Shown here: positions 1 to 52,158 of the stretch, piece after piece | Layout of the letters: every line of letters starts with the position of its first letter | Position numbering within the stretch: the first letter of the stretch is position 1 | Assembly: GCA_946611605.1 (NCBI GenBank) | Contig: CAMODU010000002.1 | Location: forward strand, 1 to 52,158 | Origin: an uncultured bacterium | GTDB lineage: Bacteria; Bacillota_I; Bacilli_A; RF39; UBA660 | Reading direction: 5' to 3' | Length of the DNA: 52,158 nucleotides | Notes under the pieces: model-generated | What the model saw: only the letters and a program-made list of their open reading frames with translations | Told to the model about the DNA's origin: nothing | Database searches by the model: none | Translations under genes and position numbers: made by a program

Positions 1-48
1 GAATTATTATCTAATGATGAATTAGATAAAATTAAAGATTACATATAA
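1..48 (+). CDS. 3' end of an unidentified CDS entering from upstream (partial)
   Basis: Frame 1 is open from the window edge (ELLSNDELDKIKDYI) to TAA at 46-48. A terminator hairpin follows. The fragment is too short to identify. Confidence 0.35.
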   Translation, partial: ELLSNDELDKIKDYI

Positions 49-53
49 AAATG

Positions 54-82
54 TTAAGTATATAAATACTTAATATTTTTTT
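54..82 (+). terminator. Intrinsic terminator
   Basis: TTAAGTAT (54-61) pairs with ATACTTAA (66-73) around a 4-nt loop, followed by a T7 run at 76-82. Confidence 0.7.
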
Positions 83-126
83 ATTATCATTATGTTATAA
101 TTAAATTAGATTAAAGGGTGAGAAAG

Positions 127-1626
127 ATGAATAAAAAGATTACCTATATAATTATATTAATACTAAGTATATTTGTATGTGGAAATGTTCATGCAGATAG
201 CCAATGTAAATATCAAATTGATTTTAGTAAGTTTTGTACTAATGGAGGAAATGTAAGTTTTGGTATTTCATTTGATGCTAATGGCAAAGCTTCATTAAGT
301 AGTTTTGGTAATTTAAATAATACTGATACAGTTTGTAACACAATAGTTAATACACAAGATAGAACAAATAAGAAACATGCAGAAAGTTTTTATAGTAATA
401 ATAAGAAATGTCCTAATGTTTATTTTGAACGTAATGATTATATATATTTGTATGTTTTAGATGATGGAATGATTGTTCCTACAGATGCGCAAACTGCTGA
501 TGCAGTACTAGTTGGATCTGATGGAATGGAAGAAGTTAAAGATGAAATTGTATGTAGTAATATAACAAGTAAGATGCGTAATGAATCATATGATGTTAAC
601 TTTAAATTCTATACATCAGGTGGAACTAGAAAATGGTCTGTTACGTCATCTAACAGTTCAACACCATCAACAGCTAATGCAGATGGTATAGTAACTGTTG
701 GTACACATTCATTTACTATAGATTCAGCATTAGCTGATAGTATTTATAACAATAAAAAATGTCCTTCTACTTATTATTTAAAATGTGTAGGTGGTGGAGT
801 TGAATCAATAGTATTAACAGGAACTGAACCTGATGATGTTGAAAACTGTGCAGCTAGTGTACAAGATTTAGATTATGAAAGAAGAAAAAAAGAAGGGGAA
901 TTAAGCCCTGTTGAAATGGAAGATCCATATAACGGTGCTCATGTAGGTGATAATGTTTGTGGTGAAGAAGAAGTAGTTAAAGCATTAAAGGCTTTAGGTA
1001 TATTTATATTAATAGCAAAATTTGCTATAGCCATAATAATTATTATAATGGGAGTTATGGATTTAGCTAAGACAGTAATGGCTGGAACATCTGATTCATT
1101 AAAGAAAGAAATTACAGCATTAGGTTGGAGAGTGTTAATTGGATTATTTATTATGTTTGTTCCAACATTATTATCTGCCTTCTTAAGTGGATTATCATAT
1201 TATAATGCTATAAGCGAAGAAGTAAATGCATGCCAAAAATGTTTATTTGATCCTCTAGGAGATGGAGAATGTAAATCAGTTGAAAATGCTAACAATAGTG
1301 TTGATGCAAGTGATTTACCAACTGATAGAAATTCATCAGCAGATGGTGATAATATTACTCCTAATACTCCGAGCGTAGATGCAGGTAAAACTGATGCTAA
1401 TACTCCTAGTGTATCGGCAGGAGACACTAAAGCTAAAAATAATAATGTATCAGCAAATCAAGGTAATAATAATAAGAACGTTGATGCTAATAGTGGAAAT
1501 AACAATAAAAATGCTAACGCTAATCCAGGTAATAATGATAAGAATGTTTCTACATCAAATGGAAATAATTCTAATGTAGTAATCATTAATGATCCTGAAT
1601 ATACTAAACAAGCAATAGTTAATTAA
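127..1626 (+). CDS. Secreted/membrane protein of unknown function: signal peptide, duplicated Cys-containing ectodomain, two-helix membrane hairpin, Asn-rich repeat tail
   Basis: ORF track gives 118..1626, but the GTG at 118 lies inside the SD (AAGGGTGAG), so ATG 127 is preferred. The N-terminus MNKKITYIIILILSIFVCGNVHA|DSQ looks like a Sec signal peptide. Two roughly 110-aa segments each end in (F/I)Y(S)NNKKCP..Y. Hydrophobic helices are GIFILIAKFAIAIIIIIMGV and WRVLIGLFIMFVPTLLSAFLSGL. The C-terminus is a low-complexity N/K/A repeat tail. Confidence 0.75.
   Translation: MNKKITYIIILILSIFVCGNVHADSQCKYQIDFSKFCTNGGNVSFGISFDANGKASLSSFGNLNNTDTVCNTIVNTQDRTNKKHAESFYSNNKKCPNVYFERNDYIYLYVLDDGMIVPTDAQTADAVLVGSDGMEEVKDEIVCSNITSKMRNESYDVNFKFYTSGGTRKWSVTSSNSSTPSTANADGIVTVGTHSFTIDSALADSIYNNKKCPSTYYLKCVGGGVESIVLTGTEPDDVENCAASVQDLDYERRKKEGELSPVEMEDPYNGAHVGDNVCGEEEVVKALKALGIFILIAKFAIAIIIIIMGVMDLAKTVMAGTSDSLKKEITALGWRVLIGLFIMFVPTLLSAFLSGLSYYNAISEEVNACQKCLFDPLGDGECKSVENANNSVDASDLPTDRNSSADGDNITPNTPSVDAGKTDANTPSVSAGDTKAKNNNVSANQGNNNKNVDANSGNNNKNANANPGNNDKNVSTSNGNNSNVVIINDPEYTKQAIVN
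1363..1578 (+). repeat. In-frame coding tandem repeats in the tail of the 127..1626 gene
   Basis: Two 36-bp units (1363-1398 and 1399-1434) encode NTPSVDAGKTDA / NTPSVSAGDTKA. Four 33-bp units (1447-1479, 1480-1512, 1513-1545, 1546-1578) encode VSANQGNNNKN / VDANSGNNNKN / ANANPGNNDKN / VSTSNGNNSNV. Confidence 0.85.
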
Positions 1627-1655
1627 GATACATATACAATATGTATCTTTTTTTA
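1625..1655 (+). terminator. Intrinsic terminator
   Basis: AAGATACATAT (1625-1635) pairs with ATATGTATCTT (1639-1649) around a 3-nt loop, followed by a T-run to 1654. Confidence 0.8.
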
Positions 1656-1688
1656 TGTTATAATATTTATATAAGGAGAATTAAATAT

Positions 1689-2783
1689 ATGGAACATTAT
1701 GATTATATTATTGTTGGATCAGGTTTATTTGGTGCAACAGTAGCAAACAGATTAAATAAACAAGGAAAGAAAGTACTAGTTATTGAAAAAAGAGATCATA
1801 TAGCTGGTAATGTATATACAGAAAATATAGAAGGAATAAATGTTCATAAATATGGAGCTCATATATTCCATACTGATTATAAAGATGTATGGGATTATGT
1901 TAATTCGTTTGTAGAATTTAATAGATATACAAATAGTCCTATAGCTAGATATAAGGATGAAATATATAATATGCCATTTAATATGAATACATTCTCAAAG
2001 ATGTGGAGTGATGTAGTTACTCCTGAAGATGCTATAAGACATATTGAAGAAGAAAAGAAAGAAATAACAGGAGAACCTAGAAACTTAGAAGAACAAGCTA
2101 TATCTTTAGTTGGTAGAACAATATATGAAAAGTTAATAAAAGGCTATACTGAAAAGCAATGGAATAGATCATGTACGGAATTACCTTCATTTATTATTAA
2201 AAGATTACCTGTTAGATTAATATATGATAATAATTACTTTAATGATAAGTATCAAGGTATACCAATAGGTGGATATACTTTACTTGTTGAAAAAATGTTA
2301 GAAGGTATAGAAGTAAGATTAAATACTAACTTCTTTGATAATAAGGAAGAATATTTAAATATGTGTGATAAATTAATTTATACTGGTCCGTTAGATGAAT
2401 ACTTTGATTATTCATTAGGTGAGTTAGAGTGGAGATCATTAAGATTTGAAACTGAAATCAAAGATATGCCTAACTATCAAGGAAATGCAGTAGTTAATTA
2501 TACAGATAATACACCTGCATATACTAGAGTAATTGAACATAAACACTTTGAATTTGATTCAACTAGTCCTAAAACAGTAGTTACTTATGAATATCCTGCT
2601 GACTATGAAAAGGGTATGGAAAAGTACTATACCATTAATGATGATAAGAACAATGAATTAGCTGATAAATATAAAGAATTAGCTAGTAAAGAAGATAAAG
2701 TAATATTTGGTGGTAGATTAGCTGAATACAAATATTATGACATGGATGATGTTATTAAAAATGCATTAGATATAGAATTATAA
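1689..2783 (+). CDS. glf: UDP-galactopyranose mutase
   Basis: The ORF track start at 1641 lies inside the upstream terminator/promoter region. ATG 1689 follows AAGGAGA. The product MEHYDYIIVGSGLFGATVANRL... carries an FAD-binding GxGxxG, GAHIFHT, YTEKQWNR, IIKRLPVR, YQGIPIGGYT, VIEHKHF and FGGRLAEYKYYDMDDVI. It is near-colinear with E. coli Glf as I remember it. Confidence 0.93.
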   Translation: MEHYDYIIVGSGLFGATVANRLNKQGKKVLVIEKRDHIAGNVYTENIEGINVHKYGAHIFHTDYKDVWDYVNSFVEFNRYTNSPIARYKDEIYNMPFNMNTFSKMWSDVVTPEDAIRHIEEEKKEITGEPRNLEEQAISLVGRTIYEKLIKGYTEKQWNRSCTELPSFIIKRLPVRLIYDNNYFNDKYQGIPIGGYTLLVEKMLEGIEVRLNTNFFDNKEEYLNMCDKLIYTGPLDEYFDYSLGELEWRSLRFETEIKDMPNYQGNAVVNYTDNTPAYTRVIEHKHFEFDSTSPKTVVTYEYPADYEKGMEKYYTINDDKNNELADKYKELASKEDKVIFGGRLAEYKYYDMDDVIKNALDIEL

Positions 2784-2799
2784 TTCTATGTCTTTTTTT
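2768..2799 (+). terminator. Intrinsic terminator overlapping the glf stop codon
   Basis: AGATATAGAAT (2768-2778) pairs with ATTCTATGTCT (2783-2793) with one G-U pair and a 4-nt loop. A T7 run follows. Confidence 0.75.
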
Positions 2800-2895
2800 G
2801 TGTATATTTACATTTAAATAGTCAAATAATATTTATATATAAAATTATATAATTTATAATTAATATAGGTAAAACTAAGAAAGGAAGAGAGAAAA

Positions 2896-3486
2896 ATGAA
2901 AAAGAAAAGTGGAATGAGATCAGGAATAGTAGTATTAGTATTATTACTAGCAGTAGGTTTCGCTGCAGTTACTACTCAATTAGTAATTAACGGAACTATT
3001 AACATAGGAGCAAACTCAGCTGATTTTCAACAAAACGTAATCTTCAAAAGTGCTACTCATACTGGAGCTACACAATTAGATGGTGAAACAGCTGGTACTG
3101 CAACTATCTCTGCTGATGGTAAATCAATTACTTATAGTACTCAAGTATTAGATAATATTGGCGAAACTGCAACATTAACTTATACTATCCAAAATAATTC
3201 ACAATATGGTGCTTCATTAGGACAATTAAAATGTTCTTGGGGATCAACATACGATGAATCAACTGCAGCTGCTTCATTAACTGACAATGAATATGTTAAT
3301 GTAGTTGCTACAAACGGATTAAATGGTACTACTTTAGCTAAAGGTGCTGTTACTGATACAACTAATATATCTGCAGCAGATACTGTAGTTGTAACTCAAA
3401 AGAAATCTTATGCTGGTGATGCAACTAATACATCACATACTTATACTTTCACTTGCCAAATGACTGCTACTGCAACAGAAGCATAA
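2896..3486 (+). CDS. Small secreted protein (196 aa), the stand-alone copy of a roughly 160-aa N-terminal module; candidate substrate of the adjacent SipW-type peptidase
   Basis: RBS is AAAGGAAGAGAG. The N-terminus MKKKSGMRSGIVVLVLLLAVGFA|AVTTQLVING has a basic n-region, an h-region and small residues at -3/-1 (G-F-A). The mature part is Thr/Ala/Asn-rich and looks beta-rich (ATLTYTIQNNSQYG, HTYTFTCQMT). It aligns along its whole length with residues 1-166 of the 30059 protein and 1-162 of the 38518 protein. Confidence 0.8.
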   Translation: MKKKSGMRSGIVVLVLLLAVGFAAVTTQLVINGTINIGANSADFQQNVIFKSATHTGATQLDGETAGTATISADGKSITYSTQVLDNIGETATLTYTIQNNSQYGASLGQLKCSWGSTYDESTAAASLTDNEYVNVVATNGLNGTTLAKGAVTDTTNISAADTVVVTQKKSYAGDATNTSHTYTFTCQMTATATEA

Positions 3487-3551
3487 TTTGAAAAAGTAGA
3501 GTAATAAAATTCATTTTAAATATAAATATTCATATAGAAAGGTGATAATAT

Positions 3552-4685
3552 ATGAAGAATATTTCTAAGATATTGTTAAATATTATTCTTATTATCACCT
3601 TATCTATTAATATTTTTAATAAGTTATATGATAATAAGATAGTTATAATAGCTTTATTAATATATTTAGGTATAAGCTATGCAATGAATGGATATAGAAG
3701 ACCTAATAAAAGAGATTTACTAACTACAACATTAGTAATATTCTTAGGTACTTTTTTAACTATATCATCATTCTATTTCATGGGTACATTTTCAGAATTT
3801 AGTAGAAATTACTCATTTATTTTTTATAAATATCTTAAACCATCAATATGGATAAGTGTATTTATAATTGTAATATTAACTGAAATTATTAGATATATAA
3901 CTTGTACAGGCCCTAAAGGGAGTAAATTAACTACAAGAATTACATATATAAGTCTATTTATTATATTCTTATTATTAGACTTATGTTTATCTAAGAAAGT
4001 CTTAAATGTAAGTAGTTTTAATAATATGTATGAGTTCTTTGCACTTACTTTATGTGCGAGTCTTACTAAGAATATATTTTTAATGTGGGTAACACGTAAA
4101 AACGGTTATATGCCATGTTTATTGTATAGACTGATAATAGATTTATATGTGTACTTTTTGCCTATTACGCCAAAGGCTAATATGCTTATTCAAGCATGTA
4201 TGTTTATGTTATTACCATTTATATTATATAAGGTAATAGATGGGTTAAAAGTCGAAAGAGAAATGCCTAAAGCATCAGATATAAGAAAGAGAAGCTGGGA
4301 TCGTATAGAAACAGTTATCTTATTAATTATATTTATTATACTTGCAGGTTTAGTATCAAGAGAATTTAAATATTCTATGATAGCTGTTGGATCTGGAAGT
4401 ATGACAGGTACAGTTAATAAAGGTGATGCTATTATATATGAAAGATATAATGGGCAAATATTACATGAAGGCGATATTATTGTATTTAAGATAGATAATA
4501 CATTAATAGTACATAGAATCTACAAGAAATTCTTCCTTGGTGATGAATATGCATACATGACTAAGGGTGATGCAAACCAATCAGTTGATAATTGGATTGT
4601 AGAAAGTAATATGGTTGTTGGTCAAGTTAAAAAAAGAGTTAAATATATAGCATGGCCATCAGTATGGATAAACGAAAATTATTAA
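3552..4685 (+). CDS. Fusion protein: roughly 8-TM N-terminal membrane domain plus a C-terminal ER/archaeal-type (SipW-like) signal peptidase I domain
   Basis: RBS is AAAGGTGAT. Residues 1-230 are almost entirely hydrophobic helices. A basic loop (KVEREMPKASDIRKRSWDR) and an anchor helix (ETVILLIIFIILAGLVS) follow. The catalytic domain has AVGSGSMTGTVNKGDAIIY, GDIIVFK, LIVHRI and MTKGDANQSVD. These match the SGSM(E)P / HR / TKGD(N)N boxes of B. subtilis SipW (Ser-His type). Confidence 0.85.
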   Translation: MKNISKILLNIILIITLSINIFNKLYDNKIVIIALLIYLGISYAMNGYRRPNKRDLLTTTLVIFLGTFLTISSFYFMGTFSEFSRNYSFIFYKYLKPSIWISVFIIVILTEIIRYITCTGPKGSKLTTRITYISLFIIFLLLDLCLSKKVLNVSSFNNMYEFFALTLCASLTKNIFLMWVTRKNGYMPCLLYRLIIDLYVYFLPITPKANMLIQACMFMLLPFILYKVIDGLKVEREMPKASDIRKRSWDRIETVILLIIFIILAGLVSREFKYSMIAVGSGSMTGTVNKGDAIIYERYNGQILHEGDIIVFKIDNTLIVHRIYKKFFLGDEYAYMTKGDANQSVDNWIVESNMVVGQVKKRVKYIAWPSVWINENY

Positions 4686-4707
4686 GATATTAGAAAGGGA
4701 TGTTTAT

Positions 4708-5928
4708 ATGAGGGAACGTAATGTTGAACTTCCTTTACTTAAAGGCAAACCAAAAGAAAAATATATTCCAATGAGTGTTGTAATTGGAGTAATAGTTTTC
4801 TTAGCACTAGTATTAGTTGCTTCTTTTGCATTTACTTTTAAGGGAACATATAAAGTTCATTATTCGGAAAAATCTAACATAGATTATAAAGTATATTTAA
4901 AGGAGAATTCAGATTATCCTGAGAAATACTTAGGTAAAAATAGAAGATATATTGCATCTTTAATTAAGAATATTGATACTGACTTCGATTATACATTTAA
5001 GATTGATGAAAAGATTGATCTTAAATATACATATTATGTTGTAGCTAAATTAGAGGTAAATGATTCTCAAGGTACTAACATATTTGAAAAAGAAGAATTA
5101 TTAACTTCTAAGAAGTCTAACAATACTGATAAAGATACTTTCAAAGTTCATGAAGATGTTCAAATTGACTATGCTAAGTTTAATGCTATGGCTACTGAAT
5201 TTATAGATAAATATAAGTTAACAGCAAATAGTAAATTAACTGTATCATTAATAGTTGATGTTGAAGGAAAACATACAGACTTTGATAAACAATTATCTGA
5301 TAAAGAAGTTATTAGTTTAAACATTCCATTAACAGAAAAGACAATTGATATTGAAATGGATTATAATTTAACTAATTCAGTAGATCAAACATTACAACAA
5401 AGATCTACAATATTAAATAATAAACCATTATTATTCATAACAATATTTATATCATTTATTGATATATTTGCAATTATATATGTTATTTACTGGGTAGTAG
5501 TAAATAGAAGCCCTGAAACATTATATAATAAGAAATTAGATAAGATATTAAAAGATTATAATAGATACATATCTGAAACTATCATAACTGAAAGAGTTGA
5601 AGATATGATGGTTACTAGATCATTAAGAATTGAAGTAATTAAGAAGTTCGAAGATTTATTAGATATAAGAGATTCATTAAATAAACCAATCTTATATCAT
5701 GAAGAAAGACCTAATCAAGAAGCAGTATTCTACATCTTAACTGATAGAATAGGTTACTTATATGTAATGAGAGCTGAAGATTTTGTGAAGAAATCTAAGA
5801 AAGCTAAAAATGAAGAAGTTGTAGAAGAAAAGAAAGTTGTTAAAAAAGAAGAATTAATAGCTGATCCTGTTATTGAGGTTAAAAAGAAAAGATCTAGACA
5901 TCAAAATAAAGATAGATTTAGAAAATAA
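4708..5928 (+). CDS. Two-TM membrane protein of unknown function (extracytoplasmic roughly 190-aa domain between the TMs, cytoplasmic C-domain with a Lys-rich tail); third gene of the peptidase cassette
   Basis: RBS is GAAAGGGA, 22 nt after the peptidase stop. TM1 is IPMSVVIGVIVFLALVLVASFAFTF and TM2 is LLFITIFISFIDIFAIIYVIYWVVV. The C-terminal tail is KKSKKAKNEEVVEEKKVVKKEE...KKKRSRHQNKDRFRK. I recognise no catalytic motif. Confidence 0.75.
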   Translation: MRERNVELPLLKGKPKEKYIPMSVVIGVIVFLALVLVASFAFTFKGTYKVHYSEKSNIDYKVYLKENSDYPEKYLGKNRRYIASLIKNIDTDFDYTFKIDEKIDLKYTYYVVAKLEVNDSQGTNIFEKEELLTSKKSNNTDKDTFKVHEDVQIDYAKFNAMATEFIDKYKLTANSKLTVSLIVDVEGKHTDFDKQLSDKEVISLNIPLTEKTIDIEMDYNLTNSVDQTLQQRSTILNNKPLLFITIFISFIDIFAIIYVIYWVVVNRSPETLYNKKLDKILKDYNRYISETIITERVEDMMVTRSLRIEVIKKFEDLLDIRDSLNKPILYHEERPNQEAVFYILTDRIGYLYVMRAEDFVKKSKKAKNEEVVEEKKVVKKEELIADPVIEVKKKRSRHQNKDRFRK

Positions 5929-5957
5929 AAAATAGTAGTTTAACTACTATTTTTTTA
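5926..5957. terminator. Bidirectional intrinsic terminator between convergent genes
   Basis: AATAGTAG (5931-5938) pairs with CTACTATT (5944-5951). An A-run lies on the left and a T7 run on the right. It overlaps the stop codons of both flanking genes. Confidence 0.75.
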
Positions 5958-6273
5958 TTTCATCAGCATATCTTTTTAATGCTCTAGAATCATTTCCAAA
6001 TATTATTTTTATTTGATTATCTACTTCTACAATACCTTTAGCTCCAAGTTTTTGTATTCCGTCTTTATCTACTAAAGATACATCTTTAAGTGTTACCTTA
6101 AATCTAGACATATTAGCTTCAGCATCTAGTATGTTGTCTTTGCCTCCTAAATACTTAACTAATTTATTAATTTCTAATCCAAAATCTTTTCTTGATAATT
6201 TAACTATTATAAATGAAATTATAATTAATACTAATGCTATAATGCCATATTGCATTATTGTTTGCCATTCCAT
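5947..6273 (-). CDS. Membrane-anchored PTS EIIB(Glc)-like domain protein lacking the phospho-cysteine
   Basis: RBS is AGGAGAT. An N-terminal TM (IMQYGIIALVLIIISFIIV) is followed by LGGKDNILDAEANMSRFKVTLKDVSLVDKDGIQKLGAKGIVEVDNQIKIIFGNDS. This aligns with E. coli IIB(Glc) [50 protein letters not shown]. The active-site Cys position is Asn. Confidence 0.75.
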   Translation of the reverse strand: MEWQTIMQYGIIALVLIIISFIIVKLSRKDFGLEINKLVKYLGGKDNILDAEANMSRFKVTLKDVSLVDKDGIQKLGAKGIVEVDNQIKIIFGNDSRALKRYADEIKK

Positions 6274-6326
6274 ATATTTTTCATCTCCTAGTGTAATATT
6301 ACTATAAATATCTTAAAAATACAATA

Positions 6327-7031
6327 TTATAAAATTCTTTTAAGTTCTTTTATATCTTTGATTTCAACATCTGGTTTGATGTTTGTTGTATTTGTTTCAT
6401 TTAATCTATTATACCAAATAGCACACATATTATTCCTTTTTGCACCTAATATATCTGATGTTAATGAATCACCTATAAAACCAGATGCAATAGGATTTAT
6501 ATTAAAATCTTTTATCATATAATCAAAGAATTCTTGTTTAGGTTTAGAATAACCAGTTATCTCTGATGATACTATTCCTTTAAAATACTTAATTAAATTA
6601 GTATTAGTTAATTTTCTTATTTGCGATTCTTGTGGTCCGTTTGAAGCTATAAATAAATTATAGTATTCATATAAATAATCTAATACATCTTCAACACCAT
6701 CATATACTTTATTTATAACTCCTAGATTATTAATATATACGTTCATTAGATGATATCCACATTCTAGAGTTATTAAGTCTTTTCCAAAGTAATCTTGGTA
6801 TATTTTTGATCTAACATAATCAATTCTATGCATACCATGAGTATCTAATTCTTGTGAAGAATCCTCAAATTGTTTCCAATACTTTGATTCAAATTCTTTG
6901 AATGTTTTGAAATCTTCTTCCTTCATGGTTCTTCCTATTTCATTAAATACTTTAGATATAGCATATCTATTAGTATAATCATAGTCAGTTAGAGTATTAT
7001 CTAAATCAAATACCAGTGACATCTTATCCAT
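6327..7031 (-). CDS. HAD-superfamily hydrolase (subfamily IA-like)
   Basis: ORF track gives 6327..7079. ATG at 7031 follows AGGTGAT+4 nt, so MDKMSLVFDLDNTL is the N-terminus (motif I DxDxT). Motif II is SNG, followed by KPK, and motif IV is IGDSLTSDILGA. Confidence 0.8.
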   Translation of the reverse strand: MDKMSLVFDLDNTLTDYDYTNRYAISKVFNEIGRTMKEEDFKTFKEFESKYWKQFEDSSQELDTHGMHRIDYVRSKIYQDYFGKDLITLECGYHLMNVYINNLGVINKVYDGVEDVLDYLYEYYNLFIASNGPQESQIRKLTNTNLIKYFKGIVSSEITGYSKPKQEFFDYMIKDFNINPIASGFIGDSLTSDILGAKRNNMCAIWYNRLNETNTTNIKPDVEIKDIKELKRIL

Positions 7032-7137
7032 ATTAATCACCTGAGTACATATTATAAATAATAAATAATTTAAATGCAATATTGAATAAAAGACATATTT
7101 AATATATAATTATATATGATAGAAAGGGTGTATTGAT

Positions 7138-8490
7138 ATGAAGTGTTCATTATGTGGAACTGATTTAATACCAGGCAATAATATATGTCCTTCATGTGGT
7201 TCATTAAACATGACTTTTGAACAAAGTGCTCCTGCAGCAAATACAACAGTAAATACATCCGCTATGTCAGAAGAGAATGGTCAAGTTGTTCAAGATGAAC
7301 AAGTAAATATAAATGTACAACCATTACAAGAAGTTCAAGAAGAACAACCTGTATTGGAATCTACTAGAGTAGCTGAAGCTCCTCCTGTAGCTGTAGAAGA
7401 ATTAACTAATCCAATTCAAGAAGAAATGGATACTGCAAAAGATATAAGTGAAACTTCTATGCCTACACAAGAAACTGTAGCAGCTGATACTCCAGAAGTA
7501 ATAGAAGAATATGAAGATTTAGATGAAGGAGAAGCTGAAGTAGTTAATGCTACTGCAGATATGGCTGCACCAGAACTTGCAGTAGAACAAGAAAATTTAT
7601 CTGAAGGTGTAAGAGATATATCTTCTTCTCAAGATGTATCTACATATGATCCTAATCAAGTTGTAGAAGAACAAGAAACTCAAGAAGTTAATAAAGAAGC
7701 AGGAGTAAATTTTCAATTACCTGAAGTAAAAGAAGCAGAGAAAGATACTCAAGGAATGGGTATCATGGAAATTGAAACAATTAGTAAAACAGCTGGTCAA
7801 GAAGGATTACCTGTTAGAGAAAAATTCTCTTTAAAGATATTAAAAAAGAAAACCATACCTAGAAATTTAGTAATTATATTATTAGTTGTATTCTTAGCTA
7901 TAGGTGTATTAATAGGAAGTACTATGTTTGGTAAACAAGTATATACTCCTACAACTACAAAGAAACAAGTTGATAAGATACCTCATGTAGTTGATGGTAA
8001 GAATAATGTTACTTATGCTGGTAAGTTTATATATAAGATACCTCAAGAATATGACTATGATAAATCTGAAGGTGGAATAGTTATATATGGTAAATCAGAT
8101 GAATTTAAAATATCTATAAAAGCCATGCAAGGTTCATATAATTATATAGCTAATGCTAAAGAGAGTATTATTAAAAGTTTAGGTAATGTAGATGTAATTG
8201 TTAATAATATTAAAGAAGAAATATTTAATGAAGTAAAATATATAGTTATTGAATCTACTGTAGGACCTAGAAATAGATTATATACTATAAGAGATGGAAT
8301 AAATGATTATGTATTCTATGCTGAAATAATTAGTAGTGATAACTCATATAATTATGATGCTATTGATATTGTTAATGATATTGTTGAAAATGTTGAATAT
8401 CAAGAAAAATATCCAACAATGGAAGGTGTAGCTTCACAAGATGTAGCGAAGATGATTGTTACTGCATCTGAAGCACATAATAATTCTTGA
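7138..8490 (+). CDS. Zinc-ribbon membrane protein of unknown function
   Basis: RBS is AAAGGGTG. The N-terminus has CSLCG...CPSCG (zinc ribbon), then a long acidic E/Q/V-rich linker, a single TM (LVIILLVVFLAIGVLIGSTMF) and a roughly 185-aa extracytoplasmic domain. It ends in tandem stops TGA TAA. Confidence 0.7.
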   Translation: MKCSLCGTDLIPGNNICPSCGSLNMTFEQSAPAANTTVNTSAMSEENGQVVQDEQVNINVQPLQEVQEEQPVLESTRVAEAPPVAVEELTNPIQEEMDTAKDISETSMPTQETVAADTPEVIEEYEDLDEGEAEVVNATADMAAPELAVEQENLSEGVRDISSSQDVSTYDPNQVVEEQETQEVNKEAGVNFQLPEVKEAEKDTQGMGIMEIETISKTAGQEGLPVREKFSLKILKKKTIPRNLVIILLVVFLAIGVLIGSTMFGKQVYTPTTTKKQVDKIPHVVDGKNNVTYAGKFIYKIPQEYDYDKSEGGIVIYGKSDEFKISIKAMQGSYNYIANAKESIIKSLGNVDVIVNNIKEEIFNEVKYIVIESTVGPRNRLYTIRDGINDYVFYAEIISSDNSYNYDAIDIVNDIVENVEYQEKYPTMEGVASQDVAKMIVTASEAHNNS

Positions 8491-8515
8491 TAATATAATA
8501 TTCATTTGTTATAAT
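8487..8515 (+). promoter_or_regulatory. Sigma-A-type promoter for the tyrS leader
   Basis: -35 TTGATA (8487-8492), 17-nt spacer, extended -10 TGTTATAAT (8507-8515). Confidence 0.6.
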
Positions 8516-8521
8516 TTAACT

Positions 8522-8657
8522 AATTGGTGATGACGAGGATTTACGACCCTAAGAGCCAAATCGCATATCAGCGTTATTGATTAAAGGTGATTATAAGATC
8601 ATGAAGTAGGATGGTACCACGAGTAATTTCGTTCCTATATCATGGTCTTTTATTTTT
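8522..8657 (+). promoter_or_regulatory. T-box riboswitch leader (Tyr specifier UAC) with intrinsic terminator
   Basis: T-box sequence AAGTAGGATGGTACCACGAG lies at 8604-8623. There is an F-box-like CGTTA at 8572-8576 and a K-turn-like TGATGA at 8528-8533. TAC at 8542-8544 is followed by a purine. The terminator helix is AAGATCATGA (8595-8604) / TCATGGTCTT (8640-8649) plus a T-run. The leader sits directly upstream of tyrS. Confidence 0.8.
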
Positions 8658-8675
8658 TAGAAAGAAGGAATAAAT

Positions 8676-9857
8676 ATGGCAATGACATGCTTTGAAGATT
8701 TAAAATGGAGAGGACTTGTTAAAGACATTAGTAGTCCTGAACTAGAAGACAAATTAAATAATGAACAATTAACATTCTATATTGGTACAGATCCAACAGC
8801 TGATTCTATGCATATAGGACATTTCTCATCATTCCTAATTGCAACAAGATTAGCTAAATATGGTCATAAACCAATACTTTTAGTAGGTGGAGCTACAGGA
8901 TTAATTGGAGATCCTAAACCATCAAATGAAAGACAAATGATTACTAAAGAACAAGTAGAACATAATGTAGAAGGATTAACAAAACAAGCTAAAGAAATAT
9001 TTGGTTTTGAAGTAGTTAATAATTATGATTGGATTAAGGATATATCTACTATAGATTTCTTAAGAGATTATGGTAAATATATAAATGTTAATTATATGTT
9101 AGATAAAGATATTATAAGTAGAAGACTAGAAAGTGGTATTACTTTCTGTGAATTTGCTTATACTATTCTACAAGGTTTAGACTTTGTTCATTTAAATAAA
9201 GCTAAAGGTGTTACATTACAAGTTGCAGGTTCAGATCAATGGGGAAATATTACAACTGGTATTGAATTAGCTAGAAAAAAAGAAGATATAGAATTATTTG
9301 GTATGACTATGCCTTTAGTTGTTGATGCTAATGGAGTTAAATTTGGTAAAACTGAAGGTAATGCTTTATGGTTAGATAAGAATAAAACATCTTCATATGA
9401 ACTATATCAATTCTTAATTAATTCCGATGATAAGAGTGTAATAGATTATCTTAAGAAATTAACATTCTTATCTAAAGAAGAAATAGAAAAAATTGAAGAA
9501 GAACATAATAAACACCCAGAATTAAGAATGGCTCAAAAAGTACTAGCCAAAGAAGTTATTACATTCTTACATGGTGAAGAAGAAGCTGAACAAGCAAGAA
9601 TAAAATCAGAAGCTTTATTTGGTGGTTCTACTGAAGACTTAGAAGCAACTCCTATTACTCCTGAATCAAGAAATATTCTTGATATCATGATGGCAGCTGA
9701 TTTAATACCATCAAAATCAGAAGGTAGAAGATTAGTTGAACAAGGTGGAGTATCTATTGATGATGATAAGATAACTGATCCTAAATTTGAAGTAACTAAG
9801 GATGAATTTGTTCTTCATAAGGGTAAGAAAAAAGTTGTTAAATTAGTAATTAAGTAG
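8676..9857 (+). CDS. tyrS: Tyrosine--tRNA ligase
   Basis: RBS is AAGAAGGA. Motifs: HIGH (DSMHIGHF), KMSKS equivalent KFGKTEG, GSDQWGNI, and a C-terminal S4-like domain (SKSEGRRLVEQGGVSIDD). Confidence 0.95.
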   Translation: MAMTCFEDLKWRGLVKDISSPELEDKLNNEQLTFYIGTDPTADSMHIGHFSSFLIATRLAKYGHKPILLVGGATGLIGDPKPSNERQMITKEQVEHNVEGLTKQAKEIFGFEVVNNYDWIKDISTIDFLRDYGKYINVNYMLDKDIISRRLESGITFCEFAYTILQGLDFVHLNKAKGVTLQVAGSDQWGNITTGIELARKKEDIELFGMTMPLVVDANGVKFGKTEGNALWLDKNKTSSYELYQFLINSDDKSVIDYLKKLTFLSKEEIEKIEEEHNKHPELRMAQKVLAKEVITFLHGEEEAEQARIKSEALFGGSTEDLEATPITPESRNILDIMMAADLIPSKSEGRRLVEQGGVSIDDDKITDPKFEVTKDEFVLHKGKKKVVKLVIK

Positions 9858-9881
9858 TATTATAACCAATAGGTGATTTCT

Positions 9882-10379
9882 ATGAAGGTTACTACTAGAA
9901 ATGAAAAAGATGCATTTGATAGAATAACTCATAATCTATGTTATTTAGAAAAAGAAAGATTTAATTTATTAGTTAATATGTTTGCTTTAACAAATGTATT
10001 ATCTAGTAAAGCAGATTCTTTTCCTGAAGCATGGAATTATGTTAATTCTTTAAATACATATACTAAAGAATGGATAGATGAGAATAATAAAGAAGTAAGA
10101 GTATATGAAAAGATGTTAAGATATCTTCAATTAATGCTTACTAATGATACATATGAATACTATACTGATTCATATTATTATGATTATTTTGATAAAACTA
10201 TAGATGCATTAGAAGCAAATAGATATAATCGTAAGATTAATACATCTGTATTCTATTATTCTATATCTTTAGGAGTTGCATATCATGCTCCTGAAGTTAC
10301 AATAGCTTCAAATGTAGAACGTGAATTAATAACTGATGATATATTTGAAGAAATGTTAAAAAGAATACCTAAAAGATAA
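9882..10379 (+). CDS. Hypothetical protein (165 aa)
   Basis: ORF track gives 9873..10379, but the GTG at 9873 is inside the AGGTGAT SD, so ATG 9882 is preferred. It lies 24 nt after tyrS. No motif recognised. Confidence 0.6.
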   Translation: MKVTTRNEKDAFDRITHNLCYLEKERFNLLVNMFALTNVLSSKADSFPEAWNYVNSLNTYTKEWIDENNKEVRVYEKMLRYLQLMLTNDTYEYYTDSYYYDYFDKTIDALEANRYNRKINTSVFYYSISLGVAYHAPEVTIASNVERELITDDIFEEMLKRIPKR

Positions 10380-10386
10380 CAAATAA

Positions 10387-10410
10387 AAAACTACACATAA
10401 GTGTAGTTTT
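10387..10410. terminator. Bidirectional intrinsic terminator
   Basis: AAAACTACAC / GTGTAGTTTT with loop ATAA, flanked by an A-run and a T-run, between convergent genes. The same 23-mer recurs at 21015-21037. Confidence 0.8.
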
Positions 10411-10414
10411 ATTA

Positions 10415-11017
10415 TTATCTATTGTAGAATTCAACAATAAGTGATTCTTTAATGTCAGCAGATAATTCGCTTCTTTCTGGATATCTTACATAAGTACCAG
10501 ATAATTTCTTAGCATCAAAGTCTACATAAGCAGGAGTTTTTCTCTTAGCTTCTAATGCATCTTTAATAGCTGGATGTTCTAAAGACTTTTCTTTAACAGA
10601 AATAACGTCTCCAGGTTTAACTTCATATGAAGGAATATCTACTTTCTTACCATTAACTAAAATATGTCCATGGTTAACTAATTGACGTGATCCTCTTCTT
10701 GAATTACTCATTCCCATTCTAAATACGATATTATCTAATCTAGATTCTAGTAATCTTAAGAAATTTTCACCAGTTACACCAGTCATATTTTGAGCTCTCT
10801 TGAATAATCTCTTGAATTGTTTTTCATTCATACCATAAGTAAATTTAACTTTTTGTTTTTCATCTAATTGAATCTTATATTCAGAAGCTTTTCTTCTTCT
10901 TGCTGCACCATGTTGTCCTGGAGCATAAGGTCTCTTAGCTAAATCTTTACCATTTTCTAATGTAGAAAAACCATATCTTCTAGATTTCTTGAAAGCTGGT
11001 CCAGTATATCTTGCCAT
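10415..11017 (-). CDS. rpsD: 30S ribosomal protein S4
   Basis: RBS is AAAGGAGAA. The product MARYTGPAFKKSRRYGFS...APGQHG...YKIQLDEKQKVKFTYG...SRLDNIVFRMG...RQLVNHGHILVNGKKVDIPSY is canonical S4. Confidence 0.96.
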   Translation of the reverse strand: MARYTGPAFKKSRRYGFSTLENGKDLAKRPYAPGQHGAARRRKASEYKIQLDEKQKVKFTYGMNEKQFKRLFKRAQNMTGVTGENFLRLLESRLDNIVFRMGMSNSRRGSRQLVNHGHILVNGKKVDIPSYEVKPGDVISVKEKSLEHPAIKDALEAKRKTPAYVDFDAKKLSGTYVRYPERSELSADIKESLIVEFYNR

Positions 11018-11168
11018 ATAGTATTTCTCCTTTCTTTATATTATTACATAGAAAGGTTATCATTTTAATACTAGGGTGTTTAATATCTTTTTCACTAAGG
11101 CAGTCTAGCTACTAGAGTTATTTCAATTAAACACATTAATATATTAATGATATGCCTGCCTAACTACG
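11018..11168 (-). promoter_or_regulatory. Structured 5' UTR of rpsD (candidate S4 autoregulatory leader)
   Basis: The leader is about 150 nt between the predicted promoter and the start codon. A 9-bp helix joins 11074-11082 and 11124-11132 (GTGTTTAAT/ATTAAACAC). A 6-bp helix joins 11096-11101 and 11155-11160 (AGGCAG/CTGCCT). The two helices interleave in a pseudoknot topology. A small hairpin lies at 11102-11114. Confidence 0.4.
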
Positions 11169-11174
11169 CAATTA

Positions 11175-11203
11175 GTAATATATCAATTATTAGGGTAAAA
11201 GTC
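11175..11203 (-). promoter_or_regulatory. Sigma-A-type promoter for rpsD
   Basis: On the minus strand: -35 TTGACT (11203-11198), 17-nt spacer, -10 TATATT (11180-11175). Confidence 0.55.
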
Positions 11204-11248
11204 AATTATTTATCATTAATTAAACATATATCATTTATCAAATTATTA

Positions 11249-11277
11249 TTTACATAAATAGACAATTTTGTTATAAT
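11249..11277 (+). promoter_or_regulatory. Sigma-A-type promoter for the 11307 gene
   Basis: -35 TTTACA (11249-11254), 17-nt spacer, extended -10 TGTTATAAT (11269-11277). Confidence 0.55.
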
Positions 11278-11306
11278 TTTGTATAGAATAAGAAGGTATG
11301 GTATTT

Positions 11307-12857
11307 ATGAAAGAACTAATCGAAATTATCAATAGTAAATTCTTTAGTGTAATAGATGAATTAAAGGCTCAAAAGGAGACTTTAGAGTCTAAATTAAACA
11401 CTATTAAGGAAGATATAGAAAAGAAGGTTACTGTTGCATCTGAATACAAGGAAAAAGTAGAAAATTCTAATAATATCATATCTGGACTTGAAAAAGATAT
11501 TGAGAAATTACAAAATGATTTAAAAGAATTACATGAAAAGTTCGATGCTGCTGGATTTACTGAATTGCTTGAAGCTGGTAATAAAGAAATAAACGGTAAG
11601 ATTATTGAAAATAATACTAAGATTCAAGAAGAACAAGATAATATTAAAGCATTACAAGAAGAAGCAGCTAACTTAAAAGATGAATTAGTTACTTTAAAAG
11701 ATAGTAGAGATAATATAGAAAACGAATTAAATAATACTATAGTTGCATTAAATTACTATAATGCTAAGACTGATGAAATGACTATATTTGCTACTGAGAA
11801 CTTTGATAAGTTAGATGAATTTACTCCTGAAGATGATTCATTAGATATGACATCTCCTGAAGATGATGTAGATGTTAATAAAATAATAGATGGTAAGATA
11901 TTTGAAGAAATAGATAATATTTCTAATGATGATCAAGAATTAACTGATCAAGAATTAGAAAACATCTTAAATGGTGCTAATGAAGAAGAGGAAGAAGAAG
12001 TTGTAGAAACTCCTGAAGAAAAATTATCTACTTTAGATGATGTAATAGATGTAACTAATAAGATAATTACAAATGAAATAAGTGAAGAACCAGTTGAAGA
12101 TGTTAAAGAAGAAGTTAAGACTGAAGAAAAACCAGAACTTCCTGATGATATAGAAGAAATAGTTGTAGAAGAAGATATTAATCCTCCTGTAGCAACTACT
12201 ATAGAATCTTCTGATAATGAAGAAGTATTAAAAGAATTAGGTTTTGATACAACATTATTTAGTGAAGATATAAATAAGATTGGTCCTATAGATAAAACTA
12301 AGGCAGATAAGATTAAAGATGTATTAGATGTACATTTTATAGATATTAATAATATATATCAACATCCATCTATCTTAGTAACTATGGATGCTGATACATT
12401 AGCTAAGGAATTAGAGATACTTGAATATGCTGGATGTATTCCAACAACTATTAACTATATATTTAAATATTTAGATAAAATAGATGTTAGTAAGTTAGAA
12501 GAAAAGATTACAGGAAGTGTAGAAAGTATAATAACTGTATTAGCAAGTATTATTCCCGATTTAGAAATCAAAGATATTGGTGATGAATTAGGATTAAATC
12601 AACAAGAAAGAGAAATGTTGAAATCTAGATTAACTGAAGAAGAACTATTAGTAATGAATGCATTTGCTGATGTTGTTAAGGTTAACTACAATACATTAAA
12701 AGGATTAGAAATAAATGAATTAAATAAATGTTTCACAGAACATCCAAAGAGATTCATGCTTAATCCAGATCAATTTGATGCTATTCTTGATAAATATGAT
12801 CCATCTGATTTAGTAAGATGTATTAATAAGAATGTAGCAGTAATAGACAAGTTATAA
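11307..12857 (+). CDS. Hypothetical acidic protein: N-terminal coiled coil, very acidic linker, C-terminal globular region
   Basis: ORF track gives 11298..12857, but ATG 11298 abuts the RBS (AGAAGGT), so ATG 11307 is preferred. Heptad-like K/E/L-rich residues run from about 10 to 150. A D/E-rich stretch follows (EEEEEVVETPEE). No TM and no recognised motif. Confidence 0.65.
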   Translation: MKELIEIINSKFFSVIDELKAQKETLESKLNTIKEDIEKKVTVASEYKEKVENSNNIISGLEKDIEKLQNDLKELHEKFDAAGFTELLEAGNKEINGKIIENNTKIQEEQDNIKALQEEAANLKDELVTLKDSRDNIENELNNTIVALNYYNAKTDEMTIFATENFDKLDEFTPEDDSLDMTSPEDDVDVNKIIDGKIFEEIDNISNDDQELTDQELENILNGANEEEEEEVVETPEEKLSTLDDVIDVTNKIITNEISEEPVEDVKEEVKTEEKPELPDDIEEIVVEEDINPPVATTIESSDNEEVLKELGFDTTLFSEDINKIGPIDKTKADKIKDVLDVHFIDINNIYQHPSILVTMDADTLAKELEILEYAGCIPTTINYIFKYLDKIDVSKLEEKITGSVESIITVLASIIPDLEIKDIGDELGLNQQEREMLKSRLTEEELLVMNAFADVVKVNYNTLKGLEINELNKCFTEHPKRFMLNPDQFDAILDKYDPSDLVRCINKNVAVIDKL

Positions 12858-12871
12858 TACTTGTCTTTTTT
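12845..12871 (+). terminator. Intrinsic terminator
   Basis: AGACAAGT (12845-12852) pairs with ACTTGTCT (12859-12866) around a 6-nt loop, followed by a T6 run. Confidence 0.75.
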
Positions 12872-12974
12872 ATTTGTTAATAACTTGTAAAATAGACTCT
12901 CCAAGGTTAAGTTAAAAATCTATAAATGATATAATAAAATTGTATAACTATGTATAAGGAAGGTAGGTGTAATT

Positions 12975-14750
12975 ATGAATAAAAATAAATATTTATTAGT
13001 ATTTATTCTTTTACTATGCCTAATTCCTAATGTAGCTAAAGCTACTGATTGGTGTGTTATCAATGGTACAACTGTTAGAGTAAGAGATGCTGCATCTACT
13101 TCAGGTAATAAATTAGGAACATATAATACAGGAGATAAGTTTGTATTAAAGACTAGACAAATATTTGCTGATAAAGGTGGAGGATGCGAATCAGGATATT
13201 GGTATCAAATAGATCATAATGGTGCAACTGGCTATGTTTGTACTGCATTTGCAATTATAGAATCTGATACACCTGTAGTTATTACTGATGAAGCAAAAAC
13301 ACAATGCGAATCTGAATTAAAATCTAAAGGCTTCCCTCAAGTATATTGGAACGCTTTATGTAATTTAAAAGCTAAATATCCAAATTGGGAATTTAATGCT
13401 ATAGATACTTTAATAGACTTTCCTTCTGCAGTAGCTGGTGAATCTTGTAAAGGCTCTATACGTGCATCTGAAACTAATATAAACAAAGGATTTACAGATT
13501 CTACATGTGGAAAAAAATATGATACAGGGTATACTGGAGCGTCATCTACTGCTACAGCATATTATATGAACCCTTTAAACTTCTTAAACGAAAAGAATAT
13601 TTTTATGTTTGAATCAAATTATACAAATAATAATCTATTAGGATATTATGCTAATGCATCGAAAAGTATAATATCTCCTTCAACTTATTTTGTTCAGTTT
13701 ATTCCAAATGTATATACTTATATAGCTAATGCGTCTAATGCGTCTAATGTGGCAGCTTCTGCTATATCTGCTCGTATAAAACAAGAAATGGGAAGTGGAG
13801 ATTTAGGAAAAACAGTAGCTCCAGATAATACAAGATTGTTTTCATGCTTGTCTGGTAATTATTCGACTAGATATCCAAATACTGTAGCTTCAATAGGTGA
13901 TGTGAATAATTATTATAATTTCTTTAATATAGCTGCAACCGATGGTTCGGATGTCACACAAAAAGCATTAATATATGCTAGAAATCATGGCTGGGGCGGA
14001 ACTGGTAATCAAGACAATGATAGACAAACAGCTGTAACAGGTGGTGCTCAGTGGATTTATAAATGGTATACAAATGCAGGCCAACAGACTATTTATTTTA
14101 ATAAATTTAATGTTAATCCTAAATCGTCGTCATCTAAATTTTCTCATCAATACATGACAAATGTGGATGCTCCATCCTCAGAATCTATACTTGTTTATAA
14201 TGGTTATTCAAGTTCAGGTGCTTTATCTGCTAATCACATATTTTATATTCCAGTATATAGTAATTTAGATGCTTCTATAAATAATACTCCAGGTGGTGCT
14301 ACAGGTGATACTAATAACTCTAATACAGGATTACAACCTTCAACAATGGTTGTATCTGCTGGTTTGAATATATCTGGTTCTGCTGTATTTGGAATTAAAA
14401 GTAATACGTCTATAGTTGATTTAAAAGGTAGAATACAATCTCAAGGTGGTACAATTAATATTTATTCCGGTAATAATTTAATAAATGATGGTATAGTTGG
14501 AACAGGCATGGTAATGAAAATTGCATCATCAACTGGTAATGCCGAATATTCTATTGTAATTAAAGGCGATACCTCAGGTGATGGGTTGGTTAATGCGTTG
14601 GATTTACTACAAATAAAAAAATCAATACTTGGGCAGAAAAAAATAGAAGGCGTTTATTATGCGGCTGCTGACACATCAAGTGATGGTACGGTTAATGCTT
14701 TAGATTTATTACAAGTTAAAAAGAGCTTATTAGGACAAAAGGAGTTGTAG
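12975..14750 (+). CDS. Secreted SH3b + glucosaminidase(GH73)-like peptidoglycan hydrolase with a C-terminal type-I dockerin
   Basis: Signal peptide is MNKNKYLLVFILLLCLIPNVAKA. The SH3b-like segment is VRVRDAASTSGNKLGTYNTGDKFVL...GYWYQIDHNGATGYV. GH73-like boxes are IKQEMGSG, NNYYNFFNI, GAQWIY and SHQYMTN. The C-terminal duplicated dockerin segment is GDTSGDGLVNALDLLQIKKSILG ... ADTSSDGTVNALDLLQVKKSLLG (nt 14565-14747). Confidence 0.7.
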   Translation: MNKNKYLLVFILLLCLIPNVAKATDWCVINGTTVRVRDAASTSGNKLGTYNTGDKFVLKTRQIFADKGGGCESGYWYQIDHNGATGYVCTAFAIIESDTPVVITDEAKTQCESELKSKGFPQVYWNALCNLKAKYPNWEFNAIDTLIDFPSAVAGESCKGSIRASETNINKGFTDSTCGKKYDTGYTGASSTATAYYMNPLNFLNEKNIFMFESNYTNNNLLGYYANASKSIISPSTYFVQFIPNVYTYIANASNASNVAASAISARIKQEMGSGDLGKTVAPDNTRLFSCLSGNYSTRYPNTVASIGDVNNYYNFFNIAATDGSDVTQKALIYARNHGWGGTGNQDNDRQTAVTGGAQWIYKWYTNAGQQTIYFNKFNVNPKSSSSKFSHQYMTNVDAPSSESILVYNGYSSSGALSANHIFYIPVYSNLDASINNTPGGATGDTNNSNTGLQPSTMVVSAGLNISGSAVFGIKSNTSIVDLKGRIQSQGGTINIYSGNNLINDGIVGTGMVMKIASSTGNAEYSIVIKGDTSGDGLVNALDLLQIKKSILGQKKIEGVYYAAADTSSDGTVNALDLLQVKKSLLGQKEL

Positions 14751-14753
14751 AAT

Positions 14754-16382
14754 GTGAAGAATTTAAAGAGATTAATAATATTAATGTTATTAATAATACC
14801 AGGTATAGCTTCAGCTGCATCTAGTAGTATATCTGTTAGTTCAGCAAATACAGGTGTTGTTGGTAACAATTTAAATGTAACTGTTACGGTATCTTCGTCA
14901 GCACCTTTAGGTTCATGGCAATTTACTGTATCATATGATAGAAGTTATTTAACATTAAGTAGTGTAAGTAATACAGATGATTGTGGAACTAGTGCAAACT
15001 GTGCTGGTAATGCTAATAATAGTTCTACTAAATCAAAATCCTATAATTTTACTTTTAAAGTGTTGAAATCAGGATCATCTACAATTAGAATAACATCAGC
15101 AGATGTATTTGGTTGGGATGAAAATAGAATGTCAGTTAATAATGGTTCTAGAACTATTACTTGTAAAACTCAAGCAGAAATTGAAGCATCATATTCTCCA
15201 AATGCATATCTTAAATCTATTACAGTAGGTGATTATACATTAGATCCTGCATTTGATAAAGAAACTAAAGAATATAATGTAGAAGTACCAAATGATGTAG
15301 AAAAGGTAACTGTATCAGCTACTAAAGAAGATGGAAATGCTACAATAACTGGTACAGGTGAAAAAGAATTACAAGAAGGAAATAATAAAATTGAAATAGT
15401 ATGTACTGCTCAAAAGGGAAATAGTTTAACATATATAGTTAATATTAATAGAAAAGAATTAAATCCTATTAAAGTAACTATAGATGGTAAAGAATTTGGT
15501 ATTGTTAGAAAGAAAGATTTATTACCTGAATTAATAGGTTTTAGTGAAGATACTACAACATATGAAGATACTGAAATACCTGCTTTATATAATGATGATT
15601 TAACATATAAATTAATAGGTGTTAAAGATGATGAAGGTAATGTATATACTTATCTTTATGATGAAGGTGCTAAAACTATAAGAGGTAGATATATTCAATT
15701 ATTATCTGGTGATTTAGCAATTACTCCTGGTAACTTTAATGAAAAGATTAAAGGATTTGAAACTAAGGAATTAGATTTAGATGGATTTAAAGTAGCATCT
15801 GTTGCTATATCAGATAAACAATATATTATAAAGGGTATTAATCTAGTTACTAAAGAAGAAGGAACTTATTTATATGATGTAGATACTAAGATGTTTATAC
15901 CATTTGATTTAACTAACATTTATAATATAAATAAAAAGATTAAAGTATATAAAATAGTTATTATTCTTTTCTGTGTAATAGTTCTTCTATTAGCAGGTTT
16001 AAATATTTTTAAGAAAGATAATAAGAAAGATAAAAAGAAGAAACCTATAATAGATGAATTTAAAGAAATTGAACCTGAAGAAATAAAAGTAGAAGAAATA
16101 AAAGAAGAACCTAAAGAAGAATTAAAGGTTGAAGAAGAAACTATTTCTTTAGATGATGAAGAAGATAAGAAGAAAAAGAAAAAAGAAGATAAGAGAAAGA
16201 AGAAAGCAGAAAAGAAAAGATTAAAAGAATTAGAAAGAGAAGAACAAGAGGAAGAAGTTGTTGAAGAAGAAGTTAAGGAAGAAAAGGTAGTCGATGATGA
16301 TGAAGTAGATGATCCTTTAAATGATGAAGATGATTTCATGGACTTCTGGGAAACAATGGAAATCAAAAAGATAAAGAAATAG
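14754..16382 (+). CDS. Membrane-anchored protein: cohesin-like domain, cadherin-like beta-sandwich domain, TM, highly charged cytoplasmic tail
   Basis: GTG start lies 3 nt after the upstream stop, with AAGGAG 9 nt upstream. Signal peptide is LIILMLLIIPGIASA. The cohesin-like segment is NLNVTVTVSSSAPLGSWQFTVSYDRSYLTLSSV...YNFTFKVLKSGSSTIRITS. The cadherin-like module is YLKSITVGDYTLDPAFDKETKEYNVEVPNDVEKVTVSA...YIVNINR. The TM is IVIILFCVIVLLLAGLNIF (residues 401-418), followed by a 124-aa K/E/D tail. Confidence 0.65.
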   Translation: MKNLKRLIILMLLIIPGIASAASSSISVSSANTGVVGNNLNVTVTVSSSAPLGSWQFTVSYDRSYLTLSSVSNTDDCGTSANCAGNANNSSTKSKSYNFTFKVLKSGSSTIRITSADVFGWDENRMSVNNGSRTITCKTQAEIEASYSPNAYLKSITVGDYTLDPAFDKETKEYNVEVPNDVEKVTVSATKEDGNATITGTGEKELQEGNNKIEIVCTAQKGNSLTYIVNINRKELNPIKVTIDGKEFGIVRKKDLLPELIGFSEDTTTYEDTEIPALYNDDLTYKLIGVKDDEGNVYTYLYDEGAKTIRGRYIQLLSGDLAITPGNFNEKIKGFETKELDLDGFKVASVAISDKQYIIKGINLVTKEEGTYLYDVDTKMFIPFDLTNIYNINKKIKVYKIVIILFCVIVLLLAGLNIFKKDNKKDKKKKPIIDEFKEIEPEEIKVEEIKEEPKEELKVEEETISLDDEEDKKKKKKEDKRKKKAEKKRLKELEREEQEEEVVEEEVKEEKVVDDDEVDDPLNDEDDFMDFWETMEIKKIKK

Positions 16383-16383
16383 A

Positions 16384-16409
16384 AAGATAGTTTATTAACT
16401 ATCTTTTTT
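16384..16409 (+). terminator. Intrinsic terminator
   Basis: AAGATAGTT (16384-16392) pairs with AACTATCTT (16397-16405), followed by a T-run. Confidence 0.75.
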
Positions 16410-16442
16410 ATTTATTTGATATAATAGTTATAGGTGATACTT

Positions 16443-19001
16443 ATGAAAAAGAAAATAGTATTAATAGATGGTAATAATTTAATGTTTAGAGCTTATTTTG
16501 CAACAGCTTATACAGGTAAATTAATGAAAAACTCTAAAGGATTATATACTAATGCTTTATATGGTTTTACTAATATGATTAATAAGATTATTAATGAAGA
16601 AAAACCAGAATATTTATTTGTAGCATTTGATAAGGGTAAATCATTTAGGCATGAAGAATATAAAGATTATAAAGCAGGAAGAAATAAAACACCTGATGAA
16701 CTAAAAATGCAATTACCATATGCAAGAGATTTACTAGATAAGATGGGTATCAAATGGTTTGAAGTTGATAACTATGAAGCAGATGATATAGTTGGTACTA
16801 TTTGTAGATGGGCTGATGAAGATGATGATTGGGATGCTTTACTAGTTACATCAGATCATGATTATCTTCAATTAATAAGTGATGAAGTATCTATTAAATT
16901 ACTAAGACCTAAAGATTATATTAAATATGATCCTAAGTCATTTAAAGAAGAGTATGGAATAGATCCAATTAAAGTAATAGATTTAAAAGCTTTGATGGGT
17001 GATGCATCAGATAATATTCCTGGTGTTCCAGGAGTAGGTGAAAAGACAGCCTTAAAACTTCTAATAGACTATGGAGATTTAGATGGAGTATATGAACATG
17101 CTGATGATATTAAGGGTAAATTAGGTGAGAGAATTAGAGATAATAAAGAATCAGCATATTTTTCTAAAAAGATGGCTACTATCTATAGAGAAGTACCTAT
17201 TCCATATACATTTGAAGATTTTAAATATAATGGACCTACAAATGAATTAGATGACTATTTTTATGAATTAGAATTCTATTCATTAATGAATAAACATAAA
17301 AATAATGATGAAGTTAAAATAGAACATTCATTTAAAGAATTAACTAATGTTAAAGATATAGATATGAAAGATCCTATTTCATATTATATTGAATGTGATC
17401 AAGAAAACTATCATGATGCTAATATTCTAGGCATGGGATTATATGATGGTACAACTGAATGGTATGTATCTAATGATATGATTGAAGAAGTATTAAACTA
17501 TATTAAAGATGTACCTAAGTATACATTTGATTTAAAGAAGAATATGGTCTTACTTAAAAATGTAGATTTAAATACTATATATGACACTAATATAGCTGCT
17601 TATCTACTTAATAAGACTATTAAAGATGATCTAGGTGTATTAATGAATCAAGATAATGTATCTATTCCTTTATATAATGAAATCTTAAAAGATACATCTG
17701 ATATAAAAAATATAGTAACATTAAAAGCTAGATATATATATGATACACATGATAAATATATAAATGATCTAAGACTAGAGGATGTTGAAAAGTTATTTAA
17801 TGAAATAGAAATGCCTTTAGTGAAAGTATTAGCTAAGATGGAATTAAATGGTATTAAATGTGATAAAACAATATTAGATGAACAATCTGATGAAATAAAA
17901 AAGGATATATCTAAATTAGAAAGTGAAATATATGAATTAGCTGGTGTAGAATTTAATATTTCATCACCTAAACAATTAGGTGAAATATTATTTGATAAGT
18001 TAGCTTTAGAAGGTGGAAAGAAAACTAAAACAGGTGCTTATCAAACAGGTGAAGAAGTATTATTAAAATTAAAAGATAAGAATCCTATTATTAATAAGAT
18101 ATTAGATTATAGAAGATTAACTAAACTAAATAGTACATATCTTGAAGGATTATCTAAATATATTAAAGATGATGGTAAGATACATACAATATATAAACAA
18201 ACATTAACAAGAACAGGTAGATTATCATCTGTAGATCCTAATCTACAAAATATACCTACAAGAGATGAACAAGGGAAATTAATAAGAAAAGCATTTGTTC
18301 CTTGTAATAAAGAATTCTTATCATGTGATTATTCTCAAATAGAATTAAGAATACTAGCTCATATATCTAAAGATGAAAACTTAATTAAAGCATTTGTAGA
18401 TGGAGAAGATATCCATGCATCAGTTGCTGCTAATATATATGGTAAGAATATAAAAGATGTAACTAAACTAGAAAGACGATCTGCTAAAGCAGTTATATTT
18501 GGTATAGTATATGGTATATCAGGATTTGGTTTAGGAGAAGACTTAGGTATATCACCTAAAGAAGCTAAAGCATTTATAGACAAATACTTAGAATTATATC
18601 CAGGTGTTAAGAAATATATGGATCTTGTTGTAGAAGATGCTATTAATACAGGTTATACAGAAACATTATATAAAAGAAGAAGATATATTGATGAATTATC
18701 ATCATCTAACTTCATGGTAAGAGAATCTGGTAAACGTATGGCATTAAATACACCAATTCAAGGATCAGCTGCTGATATATTAAAGATGGCTATGATAAAA
18801 ATATATGATGAATTTAATAAACAAAATATTAAATCAGATATGTTATTACAAATACATGATGAATTAATCTTTGATATAGTAGATGGAGAACAAGATAAAG
18901 TAAAAGAAATAGTAACTAATATCATGGAGAATATAGTAAAATTAGAAGTGCCTTTAGTTGTTTCGCATGACTTTGGAACTGACCTTTATGAAACTAAATA
19001 G
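16443..19001 (+). CDS. polA: DNA polymerase I
   Basis: ORF track gives 16434, but that GTG is inside the AGGTGAT SD, so ATG 16443 is preferred. The 5' nuclease N-terminus is LIDGNNLMFRAYFA and GVPGVGEKTA. Polymerase motif A is DYSQIELRILAH, motif B is RRSAKAVIFGIVYG and motif C is LQIHDELIF. Confidence 0.95.
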   Translation: MKKKIVLIDGNNLMFRAYFATAYTGKLMKNSKGLYTNALYGFTNMINKIINEEKPEYLFVAFDKGKSFRHEEYKDYKAGRNKTPDELKMQLPYARDLLDKMGIKWFEVDNYEADDIVGTICRWADEDDDWDALLVTSDHDYLQLISDEVSIKLLRPKDYIKYDPKSFKEEYGIDPIKVIDLKALMGDASDNIPGVPGVGEKTALKLLIDYGDLDGVYEHADDIKGKLGERIRDNKESAYFSKKMATIYREVPIPYTFEDFKYNGPTNELDDYFYELEFYSLMNKHKNNDEVKIEHSFKELTNVKDIDMKDPISYYIECDQENYHDANILGMGLYDGTTEWYVSNDMIEEVLNYIKDVPKYTFDLKKNMVLLKNVDLNTIYDTNIAAYLLNKTIKDDLGVLMNQDNVSIPLYNEILKDTSDIKNIVTLKARYIYDTHDKYINDLRLEDVEKLFNEIEMPLVKVLAKMELNGIKCDKTILDEQSDEIKKDISKLESEIYELAGVEFNISSPKQLGEILFDKLALEGGKKTKTGAYQTGEEVLLKLKDKNPIINKILDYRRLTKLNSTYLEGLSKYIKDDGKIHTIYKQTLTRTGRLSSVDPNLQNIPTRDEQGKLIRKAFVPCNKEFLSCDYSQIELRILAHISKDENLIKAFVDGEDIHASVAANIYGKNIKDVTKLERRSAKAVIFGIVYGISGFGLGEDLGISPKEAKAFIDKYLELYPGVKKYMDLVVEDAINTGYTETLYKRRRYIDELSSSNFMVRESGKRMALNTPIQGSAADILKMAMIKIYDEFNKQNIKSDMLLQIHDELIFDIVDGEQDKVKEIVTNIMENIVKLEVPLVVSHDFGTDLYETK

Positions 19002-19023
19002 TTTACGTAAATAATTATTAATA

Positions 19024-19059
19024 AATAAGAATATATATAATTATATTCTTATTTTTTTT
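19024..19059 (+). terminator. Intrinsic terminator
   Basis: AATAAGAATATA (19024-19035) pairs with TATATTCTTATT (19042-19053), followed by a T-run. Confidence 0.75.
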
Positions 19060-19089
19060 ATAATTAATATAGAAGAAAAGAGGTTTATT

Positions 19090-19941
19090 ATGGAAGGAAA
19101 CAATAATAATAAAGTATTATATGTAATTATTACTATATTAGTACTTATTGTAGCGGGTTTATTGGTTTATATTTTTGTATTTAAAGATAAGAAAGAAGAC
19201 ACTAAGGATGATAAGACAACAACTACAACAACTACTCAAGCAACATCAACATTAACAGAGAAGAGTTTTGTAGTAGAAGATATCACAGGAGCAACTCCAG
19301 ATTATAAGAATGTTAATTATTATGCTAATAATTTCTATCTAATTGATGGCAAATTATATGCTGTACCTAGTGCAAAAAATAATTTAACATTAACACAAGA
19401 AAGCATTGATAAAGATGGTAAGAAAGCATACCTTTTAAAAGATAATGTTAAAGATTTATTATTATTAAAACAATATGAAGAACCAAAGAATACAGATGTA
19501 ATTGTATTAACAAATGATGGTAAAACATATTATTTAATGAATAATCCTAAAAATGTTGGAACAACTCATTTTGGAACATACAAAGGATTAGAATTAATTG
19601 AAATATCTAATGCTACAAATGTTGTTAAAGGATATGAATTAGATAGTGCTTATTATTTAGTAAATAATAAGAATCAAATTGTATATAATAGTTTTAATGG
19701 ACCAGTAGTAAACTTTGATGCTGCAGGTGAATACGTATGCTATGATAATACTAATAAAATCGGTACTAATATACTAAGAAATGGTGAGATATTAGAGATA
19801 TCTATTAAAGGAGATACAGCTAATTCTGACACATTAGATTATAAAATAAATGGTGTATCAGTTGGTACAGTTAAGTTAGGCCAAGCTAGTTCATGCATGC
19901 CATTTAGTAAATCAGGTAATTCATACGAAATAGGCGATTAA
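19090..19941 (+). CDS. N-terminally anchored extracytoplasmic protein of unknown function
   Basis: RBS is AAGAGG. The N-terminus MEGNNNNKVLYVIITILVLIVAGLLVYIFVFKDKKEDTKDDKTTTTTTTQ is a single TM followed by a charged and poly-Thr linker. The anchor resembles that of the 21108 gene. Confidence 0.65.
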   Translation: MEGNNNNKVLYVIITILVLIVAGLLVYIFVFKDKKEDTKDDKTTTTTTTQATSTLTEKSFVVEDITGATPDYKNVNYYANNFYLIDGKLYAVPSAKNNLTLTQESIDKDGKKAYLLKDNVKDLLLLKQYEEPKNTDVIVLTNDGKTYYLMNNPKNVGTTHFGTYKGLELIEISNATNVVKGYELDSAYYLVNNKNQIVYNSFNGPVVNFDAAGEYVCYDNTNKIGTNILRNGEILEISIKGDTANSDTLDYKINGVSVGTVKLGQASSCMPFSKSGNSYEIGD

Positions 19942-19967
19942 AAGAATACTTATGTATTCTTTTTTTT
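19941..19967 (+). terminator. Intrinsic terminator
   Basis: AAAGAATAC (19941-19949) pairs with GTATTCTTT (19954-19962) around loop TTAT, followed by a T-run. Confidence 0.75.
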
Positions 19968-20014
19968 GTTGTATTATTTTATTTATGTTATAATAAAACT
20001 CGTGGTGGAAAACT

Positions 20015-21016
20015 ATGGAAAAGAGAATGAACATTAGAACTGATAGTTTAATAGCATTATGCTATATTATAGATGAATTTGATTCATTTTCTTTTGAATA
20101 CATGGATTTGATATCAAGAACTAAAGATTCATATAATACTATTTCTATTATTATTAAACTTATGAATGGTAATATGAGTTTCTTTGATAAGAACTTTATA
20201 GATAATAAAACTAAAGCTTTTTATAATAAATATAAAAAACAAATAAATAGTATGAATAATCATATGGACTTTGCTTCTTTCATGAAATATAACTTTAATA
20301 ATTTAGGAGTTCCACATGAAGAAACTAAAGCGTTCCATAGATATTTATCTGAACATCGTGAAGAAGTATTTAAAGTATTAGATTTCCTATATAAAGTTAA
20401 AACATTAGAAATAGAAGAAGTAGAATTAGATGAAGGTGCTAGATTTAATACTCATGTATATGGTGTTGATAAAATATTTAATAAGAATCAAGCATTGTAC
20501 TTTTTAGAAGGTATAAGAGCTATTCCCTCATATGATGATGATATAGTTAAGTATAAGAGTAATACATCAGACTATGAAATAAGAGTATTTACTACATTAG
20601 ATGGTATATCATTTAAAGATAGTAAGATTAAAACAAATTCTTTATTAATTGAACCTGAAAGATTACCAAAAGAATTAACTAAAGAATTAGTATATAATTA
20701 TATAATGAGATTAAGTGAACAAGTAAAAATATCTAATCAAGATATAAGAGATTCAATAGATTTTAATATAGCAACATCTGAATTTGAAAAAGCATATATC
20801 AATCTACATATGATAGCTAGTAGAATTCCATATATAGAAAATAATCATATGTTATTAGAAACAATGGAATATATAAGAGAAGCTATAATAACTATAGGAG
20901 ATGTATCTATAGATTTAGATAAATATATTACTTCTAAAGACAATAATGTTACTACAGAAGTATTAAATGCTGAAAGAGATGCATGTCTTGTAAAAAAAAG
21001 AAATGATAAAAGATAA
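20015..21016 (+). CDS. Hypothetical cytoplasmic protein (333 aa)
   Basis: RBS is GGTGGA. It is a long ORF in an AT-rich background with no TM and no recognised motif. Confidence 0.6.
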   Translation: MEKRMNIRTDSLIALCYIIDEFDSFSFEYMDLISRTKDSYNTISIIIKLMNGNMSFFDKNFIDNKTKAFYNKYKKQINSMNNHMDFASFMKYNFNNLGVPHEETKAFHRYLSEHREEVFKVLDFLYKVKTLEIEEVELDEGARFNTHVYGVDKIFNKNQALYFLEGIRAIPSYDDDIVKYKSNTSDYEIRVFTTLDGISFKDSKIKTNSLLIEPERLPKELTKELVYNYIMRLSEQVKISNQDIRDSIDFNIATSEFEKAYINLHMIASRIPYIENNHMLLETMEYIREAIITIGDVSIDLDKYITSKDNNVTTEVLNAERDACLVKKRNDKR

Positions 21017-21038
21017 ACTACACATAAGTGTAGTTTTT
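21015..21038 (+). terminator. Intrinsic terminator (same hairpin sequence as 10387-10410)
   Basis: AAACTACAC (21015-21023) pairs with GTGTAGTTT (21028-21036) around loop ATAA, followed by a T-run. Confidence 0.8.
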
Positions 21039-21107
21039 ATATGTAAAATAATAATATTCATATATAAATAGAATAATATGTATTTTATAATAAAGTTAGG
21101 TGATAAT

Positions 21108-21926
21108 ATGAATGATATATATGAAGAAGATTATGAAAAAGAACCTATTAAGAATAACAATAATACATTATTAATAATAATTATTATATTATTAGTATTA
21201 ATAATTGCAGGTATATTAGTTTATTTCTTATTATTTAGAGATACTAAAGAAGATAATAATAAACAAACAACAACTACAACAGAATTAATTACTATGCCAG
21301 CAGATATAAAGATGCCTAAGGATTTAGAGGAATATAAATCATTAATTGATAGTGCAACTGATAATTCTACTAAAAAAGATGGATTAATACTATTAGATAA
21401 TACATTTAAAGAATTTACTGAACCTTTATGTGATAAAGAAGGTAAGAAGGAAGAAACAGTAGATGGTCATAAAGTATCTGTATCTTGTTCAAAAATGGCT
21501 GAAGACTTTGTTGATTATAATGGTATGTATTTTGTTGATGATAAATTTAAATTTGAAATAAAAGGTAATCGTTCATGTGGAGCAGATTATTTATATATAG
21601 GAGATAACTATATTATTAATTATGATCCTAGTTGTTATATGGGTGGAGAAAACATGACTATTTATAATGCAAATGGAGGAGAATCTTATAAAGCTGGTAA
21701 AGAAGCACCATTTATTAAGACATTTGATAAACCTGTATTTGATGATAATAATAGAATATATAAACCAGTTATAAAGAATAATTATTTATACTTTATAGGT
21801 GCTCAAAATAAAGGTGATGATAATTATAAGAGTACATGTAATATATATAGACTTGATTTAAATAATAAGAGTTTATCATTTGTTACATCTCAACCATTTG
21901 ATTGTGAGTTTGGTACATTCGAATAA
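21108..21926 (+). CDS. N-terminally anchored, Cys-containing extracytoplasmic protein of unknown function
   Basis: ORF track gives 21078. ATG 21108 follows AGGTGATAAT. The N-terminus is MNDIYEEDYEKEPIKNNNNTLLIIIIILLVLIIAGILVYFLLFRDTKEDNNKQTTTTTE. The ectodomain has 8 Cys. Confidence 0.65.
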   Translation: MNDIYEEDYEKEPIKNNNNTLLIIIIILLVLIIAGILVYFLLFRDTKEDNNKQTTTTTELITMPADIKMPKDLEEYKSLIDSATDNSTKKDGLILLDNTFKEFTEPLCDKEGKKEETVDGHKVSVSCSKMAEDFVDYNGMYFVDDKFKFEIKGNRSCGADYLYIGDNYIINYDPSCYMGGENMTIYNANGGESYKAGKEAPFIKTFDKPVFDDNNRIYKPVIKNNYLYFIGAQNKGDDNYKSTCNIYRLDLNNKSLSFVTSQPFDCEFGTFE

Positions 21927-21952
21927 AATACACTTTAATAAGTGTATTTTTT
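21925..21952 (+). terminator. Intrinsic terminator
   Basis: AAAATACACTT (21925-21935) pairs with AAGTGTATTTT (21940-21950) around loop TAAT, followed by a T-run. Confidence 0.8.
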
Positions 21953-21980
21953 ATTTTATACTATTAATTAGGTGATATAT

Positions 21981-22799
21981 ATGCCTGAAATAGCAGAAGT
22001 AAGAACTGTTAAAAGTGTATTAAAAAAGAATATAGTAGGTAGAACTATTAAAGATATTAAATATAGATATGATGGTATTATTAAATCGGATAAAAAAGAG
22101 TTTAAAGATATCTTAATAGGTAAAACTATAACTGATGTTGATAATATAGGTAAATGGTTATTAATTAAGTTAGGCGATTATACTATTCTTTCTCATTTAA
22201 GGATGGAAGGAAAATACTATATTAAAGATACAAATGAAGAATATGAAAAACATGAACATATTATATTTCATTTAGATAATAATAAAGATTTAAGATATAA
22301 AGATGTTAGAAAATTTGGAGTAATGAAACTTGTTAAAACTAAAGATATATATAATACAGATGAAATATCTAAATTGGGTATAGAACCTGATAGCAAAGAT
22401 TTAACTGATAAATATATATATGAGTTGGTACATAAAAGTAATAAACCTATTAAAGAACTATTACTTGATCAATCAATTATAAATGGCTTAGGTAATATAT
22501 ATGTAGATGAAGTATTATTTGCATCACATATATTACCAACTAGGTTAGGTAATACAATTACTTTAAAAGAATGTGGATATATAAAAGATGCATGTATAAA
22601 AATAATTACAAAAGCAACAGCGTGTGGTGGTACAACAATTAGATCATATACATCATCTTTAGGAGTAGAAGGAACATATCAAGAATATCTACAAGTACAT
22701 ACAAAGGTAAATAAACCTTGTCCTATATGTGGTAATATTATAGAAAAGATTAGAGTAGGTGGAAGAGGTACGTATATTTGTAGGAAATGTCAGAAATAG
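21981..22799 (+). CDS. mutM: Formamidopyrimidine-DNA glycosylase
   Basis: ORF track gives 21972, a GTG inside AGGTGAT. ATG 21981 gives M-PEIAEV, which places the catalytic Pro at position 2 as required. Other boxes are LRMEGKY and H2TH LLDQSIINGLGNIYVDEVLF. The C-terminal zinc finger is CPICG...CRKCQ. Confidence 0.93.
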   Translation: MPEIAEVRTVKSVLKKNIVGRTIKDIKYRYDGIIKSDKKEFKDILIGKTITDVDNIGKWLLIKLGDYTILSHLRMEGKYYIKDTNEEYEKHEHIIFHLDNNKDLRYKDVRKFGVMKLVKTKDIYNTDEISKLGIEPDSKDLTDKYIYELVHKSNKPIKELLLDQSIINGLGNIYVDEVLFASHILPTRLGNTITLKECGYIKDACIKIITKATACGGTTIRSYTSSLGVEGTYQEYLQVHTKVNKPCPICGNIIEKIRVGGRGTYICRKCQK

Positions 22800-22842
22800 T
22801 TTTCAACGTTTTCAACAAATTAATATATTTTAAAATTTTTTG

Positions 22843-22871
22843 TTGACATAAAAAAACTTTTTTAATATTAT
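22843..22871 (+). promoter_or_regulatory. Sigma-A-type promoter for the structured leader
   Basis: -35 TTGACA (22843-22848), 17-nt spacer, -10 TATTAT (22866-22871). Confidence 0.6.
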
Positions 22872-22877
22872 AAAATT

Positions 22878-23035
22878 GTCATAACAAATTATGCATATAA
22901 GCATCATACGATGTTTATATAAATATGAAAAAAAGCCAGCGGTCCCAGCTGTATAATCGGGGAAAAGAAATGGTGTCTCTCGACCAAATAACAGGGAACT
23001 AGAATCGGAAGAGAGCACACTCTTCCTTTTTTTTT
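22878..23035 (+). promoter_or_regulatory. Structured leader (candidate riboswitch/attenuator of unknown class) ending in an intrinsic terminator
   Basis: A local G+C-rich island (about 22934-23026) sits in AT-rich intergenic DNA. A hairpin CAGC/GCTG (22937-22940 / 22948-22951) has the loop GGTCCCA, and its TCCC can pair with GGGA at 22994-22997. The terminator is GGAAGAG (23007-23013) / CTCTTCC (23020-23026) plus T9. CTCTC at 22977-22981 can alternatively pair with GAGAG at 23011-23015 as an anti-terminator. Confidence 0.55.
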
Positions 23036-23069
23036 ACTTATTTGTTAAGATTAGTGTAGGTGAAGAAAA

Positions 23070-23960
23070 ATGACAAAGTCTAAAGTTTATTTTACTAAAG
23101 AGATTACTCCTGAAAGTTTAATTAAAATATATGATGCATTAGGAGTAGAATTAGATGGTAATGTAGGTATTAAAATATCTACAGGTGAAAAGGGATCTAT
23201 TAATTATTTAAAACCAGAATTAATAGGTGATTTAGTTAATAAATTAAATGGAACTATTATTGAATGTAATACTGCATATCCTGGTAAAAGAAATACTGTA
23301 GAAGAACATATGCAAGTAGCAGAAGAACATGGATTTACTAAACTAGGTAAAGGTGTAGATATTATGGATGGACCAGGTGAGTTTAAAATTCCAGTTAAAG
23401 ATGGTAAACACTTAGAATATGATATTATTGGTGAGAACTTCAAGAACTATGATTCTATTTTAAATCTAGCTCATGGTAAAGGACATGCAATGGGTGGATT
23501 TGGAGCTAACTTAAAGAATCAATCTATAGGTATAGCATCTCGTAATGGTAAAGCATACATTCATGCATGTGGACATACAGATGATCCTAATAAATGTTGG
23601 TCTGATAAACATGAACAAATAGATTTTATTGAATCTATGGCAGAAGCAGCTAAAGCTGTATCAGATTATTGTAAAGATACAAATAAGAAAATTATATATA
23701 TTACTGTAATGAATAATATATCTGTTGATTGTGATTGTGATGCTCATCAAGGTAAACCAGTTATGGAAGATTTAGGGATAATAGGTTCATTAGATCCTGT
23801 AGCTAATGATCAAGTATTTATTGATATGCTATGGAATTCAACTGACCCAGGACATACAAAGATGATGGAAAGAGTAGATACAAGAGAAGGAAGACATATT
23901 ACTGACTATGCTGAATCAATTGGATTAGGTAGTAAAGAATATGAATTAATAGAAATCTAG
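23070..23960 (+). CDS. DUF362-like protein (uncharacterised family; assignment from memory)
   Basis: RBS is TAGGTGAAG. The product MTKSKVYFTKEITPESLIKIYDALG...ISTGEKG...IIECNTAYPGKRNT...LAHGKGHAMGGFGANLKNQSIG...VDCDCDAH resembles DUF362 proteins of Clostridia and Bacilli as I recall them. Confidence 0.6.
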   Translation: MTKSKVYFTKEITPESLIKIYDALGVELDGNVGIKISTGEKGSINYLKPELIGDLVNKLNGTIIECNTAYPGKRNTVEEHMQVAEEHGFTKLGKGVDIMDGPGEFKIPVKDGKHLEYDIIGENFKNYDSILNLAHGKGHAMGGFGANLKNQSIGIASRNGKAYIHACGHTDDPNKCWSDKHEQIDFIESMAEAAKAVSDYCKDTNKKIIYITVMNNISVDCDCDAHQGKPVMEDLGIIGSLDPVANDQVFIDMLWNSTDPGHTKMMERVDTREGRHITDYAESIGLGSKEYELIEI

Positions 23961-24100
23961 ATTACTATGATCTATTGGATATTTATCATAAAGTTGAAAG
24001 AAATGAATAATTAATTGTTTTATTATTTTATATATTGTTATATAATGAACTTACAACAAGACACTACATCAAGAGAATATATATAAATAAGCGTATTAAG

Positions 24101-24127
24101 GAGATGTAGTTTTTACATCTTCTTTTA
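24101..24127 (+). promoter_or_regulatory. Hairpin plus short T-run in the nrdD upstream region (terminator/attenuator or operator)
   Basis: GAGATGTA (24101-24108) pairs with TACATCT(T) (24114-24121) around loop GTTTT, followed by CTTTTATT. A related inverted repeat ATGTAAA / TTTACAT lies at 24143-24159. Confidence 0.4.
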
Positions 24128-24237
24128 TTATGTACAAAGTTGATGTAAACGTTTTACATTTACATTTATTTTTTAAAATAGCACAAAAACGTGGGTTAAA
24201 ATGACAAGTAAAAAATAAAAATGTAAAAAATGTTAAA

Positions 24238-24255
24238 TTGTTGCATCTGCAACAA
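24238..24255. promoter_or_regulatory. Perfect 18-bp palindrome upstream of nrdD (candidate operator)
   Basis: TTGTTGCA-TC-TGCAACAA lies 55 nt upstream of the nrdD ATG and overlaps a TTGCAT -35-like hexamer. Confidence 0.4.
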
Positions 24256-24309
24256 AATAAAAAATATAGGGGTGTTATGATAAAGGTGTAATATAGAGGA
24301 GAGGTAATT

Positions 24310-26499
24310 ATGAAAATAATTAAAAGAGATGGAACAATAGTTGACTATTGTCCAGAGAAGATTGAGATAGCAATATCAAAGGCCAATGCTGAAGTTGACA
24401 AGGCGGAAAAAGTCACTGATAAGCAAATCCATGATATTATTAAGTACATTGAAGGTTTGAATAAGAAAAGAATGCTAGTTGAAGATATTCAAGATATTAT
24501 TGAAACTAGATTAATGGAAATTGGTAAGTATGAATTAGCTAAGTGTTATATCAAATATAGATATACAAGAGAATTAGTAAGAAGATCTAATACTACTGAT
24601 AAATCTATTAAAGAATTAATAGATGGTGAATCAGAATATTGGAATACTGAAAACTCAAATAAGAATGCTAGAGTAGTAACTACTCAAAGAGATTATTTAG
24701 CAGGTATTACAAGTACAGATATTACTCGTAGATTCTTACTACCTGAAGATATTGTTAAAGCTCATGATGCTGGTATTATCCATTTCCATGATGCTGACTA
24801 TTTTGCACAAAATGCATTACATAACTGTGACTTAATTAACTTAGAAGATATGTTACAAAATGGAACTAATATAAATGGTGTTATGATTGAATCTCCTCAT
24901 AGATTCTTAACAGCTATGACTATAGCAACACAAATCATTACATCAGTTACATCATCACAATATGGTGGTGCAACAATTACATTAACTCATTTAGCTCCAT
25001 TTGTTAGAAAATCTAAAGAGGCATATATTAAGAAATATTCTGAAAGAAAACTAACAAAGAAGCAAGTTGAAGAATTTGCAATGCAAGATTTAAAGAGAGA
25101 AATAATTGATGGAGTTCAAACATTCCAATATCAAATTAATTCAATGACTACTACAAATGGTCAAGCTCCTTTCTTATCAGTTGCTATGTATTTAGGTGAA
25201 ACTGATGAATATAAAGAAGAACTTGCTATGATTATTGAAGAAGTATTAAATCAAAGAATTCAAGGTATGAAGAATGAAAAAGGTGTATATGTAACACCTG
25301 CATTCCCTAAATTATTATATGTACTTGAAGAAGATAATATTAAACCAAAATCTAAATATTACTATTTAACTAAGTTAGCTGCTAAGTGTACAGCTAAACG
25401 TATGGTACCAGATTATATATCTGAAAAAGTAATGAAAGAATTAAAGAAAAATGAATTTGGTGAAGGTGAATGTTATCCATGTATGGGATGCCGTTCATTC
25501 TTAACTCCTGATAGATCTATTTCATTAGGTAATATTGCTAAAGCTGGAAACTATGTTGAAGGTAAAGGTAAATACTATGGTAGATTTAATCAAGGTGTTG
25601 TTACAATCAACTTACCAGATGTAGCTTTATCATCAGGTAAAGATATGAAATTATTCTGGCAAATATTAAATGAAAGATTAGATTTATGTCATAGAGCATT
25701 ACAATTAAGACATGAAAGATTATCTCATGCTACATCAGATGTTGCTCCAATTTTATGGCAACATGGTGCATTAGCAAGATTAGGTAAAGGTGAATCTATT
25801 CATGAATTATTACATCATGGATATTCAACTATATCATTAGGATATGCTGGTCTTTACGAATGTGTTAAATATATGACTGGTCATTCACATACTGATAATG
25901 GTAAAGGTAAAGAATTCGGTCTAGAAGTATTACAAAAATTAAATGATGCTTGTAAAGAATGGAAGGCTGCTGAAGATATCGATTATTCAGTATATGGTAC
26001 ACCAATTGAATCTACAACTTATAAATTTGCTAAAGCTTTAAGAGAAAGATTTGGTGTAATTAAAGGTATTACAGATAGAGATTATATAACTAACTCATAT
26101 CATGTACCTGTATTTGAAGAAATAGATGCATTTACTAAGTTAAAATTAGAATCTGAATTCCAAAAATTATCTCCAGGTGGAGCTATCTCTTATATTGAAA
26201 CTGCTCACTTAGAGAATAATTTAAATTCAGTTATGGAAGTTATTAAATTTATCTATGATAATATCATGTATGCAGAATTGAATACTAAGAGTGATTATTG
26301 TCATGAATGTGGATATACTGGTGAAATCTTAATTGATGATAACTTAGAATGGTATTGTCCAAATTGTGGTAATAGAGACCATGATAAATTAAATGTAGCA
26401 AGAAGAACATGTGGTTACATTGGTACTAACTTCTGGAATAGAGGAAGAACTCAAGAAATAAAAGAAAGAGTAATTCACTTAGATAATAAGGACGATTAA
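24310..26499 (+). CDS. nrdD: Anaerobic ribonucleoside-triphosphate reductase (class III)
   Basis: RBS is GAGGAGAGG. The N-terminal ATP-cone is IIKRDGTIVDY. The C-terminal Zn site is CHECGY...CPNCG. The glycyl-radical motif is ARRTCGYIG. Confidence 0.95.
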   Translation: MKIIKRDGTIVDYCPEKIEIAISKANAEVDKAEKVTDKQIHDIIKYIEGLNKKRMLVEDIQDIIETRLMEIGKYELAKCYIKYRYTRELVRRSNTTDKSIKELIDGESEYWNTENSNKNARVVTTQRDYLAGITSTDITRRFLLPEDIVKAHDAGIIHFHDADYFAQNALHNCDLINLEDMLQNGTNINGVMIESPHRFLTAMTIATQIITSVTSSQYGGATITLTHLAPFVRKSKEAYIKKYSERKLTKKQVEEFAMQDLKREIIDGVQTFQYQINSMTTTNGQAPFLSVAMYLGETDEYKEELAMIIEEVLNQRIQGMKNEKGVYVTPAFPKLLYVLEEDNIKPKSKYYYLTKLAAKCTAKRMVPDYISEKVMKELKKNEFGEGECYPCMGCRSFLTPDRSISLGNIAKAGNYVEGKGKYYGRFNQGVVTINLPDVALSSGKDMKLFWQILNERLDLCHRALQLRHERLSHATSDVAPILWQHGALARLGKGESIHELLHHGYSTISLGYAGLYECVKYMTGHSHTDNGKGKEFGLEVLQKLNDACKEWKAAEDIDYSVYGTPIESTTYKFAKALRERFGVIKGITDRDYITNSYHVPVFEEIDAFTKLKLESEFQKLSPGGAISYIETAHLENNLNSVMEVIKFIYDNIMYAELNTKSDYCHECGYTGEILIDDNLEWYCPNCGNRDHDKLNVARRTCGYIGTNFWNRGRTQEIKERVIHLDNKDD

Positions 26500-26500
26500 T

Positions 26501-27007
26501 ATGAGATACAATAAGATAAGAAAGATGGATATCTCTAATGGGCCAGGTGTTAGAGTATCTGTATTCTTCCAAGGATGTGCTTTTCATTGTAAGAATTGTT
26601 TCAATCCTGAAACATGGGATTTTGATAAAGGTGAAGAATTCACTGATGAAACAATAGAACACATACTTGATCTATGCGATAATGATTATATTGTAGGATT
26701 ATCTATGTTAGGTGGAGAGCCTATGCATCCAACTAATTTACCTGGTACAACTAAACTAGCTAAAGCTTTTAAGGAAAGATTTCCTAATAAGAGTCTTTGG
26801 TCTTGGTCAGGATTCACATATGAAGACTATGTATCTAAACAAGAGGTTATTAATTACTTAGATGTATTAGTAGATGGTCAATATGTAGATGAACTAAGAA
26901 ATCCTAAACTTAAATATGCAGGATCATCTAATCAAAGAGCAATAGATGTTAAAAAGAGTTTAAAAGCTGGTAAGGTTATATTATTTGACGATGAAGAAGA
27001 AGAGTAA
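26501..27007 (+). CDS. nrdG: Anaerobic ribonucleotide reductase activating protein (radical SAM)
   Basis: It starts 1 nt after the nrdD stop. Boxes are ISNGPGVRVSVFFQGC.FHCKNCFNPETW (CxxxCxxC) and GLSMLGGEP. Confidence 0.93.
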   Translation: MRYNKIRKMDISNGPGVRVSVFFQGCAFHCKNCFNPETWDFDKGEEFTDETIEHILDLCDNDYIVGLSMLGGEPMHPTNLPGTTKLAKAFKERFPNKSLWSWSGFTYEDYVSKQEVINYLDVLVDGQYVDELRNPKLKYAGSSNQRAIDVKKSLKAGKVILFDDEEEE

Positions 27008-27055
27008 TCTTCTTCTTTTACTTTATTTATGGTACAATAAGTTTAGGTGATGGCC

Positions 27056-28567
27056 ATGAATAAGGTAATAATGATTATCTTGGATGGTTTTGGTGTAGGT
27101 AAAGATTATGAAGGTAATGCTATAAAGAAAGCCAACATGAGTTGTTATAATGAATTATTAGATTTATATCCTAATACTACATTAATGACAACTGGTGAAA
27201 ATATAGAATTACCAGAAGATAAAAGAATAGACTGTGAAGTATCACATCTTATTTTAGGTGCAGGAAAAGTTGTACCTCAAGACATTACTATTTGTAATGA
27301 TAATTTATCATCTACACTTATAGAACAAAATGAAAAACTTATAGAATTATTAGAATATTTAAAAGAAACAGATGGAAACCTACATTTAGCAGGTATGGTA
27401 TCTGACGGTAAAGTTTATTCTGATATAAGATACTTTAAACACTTTATTGCACATTTAAAGAATATGGGTGTTAAAAAGCTATACTTCCATGCTATTACAG
27501 ATGGTGTAGATGTACCTGATAATACTGCTATTAATTATTTAAATGATTTAGATAGTCATATGAAAGAAGTAGGTTTAGGTAAGATCGCTACTGTATGTGG
27601 TAGAACATATGCAATGGATAGAGATGATAACTTTAAACATACTAAAGCATTCGTAGATCTTATTACACAAGGTAAGGGTGCTAAAGTATCATCATATGAA
27701 AGAGCAATTAATACATGTTATAAGAAAGATATACATGATAAAGATATTCCGCCTATAATAATAGATGAAAAAGCTGTTATTGAAGGTGGAGATGTTCTAT
27801 TATGGTTAAATTATAGAGAAGATAGAGCAAGACAAACATTAGGTGCTATTTGTAATGTTACTTTTAAAGAATTTAGAGTTAAAAAATTAACTGGTTTAAA
27901 AGTAGCATCAATATTACCTATTGATGAAGTAGATAGTTTAATTAATTTAATAGATAAAGATGAAGCTGAATATTCTATAGGGCAATATTTGAGTTTACTT
28001 GGAATGAAACAAGCAAGAATAGCAGAAGAAGATAAATTTGGTAATCTATCATATTATTTTAATGGATGTACTGATAAGCGATTAAAAGGTTTAGATAACT
28101 TCATAATACCTTCATATCCTAGAAATGAAACTATTAATCATCCAGAAATGAATATAGAAGGAATTACTAAACAAGCAATTAAATGTATTGAACATGATTA
28201 TGATTTTATAGTTGTTAACATAGAAGCACCTGATATCTTTGGACATTTAGGTGATATGGATAAAGCTATTCAATCATTAGAAATATTAGATAATAACTTA
28301 GAAAAAATATGTGAAGTATGTGATGATGAATTCTATAAATTAATTATTACAGCTGATCATGGTAATATAGAAGAAATGATAAATGAAGATGGTACACCTA
28401 ATAAAGGACATACAGCTAATCCTGTACCATTTATAATAAGAGATAAGAATGTATTACTTAAGAGTCGTGGTAATATAGCTCAAGTAGCTGGTACTATACT
28501 TAAGTATATGGATATAGCAATACCTAAAGAAATGCAAGATTCAGGTATTATATTTAGAGAAGAGTAA
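27056..28567 (+). CDS. Cofactor-independent phosphoglycerate mutase (iPGM/alkaline-phosphatase superfamily) homologue, divergent active site
   Basis: ORF track gives 27047, a GTG inside AGGTGAT; ATG 27056 is preferred. The protein is colinear with iPGM: IILDGFG, GRTYAMDRD, NYREDRARQ, RIAEEDKFGNLSYYFNG, PDIFGHLGD, ITADHGN, GHTANPVP. However, the GNSEVGH box reads IDCEVSH (Ser to Cys), SDGGVHSH reads SDGKVYSD, and DGRD reads DGVD. Confidence 0.7.
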   Translation: MNKVIMIILDGFGVGKDYEGNAIKKANMSCYNELLDLYPNTTLMTTGENIELPEDKRIDCEVSHLILGAGKVVPQDITICNDNLSSTLIEQNEKLIELLEYLKETDGNLHLAGMVSDGKVYSDIRYFKHFIAHLKNMGVKKLYFHAITDGVDVPDNTAINYLNDLDSHMKEVGLGKIATVCGRTYAMDRDDNFKHTKAFVDLITQGKGAKVSSYERAINTCYKKDIHDKDIPPIIIDEKAVIEGGDVLLWLNYREDRARQTLGAICNVTFKEFRVKKLTGLKVASILPIDEVDSLINLIDKDEAEYSIGQYLSLLGMKQARIAEEDKFGNLSYYFNGCTDKRLKGLDNFIIPSYPRNETINHPEMNIEGITKQAIKCIEHDYDFIVVNIEAPDIFGHLGDMDKAIQSLEILDNNLEKICEVCDDEFYKLIITADHGNIEEMINEDGTPNKGHTANPVPFIIRDKNVLLKSRGNIAQVAGTILKYMDIAIPKEMQDSGIIFREE

Positions 28568-28578
28568 GAGGGACTAAT

Positions 28579-29955
28579 ATGATTGTATCAAAGAATATAT
28601 TAAGGGAAGCTGATATAAGAGGTATATATCCTAAAGAAGTAACTGAATATGTTGCTTTAAAGCTAGGATATGTATTTGCTGAGTATGCTAAAAAGAATAA
28701 ACAAGAATATGTAGTAGTAGGTCATGATAATAGATTTGGTGGACCTGAATTAACTAAAAATATAATTGAAGGTCTAACATATTCAGGCATAAATGTATTA
28801 TATGTAGGACTTGTTACTACTCCTATGTTAAACTTTGCATCACATAAACTTGAAAAAGAATATGGGATAATGGTTACTGCTTCTCACAATCCTAAAGATT
28901 ACAATGGATTTAAATTATTTGGTAAAGATTATCTTCATTGCTCTCATGAAGATTTAGATTATATTTATACTAGATTATTAGATAATAATTATAAATGTAC
29001 TAATGCTAAAGTACATGGTAAAGTTGAAAATATTGATATATCTAACATATATGCTAGATATTTATCTAAGAAATTTACTTTTGGTAAAAGACATTTAAAA
29101 TGTGTAATTGACTGTGGAAATGGAACTGGTTCTACTATTGTCAGAAAAGTATATGATAAATTACCTTTTGATGTAACATATATTTATTCTGATTCTGATC
29201 CTAATTTTCCATTTCATCATCCAGATCCAAATGTTAAAGCTAACTTAAAAGATCTTTGTAAGATGGTTAAGAAAGTTGGAGCAGATGTAGGACTTGCATA
29301 TGATGGGGATGCTGATAGAATAGGTATAGTTGATAATAAAGGAAATGTAGTAGAAGCTGATACTATGATGTCTGTTATCGCTCCTTCTATTATTAAAAAA
29401 GATAAGACTAAACCAATTCTTGTTGATGTTAAATGTTCAAATATTATAAGAGATACTGTTATAGATGCAGGTGGAACATATATAGATACAACACCTTCAA
29501 GTGCAAGACAAGAAGATTTGATGGTATTTGAAGATTGTTTATTTGGTGGACAATATGCAAATCATATATTCTTTAGAGATTCACATCCTGGATATGATGA
29601 TGGAATATATGCTGGATTAAGATTTCAAGAAATATTAACTCATACTAATAAAGATTTATATGATATAGTTAAACCTAAATTATCTAAATATTTCCATACG
29701 GATGAAATAAAAATAAGTACTACAGATACTAAGAAGTGGAAAGTAGTAGAAGAAGTTAAAAAATATGCAAATATGCGTAATTATAAATATGATACTATAG
29801 ATGGTATAAGAGTAATAAAAGAAAACTCTTGGGCACTTGTTAGAGCGTCTAATACAGGACCTAATTTAACTGTTAGATTTGAAGCTACAAGTAAAAAAGA
29901 ACTAGCAGCTATTCAAAAGGAATTCTTAGACCTTGTAGGTATAGTAAATAAATAA
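28579..29955 (+). CDS. Phosphomannomutase/phosphoglucomutase (alpha-D-phosphohexomutase family)
   Basis: RBS is AGAGGGA, 11 nt after the upstream stop. Boxes are ADIRGIY, the active-site loop TASHNPKDYNGFK, the metal loop AYDGDADRIG, and the phosphate-binding RASNTGP. Confidence 0.88.
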   Translation: MIVSKNILREADIRGIYPKEVTEYVALKLGYVFAEYAKKNKQEYVVVGHDNRFGGPELTKNIIEGLTYSGINVLYVGLVTTPMLNFASHKLEKEYGIMVTASHNPKDYNGFKLFGKDYLHCSHEDLDYIYTRLLDNNYKCTNAKVHGKVENIDISNIYARYLSKKFTFGKRHLKCVIDCGNGTGSTIVRKVYDKLPFDVTYIYSDSDPNFPFHHPDPNVKANLKDLCKMVKKVGADVGLAYDGDADRIGIVDNKGNVVEADTMMSVIAPSIIKKDKTKPILVDVKCSNIIRDTVIDAGGTYIDTTPSSARQEDLMVFEDCLFGGQYANHIFFRDSHPGYDDGIYAGLRFQEILTHTNKDLYDIVKPKLSKYFHTDEIKISTTDTKKWKVVEEVKKYANMRNYKYDTIDGIRVIKENSWALVRASNTGPNLTVRFEATSKKELAAIQKEFLDLVGIVNK

Positions 29956-29987
29956 AAGTATGTACTTTACATACTTTTTATTTTTTT
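29954..29987 (+). terminator. Intrinsic terminator
   Basis: AAAAGTATGTA (29954-29964) pairs with TACATACTTTT (29968-29978) around loop CTT, followed by a long T-run. Confidence 0.8.
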
Positions 29988-30058
29988 GTAAATATCTTTT
30001 ATTAAAATATAGGTATCACATAAATTCTATAATATAATTAAAATAGGGTGAAAAGTAT

Positions 30059-33000
30059 ATGAACAAGCATTTGAGAGCGGGTTTGCTTGTATTAGTTTTG
30101 TTTTTATCAATAGGGTTTGCTACAGTTACAACAAACCTATTTATGAATTCTAATGCAACAATCGCATATAACCAAAATGATTTTCAAGTTATATTTACTA
30201 AAGCTGTGGCTAATAAAGAAGGAACAGCTTCTATTTCTGATGACGGAAAATCTATTACATATACTACACATGAACTTGTTGAATTAAATGATCAATCAAT
30301 ATTAGATTATAAAATAACTAATAATTCATCTCAATATGATGCAGATATAAATATATCAGTTAAAGTATATGATGAAAACAATAATGAAATAGATCTTAAT
30401 GAATATTTTACTATTGAAGAAACAATTCAACCTACTAATACTTTAGAAGCAAGAACATCTACTGATGGTCAATTAACTGTTACTTTAACTAAACAACCAA
30501 CAGAATCTCATACTTATAGATTTGAAATAGTATATGATATTGATACAATTGAAAGAGCATCAGCTGCTGATGGGACTGTTATTCCTAATGGAATAGAGGT
30601 AACATTTGATGCTAATGGTGGAGTAGCTTTAGATAATAATACTAAGATGGTTATGTATGATGCTTTATATGGTGATCTACCTGAAACTACTGCTGTTAAT
30701 TTAGCTTTTGAAGGATGGTATACAGATCCTGTAGCAGGTGAAAAAGTTACAGCTGATACTGTAGTATCAAATGCTGAACCTCATACATTATATGCACATT
30801 ATACAGATCCTGTAGCTGTATACAATACATATGGATACAATACATTACAAAAAGCTATTAATGCAGTACCAAAGAATGGTATAGAATCTACTGTAGATTT
30901 GTTAAAAAGTAGTAATGAAGATGTAAATGTATTTAGTAATCAAAACATTATATTAAATATGAATAATAATACCTTAACTAATACTGATATAGAAGGTACA
31001 TATTTATTTACTAATGAAGGAGAATTAACTGTTAATAACGGAATTATTAATGCATCAACTAGAGGTATTAATAATAGTAATAAATTAATATTAGAAAACA
31101 TGACTATTGATACTTCTTTAGTTGCTATATATAATGCAGCTGATTCAAATTTAAATATTAAATCAGGAAGTTATAATAGTGGCCAAAATAGTGTTATAAA
31201 TGATGGTGTTGTTTCGATTAATGGCGGTAATTTTACTAATAGTGGGGGGACATATCCAATTATCTTTAATTATGCAACATTAGATTTTAATGATGGTACA
31301 CTTAATTCTACTATTAGTAGAGGATTGTATACGTCTGCTACTGGAACTACTAATATAACTGGTGGAACAATAACTGGTGAAACAACTGCTAAAAATTTAG
31401 TTTATAATATGGGTGTAACTAATATAAGTGGTGGTAATATTACAGCTGGTTCTTCTGGCTCATATACCGTATTTAATGGAACTACTGGAACTATGACAGT
31501 TTCAGGTGGTTCATATAGCAACACTAATGCTACTATATTTATGAATCAAGGAACTATGGATGTTTTACCAACAACTGTGATTGAAAATTCTCCTAAAACT
31601 ATTTTTGCTGCTAATGGTAGTAGTGCAAAAACAACAATTAAAGGTGGTACATATAGTGCAAGTTCATCAATTATTTATCCACAAGGATCATCTACTGTAA
31701 TTGTTGAAGATGGTACATATACATCATCTACAAATGTTGCAAATTGTAATGGTGGTAATTTGACAATTGAAGGTGGAAATTTTACTGCCACAGCATCTAA
31801 TTATCCTGGTGTTGTACAACAAGCTAATGGATCAATAACTATTAATGGTGGAACAATTAATACTCAATCATATGCTTTGTGGGCAAAAGGTAAAATTACT
31901 CTTAATGGAGGAACAGTAAAATCTGAAAAGAATTATACTGTTAATGTAGAGTCGACTGGTACATTTGAATTTAATGGAGGTACTCTTGAAGCAACTTCAA
32001 CCTCAAGCGTTATGATTAACTCCAATGGTATTACTAACATAAATGGAGGAAACTTTAATTATGTTGATAATGGTAAAATAGCTATTATAAATAGAGCAAC
32101 TGGAACAATGACTATTAATGAAGGTGCAGATATAACTATTGATGATACTAATGCTTTATATAATTATGGAACATTTAATTTAAACGGTGGTACAATTAGT
32201 ACAAATAATAATTATCCAGTAATTACTACTCAAAGTGGTGGTACTACTAATATAAATAGTGGAACTATTAATGGTAATAGTACTAATGCTATTGTTAATA
32301 CTGCTGGTACAACTAATATAAAAGGTGGGTCAATCAATTCTAATACTTCCTCAGCTATTGATGTAAAAGCTGATACAGTTAATATTACTGGAGGAACAAT
32401 TTCATCAACTCGTACTGGTATTTATGCTGAAGGTGGAACTACAAATATATCTGGTGGAACTATTACTAGCTCAGAAAGTAATGCTATTAGTTCTTCAGCA
32501 GGATCTACAGTTAATGTGTCTGGTGGGCAAATAACAAATGAGTCTACTTCAGCTGTCGTATATAATAAAGGTACAACAACTATAACTGGTGGTTCAATTA
32601 ATAGTGAAACCGCTTATCATACAATATATAATGAAGCTGATTCATTACTTAATATTAAGGATAATGCCGACATTAAATCGGTTAACAATACCGCTGTGAC
32701 AAATTATGGAACAGTCATGATGTATGGCGGAAATTTATATTCTAGTTCTGACACAAAAGTAACATTCTCTCAAGGTAATACAGGTGGATTAATAATGTCT
32801 GGTGGTACTATAACAACTAAAAAAGGTAATGCTATTAATATATTAGAAGGTGGAGCTGCCAATATAACTGGTGGACTTGCATCAAGTGAGGAAACTGGTA
32901 CAGCACCTGTTATTTATTCATCAGGAACACTTACAATATCCGATAGTCCTACTATTTCATCTTTAGGAAATAATAGATTAATAACCATATCAAGTACTGG

Positions 33001-41490: not shown

Positions 41491-42936
41491 ATGCAATTAG
41501 AAGATTTAATCGAAAGATTACAAGATTACACATATGACGAAAAAACGTTCATTTTGCGTGCTTTTGCCTTTGCTAGACGTGCCCATAAAGGACAGGTAAG
41601 AAAATCTGGAGAACCTTATATTATTCATCCTATAGCAGTTGCATGTATATTAGCTGAAATGCATGCTGATCCTGATACTGTTGCTGCAGGTTTATTACAT
41701 GATGTAGTAGAGGATTGTAATGTTTCTAGAGAAGTAATAGAAACATCATTTAATCCAACTGTTGCTATGTTAGTTGAAGGTGTTACTAAAATTAGAAAGA
41801 ATGAAGTAGAAGATCCAGAAGATAGAGAAGATGCTAACTTAAAGAAAATCATTGAATCTATTACAGTTGATATTAGAATATTTATTATTAAGCTTGCCGA
41901 TAGATTACATAATATGAGAACTATGGAATATATGAATGCTGAAAAACAAAAAGCTAAAGCTCAAGAAACTATTAAAGTATATGTTCATATAGCATATTTA
42001 TTAGGTGAATATAAGATTAAGAATGAATTAGAAGACTTAGCATTTAGATATGCTATGCCTAAAGAATATGTAGAAATGCAAGAATTATATAATAAATATA
42101 TGTTAGAAAAAAGAGAAACATTTGATGAAGTAATGATGACTTCAGCAAATACTTTAAATCAAGACCACTATGATTATGGTTTAATGCTAAGAGTAAAGCA
42201 TTTATATGGTATATATAGGAGATTATTAAAGAATGATTCTATTAATAATATACATGATTTAACTGCTTTAAGAATATTTATTGATGATATAGGTCAATGC
42301 TATAAAGCTAAAGATAGATTAAGAGAAATATTCCCATCAGTACCAGGTCATTATAAAGACTATATTGTATCTCCTAAGACTAACAGATATATGGGATTAC
42401 ATAATACAATATTTGCTGAAGATGGAACTATGATACAATTACAATTCATGACTAATAATATGTATAGAATTAATCAATATGGTATAACTGAGTATTGGAA
42501 ACATATAAATACTGATGAAAAACATAAAATACCTCAAGAAATGCAAGATGAAGTAAAAAGAAGACAGTTTTATCAATTCTTAGAGTATATTGGAAAAGAA
42601 GATTTATCTTTCCAAGAATATTCGGAAGAAATAAGAAGTGATATCTTATCTAAAATGATATATGTAGAAACTCCTAAGAAGAATGTTGTAGAATTACCTG
42701 AAAATTCTACAGTATTAGATTATGCATTTAGAATATATCCTGAAAGAGCAATTCATCTATGGAAAGCTACAGTAAATGGAGAGGTAGTACCATTTGATAA
42801 GGTATTAACTAATAAAGATGTAGTTAGAATACTATATGATGATACTGTAACCTTAGATACAAGCAATTTAGAGGGAGTTTGTACTACTCATTTTGCAAAG
42901 AGAAAAATAAAAGAGTTAAATAAAAAAAATAATTAG
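41491..42936 (+). CDS. Truncated RelA/SpoT homologue (HD hydrolase, degenerate synthetase, TGS; no C-terminal ZFD/ACT region)
   Basis: RBS is GGGGGGTGAT. HD boxes are RKSGEPYIIHP, LLHDVVED and LADRLHNMRT. Synthetase boxes are LRVKHLYGIYRRL, DLTALRIFI and YKDYIVSPKTNRYMGLHNT, but the EVQIRT box reads QLQFMT. The TGS segment is IYVETPKKNVVELPENSTVLDYAFRIYPERA...VNGEVVPFD. The protein ends at 481 aa. Confidence 0.85.
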   Translation: MQLEDLIERLQDYTYDEKTFILRAFAFARRAHKGQVRKSGEPYIIHPIAVACILAEMHADPDTVAAGLLHDVVEDCNVSREVIETSFNPTVAMLVEGVTKIRKNEVEDPEDREDANLKKIIESITVDIRIFIIKLADRLHNMRTMEYMNAEKQKAKAQETIKVYVHIAYLLGEYKIKNELEDLAFRYAMPKEYVEMQELYNKYMLEKRETFDEVMMTSANTLNQDHYDYGLMLRVKHLYGIYRRLLKNDSINNIHDLTALRIFIDDIGQCYKAKDRLREIFPSVPGHYKDYIVSPKTNRYMGLHNTIFAEDGTMIQLQFMTNNMYRINQYGITEYWKHINTDEKHKIPQEMQDEVKRRQFYQFLEYIGKEDLSFQEYSEEIRSDILSKMIYVETPKKNVVELPENSTVLDYAFRIYPERAIHLWKATVNGEVVPFDKVLTNKDVVRILYDDTVTLDTSNLEGVCTTHFAKRKIKELNKKNN

Positions 42937-42959
42937 CACTTTCTATTGACAAGTGCTAA
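42933..42959. promoter_or_regulatory. CIRCE-type inverted repeat (HrcA operator)
   Basis: TTAGCACTT-N9-AAGTGCTAA compares with consensus TTAGCACTC-N9-GAGTGCTAA. The single change is compensatory, so the palindrome stays perfect. It overlaps the rel stop codon and the hsp20 -35. Confidence 0.8.
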
Positions 42960-42974
42960 TTTTTGTATTATATT
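42946..42974 (+). promoter_or_regulatory. Sigma-A-type promoter for hsp20, embedded in CIRCE
   Basis: -35 TTGACA (42946-42951), 17-nt spacer, -10 TATATT (42969-42974). Confidence 0.6.
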
Positions 42975-43005
42975 ATAATTGTAATACAAGAAAGGAAGTG
43001 AAAAT

Positions 43006-43386
43006 ATGTTACCAAGTAGAATATTCTTTGATGATTTCATGGACGATTTTCACAAAGAAAAACATTCAGGAATGAAGATGGATATCTATGAGAAAGATGA
43101 CAAATATATTGTTGAAGTAGATGCTCCTGGATATAAGAAAGATGATATTAAAATTTCTTGTGAAAATGGATATTTAACTATTGAAGCTTCTAAAAAACAA
43201 GAAGATCATGAAGATAGAAAGTATCTACACCGTGAAAGAGTCATGGTAGGAAGAGAAACTAGACAAGTATATGTTGGTGATATAGATGAAGAATCTATTA
43301 AAGCTGAATTTAAAGATGGTACTTTAGTAGTTACTCTTGATAAAGAAGAAAAGAAGAAAGAAACTAAATATATTGATATAAAATAG
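43006..43386 (+). CDS. Small heat-shock protein (Hsp20/alpha-crystallin family)
   Basis: RBS is AAAGGAAGTGA. The alpha-crystallin domain reads MDIYEKDDKYIVEVDAPGYKKDDIKI...YLTIEA...ESIKAEFKDGTLVVTLDK. Confidence 0.88.
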   Translation: MLPSRIFFDDFMDDFHKEKHSGMKMDIYEKDDKYIVEVDAPGYKKDDIKISCENGYLTIEASKKQEDHEDRKYLHRERVMVGRETRQVYVGDIDEESIKAEFKDGTLVVTLDKEEKKKETKYIDIK

Positions 43387-43404
43387 GTAGAAATACCTAT
43401 TTTT
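43383..43404 (+). terminator. Intrinsic terminator
   Basis: ATAGGTA (43383-43389) pairs with TACCTAT (43394-43400) around loop GAAA, followed by TTTT. Confidence 0.65.
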
Positions 43405-43433
43405 CTTATGTATAATACTTATAGGTGATGTAT

Positions 43434-43733
43434 ATGGAATATGATGATCCATATAAGTATATGATATCTGGTTACTATGGTATTGAATTATTAGATGAAT
43501 ATAAAGATAAACAATACTTACTTAAAGATATTAGAATATATATAAATAACTATTTAGAAGATAATAAAATAGATGGATTTGACTATGAATCTTTAAATGA
43601 TGAGATAGAAAAAACTAGATCAGATCTAGATAAATTTCAAGATGCATTAATACTATTAAATGATATGAATGCACCTATGGAACCAAGTATACTAATACGT
43701 AATAGAATTGATGAGTTAAAGAGGAACAATTAG
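43434..43733 (+). CDS. Hypothetical protein (99 aa)
   Basis: ORF track gives 43425, a GTG inside AGGTGAT; ATG 43434 is preferred. No recognised motif. Confidence 0.55.
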   Translation: MEYDDPYKYMISGYYGIELLDEYKDKQYLLKDIRIYINNYLEDNKIDGFDYESLNDEIEKTRSDLDKFQDALILLNDMNAPMEPSILIRNRIDELKRNN

Positions 43734-43743
43734 TTCCTTTTTT
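43722..43743 (+). terminator. Intrinsic terminator
   Basis: AGGAAC (43722-43727) pairs with GTTCCT (43733-43738), followed by T6. Confidence 0.65.
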
Positions 43744-43769
43744 ATATGCTTTTTATGGGGCTTCTCAAT

Positions 43770-43798
43770 TTGACAAATAGGGTGTTAAGTGGTATCAT
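43770..43798 (+). promoter_or_regulatory. Sigma-A-type promoter for the sortase operon
   Basis: -35 TTGACA (43770-43775), 17-nt spacer, extended -10 TGGTATCAT (43790-43798). A leader of about 100 nt follows. Confidence 0.6.
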
Positions 43799-43904
43799 AT
43801 AACGCAATTCAAGGGGATTTGGTTGATTATTGGTAATTTTAAGGGGTTGAAATTATTGTTAATTATATTTCTTTGAATTAAAAGAATAAAAGGGTGTGGT
43901 TGAT

Positions 43905-45521
43905 ATGATAGAATCTAAACAATCTATGGTATCAAGAAATTCTAATCATAATCCTGAAGTTAAGAAACAACTCAAAGAAATTAAGAAATTACAAAAAGAA
44001 TTAGAACAAAAGAAAAAGGACTATGAAAAGAAAGTGGCTAAAGACAAAGAGAGAACTCTTAAAGTCATAGCTGCAAAAGAAGCTCAAGTAACTAAAGAAA
44101 AGCTTAGAAGAAGAAAAGAACTATCTAAAAAGATAGAAGCTAAACTTAAAGAAGAAGCTAAAGAAAGAAAGTTACAAGAGAAGAAAGCAATTAAAGAATC
44201 ATTGATTCAAGAAAAAGCAAGATTAAAAGAAGCTCAAGAAAAAGCAAGATTAGCTGAAGCTTATAAAAGACAAAAAGAAGCTGAAGAAATCAAAAAGGCT
44301 AAATTACTTGAAGCAGAAAGAAAACATATCTTAGCTGAACAAGCTAAACAAGAAAGATATGAACAAAGACTTGCGAACAAAGAAGCTAGAAGATTAAAAG
44401 TAATAGCTGCTAAAGAATCAAGATATAAGAAAATGATTGCTGGTAAGGATTTCTTGAAAGGTAAGATTAAGAATCTTAAAGTATATGCCAAAAAGGCAGC
44501 TGTTGTTGGATTACTAGCAGGTTCTATAGTTTTAGTTTATAAATCTAATATTATTCCAAATACTATATCAGATCTTAAACAAAAGAAACTAATAGAACAA
44601 TCAATCGAGGATAATAAGGAATCTGAAATTGAGATGACAGTACAACCTGTTGAACCAATTGAAGAGAAAGTCGAAGAAGAGGAAGAAGAAATAGAAGTTG
44701 AGGTTGAACAACCACATGAAATTATTTCAACTGAATTATACGACGATGGATTTGAATTTGACGAAACTGTCACACCAGAAATGTTAAATACAATTAATCC
44801 GATATTATCCGATAACACATGTTGGATTTGTATACCTGGTACAAACATCAATTATCCAGTAGTACATCCAAGTATTAATAACATTGACCAAGTCGAAGGT
44901 TTAAGAAGTGATATTGAAAAATCAAATTTAGATGATGATGTCTATATGAATCAATATTTCTTACGTAAAAACTTAACTGGAGACAAGTCATCAGATGGAA
45001 CTTTATTCTTAGACATTTATAATAATACTTTAAATCGTCCTAGTGGTGAATTAAGTGATATGAATGTTATATATGGTCATAAGATGAAATCAGGTGCAAT
45101 GTTTAGTGATTTACACAAATGGAAATACGATGCAACAGGAACTTACAATGCTGAACATCCATATGGTATTATCTATACCAATGATGGATATGGTTATAAA
45201 GTAACATTTATAACTTCTAGATTAATATCTGGAGAATCTAACTCTATATTACATTTGAATAACTTTGAAAGTTATGAAGAAAAATGTGAATATATACAAT
45301 CAATAATGGATGAAGCCAAAGAAAATGGATGGTTCACATTAGATGATTATTCAGTTGAAGAAGACGATAAATTCCTAAGTTTAATCGCTTGTTCGTATGA
45401 AGCTGATAATATGAGATATCAATTAATTGGTGTCTTAGATAAAATCAAAGTAAGAGATACAAATTTAGCTTATAATGAAAATGGCTATTATGTAGAAGAA
45501 AGTTCTACATTACATAGATAG
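43905..45521 (+). CDS. Class-B-like sortase with a roughly 195-aa Lys/Glu-rich cytoplasmic N-terminal extension
   Basis: ORF track gives 43896, a GTG inside GGGTGTGG; ATG 43905 is preferred. About 195 aa of K/E/A coiled-coil-like sequence contain the internal repeat R(T/R)LKVIAAKE(A/S). The TM is AAVVGLLAGSIVLVY and an acidic linker follows. The sortase domain has CWICIPGTNINYPVV, DGTLFLD, NVIYGHKMKSGAMFSDL (His), LSLIACS (Cys) and NMRYQLIG (Arg). Confidence 0.8.
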   Translation: MIESKQSMVSRNSNHNPEVKKQLKEIKKLQKELEQKKKDYEKKVAKDKERTLKVIAAKEAQVTKEKLRRRKELSKKIEAKLKEEAKERKLQEKKAIKESLIQEKARLKEAQEKARLAEAYKRQKEAEEIKKAKLLEAERKHILAEQAKQERYEQRLANKEARRLKVIAAKESRYKKMIAGKDFLKGKIKNLKVYAKKAAVVGLLAGSIVLVYKSNIIPNTISDLKQKKLIEQSIEDNKESEIEMTVQPVEPIEEKVEEEEEEIEVEVEQPHEIISTELYDDGFEFDETVTPEMLNTINPILSDNTCWICIPGTNINYPVVHPSINNIDQVEGLRSDIEKSNLDDDVYMNQYFLRKNLTGDKSSDGTLFLDIYNNTLNRPSGELSDMNVIYGHKMKSGAMFSDLHKWKYDATGTYNAEHPYGIIYTNDGYGYKVTFITSRLISGESNSILHLNNFESYEEKCEYIQSIMDEAKENGWFTLDDYSVEEDDKFLSLIACSYEADNMRYQLIGVLDKIKVRDTNLAYNENGYYVEESSTLHR

Positions 45522-45539
45522 AAGAGGGAGTGTTGATAT

Positions 45540-46229
45540 ATGAAAGCTAAGAAGAATTTAAGATTATTATTGGGAGCATTAACTATGGGTATTGCATTAA
45601 CTACAGCAAATCCAATAGTAGCTCACGCAGAATTAGTTGATGAAACTAATGAATGGACTCAAGAAGGAGAAACACATTACGAAGATATCAGTCAATCAGA
45701 GAATGAACAACATACTGCTGATAATGTTCAAAACCAAAATAATGGTGGAGAAACTCCAGCACCACAAAATGCTAATGCAGTAGTTGATAATTCACAAGGT
45801 GGCAATCCACCTTCAACAACACCTGATACACCATCAGGAACTGGTTCAACTGGTAATGCTGATCCAACACAAGGAGAAGTTACAAATTGGGAAGATTATG
45901 ATCCTACAACTGATCCAACTTGGAATCCAATTGATCCAAGATTACCAGATGGTTTACCAGATGAAGTAGATAAGAAATCTTATCCAGATAATCCAGATCA
46001 TCCAGATAATCCAGACCATCCAAATAATCCAGAAACTCCAACTAATACTACAACTACAACAACAGTACCTGTAAACACTTTAGTAGTTAAGGAACAAGAA
46101 ATACCTCATACTGGTGTACCAGTTGCTGAAGGTGCTGCTACTGTTGCAGGTTTAGCTGGTATCATGGCTGGATTAAAGAAGATTATTTCTTCAAGAAGAA
46201 AATTTAAAACTGCAAGTAAAAATAAATAA
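45540..46229 (+). CDS. Cell-wall-anchored surface protein with a variant sorting signal IPHTG
   Basis: RBS is AGAGGGAG, 18 nt after the sortase stop. The signal peptide is ...TTANPIVAHA. The body is Pro/Asn/Asp/Thr-rich and low complexity. The C-terminus reads KEQE-IPHTG-VPVAEGAATVAGLAGIMAGL-KKIISSRRKFK, which is motif, hydrophobic stretch and basic tail. IPHTG is at nt 46101-46115. Confidence 0.8.
   Translation: MKAKKNLRLLLGALTMGIALTTANPIVAHAELVDETNEWTQEGETHYEDISQSENEQHTADNVQNQNNGGETPAPQNANAVVDNSQGGNPPSTTPDTPSGTGSTGNADPTQGEVTNWEDYDPTTDPTWNPIDPRLPDGLPDEVDKKSYPDNPDHPDNPDHPNNPETPTNTTTTTTVPVNTLVVKEQEIPHTGVPVAEGAATVAGLAGIMAGLKKIISSRRKFKTASKNK
45987..46040 (+). repeat. 3 x 18-bp in-frame tandem repeat
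   Basis: The units are GATAATCCAGATCATCCA / GATAATCCAGACCATCCA / AATAATCCAGAAACTCCA, encoding DNPDHP DNPDHP NNPETP. Confidence 0.9.
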
Positions 46230-46252
46230 GAATGATTAATATCATTCTTTTT
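46228..46252 (+). terminator. Intrinsic terminator
   Basis: AAGAATGAT (46228-46236) pairs with ATCATTCTT (46241-46249) around loop TAAT, followed by a T-run. Confidence 0.75.
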
Positions 46253-46331
46253 ATTTGTATGTAAACTAATATATAATCATATCTTTTAAGATTTATATAT
46301 ATGATAAAATATATATAGGAGATGAATATAT

Positions 46332-47324
46332 ATGTTAATATTAGCTAAATCAATATTAAGTATTACTTTAGGTTTAGTAATAGCTATTGTTACAGGTTTA
46401 ATTGCATTACCTTTCTTAAGAAAGTTAAAAGCAACACAAACTGTATCTAATTTAATAAACAAAAGACATCAATTAAAGAATGGAACACCAACATTAGGAG
46501 GAATTATATTTATTATTCCACCTTTAATAATAACTACAATGTTAGCTATTAGAGGTTCTATGGAAATGAATGCTAATCTAATAATTATATTATTAGTATT
46601 TGTTGCTTATGCAATATTAGGATTTATTGATGATTATTTAAAGATTAAAGAACATAATAATAAAGGATTACCAACATTAGTTAAATTATTCTTTCAAATA
46701 ATATTAGCTATTGTATTTACTTTTATTTATATTAAGAATGGTGGAACAACTGCTTTAGATGTATCATTATTTGGAATACATTTAGAATTAGGTTGGGGAT
46801 ATGCATTATTTGTATTATTCTTACTTGTTGCTACTACAAATGCAGTAAATATAACTGATGGATTAGATGGATTATGTGGCGGATTATCTGCTATGGCATT
46901 CTTAGCATATGGTGTTATAGCATTTGGTTCTACATGGATTATGGGATCTGAATCAATTGCGTTATTCTCATTTACATTAGTAGGATCAATAATAGGTTTC
47001 TTATTATTTAATTCACATCCTGCAAAAGTATTCATGGGTGATACTGGATCTCTTGCGTTAGGTGGTGCATTAGCATCAATAGCAATACTTACTCACCATG
47101 AAATATCACTTGCATTAATAGGTGGAGTATTTGTAATAGAAACATTATCAAGTTTAATTCAAATAATTGCTATAAGAAAATTCAATAAGAAAGTATTCTT
47201 AAAAGCTCCATTACATCATCATTTTGAAGAGTTAGGATGGGAAGAAACAGATATTGTTAAAGTATTCTGGGTTGCTGGATTCTTACTAGCTATGTTTGGT
47301 GTAATATATGGTGTATGGTTATAA
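46332..47324 (+). CDS. mraY: Phospho-N-acetylmuramoyl-pentapeptide transferase
   Basis: RBS is AGGAGAT. Boxes are GTPTLGGIIFI, FIDDYLKI, NAVNITDGLDGL, MGDTGSLALGG and PLHHHFE. The protein has about 10 TMs. Confidence 0.93.
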   Translation: MLILAKSILSITLGLVIAIVTGLIALPFLRKLKATQTVSNLINKRHQLKNGTPTLGGIIFIIPPLIITTMLAIRGSMEMNANLIIILLVFVAYAILGFIDDYLKIKEHNNKGLPTLVKLFFQIILAIVFTFIYIKNGGTTALDVSLFGIHLELGWGYALFVLFLLVATTNAVNITDGLDGLCGGLSAMAFLAYGVIAFGSTWIMGSESIALFSFTLVGSIIGFLLFNSHPAKVFMGDTGSLALGGALASIAILTHHEISLALIGGVFVIETLSSLIQIIAIRKFNKKVFLKAPLHHHFEELGWEETDIVKVFWVAGFLLAMFGVIYGVWL

Positions 47325-47350
47325 AAAGTAGAGAAAAATCTACTTTTTTT
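47324..47350 (+). terminator. Intrinsic terminator
   Basis: AAAAGTAGA (47324-47332) pairs with TCTACTTTT (47339-47347), followed by a T-run. Confidence 0.8.
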
Positions 47351-47558
47351 ATTTATTTTGTCGAAAAATAGAAATAAATCTTTAATATATATTATTAGGG
47401 GGATATATAATTATCCTCATTGATATAGTAGCCTTATATGATATAATTATGTAAAGAATAACTTGGGAAATTAATAATATATACAAATGTTCGTAAAAAC
47501 TATTGACTTTTGTTTTTAGTGATTATAAAATTAAATTATGATAAAGGAGATATAACAA

Positions 47559-48560
47559 ATGGCAAAGAAAATTGATACAAACGATAAAGCTTTAGAAGAA
47601 GTAATGGCTGAAATAGAAAAACAATTTGGTAAAGGTTCAATCATGAAGCTTTCTGAAGATACAAAAGTAGAAGTAGAAACTGTACCAACAGGATCATTAA
47701 GTTTAGATATAGCTTTAGGAGCAGGTGGATTTCCTAAAGGAAGAATTATAGAAGTATTTGGCCCTGAATCATCAGGTAAAACTACTATTGCACTTCAAGC
47801 AGTTGCTGAAGTACAAAAACAAGGAGGAAGAGCAGCATTTATTGATGCTGAACATGCACTTGATCCTGTATATGCAAAAGCATTAGGAGTTAATTTAGAT
47901 GAGTTATTATTATCTCAACCTGATACTGGAGAACAAGCATTAGAAATATGTGAAGCATTAGTTAGATCTGGTGCTGTACAAATTGTTGTAATAGATTCAG
48001 TTGCAGCATTAGTACCACAAGCAGAAATTGAAGGTGAGATGGGAGATTCTCATGTTGGTCTTCAAGCAAGATTAATGTCTCAAGCATTAAGAAAATTAGC
48101 TGGTATTATTAACAAAACTAATACTATAGCAATATTCATTAACCAATTAAGAGAAAAAGTAGGTATTATGTTTGGTAATCCTGAAACTACTACAGGTGGT
48201 AGAGCATTAAAGTTCTATGCATCAGTTAGATTAGATGTTAGACGTGGAGAACAAATTAAATTAGGAGATTCTGTAATTGGTAATAGAACTACTATTAAAG
48301 TAGTTAAAAATAAGGTTGCTCCTCCATTCAAAACAGCTACAGTTGATATGATGTATGGTGAAGGTGTATCTTATGAAGGTGAATTAGTAGATTTAGGTGC
48401 TGAAATAGGTGTACTTGAAAAATCTGGTGCTTGGTATTCTTACAATGGAGAAAAAATTGGTCAAGGTAAAGAAAATACTAAGATATTCTTAAAGAACAAT
48501 CCTGACATGGCTGCTGATATAGATAGAGCTATAAGACAACATTATAATATAGAAGGTTAA
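47559..48560 (+). CDS. recA: Recombinase RecA
   Basis: RBS is AAAGGAGAT. Boxes are Walker [30 protein letters not shown], and the L2 loop region [20 protein letters not shown]. Confidence 0.97.
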
Positions 48561-48575
48561 TAACCTTCTTTTTCT
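48551..48575 (+). terminator. Intrinsic terminator overlapping the recA stop
   Basis: AGAAGGTT (48551-48558) pairs with AACCTTCT (48562-48569), followed by a T-run. Confidence 0.7.
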
Positions 48576-48612
48576 TTACTAATAATAGGTAGGAGTTATA
48601 TAATAATTAGTT

Positions 48613-51417
48613 ATGAAGAACGATTATGCAAGATTTAAACAACTTACTTTTGATGTTCTTTTAGATGAATTATCTAATGACATTGATAATCTATATAAAT
48701 CATATAGTTTTCTTGACATCTCAAAAGAAGAGTTTAATAGTATAATAAATCCAGCCGTTCAAGAAGCTTTTTCTAAATATAATAATAAAGAAAAATTGGA
48801 TTATAAAACATTCTTTGTTAATGTGATAAAACATGAGATAAAGGTATTCTTTATTAAGTTTCAACAAAATGAAAGATATAGAGACGTAATAAATAATTAT
48901 GTAAAAGCTACATTAAAAAAAGCAAATAGTATAAATGATATTATACATGAAATGACTAAGTTCTCAAGATTTATAGCTGAAAGCCAAATTATGGTAGGCC
49001 CAGATGTTTTGACCTTCTTGATCGAAAATAACGATATTATCCACAATTATATGATAATGATATTTAACAAGTATCAGTCAAAAATAGAAGATGGGACTTA
49101 TATAGATATATTTGAAGATGTTACCTTAACATCATTAATTGAAACATATGCATCCATGAATGATATAGAAATTAAAATGGATTTGGATGTAGAAAATGTA
49201 AGTGTATATGTAAGTGATTCAGAAGATAAATCTTATACAGATTCAACTAAATTATATTTAAAGGAAATAGGTAAAATTCCTTTGTTAAAATTAGATGAAG
49301 AAGTTAGATATGGTTATAGAATGATGGAGGGAGATCCAATTGCTAAGAAGAAACTAGTTGAAGCAAATCTTAGATTAGTTGTATCTATTGCCAAAAGATA
49401 TGTAGGACGTGGTTTATTATTTCAAGATTTAATAGAAGAAGGTAATCTTGGATTAATGAAAGCAGTAGAAGCATTTGATGTACGAAAGGGATACAAGTTT
49501 TCAACATATGCAACATGGTGGATTAGACAAAGTATTACCCGTTCTATAGCTGACCATGGACGTAACATAAGAATACCTGTACATATGGTTGAAAAAGTAA
49601 ATAAGTTTAATCGTGTAGTAGCTGATATAGCAAAAAAACTAGGAAGAGAACCAACTAATGAAGATATTCAAGCGGCTACTGGACTATCTAGAGAAACTAT
49701 AGATTATTTATTTAAGTTAGGCGCCGATACGGTATCAATTCATACTCAAATAGGTGATGAAGAAGAATCAGAATTAATTGATTTTATACCTGATGATCAA
49801 CATGTTGTTGAAGATGCAGCCTTGTTGAATAAAATGTCAAGTGATATGAAAGAAGCATTACTTGAATCTAAACTAACTGAGAAAGAATTAAAAGTAATAA
49901 TATTAAGATTTGGATTAGATACAGGAACAGGTAGAACTCTTGAAGAAGTAGGTAAAATATTTAAAGTTACACGTGAAAGAATTAGGCAAATAGAAGCTAA
50001 AGCTTTAAGAAAATTAAAGAGTAGTCCTAAATTTAGAAATAAAATGAAAGGATATATAGATGAAGATTCTATTCCTGATGATGTATTAATTGAAAAGAAG
50101 AAGAAAACTAGAAAAAAAGGCGAGTTTTCTGATATGAAATTATTAAATGATTATAAACTAGATACCGTTGATTTTAATAGATCTGGAAAAGGAAGAAAAA
50201 AAGGTAAAGTAAGAGGAGATAAATACGAAGGTGATTTATATCAAGATGATAAACCTAGAGTATCATCTTATAAAAAAGTAAAACCTAAGTCAGAATCTTT
50301 AATACAAGTAGAAGTTAAAAAAGATATTAAAGATATTGTACTTGAAAACAAAACAAAAGAACCAAAACCTAAAACATATATTAGACGTGATATTGATATT
50401 ACTCCTGAAGTAATTGATGCATTAGATAAATGTAGTTTAAGTAATAATATGATGGCTGCATTTAAACTAATACATGGTATAGATGATGGTGTAAAAAAGA
50501 CATTAAGAGAAGTATCTAGTATCATGGGTATCTCTTATGAAAGAGTAAGACAGTTAAATAATAAAGCAATTGATAAAATAAATAATTATTTATCTAATAA
50601 AGATAAAGGGGATATTAAACCAGATATGGATTTAATAATAGATGAAGATATTAAAGAACTTGAAGATTCAAAAGAAGAATTAAAAGATATAGTTGATGAA
50701 ATTAACATGGTCAAATCTATAAGAGAAATACTTAAAGGAAAGAAAGAAGGAACAAGGATGGGAAGAAAGAAAAAGGAAGTAACAGAAGATATGCATAAAG
50801 TAATAGATGCTAAACCATCAAGAAAGAAGTTTGAGAATATATATACTTACTATGAAGCAACTCCTGAAATAATAGATGAAGCATTAACACATTTATCTTT
50901 AGAAGAATTACAATTATTAAAGAAGAAATTTGGTGGCAATTTTGAAAATCCAACATTAACTAAATTATCTAAAGAAGAAAATGCTAAAGTATATGGAAGT
51001 CTTATAAAAAAATTAGAAACTGCTATTAGAAAGATTCAATTAAAGAATGTAGTTCCTGAAAAGAAAGATAATATAGTTGAAATGCCAATTCAAAAAACAG
51101 AAGAACAACTACTTGATGAAGTAGAAGATAATATTCAAACTCATGAAGAAGAAGGATTATTTATTCCATTAGAATCTGATTATATGAGATATCTGTTATC
51201 ATATGCATATGATGAATTATATGATAAATTAACATTACAAGAAGGTTTAATGTTATCTTTAATGGTAGGTAAATATGATAATATAATGCATACTAACGAA
51301 GAAATTAAAGAATCACTTAATTTAGATGAATTAGGTTATTATGATGTATTTAGAAGTATTATTAATAAATATCAAGATGTAATCAACAATGTAAACAATC
51401 ATAACAAAACTAAATAA
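48613..51417 (+). CDS. sigA: Group-1 (SigA/RpoD-type) sigma factor with a long N-terminal region and a roughly 450-aa C-terminal extension
   Basis: Residues 210-470 are a complete SigA core. Region 1.2 is [16 protein letters not shown]. Region 2 is [42 protein letters not shown]. Region 3 is [13 protein letters not shown]. Region 4.2 is [30 protein letters not shown]. subtilis SigA would end about 15 aa later, but this ORF continues to residue 934. Confidence 0.85.
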
Positions 51418-51458
51418 TAAAGATAAAGTATTATATAATTATATTAGGAAGTGATATT

Positions 51459-51995
51459 ATGCTTAAATATCCTAAATTAAATGATAAAGCACACTATGAA
51501 TCGTTTCTAGGTGGAGATGCTACCAAGTTAGCTCAATTTAATACTTTATGGAATGATTATATAAGAGTAGATATTAATGATTATATTTCTAGATTTAATG
51601 CTTTAGAAGGAACAGGAGATGTAGTTTTATTAACTGCATTACAATCTGAAGTAGAAGCATCATTTAATTCTATGAAATCTTATCATGGTCACTTTGGAGA
51701 TATAAATGTTGAAAAAGCAGCAAATGATATGTATATGGAATTATCTAAAGTAAGATCAGCTGTTCAAAGTGAAATAAGAATACATACAAGAGTAGCAAAA
51801 ACATCTTTAGGAGATAAGATATTAAAAGCTAAGAAAGCAATGGGCAAAGCTAAACATGGAATTAATAAAGTAGTAGATGCATATGAAGCATTCTCAGCAC
51901 CTGCTAATGATATATTTGAAGGAGCCAATAAAGCTATTAACTCTGGTGGAGAAAATATATACGAAAAGATTGGTAACTTTGGTAAACGTAAATAA
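51459..51995 (+). CDS. Hypothetical protein (178 aa)
   Basis: RBS is GGAAGTGAT. No TM and no recognised motif. Confidence 0.55.
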   Translation: MLKYPKLNDKAHYESFLGGDATKLAQFNTLWNDYIRVDINDYISRFNALEGTGDVVLLTALQSEVEASFNSMKSYHGHFGDINVEKAANDMYMELSKVRSAVQSEIRIHTRVAKTSLGDKILKAKKAMGKAKHGINKVVDAYEAFSAPANDIFEGANKAINSGGENIYEKIGNFGKRK

Positions 51996-52026
51996 AAGAT
52001 ATAACAATTAAGTTATATCTTTTTTA
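51996..52026 (+). terminator. Intrinsic terminator
   Basis: AAGATATAAC (51996-52005) pairs with GTTATATCTT (52012-52021), followed by a T-run. Confidence 0.75.
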
Positions 52027-52053
52027 TTGATATAATATAAATAGGTGATACTT

Positions 52054-52158
52054 ATGAATATAGAAGAAAAAGATGTTATAAGTTACATATCATTTGTTCT
52101 TAATAGATATATTAAAGAAAAAAGAGTATTAGATAAAGTAGGATGTGATGAATTAGTT
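52054..52158 (+). CDS. 5' end of an unidentified CDS running out of the window (partial)
   Basis: AGGTGAT SD at 52043-52049 precedes ATG 52054. The frame is open to the window end (MNIEEKDVISYISFVLNRYIKEKRVLDKVGCDELV). Confidence 0.5.
   Translation, partial: MNIEEKDVISYISFVLNRYIKEKRVLDKVGCDELV

Follow-up and report, generated by a model that had tools for sequence, protein, structure and literature searches.

The window analysed here, a stretch of 52,158 nucleotides, derives from an uncultured gut/rumen Bacilli genome. It contains three genes on the + strand, g1, g2 and g3, which lie in the following setting:

2832..2860, + strand: promoter-like site TTTATA-17-TATAAT upstream of g1 (weak evidence)
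2896-3486, + strand: g1, small secreted protein of 196 aa
3552-4685, + strand: g2, signal peptidase with an N-terminal polytopic domain, 377 aa
4708-5928, + strand: g3, divergent DUF5305 (TafG-like) protein, 406 aa
5926..5957, both strands: AT-rich bidirectional intrinsic terminator common to g3 and the convergent EIIB-like gene

Only 65 nt separate g1 from g2 and 22 nt separate g2 from g3, and each start is preceded by its own purine-rich Shine-Dalgarno sequence (AAAGGAAG for g1, GAAAGGTG for g2 and GAAAGGGA for g3), in keeping with the layout given in the original prediction. Its statement that transcription meets no terminator before 5926-5957 also held. No hairpin signal is seen in either spacer (folding z scores of -0.16 and -0.85 against shuffled sequence), while the stretch 5922-5962 folds at -11.5 kcal/mol (z -5.4, equalled in 0 of 200 shuffles) and, with an A-run and a T-run at its flanks, should be able to terminate in both directions. 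This terminator was not picked up by a generic scan, because its stem holds fewer than three G-C pairs. The upstream gene, glf, has a terminator-like hairpin and T-run of its own at 2770-2800; the cassette is therefore a separate unit and g1 would require its own promoter. Promoter-like matches such as that listed above are not enriched in this AT-rich DNA, with 41 found against 54.7 expected from shuffles.

That g1, g2 and g3 form a functional cassette is supported. For g1, order and strand are as in the window at 25 of the 26 related loci that could be evaluated, the exception being a fragmented contig (L027); for g3 they are kept in every related locus that has downstream sequence. The arrangement persists in twelve or more lineages, with g2 identity as low as 36% and with flanks that differ from one lineage to another, so that the co-conservation anticipated for the three genes is indeed found; a still more distant cassette (L030) retains it too. 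One contig (L013) has a further g1-like gene, divergent in sequence, beside a second g2-like gene of its own, which argues for a pairing of substrate and peptidase.

The product of g2 divides into two parts:

3552..4253, + strand: N-terminal polytopic domain, aa 1-234, about eight TM helices
4254..4685, + strand: basic loop in the cytoplasm, TM9, then the ER/archaeal-type signal peptidase I domain (TIGR02228) outside the cell

Residues 255-367 match the archaeal-type signal peptidase I model TIGR02228 with 74.9 bits (cutoff 51.85), and the catalytic domain is similar to human SEC11C/A both in sequence (E 2e-11) and in fold (E 3.5e-5). It bears the motifs SGSM, HR and TKGDAN; these are invariant in 57 homologues, as are the putative catalytic residues Ser283 (within SGSM), His321 and Asp340/Asp346. 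By the positive-inside rule the peptidase domain is placed outside the cell. The assignment of the end of gene 2 to the ER/archaeal type is thus secure, as is the additional polytopic domain, for which the AlphaFold2 (AF2) model (pLDDT 81) has nine long helices ahead of the catalytic domain. In the membrane, Glu111, Arg114, Ser170 and Asn174 are invariant amongst the 57 homologues and Lys173 is nearly so (at least 90%); Pro207 and Asn210 in an extracellular loop are likewise invariant. No Pfam match to the polytopic domain was obtained across these homologues, and its sole fold match, to the CAAX protease Rce1, is weak (E 0.48, TM 0.31/0.41). On the SipW equivalog model g2 scores 51 bits against a cutoff of 190. 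The sequence supports a protein that is SipW-like in type only, an ER/archaeal Ser/His enzyme whose predicted catalytic residues are intact.

The g3 protein itself does not match DUF5305 (PF17231), but 34 of its 47 homologues do, with a best E value of 1.1e-17. By its topology the chain starts with a cytoplasmic tail, crosses the membrane at TM1 (aa 24-42), forms an extracellular domain of about 200 residues (aa 43-241), crosses back at TM2 (aa 242-260) and ends in about 145 residues of cytoplasmic domain and K/E-rich tail (aa 261-406), in agreement with the published description of DUF5305 proteins. In papers from 2025-26 DUF5305 (TafG) has been proposed as an accessory subunit of the signal peptidase in Tafi loci (PMC11821415, PMC12337348) and in AbpX loci (bioRxiv 10.64898/2026.01.04.697558). 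It adjoins TafD, the peptidase required for processing of the Tafi pilin, and fusions of it to signal peptidase I also occur (PMC11821415, PMC12337348, bioRxiv 10.64898/2026.01.04.697558). Gene 3 had been put forward as a membrane partner for assembly or anchoring. A two-TM membrane protein it is, but, given this family membership and the published proposal, by analogy it is more likely to be an accessory of the peptidase than an anchor of the fibre.

Three parts can be distinguished in g1:

2896..2964, + strand: signal peptide, aa 1-23, with a basic n-region, an h-region of ~10-12 residues and predicted cleavage after Gly21-Phe22-Ala23
2965..3015, + strand: N-terminal strand, aa 24-40, AVTTQLVINGTINIGAN, more conserved than any other part of the family and a candidate donor strand
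3016..3486, + strand: beta-sandwich domain, aa 41-196; the pair Cys113/Cys187 and the motif N100-x-S-x-Y do not vary

The signal peptide was expected to end in G-F-A, and these residues (positions -3 to -1) are invariant in the family alignment. More widely, [GAV]-F-A is present in 246 of 250 proteins that carry a g1-type module, with position -1 at a median of residue 21. Directly after it comes a near-invariant alternating strand, AVTTTLxINGTIxI, with hydrophobic residues at +2, +6, +8, +12 and +14 and a glycine at +10. Together with the second substrate and peptidase pair on L013, the invariant motif and conserved strand uphold g1 as the obvious cognate substrate of g2, which would presumably recognise and cut at this site. 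In the AF2 monomer the strand is left unplaced (pLDDT below 50 to about 60), and the rest of the model is an eight-stranded beta-sandwich with a core pLDDT of around 90. Exactly two cysteines occur in 226 of the 250 modules and the two columns covary. The fraction of C-ending codons is 0.31 in g1, compared with 0.22 in rpsD and 0.07-0.11 in the two large proteins described below. Such a bias is typical of strongly expressed genes and fits a major subunit, with the large proteins as minor ones.

The substrate family looks to be the new part of the cassette, with no sequence match in Pfam, NCBIfam or the PDB. A strand and fold resembling TasA had been suggested for g1, and the predicted beta-sandwich apart, the comparisons were negative. 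The g1 profile found no match amongst PDB sequences even at E 10, with TasA in that library, and hhalign against TasA gave a probability of 1.8%. A Foldseek search of the PDB with the AF2 model returned nothing at E below 0.05, and by description its top 50 entries include no TasA, bundling pilin or Tafi pilin. A scan with Pfam Peptidase_M73 gave no match for g1 and 72 relatives, nor did g1 match DUF1102. As a member of the TasA/camelysin family, g1 is largely refuted at the family level.

The domain of g1 is also found in other proteins, two of them in the window:

30059..34159, + strand: 1366-aa protein, likely trans substrate or tip adhesin (g1 profile E 2.6e-30, hmmsearch)
38509..41127, + strand: 872-aa protein, likely trans substrate or tip adhesin (g1 profile E 4e-23)

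In the first, a g1-like module (GFATVTTNL) occupies aa 1 to about 150, with a Listeria-Bacteroides repeat and long beta-helix-like repeats (NISGG/NITGG) behind it; in the second, the N-terminal module (GFASVTTNL) precedes BspA-type leucine-rich repeats (LRR_5, 5e-84). The presence of the g1 domain as an N-terminal module in these two adhesin-like proteins had been overlooked in the earlier reading. The cysteine pair and the strand's conserved glycine are missing from both, which may make them behave unlike g1. The g1 profile retrieves 2685 protein clusters (50% identity), many of them adhesin-like proteins of 300-900 aa, and the module sits at the extreme N-terminus in 247 of the 250 examined. 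The long ones bear LRR, Flg_new, DUF285, Laminin_G_3, F5/8-C and other adhesin-type domains, and further large module proteins directly adjoin the cassette in four related loci (L006, L017, L024 and L025). In six-frame translations of 339 kb, GFA with the strand that follows it is confined to the N-termini of module proteins.

Our preferred reading, to which we give a probability of roughly 55%, is that the cassette is dedicated to maturing and assembling a family of secreted surface proteins, all of which begin with the g1 module. The g1 protein and the large adhesin-like proteins would be exported by Sec and held briefly at the membrane by their short signal peptides. Cleavage after G-F-A by g2, probably in complex with g3 acting much as SPCS3 does for SEC11, would release the amphipathic strand, which could then enter the disulfide-stabilised beta-sandwich of a neighbouring subunit by donor-strand complementation. 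In this way g1 may polymerise into a sortase-independent, chaperone-free fibre, to which the large proteins would be added as tip adhesins or as decorations, in the manner of TafC in the archaeal Tafi. The sub-threshold Peptidase_M73 match of a distant g1 relative, given below, also counts in favour of this reading.

It is also conceivable, though unlikely, that g2 and g3 are the general housekeeping signal peptidase complex of a reduced, low-GC lineage and that g1 is an abundant secreted or coat protein which merely lies upstream and forms no fibre. The signal peptides of other secreted proteins in the window are of the common AxA type, so that some signal peptidase I must serve them, and the cassette lies amongst core genes (glf, tyrS, rpsD) in DNA of uniform composition. 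No LepB-type peptidase was seen within the 52 kb, but a stretch of this size is far too small for such an enzyme to be called absent. A general peptidase would not account for the restriction of GFA and its strand to module proteins, nor for the two peptidase genes of L013, each beside its own g1-like gene, and in the known systems this type of peptidase is dedicated (SipW, TafD and the AbpX-associated enzyme).

Distinctly unlikely, in our view, is a role for the module as a non-polymerising stalk or anchor at the surface. Here the strand would dock on a partner in the membrane or wall, such as the predicted beta-sandwich outside the membrane in g3, or the segment would stay as a signal anchor; adhesins would be tethered singly and lone g1 would be a filler or regulator. 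The module's constant position beside a membrane-spanning signal segment suits such a role, as do the TM-like hydropathy score of g1 residues 11-29 and the extracellular domain of g3. Neither an anchor nor a terminator subunit turned up in the window, which again favours this reading. On the other hand, the short h-region and the invariant small residues at -3 and -1 are typical of a cleaved signal peptide, and an uncleaved anchor would leave a dedicated peptidase without sense. By hhalign g1 and g3 show no relationship outside the TM segment. That the stand-alone g1 is conserved together with g2 and g3, and apparently highly expressed, also fits a polymer subunit better.

In its overall form the proposed assembly module looks like a bacterial counterpart of fibre systems that have lately been described from archaea and bacteria. 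The Tafi (Tat-fimbriae) and Sec-dependent Tafi-like clusters of Thermococcales and Archaeoglobales comprise TafA/E pilins, a TafC tip, the TafD peptidase and TafG, which is DUF5305 (PMC11821415, PMC12337348). In these, as here, small (150-200 aa) secreted Ig-like subunits are encoded beside a dedicated ER/archaeal-type signal peptidase I and DUF5305. TafC joins an N-terminal pilin-like domain to an outward adhesin domain, just as the large proteins of the window join the g1 module to LRR or beta-helix repeats; the adhesin domain of TafC is laminin G, and Laminin_G_3 is carried by relatives. The Tafi donor strand is seen in a cryo-EM structure of the Natrinema pilus and in a model for H. hispanica tafi, whereas that of g1 is inferred only. 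The Tafi clusters differ in having an archaeal host, five to seven genes rather than a core of three, and a Tat-type instead of a Sec-type signal peptide. Where g2 has nine TM helices and one extracellular domain, TafD has four and two; the regulator TafB and anchor TafF are not seen in the cassette, and the adhesin genes here are dispersed around the genome.

The AbpX biomatrix loci of Pyrodictium abyssi, with archaeal and bacterial (Bacillota, Chloroflexota) homologues (bioRxiv 10.64898/2026.01.04.697558), are similar in further respects. Set beside g1 by description only, AbpX has a mature subunit of 163 aa (about 173 for g1) with a two-cysteine disulfide. The donor-strand hydrophobics of AbpX at +2, +6, +8, (+10) and +12 (W2/L6/L8/A10/I12) match the spacing in the g1 strand. 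Its neighbours are a TIGR02228-type signal peptidase I, reported to have ten TM helices in archaea and bacteria, and a DUF5305 accessory of the same two-TM architecture, and tip and minor subunits belong to the loci. As DUF5305 occurs with a signal peptidase in both Tafi and AbpX loci, and a ten-helix peptidase in the latter, a system of this kind has already been described, and the original claim of an undescribed one does not stand. Nevertheless, the hallmarks of AbpX are missing from g1: position +2 is V/I instead of aromatic (the 'Trp clamp'), +4 is T instead of a calcium-coordinating acidic residue, and Asp/Glu make up 8% instead of about 15%. For bacterial AbpX loci, the published description includes anchors (SLH or LPXTG), sortases and regulators of the c-di-GMP or two-component type, and nothing of this sort adjoins the cassette.

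In Bacillus subtilis tapA-sipW-tasA and Clostridium perfringens sipW-bsaA-bsaB-bsaC (PMC11580942, PMC7395162, PDB 8AUR) a dedicated peptidase gene of the same type likewise lies beside that of its fibre-subunit substrate, and the strand exposed by cleavage is the donor strand. In the model for BsaA, the signal peptide tethers the subunit until the growing fibre docks, upon which SipW cleaves (PMC11580942, PMC7395162, PDB 8AUR). It is highly improbable that the cassette is a rearranged orthologue of either operon with g1 a true TasA/camelysin member: the shared peptidase type, the resemblance of a conserved xΦxΦxNxS strand in g1 to FxFxNNGS of TasA and a top but sub-threshold Pfam match of the distant L030 relative of g1 to Peptidase_M73 (17.3 bits, E 0.0043) are set against the negative family searches, the low SipW score, the eight-helix domain added in g2, the absence of TapA and a DUF5305 partner that is not part of the published Bacillus operon. 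The view that this is not a copy of that operon is therefore borne out.

The closest solved structure to the catalytic domain of g2, and its closest match in sequence, is SEC11 of the eukaryotic signal peptidase complex (SEC11A/C, SPCS3; PDB 7P2P, 7P2Q), in which a membrane-anchored beta-sandwich accessory stands beside the catalytic subunit, the role proposed in the literature for DUF5305. SEC11, however, has a single TM helix and general substrates, and g3 has no sequence similarity to PDB chains, the subunits of this complex included. The second-best fold match (E 4e-4) is the SipA/LepA-type pilus assembly factor of Streptococcus pyogenes (PDB 4N31), also a signal-peptidase-fold protein dedicated to the assembly of a surface fibre. 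SipA is catalytically inactive and partners sortase-polymerised LPXTG pilins, whereas g2 keeps Ser, His and Asp and g1 has no LPXTG. Finally, BsaA subunits are locked by an isopeptide bond between Asn35 and Lys74, catalysed by Glu56; g1 has a conserved Asn32, Lys76 and Glu/Asp at 89-90, though that these might form a similar triad is pure speculation.

The three genes of the cassette lie on the forward strand, exactly where the original prediction placed them, in a window of uniform composition (G+C about 27%):

2896-3486, + strand: g1, an ORF of 196 aa encoding the small secreted protein
3552-4685, + strand: g2, an ORF of 377 aa encoding the signal peptidase fusion
4708-5928, + strand: g3, an ORF of 406 aa encoding the two-TM protein
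5922-5962, both strands: terminator-like AT-rich hairpin (-11.5 kcal/mol, z -5.4) between an A-run and a T-run, common to g3 and a convergent EIIB-like gene

The spacers are 65 nt (g1/g2) and 22 nt (g2/g3) long, neither folds better than shuffled sequence, and a purine-rich Shine-Dalgarno sequence precedes each of the three starts. The gene upstream of g1 (glf) encodes a UDP-galactopyranose mutase and terminates in its own hairpin and T-run. Taken with the spacers and the strong hairpin at 5922-5962, this makes the cassette look like one transcription unit, in line with the earlier description of a ribosome-binding site for each gene and no hairpin with a T-run before 5926-5957. The hairpin was missed by a generic terminator scan only because the scan demands three G-C pairs. 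We rejected an origin as a mobile element or island in view of the uniform composition, the core-gene flanks and the recurrence of these flanks in relatives at 79-85% identity.

Our preferred reading, to which we would assign a probability of about 0.55, is that this is a dedicated maturation cassette for surface proteins that carry the g1 module (the N-terminal domain shared by g1 and larger adhesin-like proteins) and that assemble by strand donation. Within this reading dedicated maturation is more secure than polymerisation. The enzyme would be g2, which was predicted to end in a signal peptidase I domain of the ER/archaeal type, and does so: residues 255-367 match TIGR02228 (ER/archaeal-type signal peptidase I, S26B) with 74.9 bits (cutoff 51.85), and the protein matches Peptidase_S26 (PF10502) with 33.2 bits (cutoff 22.9). 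Across 57 g2 homologues there is no variation at S283 (in SGSM), H321-R322, D340 or D346 (the last two in TKGDxNxxxDNW), and the motifs align with the SGSM, HR and GD motifs of SEC11; the protein thus has the serine nucleophile, the histidine rather than lysine general base and the conserved aspartates that define S26B. Given this invariance g2 should be an active enzyme. A profile of the 57 homologues matches human SEC11C/A in the PDB (E 2e-11), and SEC11C/A are also the best structural matches of the AlphaFold2 model (pLDDT 81; E 3.5e-5), the next being SipA, a pilus-assembly factor of S. pyogenes.

The extra polytopic domain noted on the peptidase is seen in the same model as nine long helices ahead of the catalytic domain, with a short helix at the C-terminus. 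Basic loops at residues 47-55, 119-124, 185-186 and 235-250 fit an N-in topology that places the catalytic domain outside the cell. This domain has invariant intramembrane polar residues (E111, R114, S170 and N174, with K173 nearly invariant). Among the 57 homologues, at E up to 10, it gave no consistent Pfam match and none to CPBP/Abi, and its sole fold match, a weak resemblance to the CAAX protease Rce1 (E 0.48), is too weak for use.

The window's g3 itself has no Pfam match up to E 1. Among 47 aligned homologues, which are 31-78% identical to it and some of which carry the NCBI name DUF5305, 34 match DUF5305 (PF17231; the family of TafG), with a best E of 1.1e-17, so that the membership of g3 rests on transitive homology. 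The protein has a basic N-tail, a TM segment at 24-42, about 200 extracellular residues, a second TM segment at 242-260 and about 145 cytoplasmic residues, and both TM segments have basic cytoplasmic flanks. This architecture and the position beside a signal peptidase I agree with the published description of DUF5305, from which the presence of a beta-sandwich is taken. A search of the PDB with the g3 profile gave no match, the subunits of the signal peptidase complex included. We also considered g3 as a pilin-like anchor, and rejected it as hhalign of g1 against g3 aligns only the TM segments.

Profiles of all three proteins were run against related loci, two from species-representative genomes and 27 from metagenomes. 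As the prediction of a conserved neighbourhood would have it, g2 is directly preceded by g1 in 25 of the 26 loci whose upstream sequence is available (L027, a fragmented contig, is the exception), and wherever a locus extends beyond g2, g3 follows immediately. The identity of g2 across the loci falls from 85% to 36%, covering roughly a dozen distinct lineages, and the flanking genes vary between lineages. The samples are from human gut, rumen and rodent caecum, with source names of 'Bacilli bacterium', 'Erysipelotrichales bacterium' and 'uncultured Bacillales'. The same gene order is found in a cassette that is more distant still (L030, 6185-9407), in which g2 scores 262 bits to the profile, g3 is 36% identical, and tyrS is just downstream, as it is near the window's cassette. 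A further contig (L013, 9798-11127) has a second divergent pair, in which a g1-like gene (AYA/IYGTDVNIDG, the stroke marking the presumed cleavage site) stands directly before a g2-like gene of its own for a polytopic peptidase; the arrangement indicates that paralogous cassettes were duplicated together within one genome. It could be that g2 and g3 are the housekeeping signal peptidase complex and that g1 is an abundant neighbouring gene, which we consider unlikely. The conserved synteny excludes chance adjacency of the three genes, and the second pair argues that substrate and peptidase travel together. In one lineage only (L002, 8299-8805), a g1-like paralogue of 168 aa is found directly downstream of g3; it is without the GFA/AVTTTL motif, has a different hydrophobic N-terminus, and could be an uncleaved cap or anchor subunit.

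The putative substrate family represented by g1 is new at the sequence level, being unknown to Pfam and NCBIfam. g1 itself matches nothing in Pfam, and its sole NCBIfam match up to E 1, to ResA (12.5 bits), is due to chance, with none to the SipW-cognate signal peptide class or to other named families there. A Pfam scan of 73 relatives (E up to 10) gave no consistent family, Ig_3, SpaA_4 and Enas being scattered and at noise level. G21-F22-A23 is invariant across 66 relatives, as are F44, F50, N100, Y104, C113 and C187, and the best-conserved part, AVTTTLxINGTIxIGAN, comes right after GFA. We rejected a signal peptide of class III (the prepilin type), as the glycine before the hydrophobic stretch is not conserved and the invariant motif comes after the stretch. 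The mature protein is acidic (pI 4.3, Asp+Glu 8.1%) and rich in T, A, N, S and G. In the AlphaFold2 model (pLDDT 82) residues 48-193 form a confident eight-strand beta-sandwich and residues 26-40 are unplaced. The pair Cys113/Cys187 is present in 226 of 250 modules, its two columns covary, and it is the only informative coupling by mutual information over 203 non-redundant modules. The N-terminal strand is too conserved to covary, so no docking site for it emerges in this way. Two of the conserved asparagines lie within sequons, N32-G33-T34 (2989-2997) and N100-N101-S102 (3193-3201).

The profile of g1 also picked out its module in two large ORFs of the window, which the original prediction had overlooked:

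30059-34159, + strand: large module protein of 1366 aa; g1 profile E 2.6e-30, then a Listeria-Bacteroides repeat and long NISGG/NITGG repeats
38509-41127, + strand: large module protein of 872 aa; g1 profile E 4e-23, then BspA-type leucine-rich repeats

Against 1.84 billion representative proteins the profile finds at least 2685 clusters, defined at 50% identity, at E up to 1e-3; a limit of 1e-10 leaves 675. Of 250 module proteins examined, 247 have the module at their extreme N-terminus, and in 246 there is a [GAV]-F-A motif, whose position -1 falls at residue 21 (median) and which is followed by the consensus A-V-[TS]-T-T-L-x-I-N-G-[TN]-[IAV]-x-[IL]. Among these 246 the mature +2 residue is valine (206) or isoleucine (36) and the +4 residue is mostly threonine (233). 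When 339 kb were scanned strictly in all six frames, the motif occurred solely at the N-termini of module proteins. The domains in 60 long members are of surface or adhesin type (Flg_new, glycine-rich, CarboxypepD_reg, DUF285, LRR_5, DUF6273, Laminin_G_3, F5/8 type C and others), and in four loci (L006, L017, L024 and L025) large module proteins lie directly beside the cassette. Among the genes compared, codon bias of the 'highly expressed' kind is strongest for g1 and weakest for the window's two large proteins. This fits g1 as one major subunit and the large proteins as several minor ones, though the numbers are small. Unlike most large members, the window's two are without the Cys pair and have the strand glycine replaced (ING to MNS or VNA), and so may dock differently from the stand-alone subunit.

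The module might instead be an N-terminal anchor or stalk that does not polymerise and that may dock on g3, which we think rather improbable; its position at the extreme N-terminus would suit such a role. If cleavage follows A23, the hydrophobic positions of the g1 strand (V2, L6, I8, G10 and I12) are spaced as W2, L6, L8, A10 and I12 in the donor strand of AbpX.

AbpX is a 163-aa subunit with two cysteines. It polymerises through donor-strand complementation, and Bacillota and Chloroflexota have homologues of it; its loci have a dedicated signal peptidase I with ten TM helices, in bacteria and archaea alike, and DUF5305 was proposed to be an accessory subunit of the peptidase, reminiscent of the eukaryotic signal peptidase complex (bioRxiv 10.64898/2026.01.04.697558). 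In the Tafi system of Haloarcula hispanica the subunits TafA/E are Ig-like and the tip TafC has a pilin-like N-domain and a laminin-G domain; the adjacent signal peptidase TafD is needed for processing of TafA, and TafG (DUF5305) is thought to work with TafD (PMC11821415, PMC12337348). [quoted passage not shown] In the literature found, DUF5305 is always in this kind of fibre/peptidase system (PMC11821415, PMC12337348, bioRxiv 10.64898/2026.01.04.697558).

By analogy, the cassette matches the Tafi/AbpX architecture point for point. These points are a multi-TM peptidase of the ER type, DUF5305, a small two-Cys subunit that is predicted to be a beta-sandwich and has a conserved strand after the presumed cleavage site, and adhesins that carry the subunit domain. 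Going by the published description, the nine-TM peptidase with its short C-terminal helix (about ten TM in AbpX loci), the DUF5305 protein and the two-Cys subunit are all AbpX-like traits. The hallmarks of AbpX are an aromatic residue at +2, an acidic one at +4 (a calcium site), about 15% Asp/Glu and a pI of about 4 (bioRxiv 10.64898/2026.01.04.697558), whereas, compared with this description, g1 has V/I at +2, T at +4 and the lower Asp+Glu content of 8.1%. Unlike Tafi, g1 has no Tat motif (its n-region, MKKKSGMRSG, lacks RR), in which it resembles the Sec-dependent Tafi-like clusters, and the architecture of g2, with nine TM helices and one extracellular catalytic domain, is unlike that of TafD, for which four TM helices and two extracellular domains are described. 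Unlike sortase-dependent Gram-positive pili, there is no sortase in the cassette and g1, ending in TATATEA, has neither an LPXTG motif nor a C-terminal TM segment. A weak sortase-like gene lies 38 kb from the cassette beside its own IPHTG substrate. Its 541-aa product (43896-45521, + strand) has a long N-terminus that is K/E-rich and resembles a coiled coil, together with a TM segment and a sortase domain that scores below threshold (PF04203, E 5.8e-4); next to it a 229-aa secreted P/T/N-rich protein (45540-46229, + strand) terminates with IPHTG followed by a hydrophobic stretch and then a basic tail. The two are likely a sortase-substrate pair separate from the cassette.

The likeness to TasA that had been noted for g1 did not extend to detectable membership of the TasA/camelysin family. 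There was no match of g1 and 72 relatives to Peptidase_M73 (PF12389, TasA/camelysin) even at E up to 10, the g1 profile had no PDB match up to E 10 although the library includes TasA (8AUR/5OF1), and hhalign of g1 with a TasA sequence identical to 8AUR gave a probability of 1.8%. Foldseek of the g1 model against the PDB gave only generic beta-sandwich matches (best E 0.056), which assign no particular fold, and TasA-superfamily proteins are absent from the descriptions of the top 50 entries. Likewise g2 is not a member of the Bacillus SipW equivalog NF046067 (51.3 bits, cutoff 190), and with its nine long helices it is without the short architecture deduced for SipW from that model's 189 positions. 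The single thread linking the g1 family toward TasA, below threshold, is the g1-like protein of L030, which has AFA/SLSQTLNITGT and a FEVINNGT strand and matches the g1 profile at E 1.9e-13; its top Pfam match, over the FEVINNGT strand, is a sub-threshold one to Peptidase_M73 (17.3 bits, E 0.0043). Apart from this thread, these searches leave a true orthologue of the TasA operon very improbable.

Given an architecture that matches and a subunit whose family tests are negative, we file the cassette as working like a Tafi/AbpX/TasA-type system. The original observation is confirmed and its interpretation partly supported: the type of peptidase and its pairing with a putative substrate are upheld, and detectable membership of the TasA family is not; to call the system undescribed was an overstatement, as the kind of system was published in 2025-26. 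What sets the cassette apart from the published systems is its occurrence in host-associated Bacilli, its minimal three-gene core and a new substrate module that also heads diverse adhesins.

For the dedicated maturation cassette that we prefer, the following course of events is the most likely. Module proteins would be exported by Sec and stay tethered through their short signal peptide, as C. perfringens BsaA does until the growing fibre docks and SipW cleaves (PMC11580942, PMC7395162). Cleavage after GFA by g2, with g3 assisting, would free the N-terminal strand to enter the beta-sandwich of a neighbouring subunit, and the fibre would grow from its base, with the large module proteins as tip or decorating adhesins. 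BsaA subunits are locked by an isopeptide bond between N35 and K74 (PMC11580942, PMC7395162); N32, K76 (3121-3123) and E/D 89-90 of g1 resemble the N35/K74/E56 triad.

A broader reading is tentative, and we would not expect all of it to hold. Here the g1 module would be a 'fibre handle', widespread among Bacilli of the gut and rumen and so far unrecognised: a pilin-like domain that donates a strand and is unrelated in sequence to TasA, AbpX and the Tafi pilins. It would polymerise into a sortase-free and chaperone-free fibre and serve as a universal N-terminal plug onto which dozens of different adhesins are mounted, with LRR, beta-helix, Flg_new, DUF285 and lectin-like examples. The peptidase fusion with its nine TM helices would control assembly together with DUF5305, the two being the bacterial equivalent of the eukaryotic signal peptidase complex; recognition of the invariant LLLAVGFA signal segment would fall to the polytopic domain, and a BsaA-like Lys-Asn isopeptide lock might be present at the triad-like residues. 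If our reading of the cassette is right, many uncultured Bacilli of the human gut and rumen display adhesins through a fibre system that no current annotation recognises, built on a module that lacks a Pfam or NCBIfam model and yet defines at least 2685 clusters. Host-associated bacteria would also join archaea and a few Bacillota and Chloroflexota in having the newly described module, in which a TasA-like fibre goes together with a dedicated signal peptidase and DUF5305. The compact three-gene system is suited to testing the roles of DUF5305 and the polytopic peptidase domain, and the invariant GFA/AVTTTLxINGT signature would let the adhesin repertoire of the lineage be predicted straight from metagenomes.

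Some other features of the window may be recorded. A scan of all of it (1-52158) at Rfam gathering thresholds gave zero RNA families; T-boxes were missing even ahead of tyrS (8676) and trpS (37401), unusually for Bacillota. Just upstream of glf is a 502-aa Cys-rich protein (118-1626, + strand) with a signal peptide, central TM segments, in which there are weak TrbL and ICE Mbov_0396-like matches, and an Asn-rich low-complexity tail. The gene convergent with g3 (5947-6273, - strand) encodes a 108-aa protein with a TM segment and a PTS EIIB-like domain, standing alone, and 7138-8490 (+ strand) a 450-aa protein that combines a zinc ribbon and an acidic linker with a TM segment and an extracellular domain matching no family. 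Finally, a secreted SH3_3 protein (12975-14750, + strand) ends in a type I dockerin (PF00404, E 7e-14), and the product of the adjoining gene (14754-16382, + strand) combines a cohesin (PF00963, E 5.6e-7) with a cadherin-like domain and also has a TM anchor and a K/E-rich tail. The two resemble a cohesin-dockerin pair serving surface display, here in a gut/rumen Bacilli genome of 27% G+C.

Follow-up and report, generated by a model that had tools for sequence, protein, structure and literature searches.

Surface fibers of the TasA/Tafi/AbpX type, held together by strand exchange, are so far known from Bacillus biofilms and from archaea. In Bacillus subtilis, the TasA-TapA-SipW system comprises a secreted jelly-roll/beta-sandwich subunit encoded beside a dedicated archaeal-type signal peptidase; the new N-terminus of TasA acts as a donor strand, and TapA shares a strand with TasA (PMC9674648, PMC10151520). 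A dedicated signal peptidase together with a DUF5305 protein is the mark of the archaeal Tafi and AbpX loci (PMC12337348; bioRxiv 10.64898/2026.01.04.697558). Deletion of tafD, the Tafi signal peptidase gene, abolishes both processing and filaments (PMC11821415), and N-terminal strand donation by Tafi subunits has been shown by cryo-EM (PMC12337348). AbpX subunits also donate their N-terminal strands, as seen by cryo-EM, and their loci encode, besides a ten-transmembrane (TM) signal peptidase I, minor subunits and tip proteins for which co-assembly through strand complementation has been predicted (bioRxiv 10.64898/2026.01.04.697558).

The present study concerns a 52,158-nucleotide stretch of DNA from an uncultured bacterium (referred to as the window), where a cassette encodes a small secreted protein, a fused signal peptidase, and a DUF5305-family protein. 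We lean toward the view that the cassette represents a new fiber system resembling those of the TasA superfamily, in which many dispersed adhesins carry the same handle. FimH/PapG two-domain adhesins and CFA/I CfaB embody the same concept, an adhesin domain fused to the pilin-type domain of a strand-exchange polymer. However, these belong to Gram-negative periplasmic chaperone/usher machines, whereas there is no chaperone or usher here; furthermore, the pilin domain of FimH/PapG lies C-terminal to the lectin domain, while the handle described here is N-terminal. SLH, CWB2, and LPXTG/sortase systems likewise rely on one conserved module that many paralogous surface proteins within a genome share. 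In contrast to our case, where the conserved element includes the signal-peptide junction, those modules are wall-binding or wall-linked and come without a dedicated signal peptidase. TasA, unlike the module here, does not double as a handle for large adhesins. In AbpX loci, the handle occurs on one or two operon proteins, whereas here many large proteins per genome carry it, most of them dispersed.

A module common to three proteins of the window

The original prediction held that the small 196-aa protein, a putative major subunit consisting of the module only (2896..3486, + strand), aligns with residues 1-166 of a 1366-aa protein, and this was borne out. By pairwise BLASTP, the two share 37% identity (residues 1-185 versus 1-155, E = 1e-20). 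The small protein also matches the N-terminus of an 869-aa leucine-rich repeat (LRR) protein (39% over 1-108, E = 3e-15), and the N-termini of the two large proteins match each other (38% over 1-174 versus 1-170, E = 8e-27). A family HMM of 29 members was searched against the six-frame translation of the window. It found exactly three copies, at 2896 (5e-82), 30059 (8e-58), and 38518 (1e-54), and no fourth below E = 0.4. Thus, an N-terminal module of ~165 residues is common to the small secreted protein and to two giant adhesin-like proteins of the window, and the homology of the three modules is real. The shared sequence blocks named beforehand are all present in a MAFFT alignment (VLxL..GFAxVTTxL, DF, ITYxT, LxYxxxNxSxQY, and a terminal E). 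The small protein does end at the module boundary, as had been claimed: its E195-A196 aligns with E165-R166 of the 1366-aa protein, whose Flg_new domain begins at residue 181, ~14 residues past the module end. The separation of 24 kb given earlier is correct for the distance from the cassette end to the module of the 1366-aa protein but not for the module starts, which lie ~27 kb apart (2896 to 30059).

The module (residues 1-166; 30059..30556, + strand) opens the 1366-aa protein (30059..34159, + strand) and is followed by Flg_new (residues 181-247; Pfam, 1.6e-11) and by ~1070 residues of T/N/G/S/I-rich repeats with a periodicity of ~23 residues (lags 22-24, 46, and 66-69). The beta-helix label that this protein had received is backed only indirectly, by the periodicity, the composition, and a sub-threshold Cthe_2159 match (1e-3), and the repeat region is probably a beta-helix; a PDB sequence search with it gave one marginal, uninformative match. 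The predicted signal of the 1366-aa protein comprises residues 1-21, with GFA at 19-21 and the junction A21↓T22 VTTNL (the arrow marks the predicted cleavage site). Its sole hydrophobic segment is residues 4-25, and a C-terminal anchor is absent. The 869-aa protein (38518..41127, + strand) joins the module (residues 1-162; 38518..39003, + strand; junction GFA↓SVTTNL) to BspA-type leucine-rich repeats (Pfam LRR_5, 5e-84). Its true start is the ATG at 38518 and not the GTG at 38509, as the family members P0147 and P0219 begin MNKRTKIY. It is hydrophobic only at its N-terminus (residues 5-29, two overlapping windows) and also has no C-terminal anchor.

The small protein has 114 homologues, mostly of 170 to 220 aa, and carries two conserved cysteines, C113 and C187. 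Among 150 representatives of the module family, the Cys pair co-varies (both present in 124, neither in 19, one only in 7), and the pI values of the three window modules are 4.05-4.33; the co-varying pair and the acidic pI fit an extracytoplasmic protein. AbpX-like loci (AbpX of Pyrodictium abyssi and its archaeal and bacterial homologues, in the TasA superfamily; bioRxiv 10.64898/2026.01.04.697558) likewise encode a small secreted subunit that is acidic, folds as a beta-sandwich, and has a Cys pair. By the test used for AbpX, the small protein shows both a pI of ~4 and a proximal Cys pair, whereas the Cys pair is absent from both large window proteins. In the 1366-aa module, both Cys columns read V/I and NS replaces NG; together, the two large proteins form a divergent subgroup with no Cys pair and with NS/NA in place of NG. 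These divergent proteins might be unable to pair with the small subunit.

No relevant Pfam or NCBIfam match was found for the three window module proteins or for all 29 alignment members, and the module had no PDB sequence match at E <= 10, as a single sequence or as a profile. Specifically, membership of the TasA family by sequence was tested and failed. TasA/camelysin PF12389 (Peptidase_M73), TIGR04087-04090, and DUF1102 gave no match in the 29 members even at E <= 1, and TasA in the PDB had no sequence match to the module, whether single sequence or profile. Nor did any of the 29 members match, at E <= 1, the SipW-cognate signal TIGR04088, whose junction is of the ..GGTxAxFxD type and not GFA↓AV(S/T)T as in the module. 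There is no detectable sequence-level relationship between AbpX and the module. The Tafi system is archaeal while the host here is bacterial, and the pilins are without sequence similarity.

The signal-peptide junction

Conservation was measured over 150 diverse representatives at <=50% identity. The most conserved stretch is G-F-A↓A-V-(S/T)-T-x-L-x-I-N-G, which follows a narrowly constrained hydrophobic core of 10-12 residues. G21, F22, A23, and L29 reach 4.0-4.2 bits each, and V25, T27, I31, N32, and G33 reach 3.3-3.8 bits each; outside the junction, only F44 and F50 are comparable. These values agree with the original prediction, which placed the strongest conservation just past the predicted cleavage site. 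It had further claimed that the junction goes beyond a generic Sec signal, and with G at -3 in 144/150 and A at -1 in 147/150 representatives, it is indeed far too conserved for one. Past the site, position +2 is V or I in 148 of the 150 and position +4 is T in 137. The signal of another secreted protein of the window (118-1626) is an ordinary one, ...VHA↓DS, which indicates that the GFA motif is specific to the module family.

The predicted signal peptide of the small protein (residues 1-23; 2896..2964, + strand) has what a signal peptidase I substrate needs, namely, a K/R-rich n-region, an h-region of 10-12 residues, and small residues at -3/-1, with G-F-A at -3 to -1. By the -3/-1 rule, we infer cleavage at A23↓A24. 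The n-regions of the family are Lys-rich and without an RR motif. Tafi pilins, in contrast, are mostly Tat substrates, whereas the module family has a K-rich Sec-type signal with no twin arginine. The twin-arginine signal characterizes haloarchaeal Tafi pilins, and their Sec-dependent relatives have a DUF1102-type domain, of which the 29 members show no trace at E <= 1. A type IV pilin-like signal was considered and rejected, because G-F-A comes after the hydrophobic stretch and a G↓F...E(+5) pattern is lacking.

The conserved segment after the junction, AVTTQLVINGTINIGAN (residues 24-40; 2965..3015, + strand), is a putative N-terminal donor strand on the basis of alternate-residue conservation: V25, T27, L29, and I31 are kept, while positions 28, 30, and 34-36 are variable, an i/i+2 pattern as in a beta-strand. 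A conserved motif straddles the cleavage site (predicted in our case) in the TasA system and in the module family alike. However, the TasA donor strand conserves an aromatic residue at +2 and an acidic residue at +4, and the predicted mature N-terminus of the module (A-V-T-T-Q-L) has neither. Similarly, the aromatic +2, the acidic +4, and the Ca2+ sites of the AbpX donor strand are absent here (A-V-(S/T)-T-x-L-x-I-N-G). In the AF2 model of the small protein (pLDDT 87.3), a beta-sandwich covers residues 41-194, and residues 24-40 are neither strand nor helix and form a loose N-terminal extension; the confidence at the junction is pLDDT 62 for residues 21-30 and 85 for residues 31-40. The AbpX donor strand is likewise unstructured in monomer predictions (bioRxiv 10.64898/2026.01.04.697558).

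The same region could instead be an uncleaved signal-anchor. Residues ~10-32 would then be a retained TM helix, the proteins would be type II membrane proteins with the module as a membrane-proximal stalk, and GFAxVTTxL would be a helix-packing motif, for example, for the peptidase domain or DUF5305. A median of 29 consecutive residues, beginning at the n-region and including those after GFA, are uncharged and could span a membrane, and residues 5-31 of the small protein form one hydrophobic segment on the Kyte-Doolittle scale. Besides, since the large proteins have no other anchor, a retained N-terminal one would explain their cell association simply. However, an h-region of 10-12 residues in 144/150 representatives (96%) and invariantly small -3/-1 residues are features of cleaved signals, and the residues that follow are polar (T/S-T-T/N ... 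N-G), with an i/i+2 and not a helical periodicity. The AF2 model has no helix there, and a dedicated peptidase gene is always adjacent. We consider a retained anchor quite improbable.

The cassette peptidase and its DUF5305 neighbor

The fused peptidase of 377 aa (3552..4685, + strand) has a polytopic region at residues 1-248 (~8 TM), a further TM at 249-272, and then an extracytoplasmic S26 catalytic domain with the motifs GSGSM at 280, HRI at 321, and GDAN at 339. It passes TIGR02228 (sigpep_I_arch) with 74.9 bits versus a cutoff of 51.85, which makes it an archaeal/ER-type signal peptidase I (S26B, Ser-His dyad), and it stays far below the Bacillus SipW equivalog (NF046067; 51.3 bits versus a cutoff of 190). 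There are hundreds of homologues of 377-380 aa. S283, H321-R322, and G339-D340-x-N342 are invariant in 20 homologues, and the N-domain has the invariant polar residues E111, R114, D197, and N210. AbpX loci have a TIGR02228-type many-TM signal peptidase I as well, with ten TM reported there versus ~nine here. The topology differs from that of SipW, which has 2 TM, and from that of TafD, in which four TM are combined with an Ig-like domain at the C-terminus; the enzyme here has an N-terminal polytopic domain of ~8 TM.

The next gene (4708..5928, + strand) encodes a 406-aa protein that belongs to the DUF5305 family, as judged from its homologues, its layout, and its adjacency to the peptidase. 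Hmmscan did not report PF17231 (cutoff 29) for the window copy itself; homologues with 77% and 54% identity to it reach 53 and 57 bits, respectively, and most of its listed homologues carry PF17231. The protein consists of a TM (15-41), a beta-rich ectodomain (42-236), a second TM (239-265), and a cytoplasmic alpha/beta domain (269-384). Its AF2 model (pLDDT 77) has a layout that agrees with the published description, and the DUF5305 proteins of AbpX loci have the same order of TM, beta-ectodomain, TM, and cytoplasmic alpha/beta domain. Tafi loci (TafA/TafE pilins, TafD signal peptidase, TafG DUF5305) likewise bring pilin genes together with genes for a dedicated S26 peptidase and for DUF5305 (PMC11821415, PMC12337348). 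The tapA operon, on the other hand, has no DUF5305, which is present in the cassette here. We also considered the DUF5305 ectodomain as a module paralogue that could act as acceptor, and rejected it, as hhalign aligned only TM regions (probability 7%) and Foldseek returned generic beta-sandwiches.

Another alternative is that no functional link exists, i.e., that a duplicated ordinary signal peptide and an Ig-like domain spread by domain shuffling, that the proximity of the peptidase is incidental, and that a housekeeping signal peptidase processes all. In support, both large genes of the window lie 24-33 kb from the cassette, amid housekeeping genes. Co-occurrence of module and peptidase was judged on local flanks of up to 10 kb, and the small proteins of locus L024 have no peptidase within that distance. 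However, the order of small gene, fused S26 peptidase, and DUF5305 is kept in 19/19 cassette loci examined, DUF5305 always coming directly after the peptidase, and these loci span many MAG lineages with only 40-50% protein identity. Furthermore, the junction does not vary over hundreds of clusters, and fused module proteins are also found as the fourth gene of the cassette. An incidental association thus appears barely credible. A scan for promoters and terminators around the cassette performed no better than on shuffled sequence.

A candidate strand-exchange fiber and its adhesins

Of the best 50 Foldseek PDB matches to the module model, about 26 are subunits of donor-strand or ZP filaments, including CfaB (7.6e-4), the TasA fiber (7e-3), the Saci_0406 thread, ABP (prob 0.96), PapA/K/G, Fim, and uromodulin. 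These are weak matches, with TM-scores of 0.2-0.4 and E-values of 1e-3 to 1e-1, also for the TasA fiber subunit 8aur_A (E = 7e-3, TM 0.21-0.24). None of these filament subunits is among the best 50 matches to the DUF5305 model, which served as a control beta-sandwich.

In the fiber system that we favor, module-bearing proteins would be exported by Sec, and the archaeal/ER-type S26 peptidase of the cassette, with its 9-TM body, would remove the short signal peptide at the invariant G-F-A↓ site. The DUF5305 protein would probably be an accessory subunit of the peptidase. Cleavage would free an amphipathic stretch at the N-terminus, the conserved A-V-(S/T)-T-x-L-x-I-N-G, which may then enter the beta-sandwich of a neighboring module as a donor strand. 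The small 196-aa protein, which consists of nothing but the module, would make up the bulk of the fiber. Since the 1366-aa and 869-aa proteins carry the same module ahead of adhesin-type domains, the peptidase would process them too, and as subunits they may join, cap, or decorate the polymer. In other words, we infer cleavage, strand donation, and co-polymerization of the module proteins. Larger "tip" or minor subunits with the subunit fold are known from AbpX loci, as are minor subunits and adhesin-like partners from Tafi, and the large module proteins here resemble them.

Alternatively, the GFA↓xVTT junction could be a dedicated sorting signal for the 9-TM peptidase and DUF5305 with no polymerization involved. 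The module would then be a monomeric domain for structure or docking, such as a stalk, a wall-binding domain, or one that docks on a membrane receptor, and the small protein would stand alone, perhaps as a competitor, spacer, or abundant coat protein. The evidence for dedicated processing applies equally to this explanation, and many paralogues per genome with one N-terminal domain recall the SLH or CWB2 wall-binding modules. The organism has MraY and therefore makes peptidoglycan, and the invariant polar residues of the peptidase N-domain could serve a second function. However, conservation exceeds the needs of a peptidase site, as it extends to +10 and then to F44 and F50 with a strand-like periodicity, and the PDB matches of the module model are enriched for strand-exchange subunits. 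Furthermore, DUF5305 and a dedicated signal peptidase accompany strand-exchange filaments in the systems studied (PMC11821415, PMC12337348), and a comparison by hhalign did not relate the module to the DUF5305 ectodomain. Sorting without polymerization is, in our view, unlikely.

The wider family bears on the role of the module in the large proteins. In the best 150 representatives, which are 146-2180 aa long, the module is always N-terminal and starts within the first 27 residues. The C-terminal domains include Flg_new, BspA LRR, DUF285, DUF6273, ALK-type glycine-rich, and Laminin_G domains, and no LPXTG or C-terminal TM anchor was found in the 68 fused representatives examined. In L011 and L013, large module genes immediately follow DUF5305; in L005 and L014, they lie within 2 kb. 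Thus, its constant N-terminal position on diverse adhesin-type proteins, their want of any other anchor, and the encoding of some directly after DUF5305 suggest that the module serves as a handle. Single gut Bacilli MAGs contain up to ~20 module copies. At E <= 0.001, an exhaustive profile search gave 2623 sequence clusters. This number is a maximum, as two longer members had brought part of a DUF6273-like extension into the profile (298 positions) and some clusters may match that extension without the module; the best 150 hits all cover the module. The related loci come from MAGs of uncultured Bacilli, Erysipelotrichales, or Firmicutes CAG:582. The viral contigs scanned held no module relatives, and phage origin or carriage was rejected.

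If the fiber reading is true, strand-exchange fibers of the TasA/Tafi/AbpX kind would extend to a large uncultured group of low-GC gut Bacilli. It would also reveal a new use of the principle, in which a pilin-like module with a peptidase recognition site becomes a portable handle on many adhesin-type proteins. A function would be given to an unannotated module family, to DUF5305, and to many-TM signal peptidases, and the display of large surface proteins without LPXTG, SLH, or TM anchors would be explained. A further, rather doubtful possibility is that a single strand-exchange fiber is a universal display scaffold, in which the cassette subunit polymerizes, up to ~20 dispersed adhesin-bearing proteins (with beta-helix, LRR, Flg_new, DUF285, DUF6273, and other domains) plug in once a single dedicated complex of 9-TM peptidase and DUF5305 has processed them, and junction-less variants of the module (in L007 and L013) act as membrane anchors. 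Such a scaffold would amount to a sortase-independent, chaperone-free mounting of interchangeable adhesins by Gram-positive gut bacteria. The conserved junction is also a simple sequence tag by which the repertoire of surface proteins in these organisms can be picked out of metagenomes.

The junction-less variants themselves were observed at two loci, beside DUF5305 in L007 (12968-13474) and further downstream of the cassette in L013 (19069-19533).

A homologous N-terminal module and its family

The 196-aa protein (2896-3486), the 1366-aa protein (30059-34159) and the 869-aa LRR protein (38518-41127) share a homologous N-terminal module of about 165 residues. The relationship originally predicted between the 196-aa and 1366-aa proteins was recovered by BLASTP (E=1e-20); the 196-aa protein also matches the 869-aa protein (E=3e-15), and the N-termini of the two large proteins match each other (E=8e-27). 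All the conserved blocks proposed earlier are visible in the three-way module alignment. An HMM built from 29 family members finds these three copies only in the six-frame translation of the window, where the next-best match has E=0.4. The 196-aa protein does end where the module ends in the 1366-aa protein, about 14 residues ahead of a Flg_new domain (residues 181-247). The 'beta-helix' label given to the 1366-aa protein is no more than plausible: its C-terminal ~1070 residues are T/N/G/S/I-rich with a period of ~23 residues, and their match to the beta-helix family Cthe_2159 is sub-threshold.

The modules of the two large proteins (30059-30556 and 38518-39003) lack both conserved Cys, unlike the 2896-3486 protein, and their near-invariant N-G (residues 32-33) is changed to N-S and N-A. 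Both fall in a 'TNL(I/V)xN..DF.V.F' subgroup consisting mostly of fused proteins, i.e., those with a further C-terminal domain.

The module sequence has no match in Pfam, NCBIfam or PDB, and the putative subunit family is new as judged at the sequence level. An exhaustive profile search against 1.84 billion representatives yielded 373 clusters at E<=1e-30 and 2623 at E<=1e-3, the latter being an upper bound because the profile also spanned part of a DUF6273-like extension; the module itself was covered in all of the best 150 matches. In every one of these 150 representatives (146-2180 aa) the module starts within the first 27 residues. Sixty-eight are shorter than 230 aa, 14 have 230-300, 41 have 300-500, 23 have 500-1000 and 4 are longer. 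The C-terminal domains of the 67 fused representatives are diverse and adhesin-type (Flg_new, 13; ALK-type glycine-rich, 10; DUF285, 6; DUF6273, 6; followed by BspA LRR, Laminin_G, F5/8-C and CarboxypepD_reg). Other anchors are absent: an LPXTG-like signal or genuine C-terminal TM occurs in 0 of the 68 fused representatives of >=300 aa, and the sole hydrophobic segment of the 1366-aa and 869-aa proteins is N-terminal. Among species-representative genomes, the family is limited to a few dozen MAGs and strongly expanded inside them. Sampled flanks alone hold 127 module ORFs at 80 loci, often in tandem arrays, the highest counts per assembly being 21, 18, 16 and 15. The family is absent from the viral contigs scanned.

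The junction and the predicted fold

Short h-regions and small residues at -3 and -1 are hallmarks of signal peptidase I substrates. Here, the n-region is variable and Lys/Arg-rich across the 150 representatives, and the h-region has 10-12 residues in 144 of them. The uncharged run, however, extends over ~29 residues, so that composition alone would also allow an uncleaved signal-anchor, a reading that we consider improbable. The predicted junction, GFA|xVTT with cleavage after A23, proved to be the most conserved stretch of the family, as anticipated (residues 21-33, up to 4.2 bits). G21 is found in 144/150, F22 in 148/150, A23 in 147/150, T27 in 137/150 and L29 in 148/150, the remaining consensus being A/S24, V/I25, S/T26, T/N28, x30, I31, N32 and G33. 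Positions 21-23, 25, 27, 29 and 31-33 each carry 3.3-4.2 bits of information, but 30 and 34-36 only 1.7-2.0. Such alternate-residue conservation past the site would be the pattern expected from a buried beta-strand face.

In the confident AF2 model of the 196-aa protein (pLDDT 87.3), residues 41-194 form a beta-sandwich, whereas residues 1-40 are devoid of secondary structure and of lower confidence. C113 and C187 are both present in 124/150 and both absent in 19/150; this joint presence or absence points to a disulfide and thus to an extracytoplasmic location. The pI values of the three window modules are 4.05-4.33.

Two module-core proteins from related loci in other assemblies (L007 12968-13474, directly after DUF5305, and L013 19069-19533; HMM E ~1e-19 to 5e-20) lack the canonical junction. 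Their hydrophobic N-termini read ..SFASIAIIVSLVEG.. and ..IGFFSSLIIIDSVIGG.., and no frameshifted junction motif was found upstream. Such variants may be subunits anchored in the membrane that act as acceptors or terminators. At another locus (L024 9920-11955), three small module genes stand in tandem (210, 223 and 211 aa), encoding unusually long, K/T/S-rich n-regions; two larger module genes follow, and no peptidase lies inside 10 kb of the small genes.

The cassette and its likeness to known fibre systems

The small module gene is followed by a fused S26 peptidase gene (3552-4685) and a DUF5305-family gene (4708-5928). Residues 249-377 of the 377-aa peptidase comprise a TM helix and an archaeal/ER-type S26 peptidase (TIGR02228, 74.9 bits; cutoff, 51.85) with an invariant Ser box (GSGSM) and an invariant His box (HRI); the score for the Bacillus SipW equivalog is far below cutoff. 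The N-domain (residues 1-248; 3552-4295) is polytopic with ~8 TM and without a family match. The polar residues E111, R114, S170, N174, D197, Y199, Y201 and N210 are invariant in or near its TM segments. This domain may have a second activity or serve to dock substrates. The DUF5305 assignment comes from 77%- and 54%-identical homologues above the Pfam threshold. The gene order is identical in 14/14 loci with the small protein as best match, and in five further loci found via DUF5305 proteins of the Hadza-type lineages, whose small proteins were missed by the DNA pattern of our genome scan because they carry GFAAITT. A large module-bearing gene directly follows DUF5305 at two loci (L011, L013) and lies <=2 kb from it at two others (L005, L014). 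That module and cassette have no functional link whatever is very improbable.

This cassette type is already known from publications of 2025-2026. The Haloarcula Tat-fimbriae cluster comprises pilins TafA/C/E, signal peptidase TafD and the DUF5305 protein TafG, and deletion of tafD leaves TafA unprocessed and filaments absent (PMC11821415). A cryo-EM structure of Natrinema Tafi revealed strand-donation assembly (PMC12337348). AbpX-like loci, described in archaea and bacteria, encode a dedicated ten-TM-helix signal peptidase I, a DUF5305 accessory protein, minor subunits, and tip proteins for which co-assembly via donor-strand complementation is predicted; the AbpX subunit combines a Cys pair with a pI near 4, and its donor strand is unstructured in monomer predictions (bioRxiv 10.64898/2026.01.04.697558). 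The AF2 layout of our DUF5305 protein (TM, beta-ectodomain, TM, cytoplasmic alpha-beta domain) is exactly that of AbpX-like loci. In contrast, the aromatic +2 and acidic +4 donor-strand signature of AbpX/TasA is absent from the module, and the sequence models for TasA, DUF1102 and the SipW-cognate signal all fail to match it.

Foldseek scores of the module model against PDB were weak (E=7.6e-4 to 0.1, TM 0.2-0.4). Nevertheless, about 26 of the top 50 matches come from filaments of the strand-exchange or ZP type (subunits CfaB, TasA fibre, Saci_0406 thread, ABP, PapA/K/G, Fim, uromodulin), none of which was returned for the DUF5305 model, our beta-sandwich control. By analogy and from these weak structural matches, the best-supported reading is that the module serves as the handle of a TasA/Tafi/AbpX-like system. 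The cassette peptidase, probably together with DUF5305, would remove the signal at GFA|, and an adjacent module would receive the N-terminal strand thereby freed. Most of the polymer would then consist of the small protein, with the large proteins co-assembling as adhesin-bearing subunits or decorations. An unlikely alternative is that the module does not polymerise and simply carries a dedicated sorting signal. Previously described systems have one or two tip proteins encoded in the operon; a handle shared by many large proteins dispersed through each genome would extend beyond that.

Genomic setting and other genes of the window

The window (27% GC) is core chromosome, with genes almost all on the plus strand, including PolA, NrdD, EzrA-like, TrpS, TyrS, RelA/SpoT, Fpg, MraY and sigma-70; since MraY is present, the host makes peptidoglycan. 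Gut-metagenome contigs carry the same sequence, and the only sources of related loci are MAGs of uncultured Bacilli, Erysipelotrichales and 'Firmicutes CAG:582'. The 'uncultured Muribaculaceae' MAGs (L003, L010, L011, L012, L048; SRP287540) that contain this low-GC Bacilli-type cassette and module genes are probably wrongly labelled or contaminated bins. Here and at L001, the cassette's immediate upstream neighbour is a UDP-galactopyranose mutase gene (GLF, 1641-2783). This association looks incidental, because at L081-L085 tRNA synthetase genes, and not GLF, are upstream.

The gene at 12975-14750 encodes 591 aa, with SH3_3 and, at the C-terminus, a type I dockerin. The very next gene (14754-16382) encodes a 542-aa protein that has cohesin and cadherin-like domains and a polytopic membrane tail. 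For a gut Bacilli genome, the two look like a cohesin-dockerin pair anchored in the membrane. The 541-aa protein at 43896-45521 has a C-terminal sortase-B-like domain (59 bits against a family cutoff of 154); a sortase signal is found in none of the module proteins. The 934-aa sigma-70 (48613-51417) has regions 1.2-4 at residues 210-469, two region-4 stretches, and a C-terminal extension of ~465 residues with no Pfam match. Finally, the 502-aa protein at 118-1626 combines an ordinary signal (..VHA|DS), a Cys-rich ectodomain, a TrbL-like membrane segment (weak match) and an Asn-rich low-complexity tail containing repeated NNNKN units.

What the first reader, a model, noticed from the sequence alone, without database searches (positions are those of the whole stretch)
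50023..51417. The SigA-type sigma factor carries a 450-aa C-terminal extension with additional region-4-like helix-turn-helix modules
The core (residues 210-470) is a complete primary-type sigma factor, and canonical SigA/RpoD proteins end about 15 aa after region 4.2. This ORF continues without interruption for another 450 or so residues. The extension begins with a Lys-rich linker. Residues about 597-660 read [48 protein letters not shown]. They mirror region 4 itself ([48 protein letters not shown]). Weaker repeats of the same pattern lie at about 748-810 ([15 protein letters not shown]...[24 protein letters not shown]) and about 855-925 ([18 protein letters not shown]...[13 protein letters not shown]). 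The N-terminal region is also long, at 209 aa. A housekeeping sigma with tandem extra sigma-4-like domains would be novel. It could act as a built-in decoy or autoinhibitor, a second DNA- or activator-contact surface, or a fused anti-sigma-like regulator.
Basis: partly seen in the sequence, partly recalled or inferred. Interest (0 to 1): 0.7.

Follow-up and report, generated by a model that had tools for sequence, protein, structure and literature searches.

The report
Sigma factor with sigma-4-derived tail
A primary-like RNA polymerase sigma factor from an uncultured low-GC gut-type bacterium carries a real, conserved 460-residue tail built from three degenerating copies of its own promoter-binding domain; the tail belongs to a large unannotated protein family, and the gene is probably a fast-evolving second sigma rather than the housekeeping one.

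Summary
ORF 48613-51417 (934 aa) is uninterrupted. It has sigma regions 1.2-4 at aa 210-469, followed by a 464-aa tail.

The tail holds three region-4-type modules:
- sigma4' (aa ~597-660) passes the Pfam threshold and is 35% identical to the true region 4.
- Module A (aa ~743-812) derives from region 4, but its helix-turn-helix has collapsed.
- Module B (aa ~859-934) has the region-4 fold, with the DNA-contacting arginines replaced by acidic residues.

A+B is a conserved unit. A profile finds 438 protein clusters at E<=1e-10. The unit is fused behind two different sigma classes, stands alone, or carries up to about 17 A repeats. No Pfam, NCBIfam, PHROG or PADLOC model covers it.

Orthologues from independent assemblies, one in the same recA-sigma synteny, carry the tail but lack sigma4'. 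This is therefore not an assembly artefact.

"Housekeeping" is doubtful:
- The family, defined by a unique N-terminal domain, forms its own clade (bootstrap 94/100).
- It co-occurs with a canonical dnaG-sigA operon in two genomes. In one of them A-B is a separate downstream gene.
- Its core is only 60% identical between organisms whose RecA is 96% identical.

Function is inferred only. The tail is most likely a tethered region-4 mimic or regulatory appendage.

The parts
48613..51417 (+). Whole ORF, 934 aa: N-domain, sigma core, then tail (sigma4', module A, module B)
48551..48604 (+). Terminator-like hairpin after recA (48551-48569) and promoter-like site (48575-48604) just upstream of the sigma ORF. 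These are consensus matches only.
48613..49173 (+). Family-specific N-terminal domain (aa 1-187). It is acidic (aa 1-205: net -13), has no Pfam or PDB match and no region 1.1.
49240..50019 (+). Sigma-70 core, regions 1.2, 2, 3 and 4 (aa 210-469). The authentic region 4 is aa 420-469 (nt 49870-50019), and its recognition helix [17 protein letters not shown] is identical to the primary-sigma consensus.
50038..50400 (+). Linker 1 (aa 476-596). It is Lys-rich (net +10) and contains the conserved motif [13 protein letters not shown] (aa 538-550). The region-4/tail junction is conserved in frame in orthologues.
50401..50592 (+). sigma4' (aa 597-660), an intact extra copy of region 4 that keeps E-R-x-R-Q in the recognition helix. 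It lies inside an ~88-aa segment (aa ~585-672, nt ~50365-50628) that all close orthologues lack.
50593..50838 (+). Linker 2 (aa 661-742), a charged low-complexity stretch with a short conserved MVKSIR helix motif
50839..51048 (+). Module A (aa 743-812), derived from region 4. The 4.1 helix is retained, and the HTH is replaced by a loop plus one long helix. This is the unit repeated up to ~17 times in relatives.
51049..51186 (+). Linker 3 (aa 813-858), acidic (net -11) and predicted disordered
51187..51414 (+). Module B (aa 859-934), with the region-4 fold. It is acidic (net -4), its DNA-contact arginines are replaced, and it forms the C-terminal cap of the family.

Best explanation
Shown. The gene is real and encodes a member of an unannotated family of primary-like sigma-70 factors. 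The family is defined by a unique ~190-aa N-terminal domain in place of region 1.1. Its C-terminus is fused to a conserved accessory unit, 'A(n)-B'. Both tail modules descend from sigma region 4. B keeps the four-helix region-4 fold, but its recognition helix is charge-reversed ([10 protein letters not shown] becomes I-s-e-e-e-v-i-e-i-t). A keeps the 4.1 helix but has lost the helix-turn-helix. The window protein also has a third, intact region-4 copy (sigma4') that its closest orthologues lack. In one relative, A-B is a separate gene immediately downstream of the sigma, so the tail is a gene fusion of a sigma partner.

Inferred. The protein is probably a second, fast-evolving primary-like sigma (group-2-like) that reads sigmaA-type -10/-35 promoters through its unchanged regions 2.4 and 4.2. 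It is probably not the housekeeping sigma. The A-B tail most likely acts through protein-protein contacts as a tethered region-4 mimic. It would compete for, or occupy, the surfaces that region 4 normally uses: the beta-flap tip or region-4-directed regulators. That would tune holoenzyme formation or -35 use. The basic linkers, and possibly sigma4', could add DNA affinity upstream of the promoter. My probability for the mimic or regulatory mechanism specifically is about 0.35. For the structural and evolutionary statement it is about 0.9.
For: The ORF and its domains are defined.

Orthologues carry the tail:
- P0002, P0004, P0005, P0086 and P0128 all have N-domain, sigma core and A-B.
- The P0004 cluster has 8 members, all 804 aa, on separate contigs.
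- P0128 lies in the same relA..mraY-recA-sigma-ORF synteny as the window.

The family is large:
- A profile of A+B finds 883 cluster representatives at E<=1e-3 and 438 at E<=1e-10.
- Architectures include N-S-A(n)-B, SigE/K-like sigma + A-B, free-standing A-B, and arrays of up to ~17 A units.

The modules are homologous to region 4.

Structure.

Charge: region 4 is +8, sigma4' +1, A +1, linker 3 -11 and B -4. Family medians are A +2 and B -3.

Split version: in L004 a 480-aa sigma aligns end to end with window aa 1-482 (E=5e-104) and is followed by a separate 206-aa A-B gene.

Paralogue status:
- A canonical dnaG-sigA-trmK operon occurs in the same loci, L004 and L013.
- The family forms its own clade in the core tree, bootstrap 94/100.
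- The sigma core is 60% identical where RecA is 96% and MraY 84% identical.

Region-4 duplication recurs: the two copies in L013 are 71% identical, and P0141 has an extra copy.
Against: - No experiment or complex model bears on what the tail binds. The prediction tool returns no inter-domain confidence, and no multimer prediction was possible.
- The window's core is closer to canonical SigA (mean 60% identity) than to most members of its own clade (mean 48%). It keeps every promoter-recognition residue I could read (and direct reading). It could therefore still serve as the main sigma in this lineage.
- The rest of the genome could not be searched for a dnaG-sigA operon because the genome scans were exhausted.
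- Neighbour-joining monophyly of fast-evolving sequences can be inflated by long-branch attraction.
- Some free-standing A-B genes are not next to a sigma gene (L005). The partner relationship is therefore not universal.
Confidence: 0.55

Rival explanations
1. One reading: this is the cell's only housekeeping SigA. In this lineage it has acquired the tail as a built-in decoy or autoinhibitor.
For: Regions 2.4, 3.0 and 4.2 keep the primary-sigma recognition residues (direct reading). The best database matches outside the family are canonical SigA proteins at 56-61% identity. The window's core is closer to canonical SigA than to most family members. There is no other sigma in the 52-kb window. 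The gene lies among housekeeping genes.
Against: - There is no region 1.1, and all RpoD equivalog cut-offs are missed.
- The gene is not next to dnaG.
- The family clade is separate from canonical SigA, bootstrap 94/100.
- Two family-bearing genomes also have a canonical dnaG-sigA operon.
- The core is only 60% identical between positional orthologues with 96% identical RecA. That is unlike a housekeeping sigma.
Confidence: 0.25
2. The tail is a DNA-contacting arm. sigma4' would read a second -35-like element. The Lys-rich linkers and weakly basic A modules would hold upstream AT-rich DNA non-specifically. Together they would extend promoter recognition, like an UP-element contact.
For: sigma4' keeps 4 of the 5 base-contacting positions (S-Y-E-R-V-R-Q against T-R-E-R-I-R-Q, direct reading). 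The residue roles come from my knowledge of the Taq region 4/-35 structure 1KU7. Linker 1 has net charge +10, and A modules have a family median of +2. The C-terminus of region 4 sits near upstream DNA in holoenzyme structures (established knowledge).
Against: sigma4' is absent from all close orthologues, so it cannot be the conserved function. Module B and linker 3 are acidic, and B's recognition helix is charge-reversed. Module A has no HTH.
Confidence: 0.25
3. The tail is a multivalent scaffold. Variable numbers of A modules separated by disordered charged linkers would cluster RNA polymerase or recruit an unknown partner. Copy number would set the valency.
For: A copy number ranges from 1 to ~17 between relatives. 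Linkers are low-complexity and predicted disordered.
Against: No partner is known, and there is no conserved neighbouring gene. The window protein has only one A.
Confidence: 0.1
4. Artefact: two adjacent genes (a sigma gene and an A-B gene) were joined by a sequencing or assembly error that removed a stop codon.
For: In one relative (L004) the two parts are separate genes.
Against: The fused form occurs in dozens of 50%-identity clusters. It recurs at identical length on separate contigs (8 x 804 aa; 10 x 1693 aa). The junction and linker are conserved in frame across orthologues. A positional orthologue is also fused.
Confidence: 0.02

Closest known systems
Primary-like (group 2) sigma-70 factors, e.g. 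cyanobacterial SigB-E and actinobacterial HrdA-D (from my own knowledge)
   Same: They have regions 1.2, 2, 3 and 4 with primary-type -10/-35 recognition residues. In relatives the family coexists with a canonical primary sigma. They evolve faster than the primary sigma.
   Different: Here a unique ~190-aa N-terminal domain replaces region 1.1. There is also a 300-1200-aa C-terminal tail of region-4-derived modules. Known group 1 and 2 sigmas end about 10-15 aa after region 4.2.
ECF sigma factors with fused C-terminal regulatory extensions (groups ECF41, ECF42 and others; from my own knowledge, literature tools unavailable)
   Same: A domain fused behind region 4 takes the place of a separately encoded regulator. 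Here too the fused and split forms both exist.
   Different: ECF sigmas have only sigma2 and sigma4, and their extensions are SnoaL-like, TPR and similar folds. Here the sigma is group-1-like or SigE/K-like, and the extension is made of duplicated, degenerate region-4 domains.
Sigma-70 region 4 domain (Pfam PF04545; structures 1KU7, 1RIO, 6ONU)
   Same: sigma4' passes the Pfam cut-off. Module B has the same fold (TM 0.66-0.76) and aligns in register. Module A retains the 4.1 helix.
   Different: In B the DNA-contact arginines are replaced by Glu or hydrophobic residues and the net charge is negative. A lacks the helix-turn-helix (TM 0.3-0.47 to region 4).
Factors that act at the region 4 / beta-flap interface (T4 AsiA, E. 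coli Rsd) and the acidic autoinhibitory region 1.1 (from my own knowledge)
   Same: These are possible functional analogues. They regulate by occupying or masking region-4 surfaces, or by acidic mimicry.
   Different: The folds are unrelated. No interaction has been tested here.

Membership tests
Sigma-70 family | Regions 2 and 4 are present (here also 1.2 and 3) | tested here: met
   Pfam r1.2, r2, r3 and r4 all score above their cut-offs.
Group 1 primary sigma (RpoD/SigA) | Region 1.1 (PF03979) at the N-terminus | tested here: not met
   No PF03979 hit in aa 1-209. The canonical SigA proteins in L004 and L013 have it.
Group 1 primary sigma (RpoD/SigA) | Score above a curated NCBIfam RpoD equivalog cut-off | tested here: not met
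   PRK09210 scores 376 bits against a 572-bit cut-off. RpoD_Cterm scores 330 against 354.
Group 1 primary sigma (RpoD/SigA) | Primary-type promoter-recognition residues in regions 2.4, 3.0 and 4.2 | tested here: met
   Direct reading of [26 protein letters not shown] and [17 protein letters not shown]. Residue roles are from established knowledge.
Group 1 primary sigma (RpoD/SigA) | Groups with canonical SigA in a core phylogeny; dnaG-sigA operon context in Firmicutes | tested here: not met
   The N-domain family (55 sequences) separates from 38 canonical SigA sequences, bootstrap 94/100. The gene follows recA, not dnaG.
Group 1 primary sigma (RpoD/SigA) | It is the sole or essential housekeeping sigma of the genome | not testable with these tools
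   Only 52 kb of the genome is available and the genome-collection scans are exhausted.
Group 2 (primary-like, non-essential) sigma | Coexists with a separate primary sigma in the same genome | tested here: inconclusive
   This is shown for relatives L004 and L013 but not for the window's own genome.
ECF sigma with C-terminal extension | Only sigma2 and sigma4, with no regions 1.2 or 3 | tested here: not met
   Regions 1.2 and 3 are present.
Sigma70_r4 domain (PF04545): sigma4' | Passes the Pfam gathering score | tested here: met
   28.7 and 29.7 bits against 24.1. 35% identity to the protein's own region 4, E=5e-12.
Sigma70_r4 domain (PF04545): module B | Region-4 sequence profile and four-helix fold with an HTH | tested here: met
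   There is no Pfam hit for the window copy. However, the family profile matches PDB SigA region 4 at E=1.7e-11. Foldseek gives probability 1.0 and TM 0.66-0.76. The DNA-contact residues are not conserved.
Sigma70_r4 domain (PF04545): module A | Region-4 fold with an HTH | tested here: not met
   Only profile positions 1-22 (region 4.1) match. hhalign gives 80% probability. The model shows a loop plus one long helix in place of the HTH. All top-50 Foldseek hits are region 4, but at TM 0.3-0.47.
Anti-sigma factors | Anti-sigma domain or another known anti-sigma fold | tested here: not met
   The tail has no Pfam, NCBIfam or PADLOC hit other than sigma region 4. Fold search returns only sigma factors.

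The most novel reading that the evidence does not exclude
A(n)-B is a previously undescribed, widespread class of sigma-tethered (or free) region-4 mimics in uncultured low-GC gut Bacilli. Repeated duplication of a sigma factor's own DNA-binding domain, followed by loss of DNA contacts, would have produced a modular regulator. That regulator would control RNA polymerase through the beta-flap/region-4 docking site. The window protein, with authentic region 4, intact sigma4', collapsed A and charge-reversed B, would capture successive stages of this process in one polypeptide.
Probability: 0.3. Interest if true: 0.8.

Novelty: new variant of a known kind. Interest (0 to 1): 0.6.

Why it matters
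As far as I know, group 1 and 2 sigma factors are not known to carry C-terminal domains. Region 4 normally ends the protein, right at the beta-flap and the -35 element. Here hundreds of protein clusters have region-4-derived modules attached to, or encoded next to, two different sigma classes. That would be a new way of regulating or extending sigma function. It is also a clear case of a DNA-binding domain being recycled into a non-DNA-binding module. The family is absent from Pfam, NCBIfam, PHROGs and PADLOC, so these proteins are currently annotated simply as RpoD/SigA. In these lineages that annotation may wrongly assign the housekeeping sigma.

Tried and rejected
- The word-indexed protein search with the tail alone found nothing. 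With an A-B profile it found only 9 proteins, because low-complexity words swamp the prefilter. The exhaustive profile search was what revealed the family.
- The genome-collection scan with the single N-domain found nothing. The 6-sequence alignment was too diverse. A 4-sequence alignment found one MAG, 'uncultured Bacillales bacterium' CAMOID01.
- tblastn of a free-standing A-B protein against phage and plasmid records gave no match. A scan of IMG/VR gave none. Fold search against viral models returned only weak sigma-factor matches. A mobile-element or phage origin is therefore rejected.
- PHROGs and PADLOC gave no meaningful hits; the one marginal PHROG match was of unknown function. The NCBIfam MzaA (defence sigma) hit covers only the shared core and is far below its cut-off.
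- The exact look-up of the window protein found it not on record. Cluster look-ups returned no names.
- Repeats at the DNA level give no evidence of a recent duplication. The only trace is a 19-nt, 89%-identical in-frame match between the starts of sigma4' and module A (50401 and 50860).
- I considered that A-B might be a degenerate two-domain mini-sigma (sigma2-like A plus sigma4-like B). I rejected this because A matches region 4.1 by sequence and region 4 by fold search, not sigma2.
- Literature search and paper reading failed on every attempt. Novelty therefore rests on the curated libraries and on my own knowledge.
Full report
**The observation**

The window is a 27% GC chromosome segment, with almost all genes on the + strand. 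It carries ordinary bacterial housekeeping genes: polA, nrdD, ezrA, relA, tyrS, mraY and recA. Directly after recA there is a terminator-like hairpin and a promoter-like site. Then comes one uninterrupted ORF, 48613-51417, of 934 aa ending in TAA.

Pfam finds sigma-70 regions 1.2 (aa 210-242), 2 (248-317), 3 (327-397) and 4 (420-469). It also finds a second region-4 stretch. The finding's coordinates (50023-51417) correspond to aa 471-934, a 464-aa tail.

**The three tail modules**

sigma4' (aa ~597-660):
- It passes the Pfam gathering score when scanned without the core (28.7 and 29.7 bits against 24.1).
- It is 35% identical to the protein's own region 4 over 69 aa (E=5e-12).
- Its recognition helix reads S-Y-E-R-V-R-Q where primary sigmas have T-R-E-R-I-R-Q. 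It therefore keeps four of the five positions that contact -35 bases in the Taq region 4/DNA structure (the residue roles are from my own knowledge).
- In my local set its best matches are the authentic region 4 of family members, at about 28 bits. That fits an old intragenic duplicate.

- A 48-sequence profile of A+B matches region 4 of Thermus SigA in PDB at E=1.7e-11. The match covers exactly module B and is in register.
- The B model and the sigma-core model hit each other's targets in many proteins.
- AlphaFold2 with that alignment gives pLDDT ~96 for both modules and a disordered linker.
- All top Foldseek PDB matches are sigma factors. Isolated region-4 structures (1KU7, 1RIO, 6ONU) match B with probability 1.0, TM 0.66-0.76 and rmsd 2.4-3.4 A.
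- Module A matches Pfam region 4 only over positions 1-22, the 4.1 helix. A 48-sequence A profile aligns to region 4 with hhalign probability 80%, E=1.3e-5.
- Modelled alone, A shows the 4.1 helix, then a loop and one long helix where the helix-turn-helix should be. Its 50 best Foldseek hits are all region 4, but at TM 0.3-0.47.
- So B is a true region-4 fold, and A is a region-4 derivative that has lost the HTH.

Charge separates the copies:

| Segment | Net charge |
|---|---|
| Authentic region 4 | +8 |
| sigma4' | +1 |
| Module A | +1 |
| Linker 3 | -11 |
| Module B | -4 |

Family medians are A +2 and B -3. In the B consensus, the helix equivalent to [10 protein letters not shown] reads I-s-e-e-e-v-i-e-i-t. 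B therefore cannot bind DNA the way region 4 does.

**Not an artefact, and not unique**

The closest database relatives all share the N-terminal domain, the core and an A-B tail. They are P0002 (813 aa), P0004 (804 aa), P0005 (841 aa) and P0086 (771 aa). The junction after region 4 and a linker motif ([13 protein letters not shown]) are conserved in frame. The P0004 cluster has eight members, all 804 aa, on separate contigs. A 1693-aa relative recurs ten times at full length.

P0128 (821 aa) lies in the same relA...mraY-recA-sigma-small ORF synteny as the window.

None of these relatives has the ~88-aa segment that holds sigma4'. sigma4' is therefore a lineage-specific addition.

An exhaustive profile search with A+B finds 883 cluster representatives at E<=1e-3, 438 at E<=1e-10 and 58 at E<=1e-30. 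I scanned the best 149 locally with my own models. They fall into these architectures:
- N-domain + primary-like core + A(1-12) + B;
- a ~240-aa SigE/SigK-like sigma + A-B (NCBIfam);
- free-standing A-B proteins of 200-290 aa;
- arrays of up to ~17 A units.

No Pfam, NCBIfam, PHROG or PADLOC family covers A or B. There are no phage, plasmid or IMG/VR matches.

Extra intact region-4 copies recur in the family. The L013 protein has a tandem duplicate that is 71% identical, and P0141 has another. This recurrence fits the A and B modules having arisen by duplication and decay of region 4. The window protein shows all stages in one chain.

**Fusion of a partner gene, and the housekeeping question**

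In locus L004 a 480-aa sigma aligns end to end with window aa 1-482, N-domain included (37% identity, E=5e-104). It stops right after region 4. A separate 206-aa A-B gene follows about 120 nt downstream. The same locus holds proS-dnaG-sigA(362 aa, with region 1.1)-trmK about 1.4 kb upstream. Locus L013 has the same dnaG-sigA(366 aa)-trmK arrangement, followed by the fused 852-aa form.

A neighbour-joining tree of 259 core columns separates the 55 N-domain sigmas from 38 canonical SigA proteins, including those two, with 94/100 bootstrap support.

The window protein has no region 1.1 and misses every curated RpoD cut-off.

Between the window and its positional orthologue L031, identities are as follows:

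| Protein or segment | Identity |
|---|---|
| RecA | 96% |
| MraY | 84% |
| Hsp20 | 82% |
| Sigma core | 60% |
| Sigma N-domain | 41% |
| Sigma tail | 34% |

A housekeeping sigma would not normally diverge that much faster than its neighbours (inference).

Against this, the window's core is closer to canonical SigA (mean 60%) than to most of its own clade (mean 48%). Its promoter-recognition helices are unchanged. I could not search the rest of the genome. I put 'separate canonical sigA exists' at roughly 0.65-0.75.

**Mechanism (inferred)**

The unchanged regions 2.4, 3.0 and 4.2 imply recognition of sigmaA-type promoters. The A-B unit is attached to, or sometimes encoded next to, two unrelated sigma classes. 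That argues it works with sigma factors in general.

It emerges from the C-terminus of region 4, which in holoenzyme structures sits on the beta-flap tip beside the -35 element and upstream DNA (established knowledge). B keeps the region-4 fold but reverses the charge of the DNA-binding helix, and A has lost the HTH. Sequence-specific DNA reading by the conserved part of the tail is therefore unlikely.

The most economical reading is a tethered region-4 mimic or regulatory appendage. It would compete for or occupy region-4 docking surfaces, or bind region-4-directed regulators. The basic linkers, and sigma4' in this protein only, could add DNA affinity. This step is unsupported by any direct test. 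The rival mechanisms (DNA arm, multivalent scaffold) are listed with their refutation tests.

**Comparison with known systems**

The core behaves like a group 2 (primary-like) sigma. Fusing a regulator behind region 4 recalls ECF sigmas with C-terminal extensions. However, both the sigma class and the extension folds differ. I know of no group 1 or 2 sigma with C-terminal domains, nor of tails made of region-4 repeats.

The literature tools failed on all seven attempts. The novelty claim therefore rests on the curated libraries and my own knowledge.

**Verdict**

- It is a new variant of a known kind.
- Interest is moderate to high, limited by the lack of any functional test and by the uncultured hosts.

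Noticed in passing
window 12975-16382: Two adjacent ORFs carry a type I dockerin (PF00404, with SH3_3) and a cohesin (PF00963, with a cadherin-like domain). These are cellulosome-type assembly modules in a 27% GC Bacilli-like chromosome.
   Followed up: no
window 1-52158: There is no tRNA gene. No Rfam family reaches its gathering score in 52 kb, and there is not even a T-box leader upstream of tyrS at 8676.
   Followed up: no
window 47559-51995 vs L031 8940-13051: Divergence between positional orthologues is extremely uneven. RecA is 96% identical, MraY 84% and Hsp20 82%. The sigma core is only 60%, its N-domain 41%, its tail 34%, and the downstream 178-aa ORF 39%.
   Followed up: partly
window 51459-51995: A 178-aa ORF lies directly downstream of the sigma. 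It has no Pfam or PHROG family but is conserved in synteny in L031 (39% identity, E=9e-46).
   Followed up: partly
window 50224-50262 (aa 538-550): A short motif, [13 protein letters not shown], sits inside the Lys-rich linker. It is conserved in P0001-P0004 although the surrounding linker is not.
   Followed up: no
L013 4153-6711: The family member next to a canonical dnaG-sigA operon has a tandem duplication of region 4 whose copies are 71% identical (E=1e-48). Pfam reports two r4 stretches.
   Followed up: yes
L006 1902-3235: A sigma2-only ORF (107 aa) overlaps by 4 nt an ORF encoding region 4 + A + B (337 aa). This is either a genuinely split sigma or a frameshift in the assembly.
   Followed up: no
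P0125 aa 42-63 (module A): The NCBIfam domain NF045770 (MG284/MPN403 family C-terminal domain, Mycoplasma) gives a sub-threshold hit to module A (27 bits against a 37.3-bit cut-off). This is a possible distant relative in Mollicutes.
   Followed up: no
L002 11148-16574 and L033 14728-20154: Next to the P0086/P0142-type sigma lies a cluster with CarS-like CDP-alcohol synthase, CDP-OH phosphotransferase, PS decarboxylase, a UbiA prenyltransferase and PPDK_N/Rph-type proteins. This is an unusual lipid-gene set for a Bacilli-like genome.
   Followed up: no
P0006-P0009 (database hits): Several high-scoring 'sigma' entries of 530-700 aa contain internally repeated blocks of the whole sigA core. They look like assembly chimeras rather than real long sigmas.
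   Followed up: no
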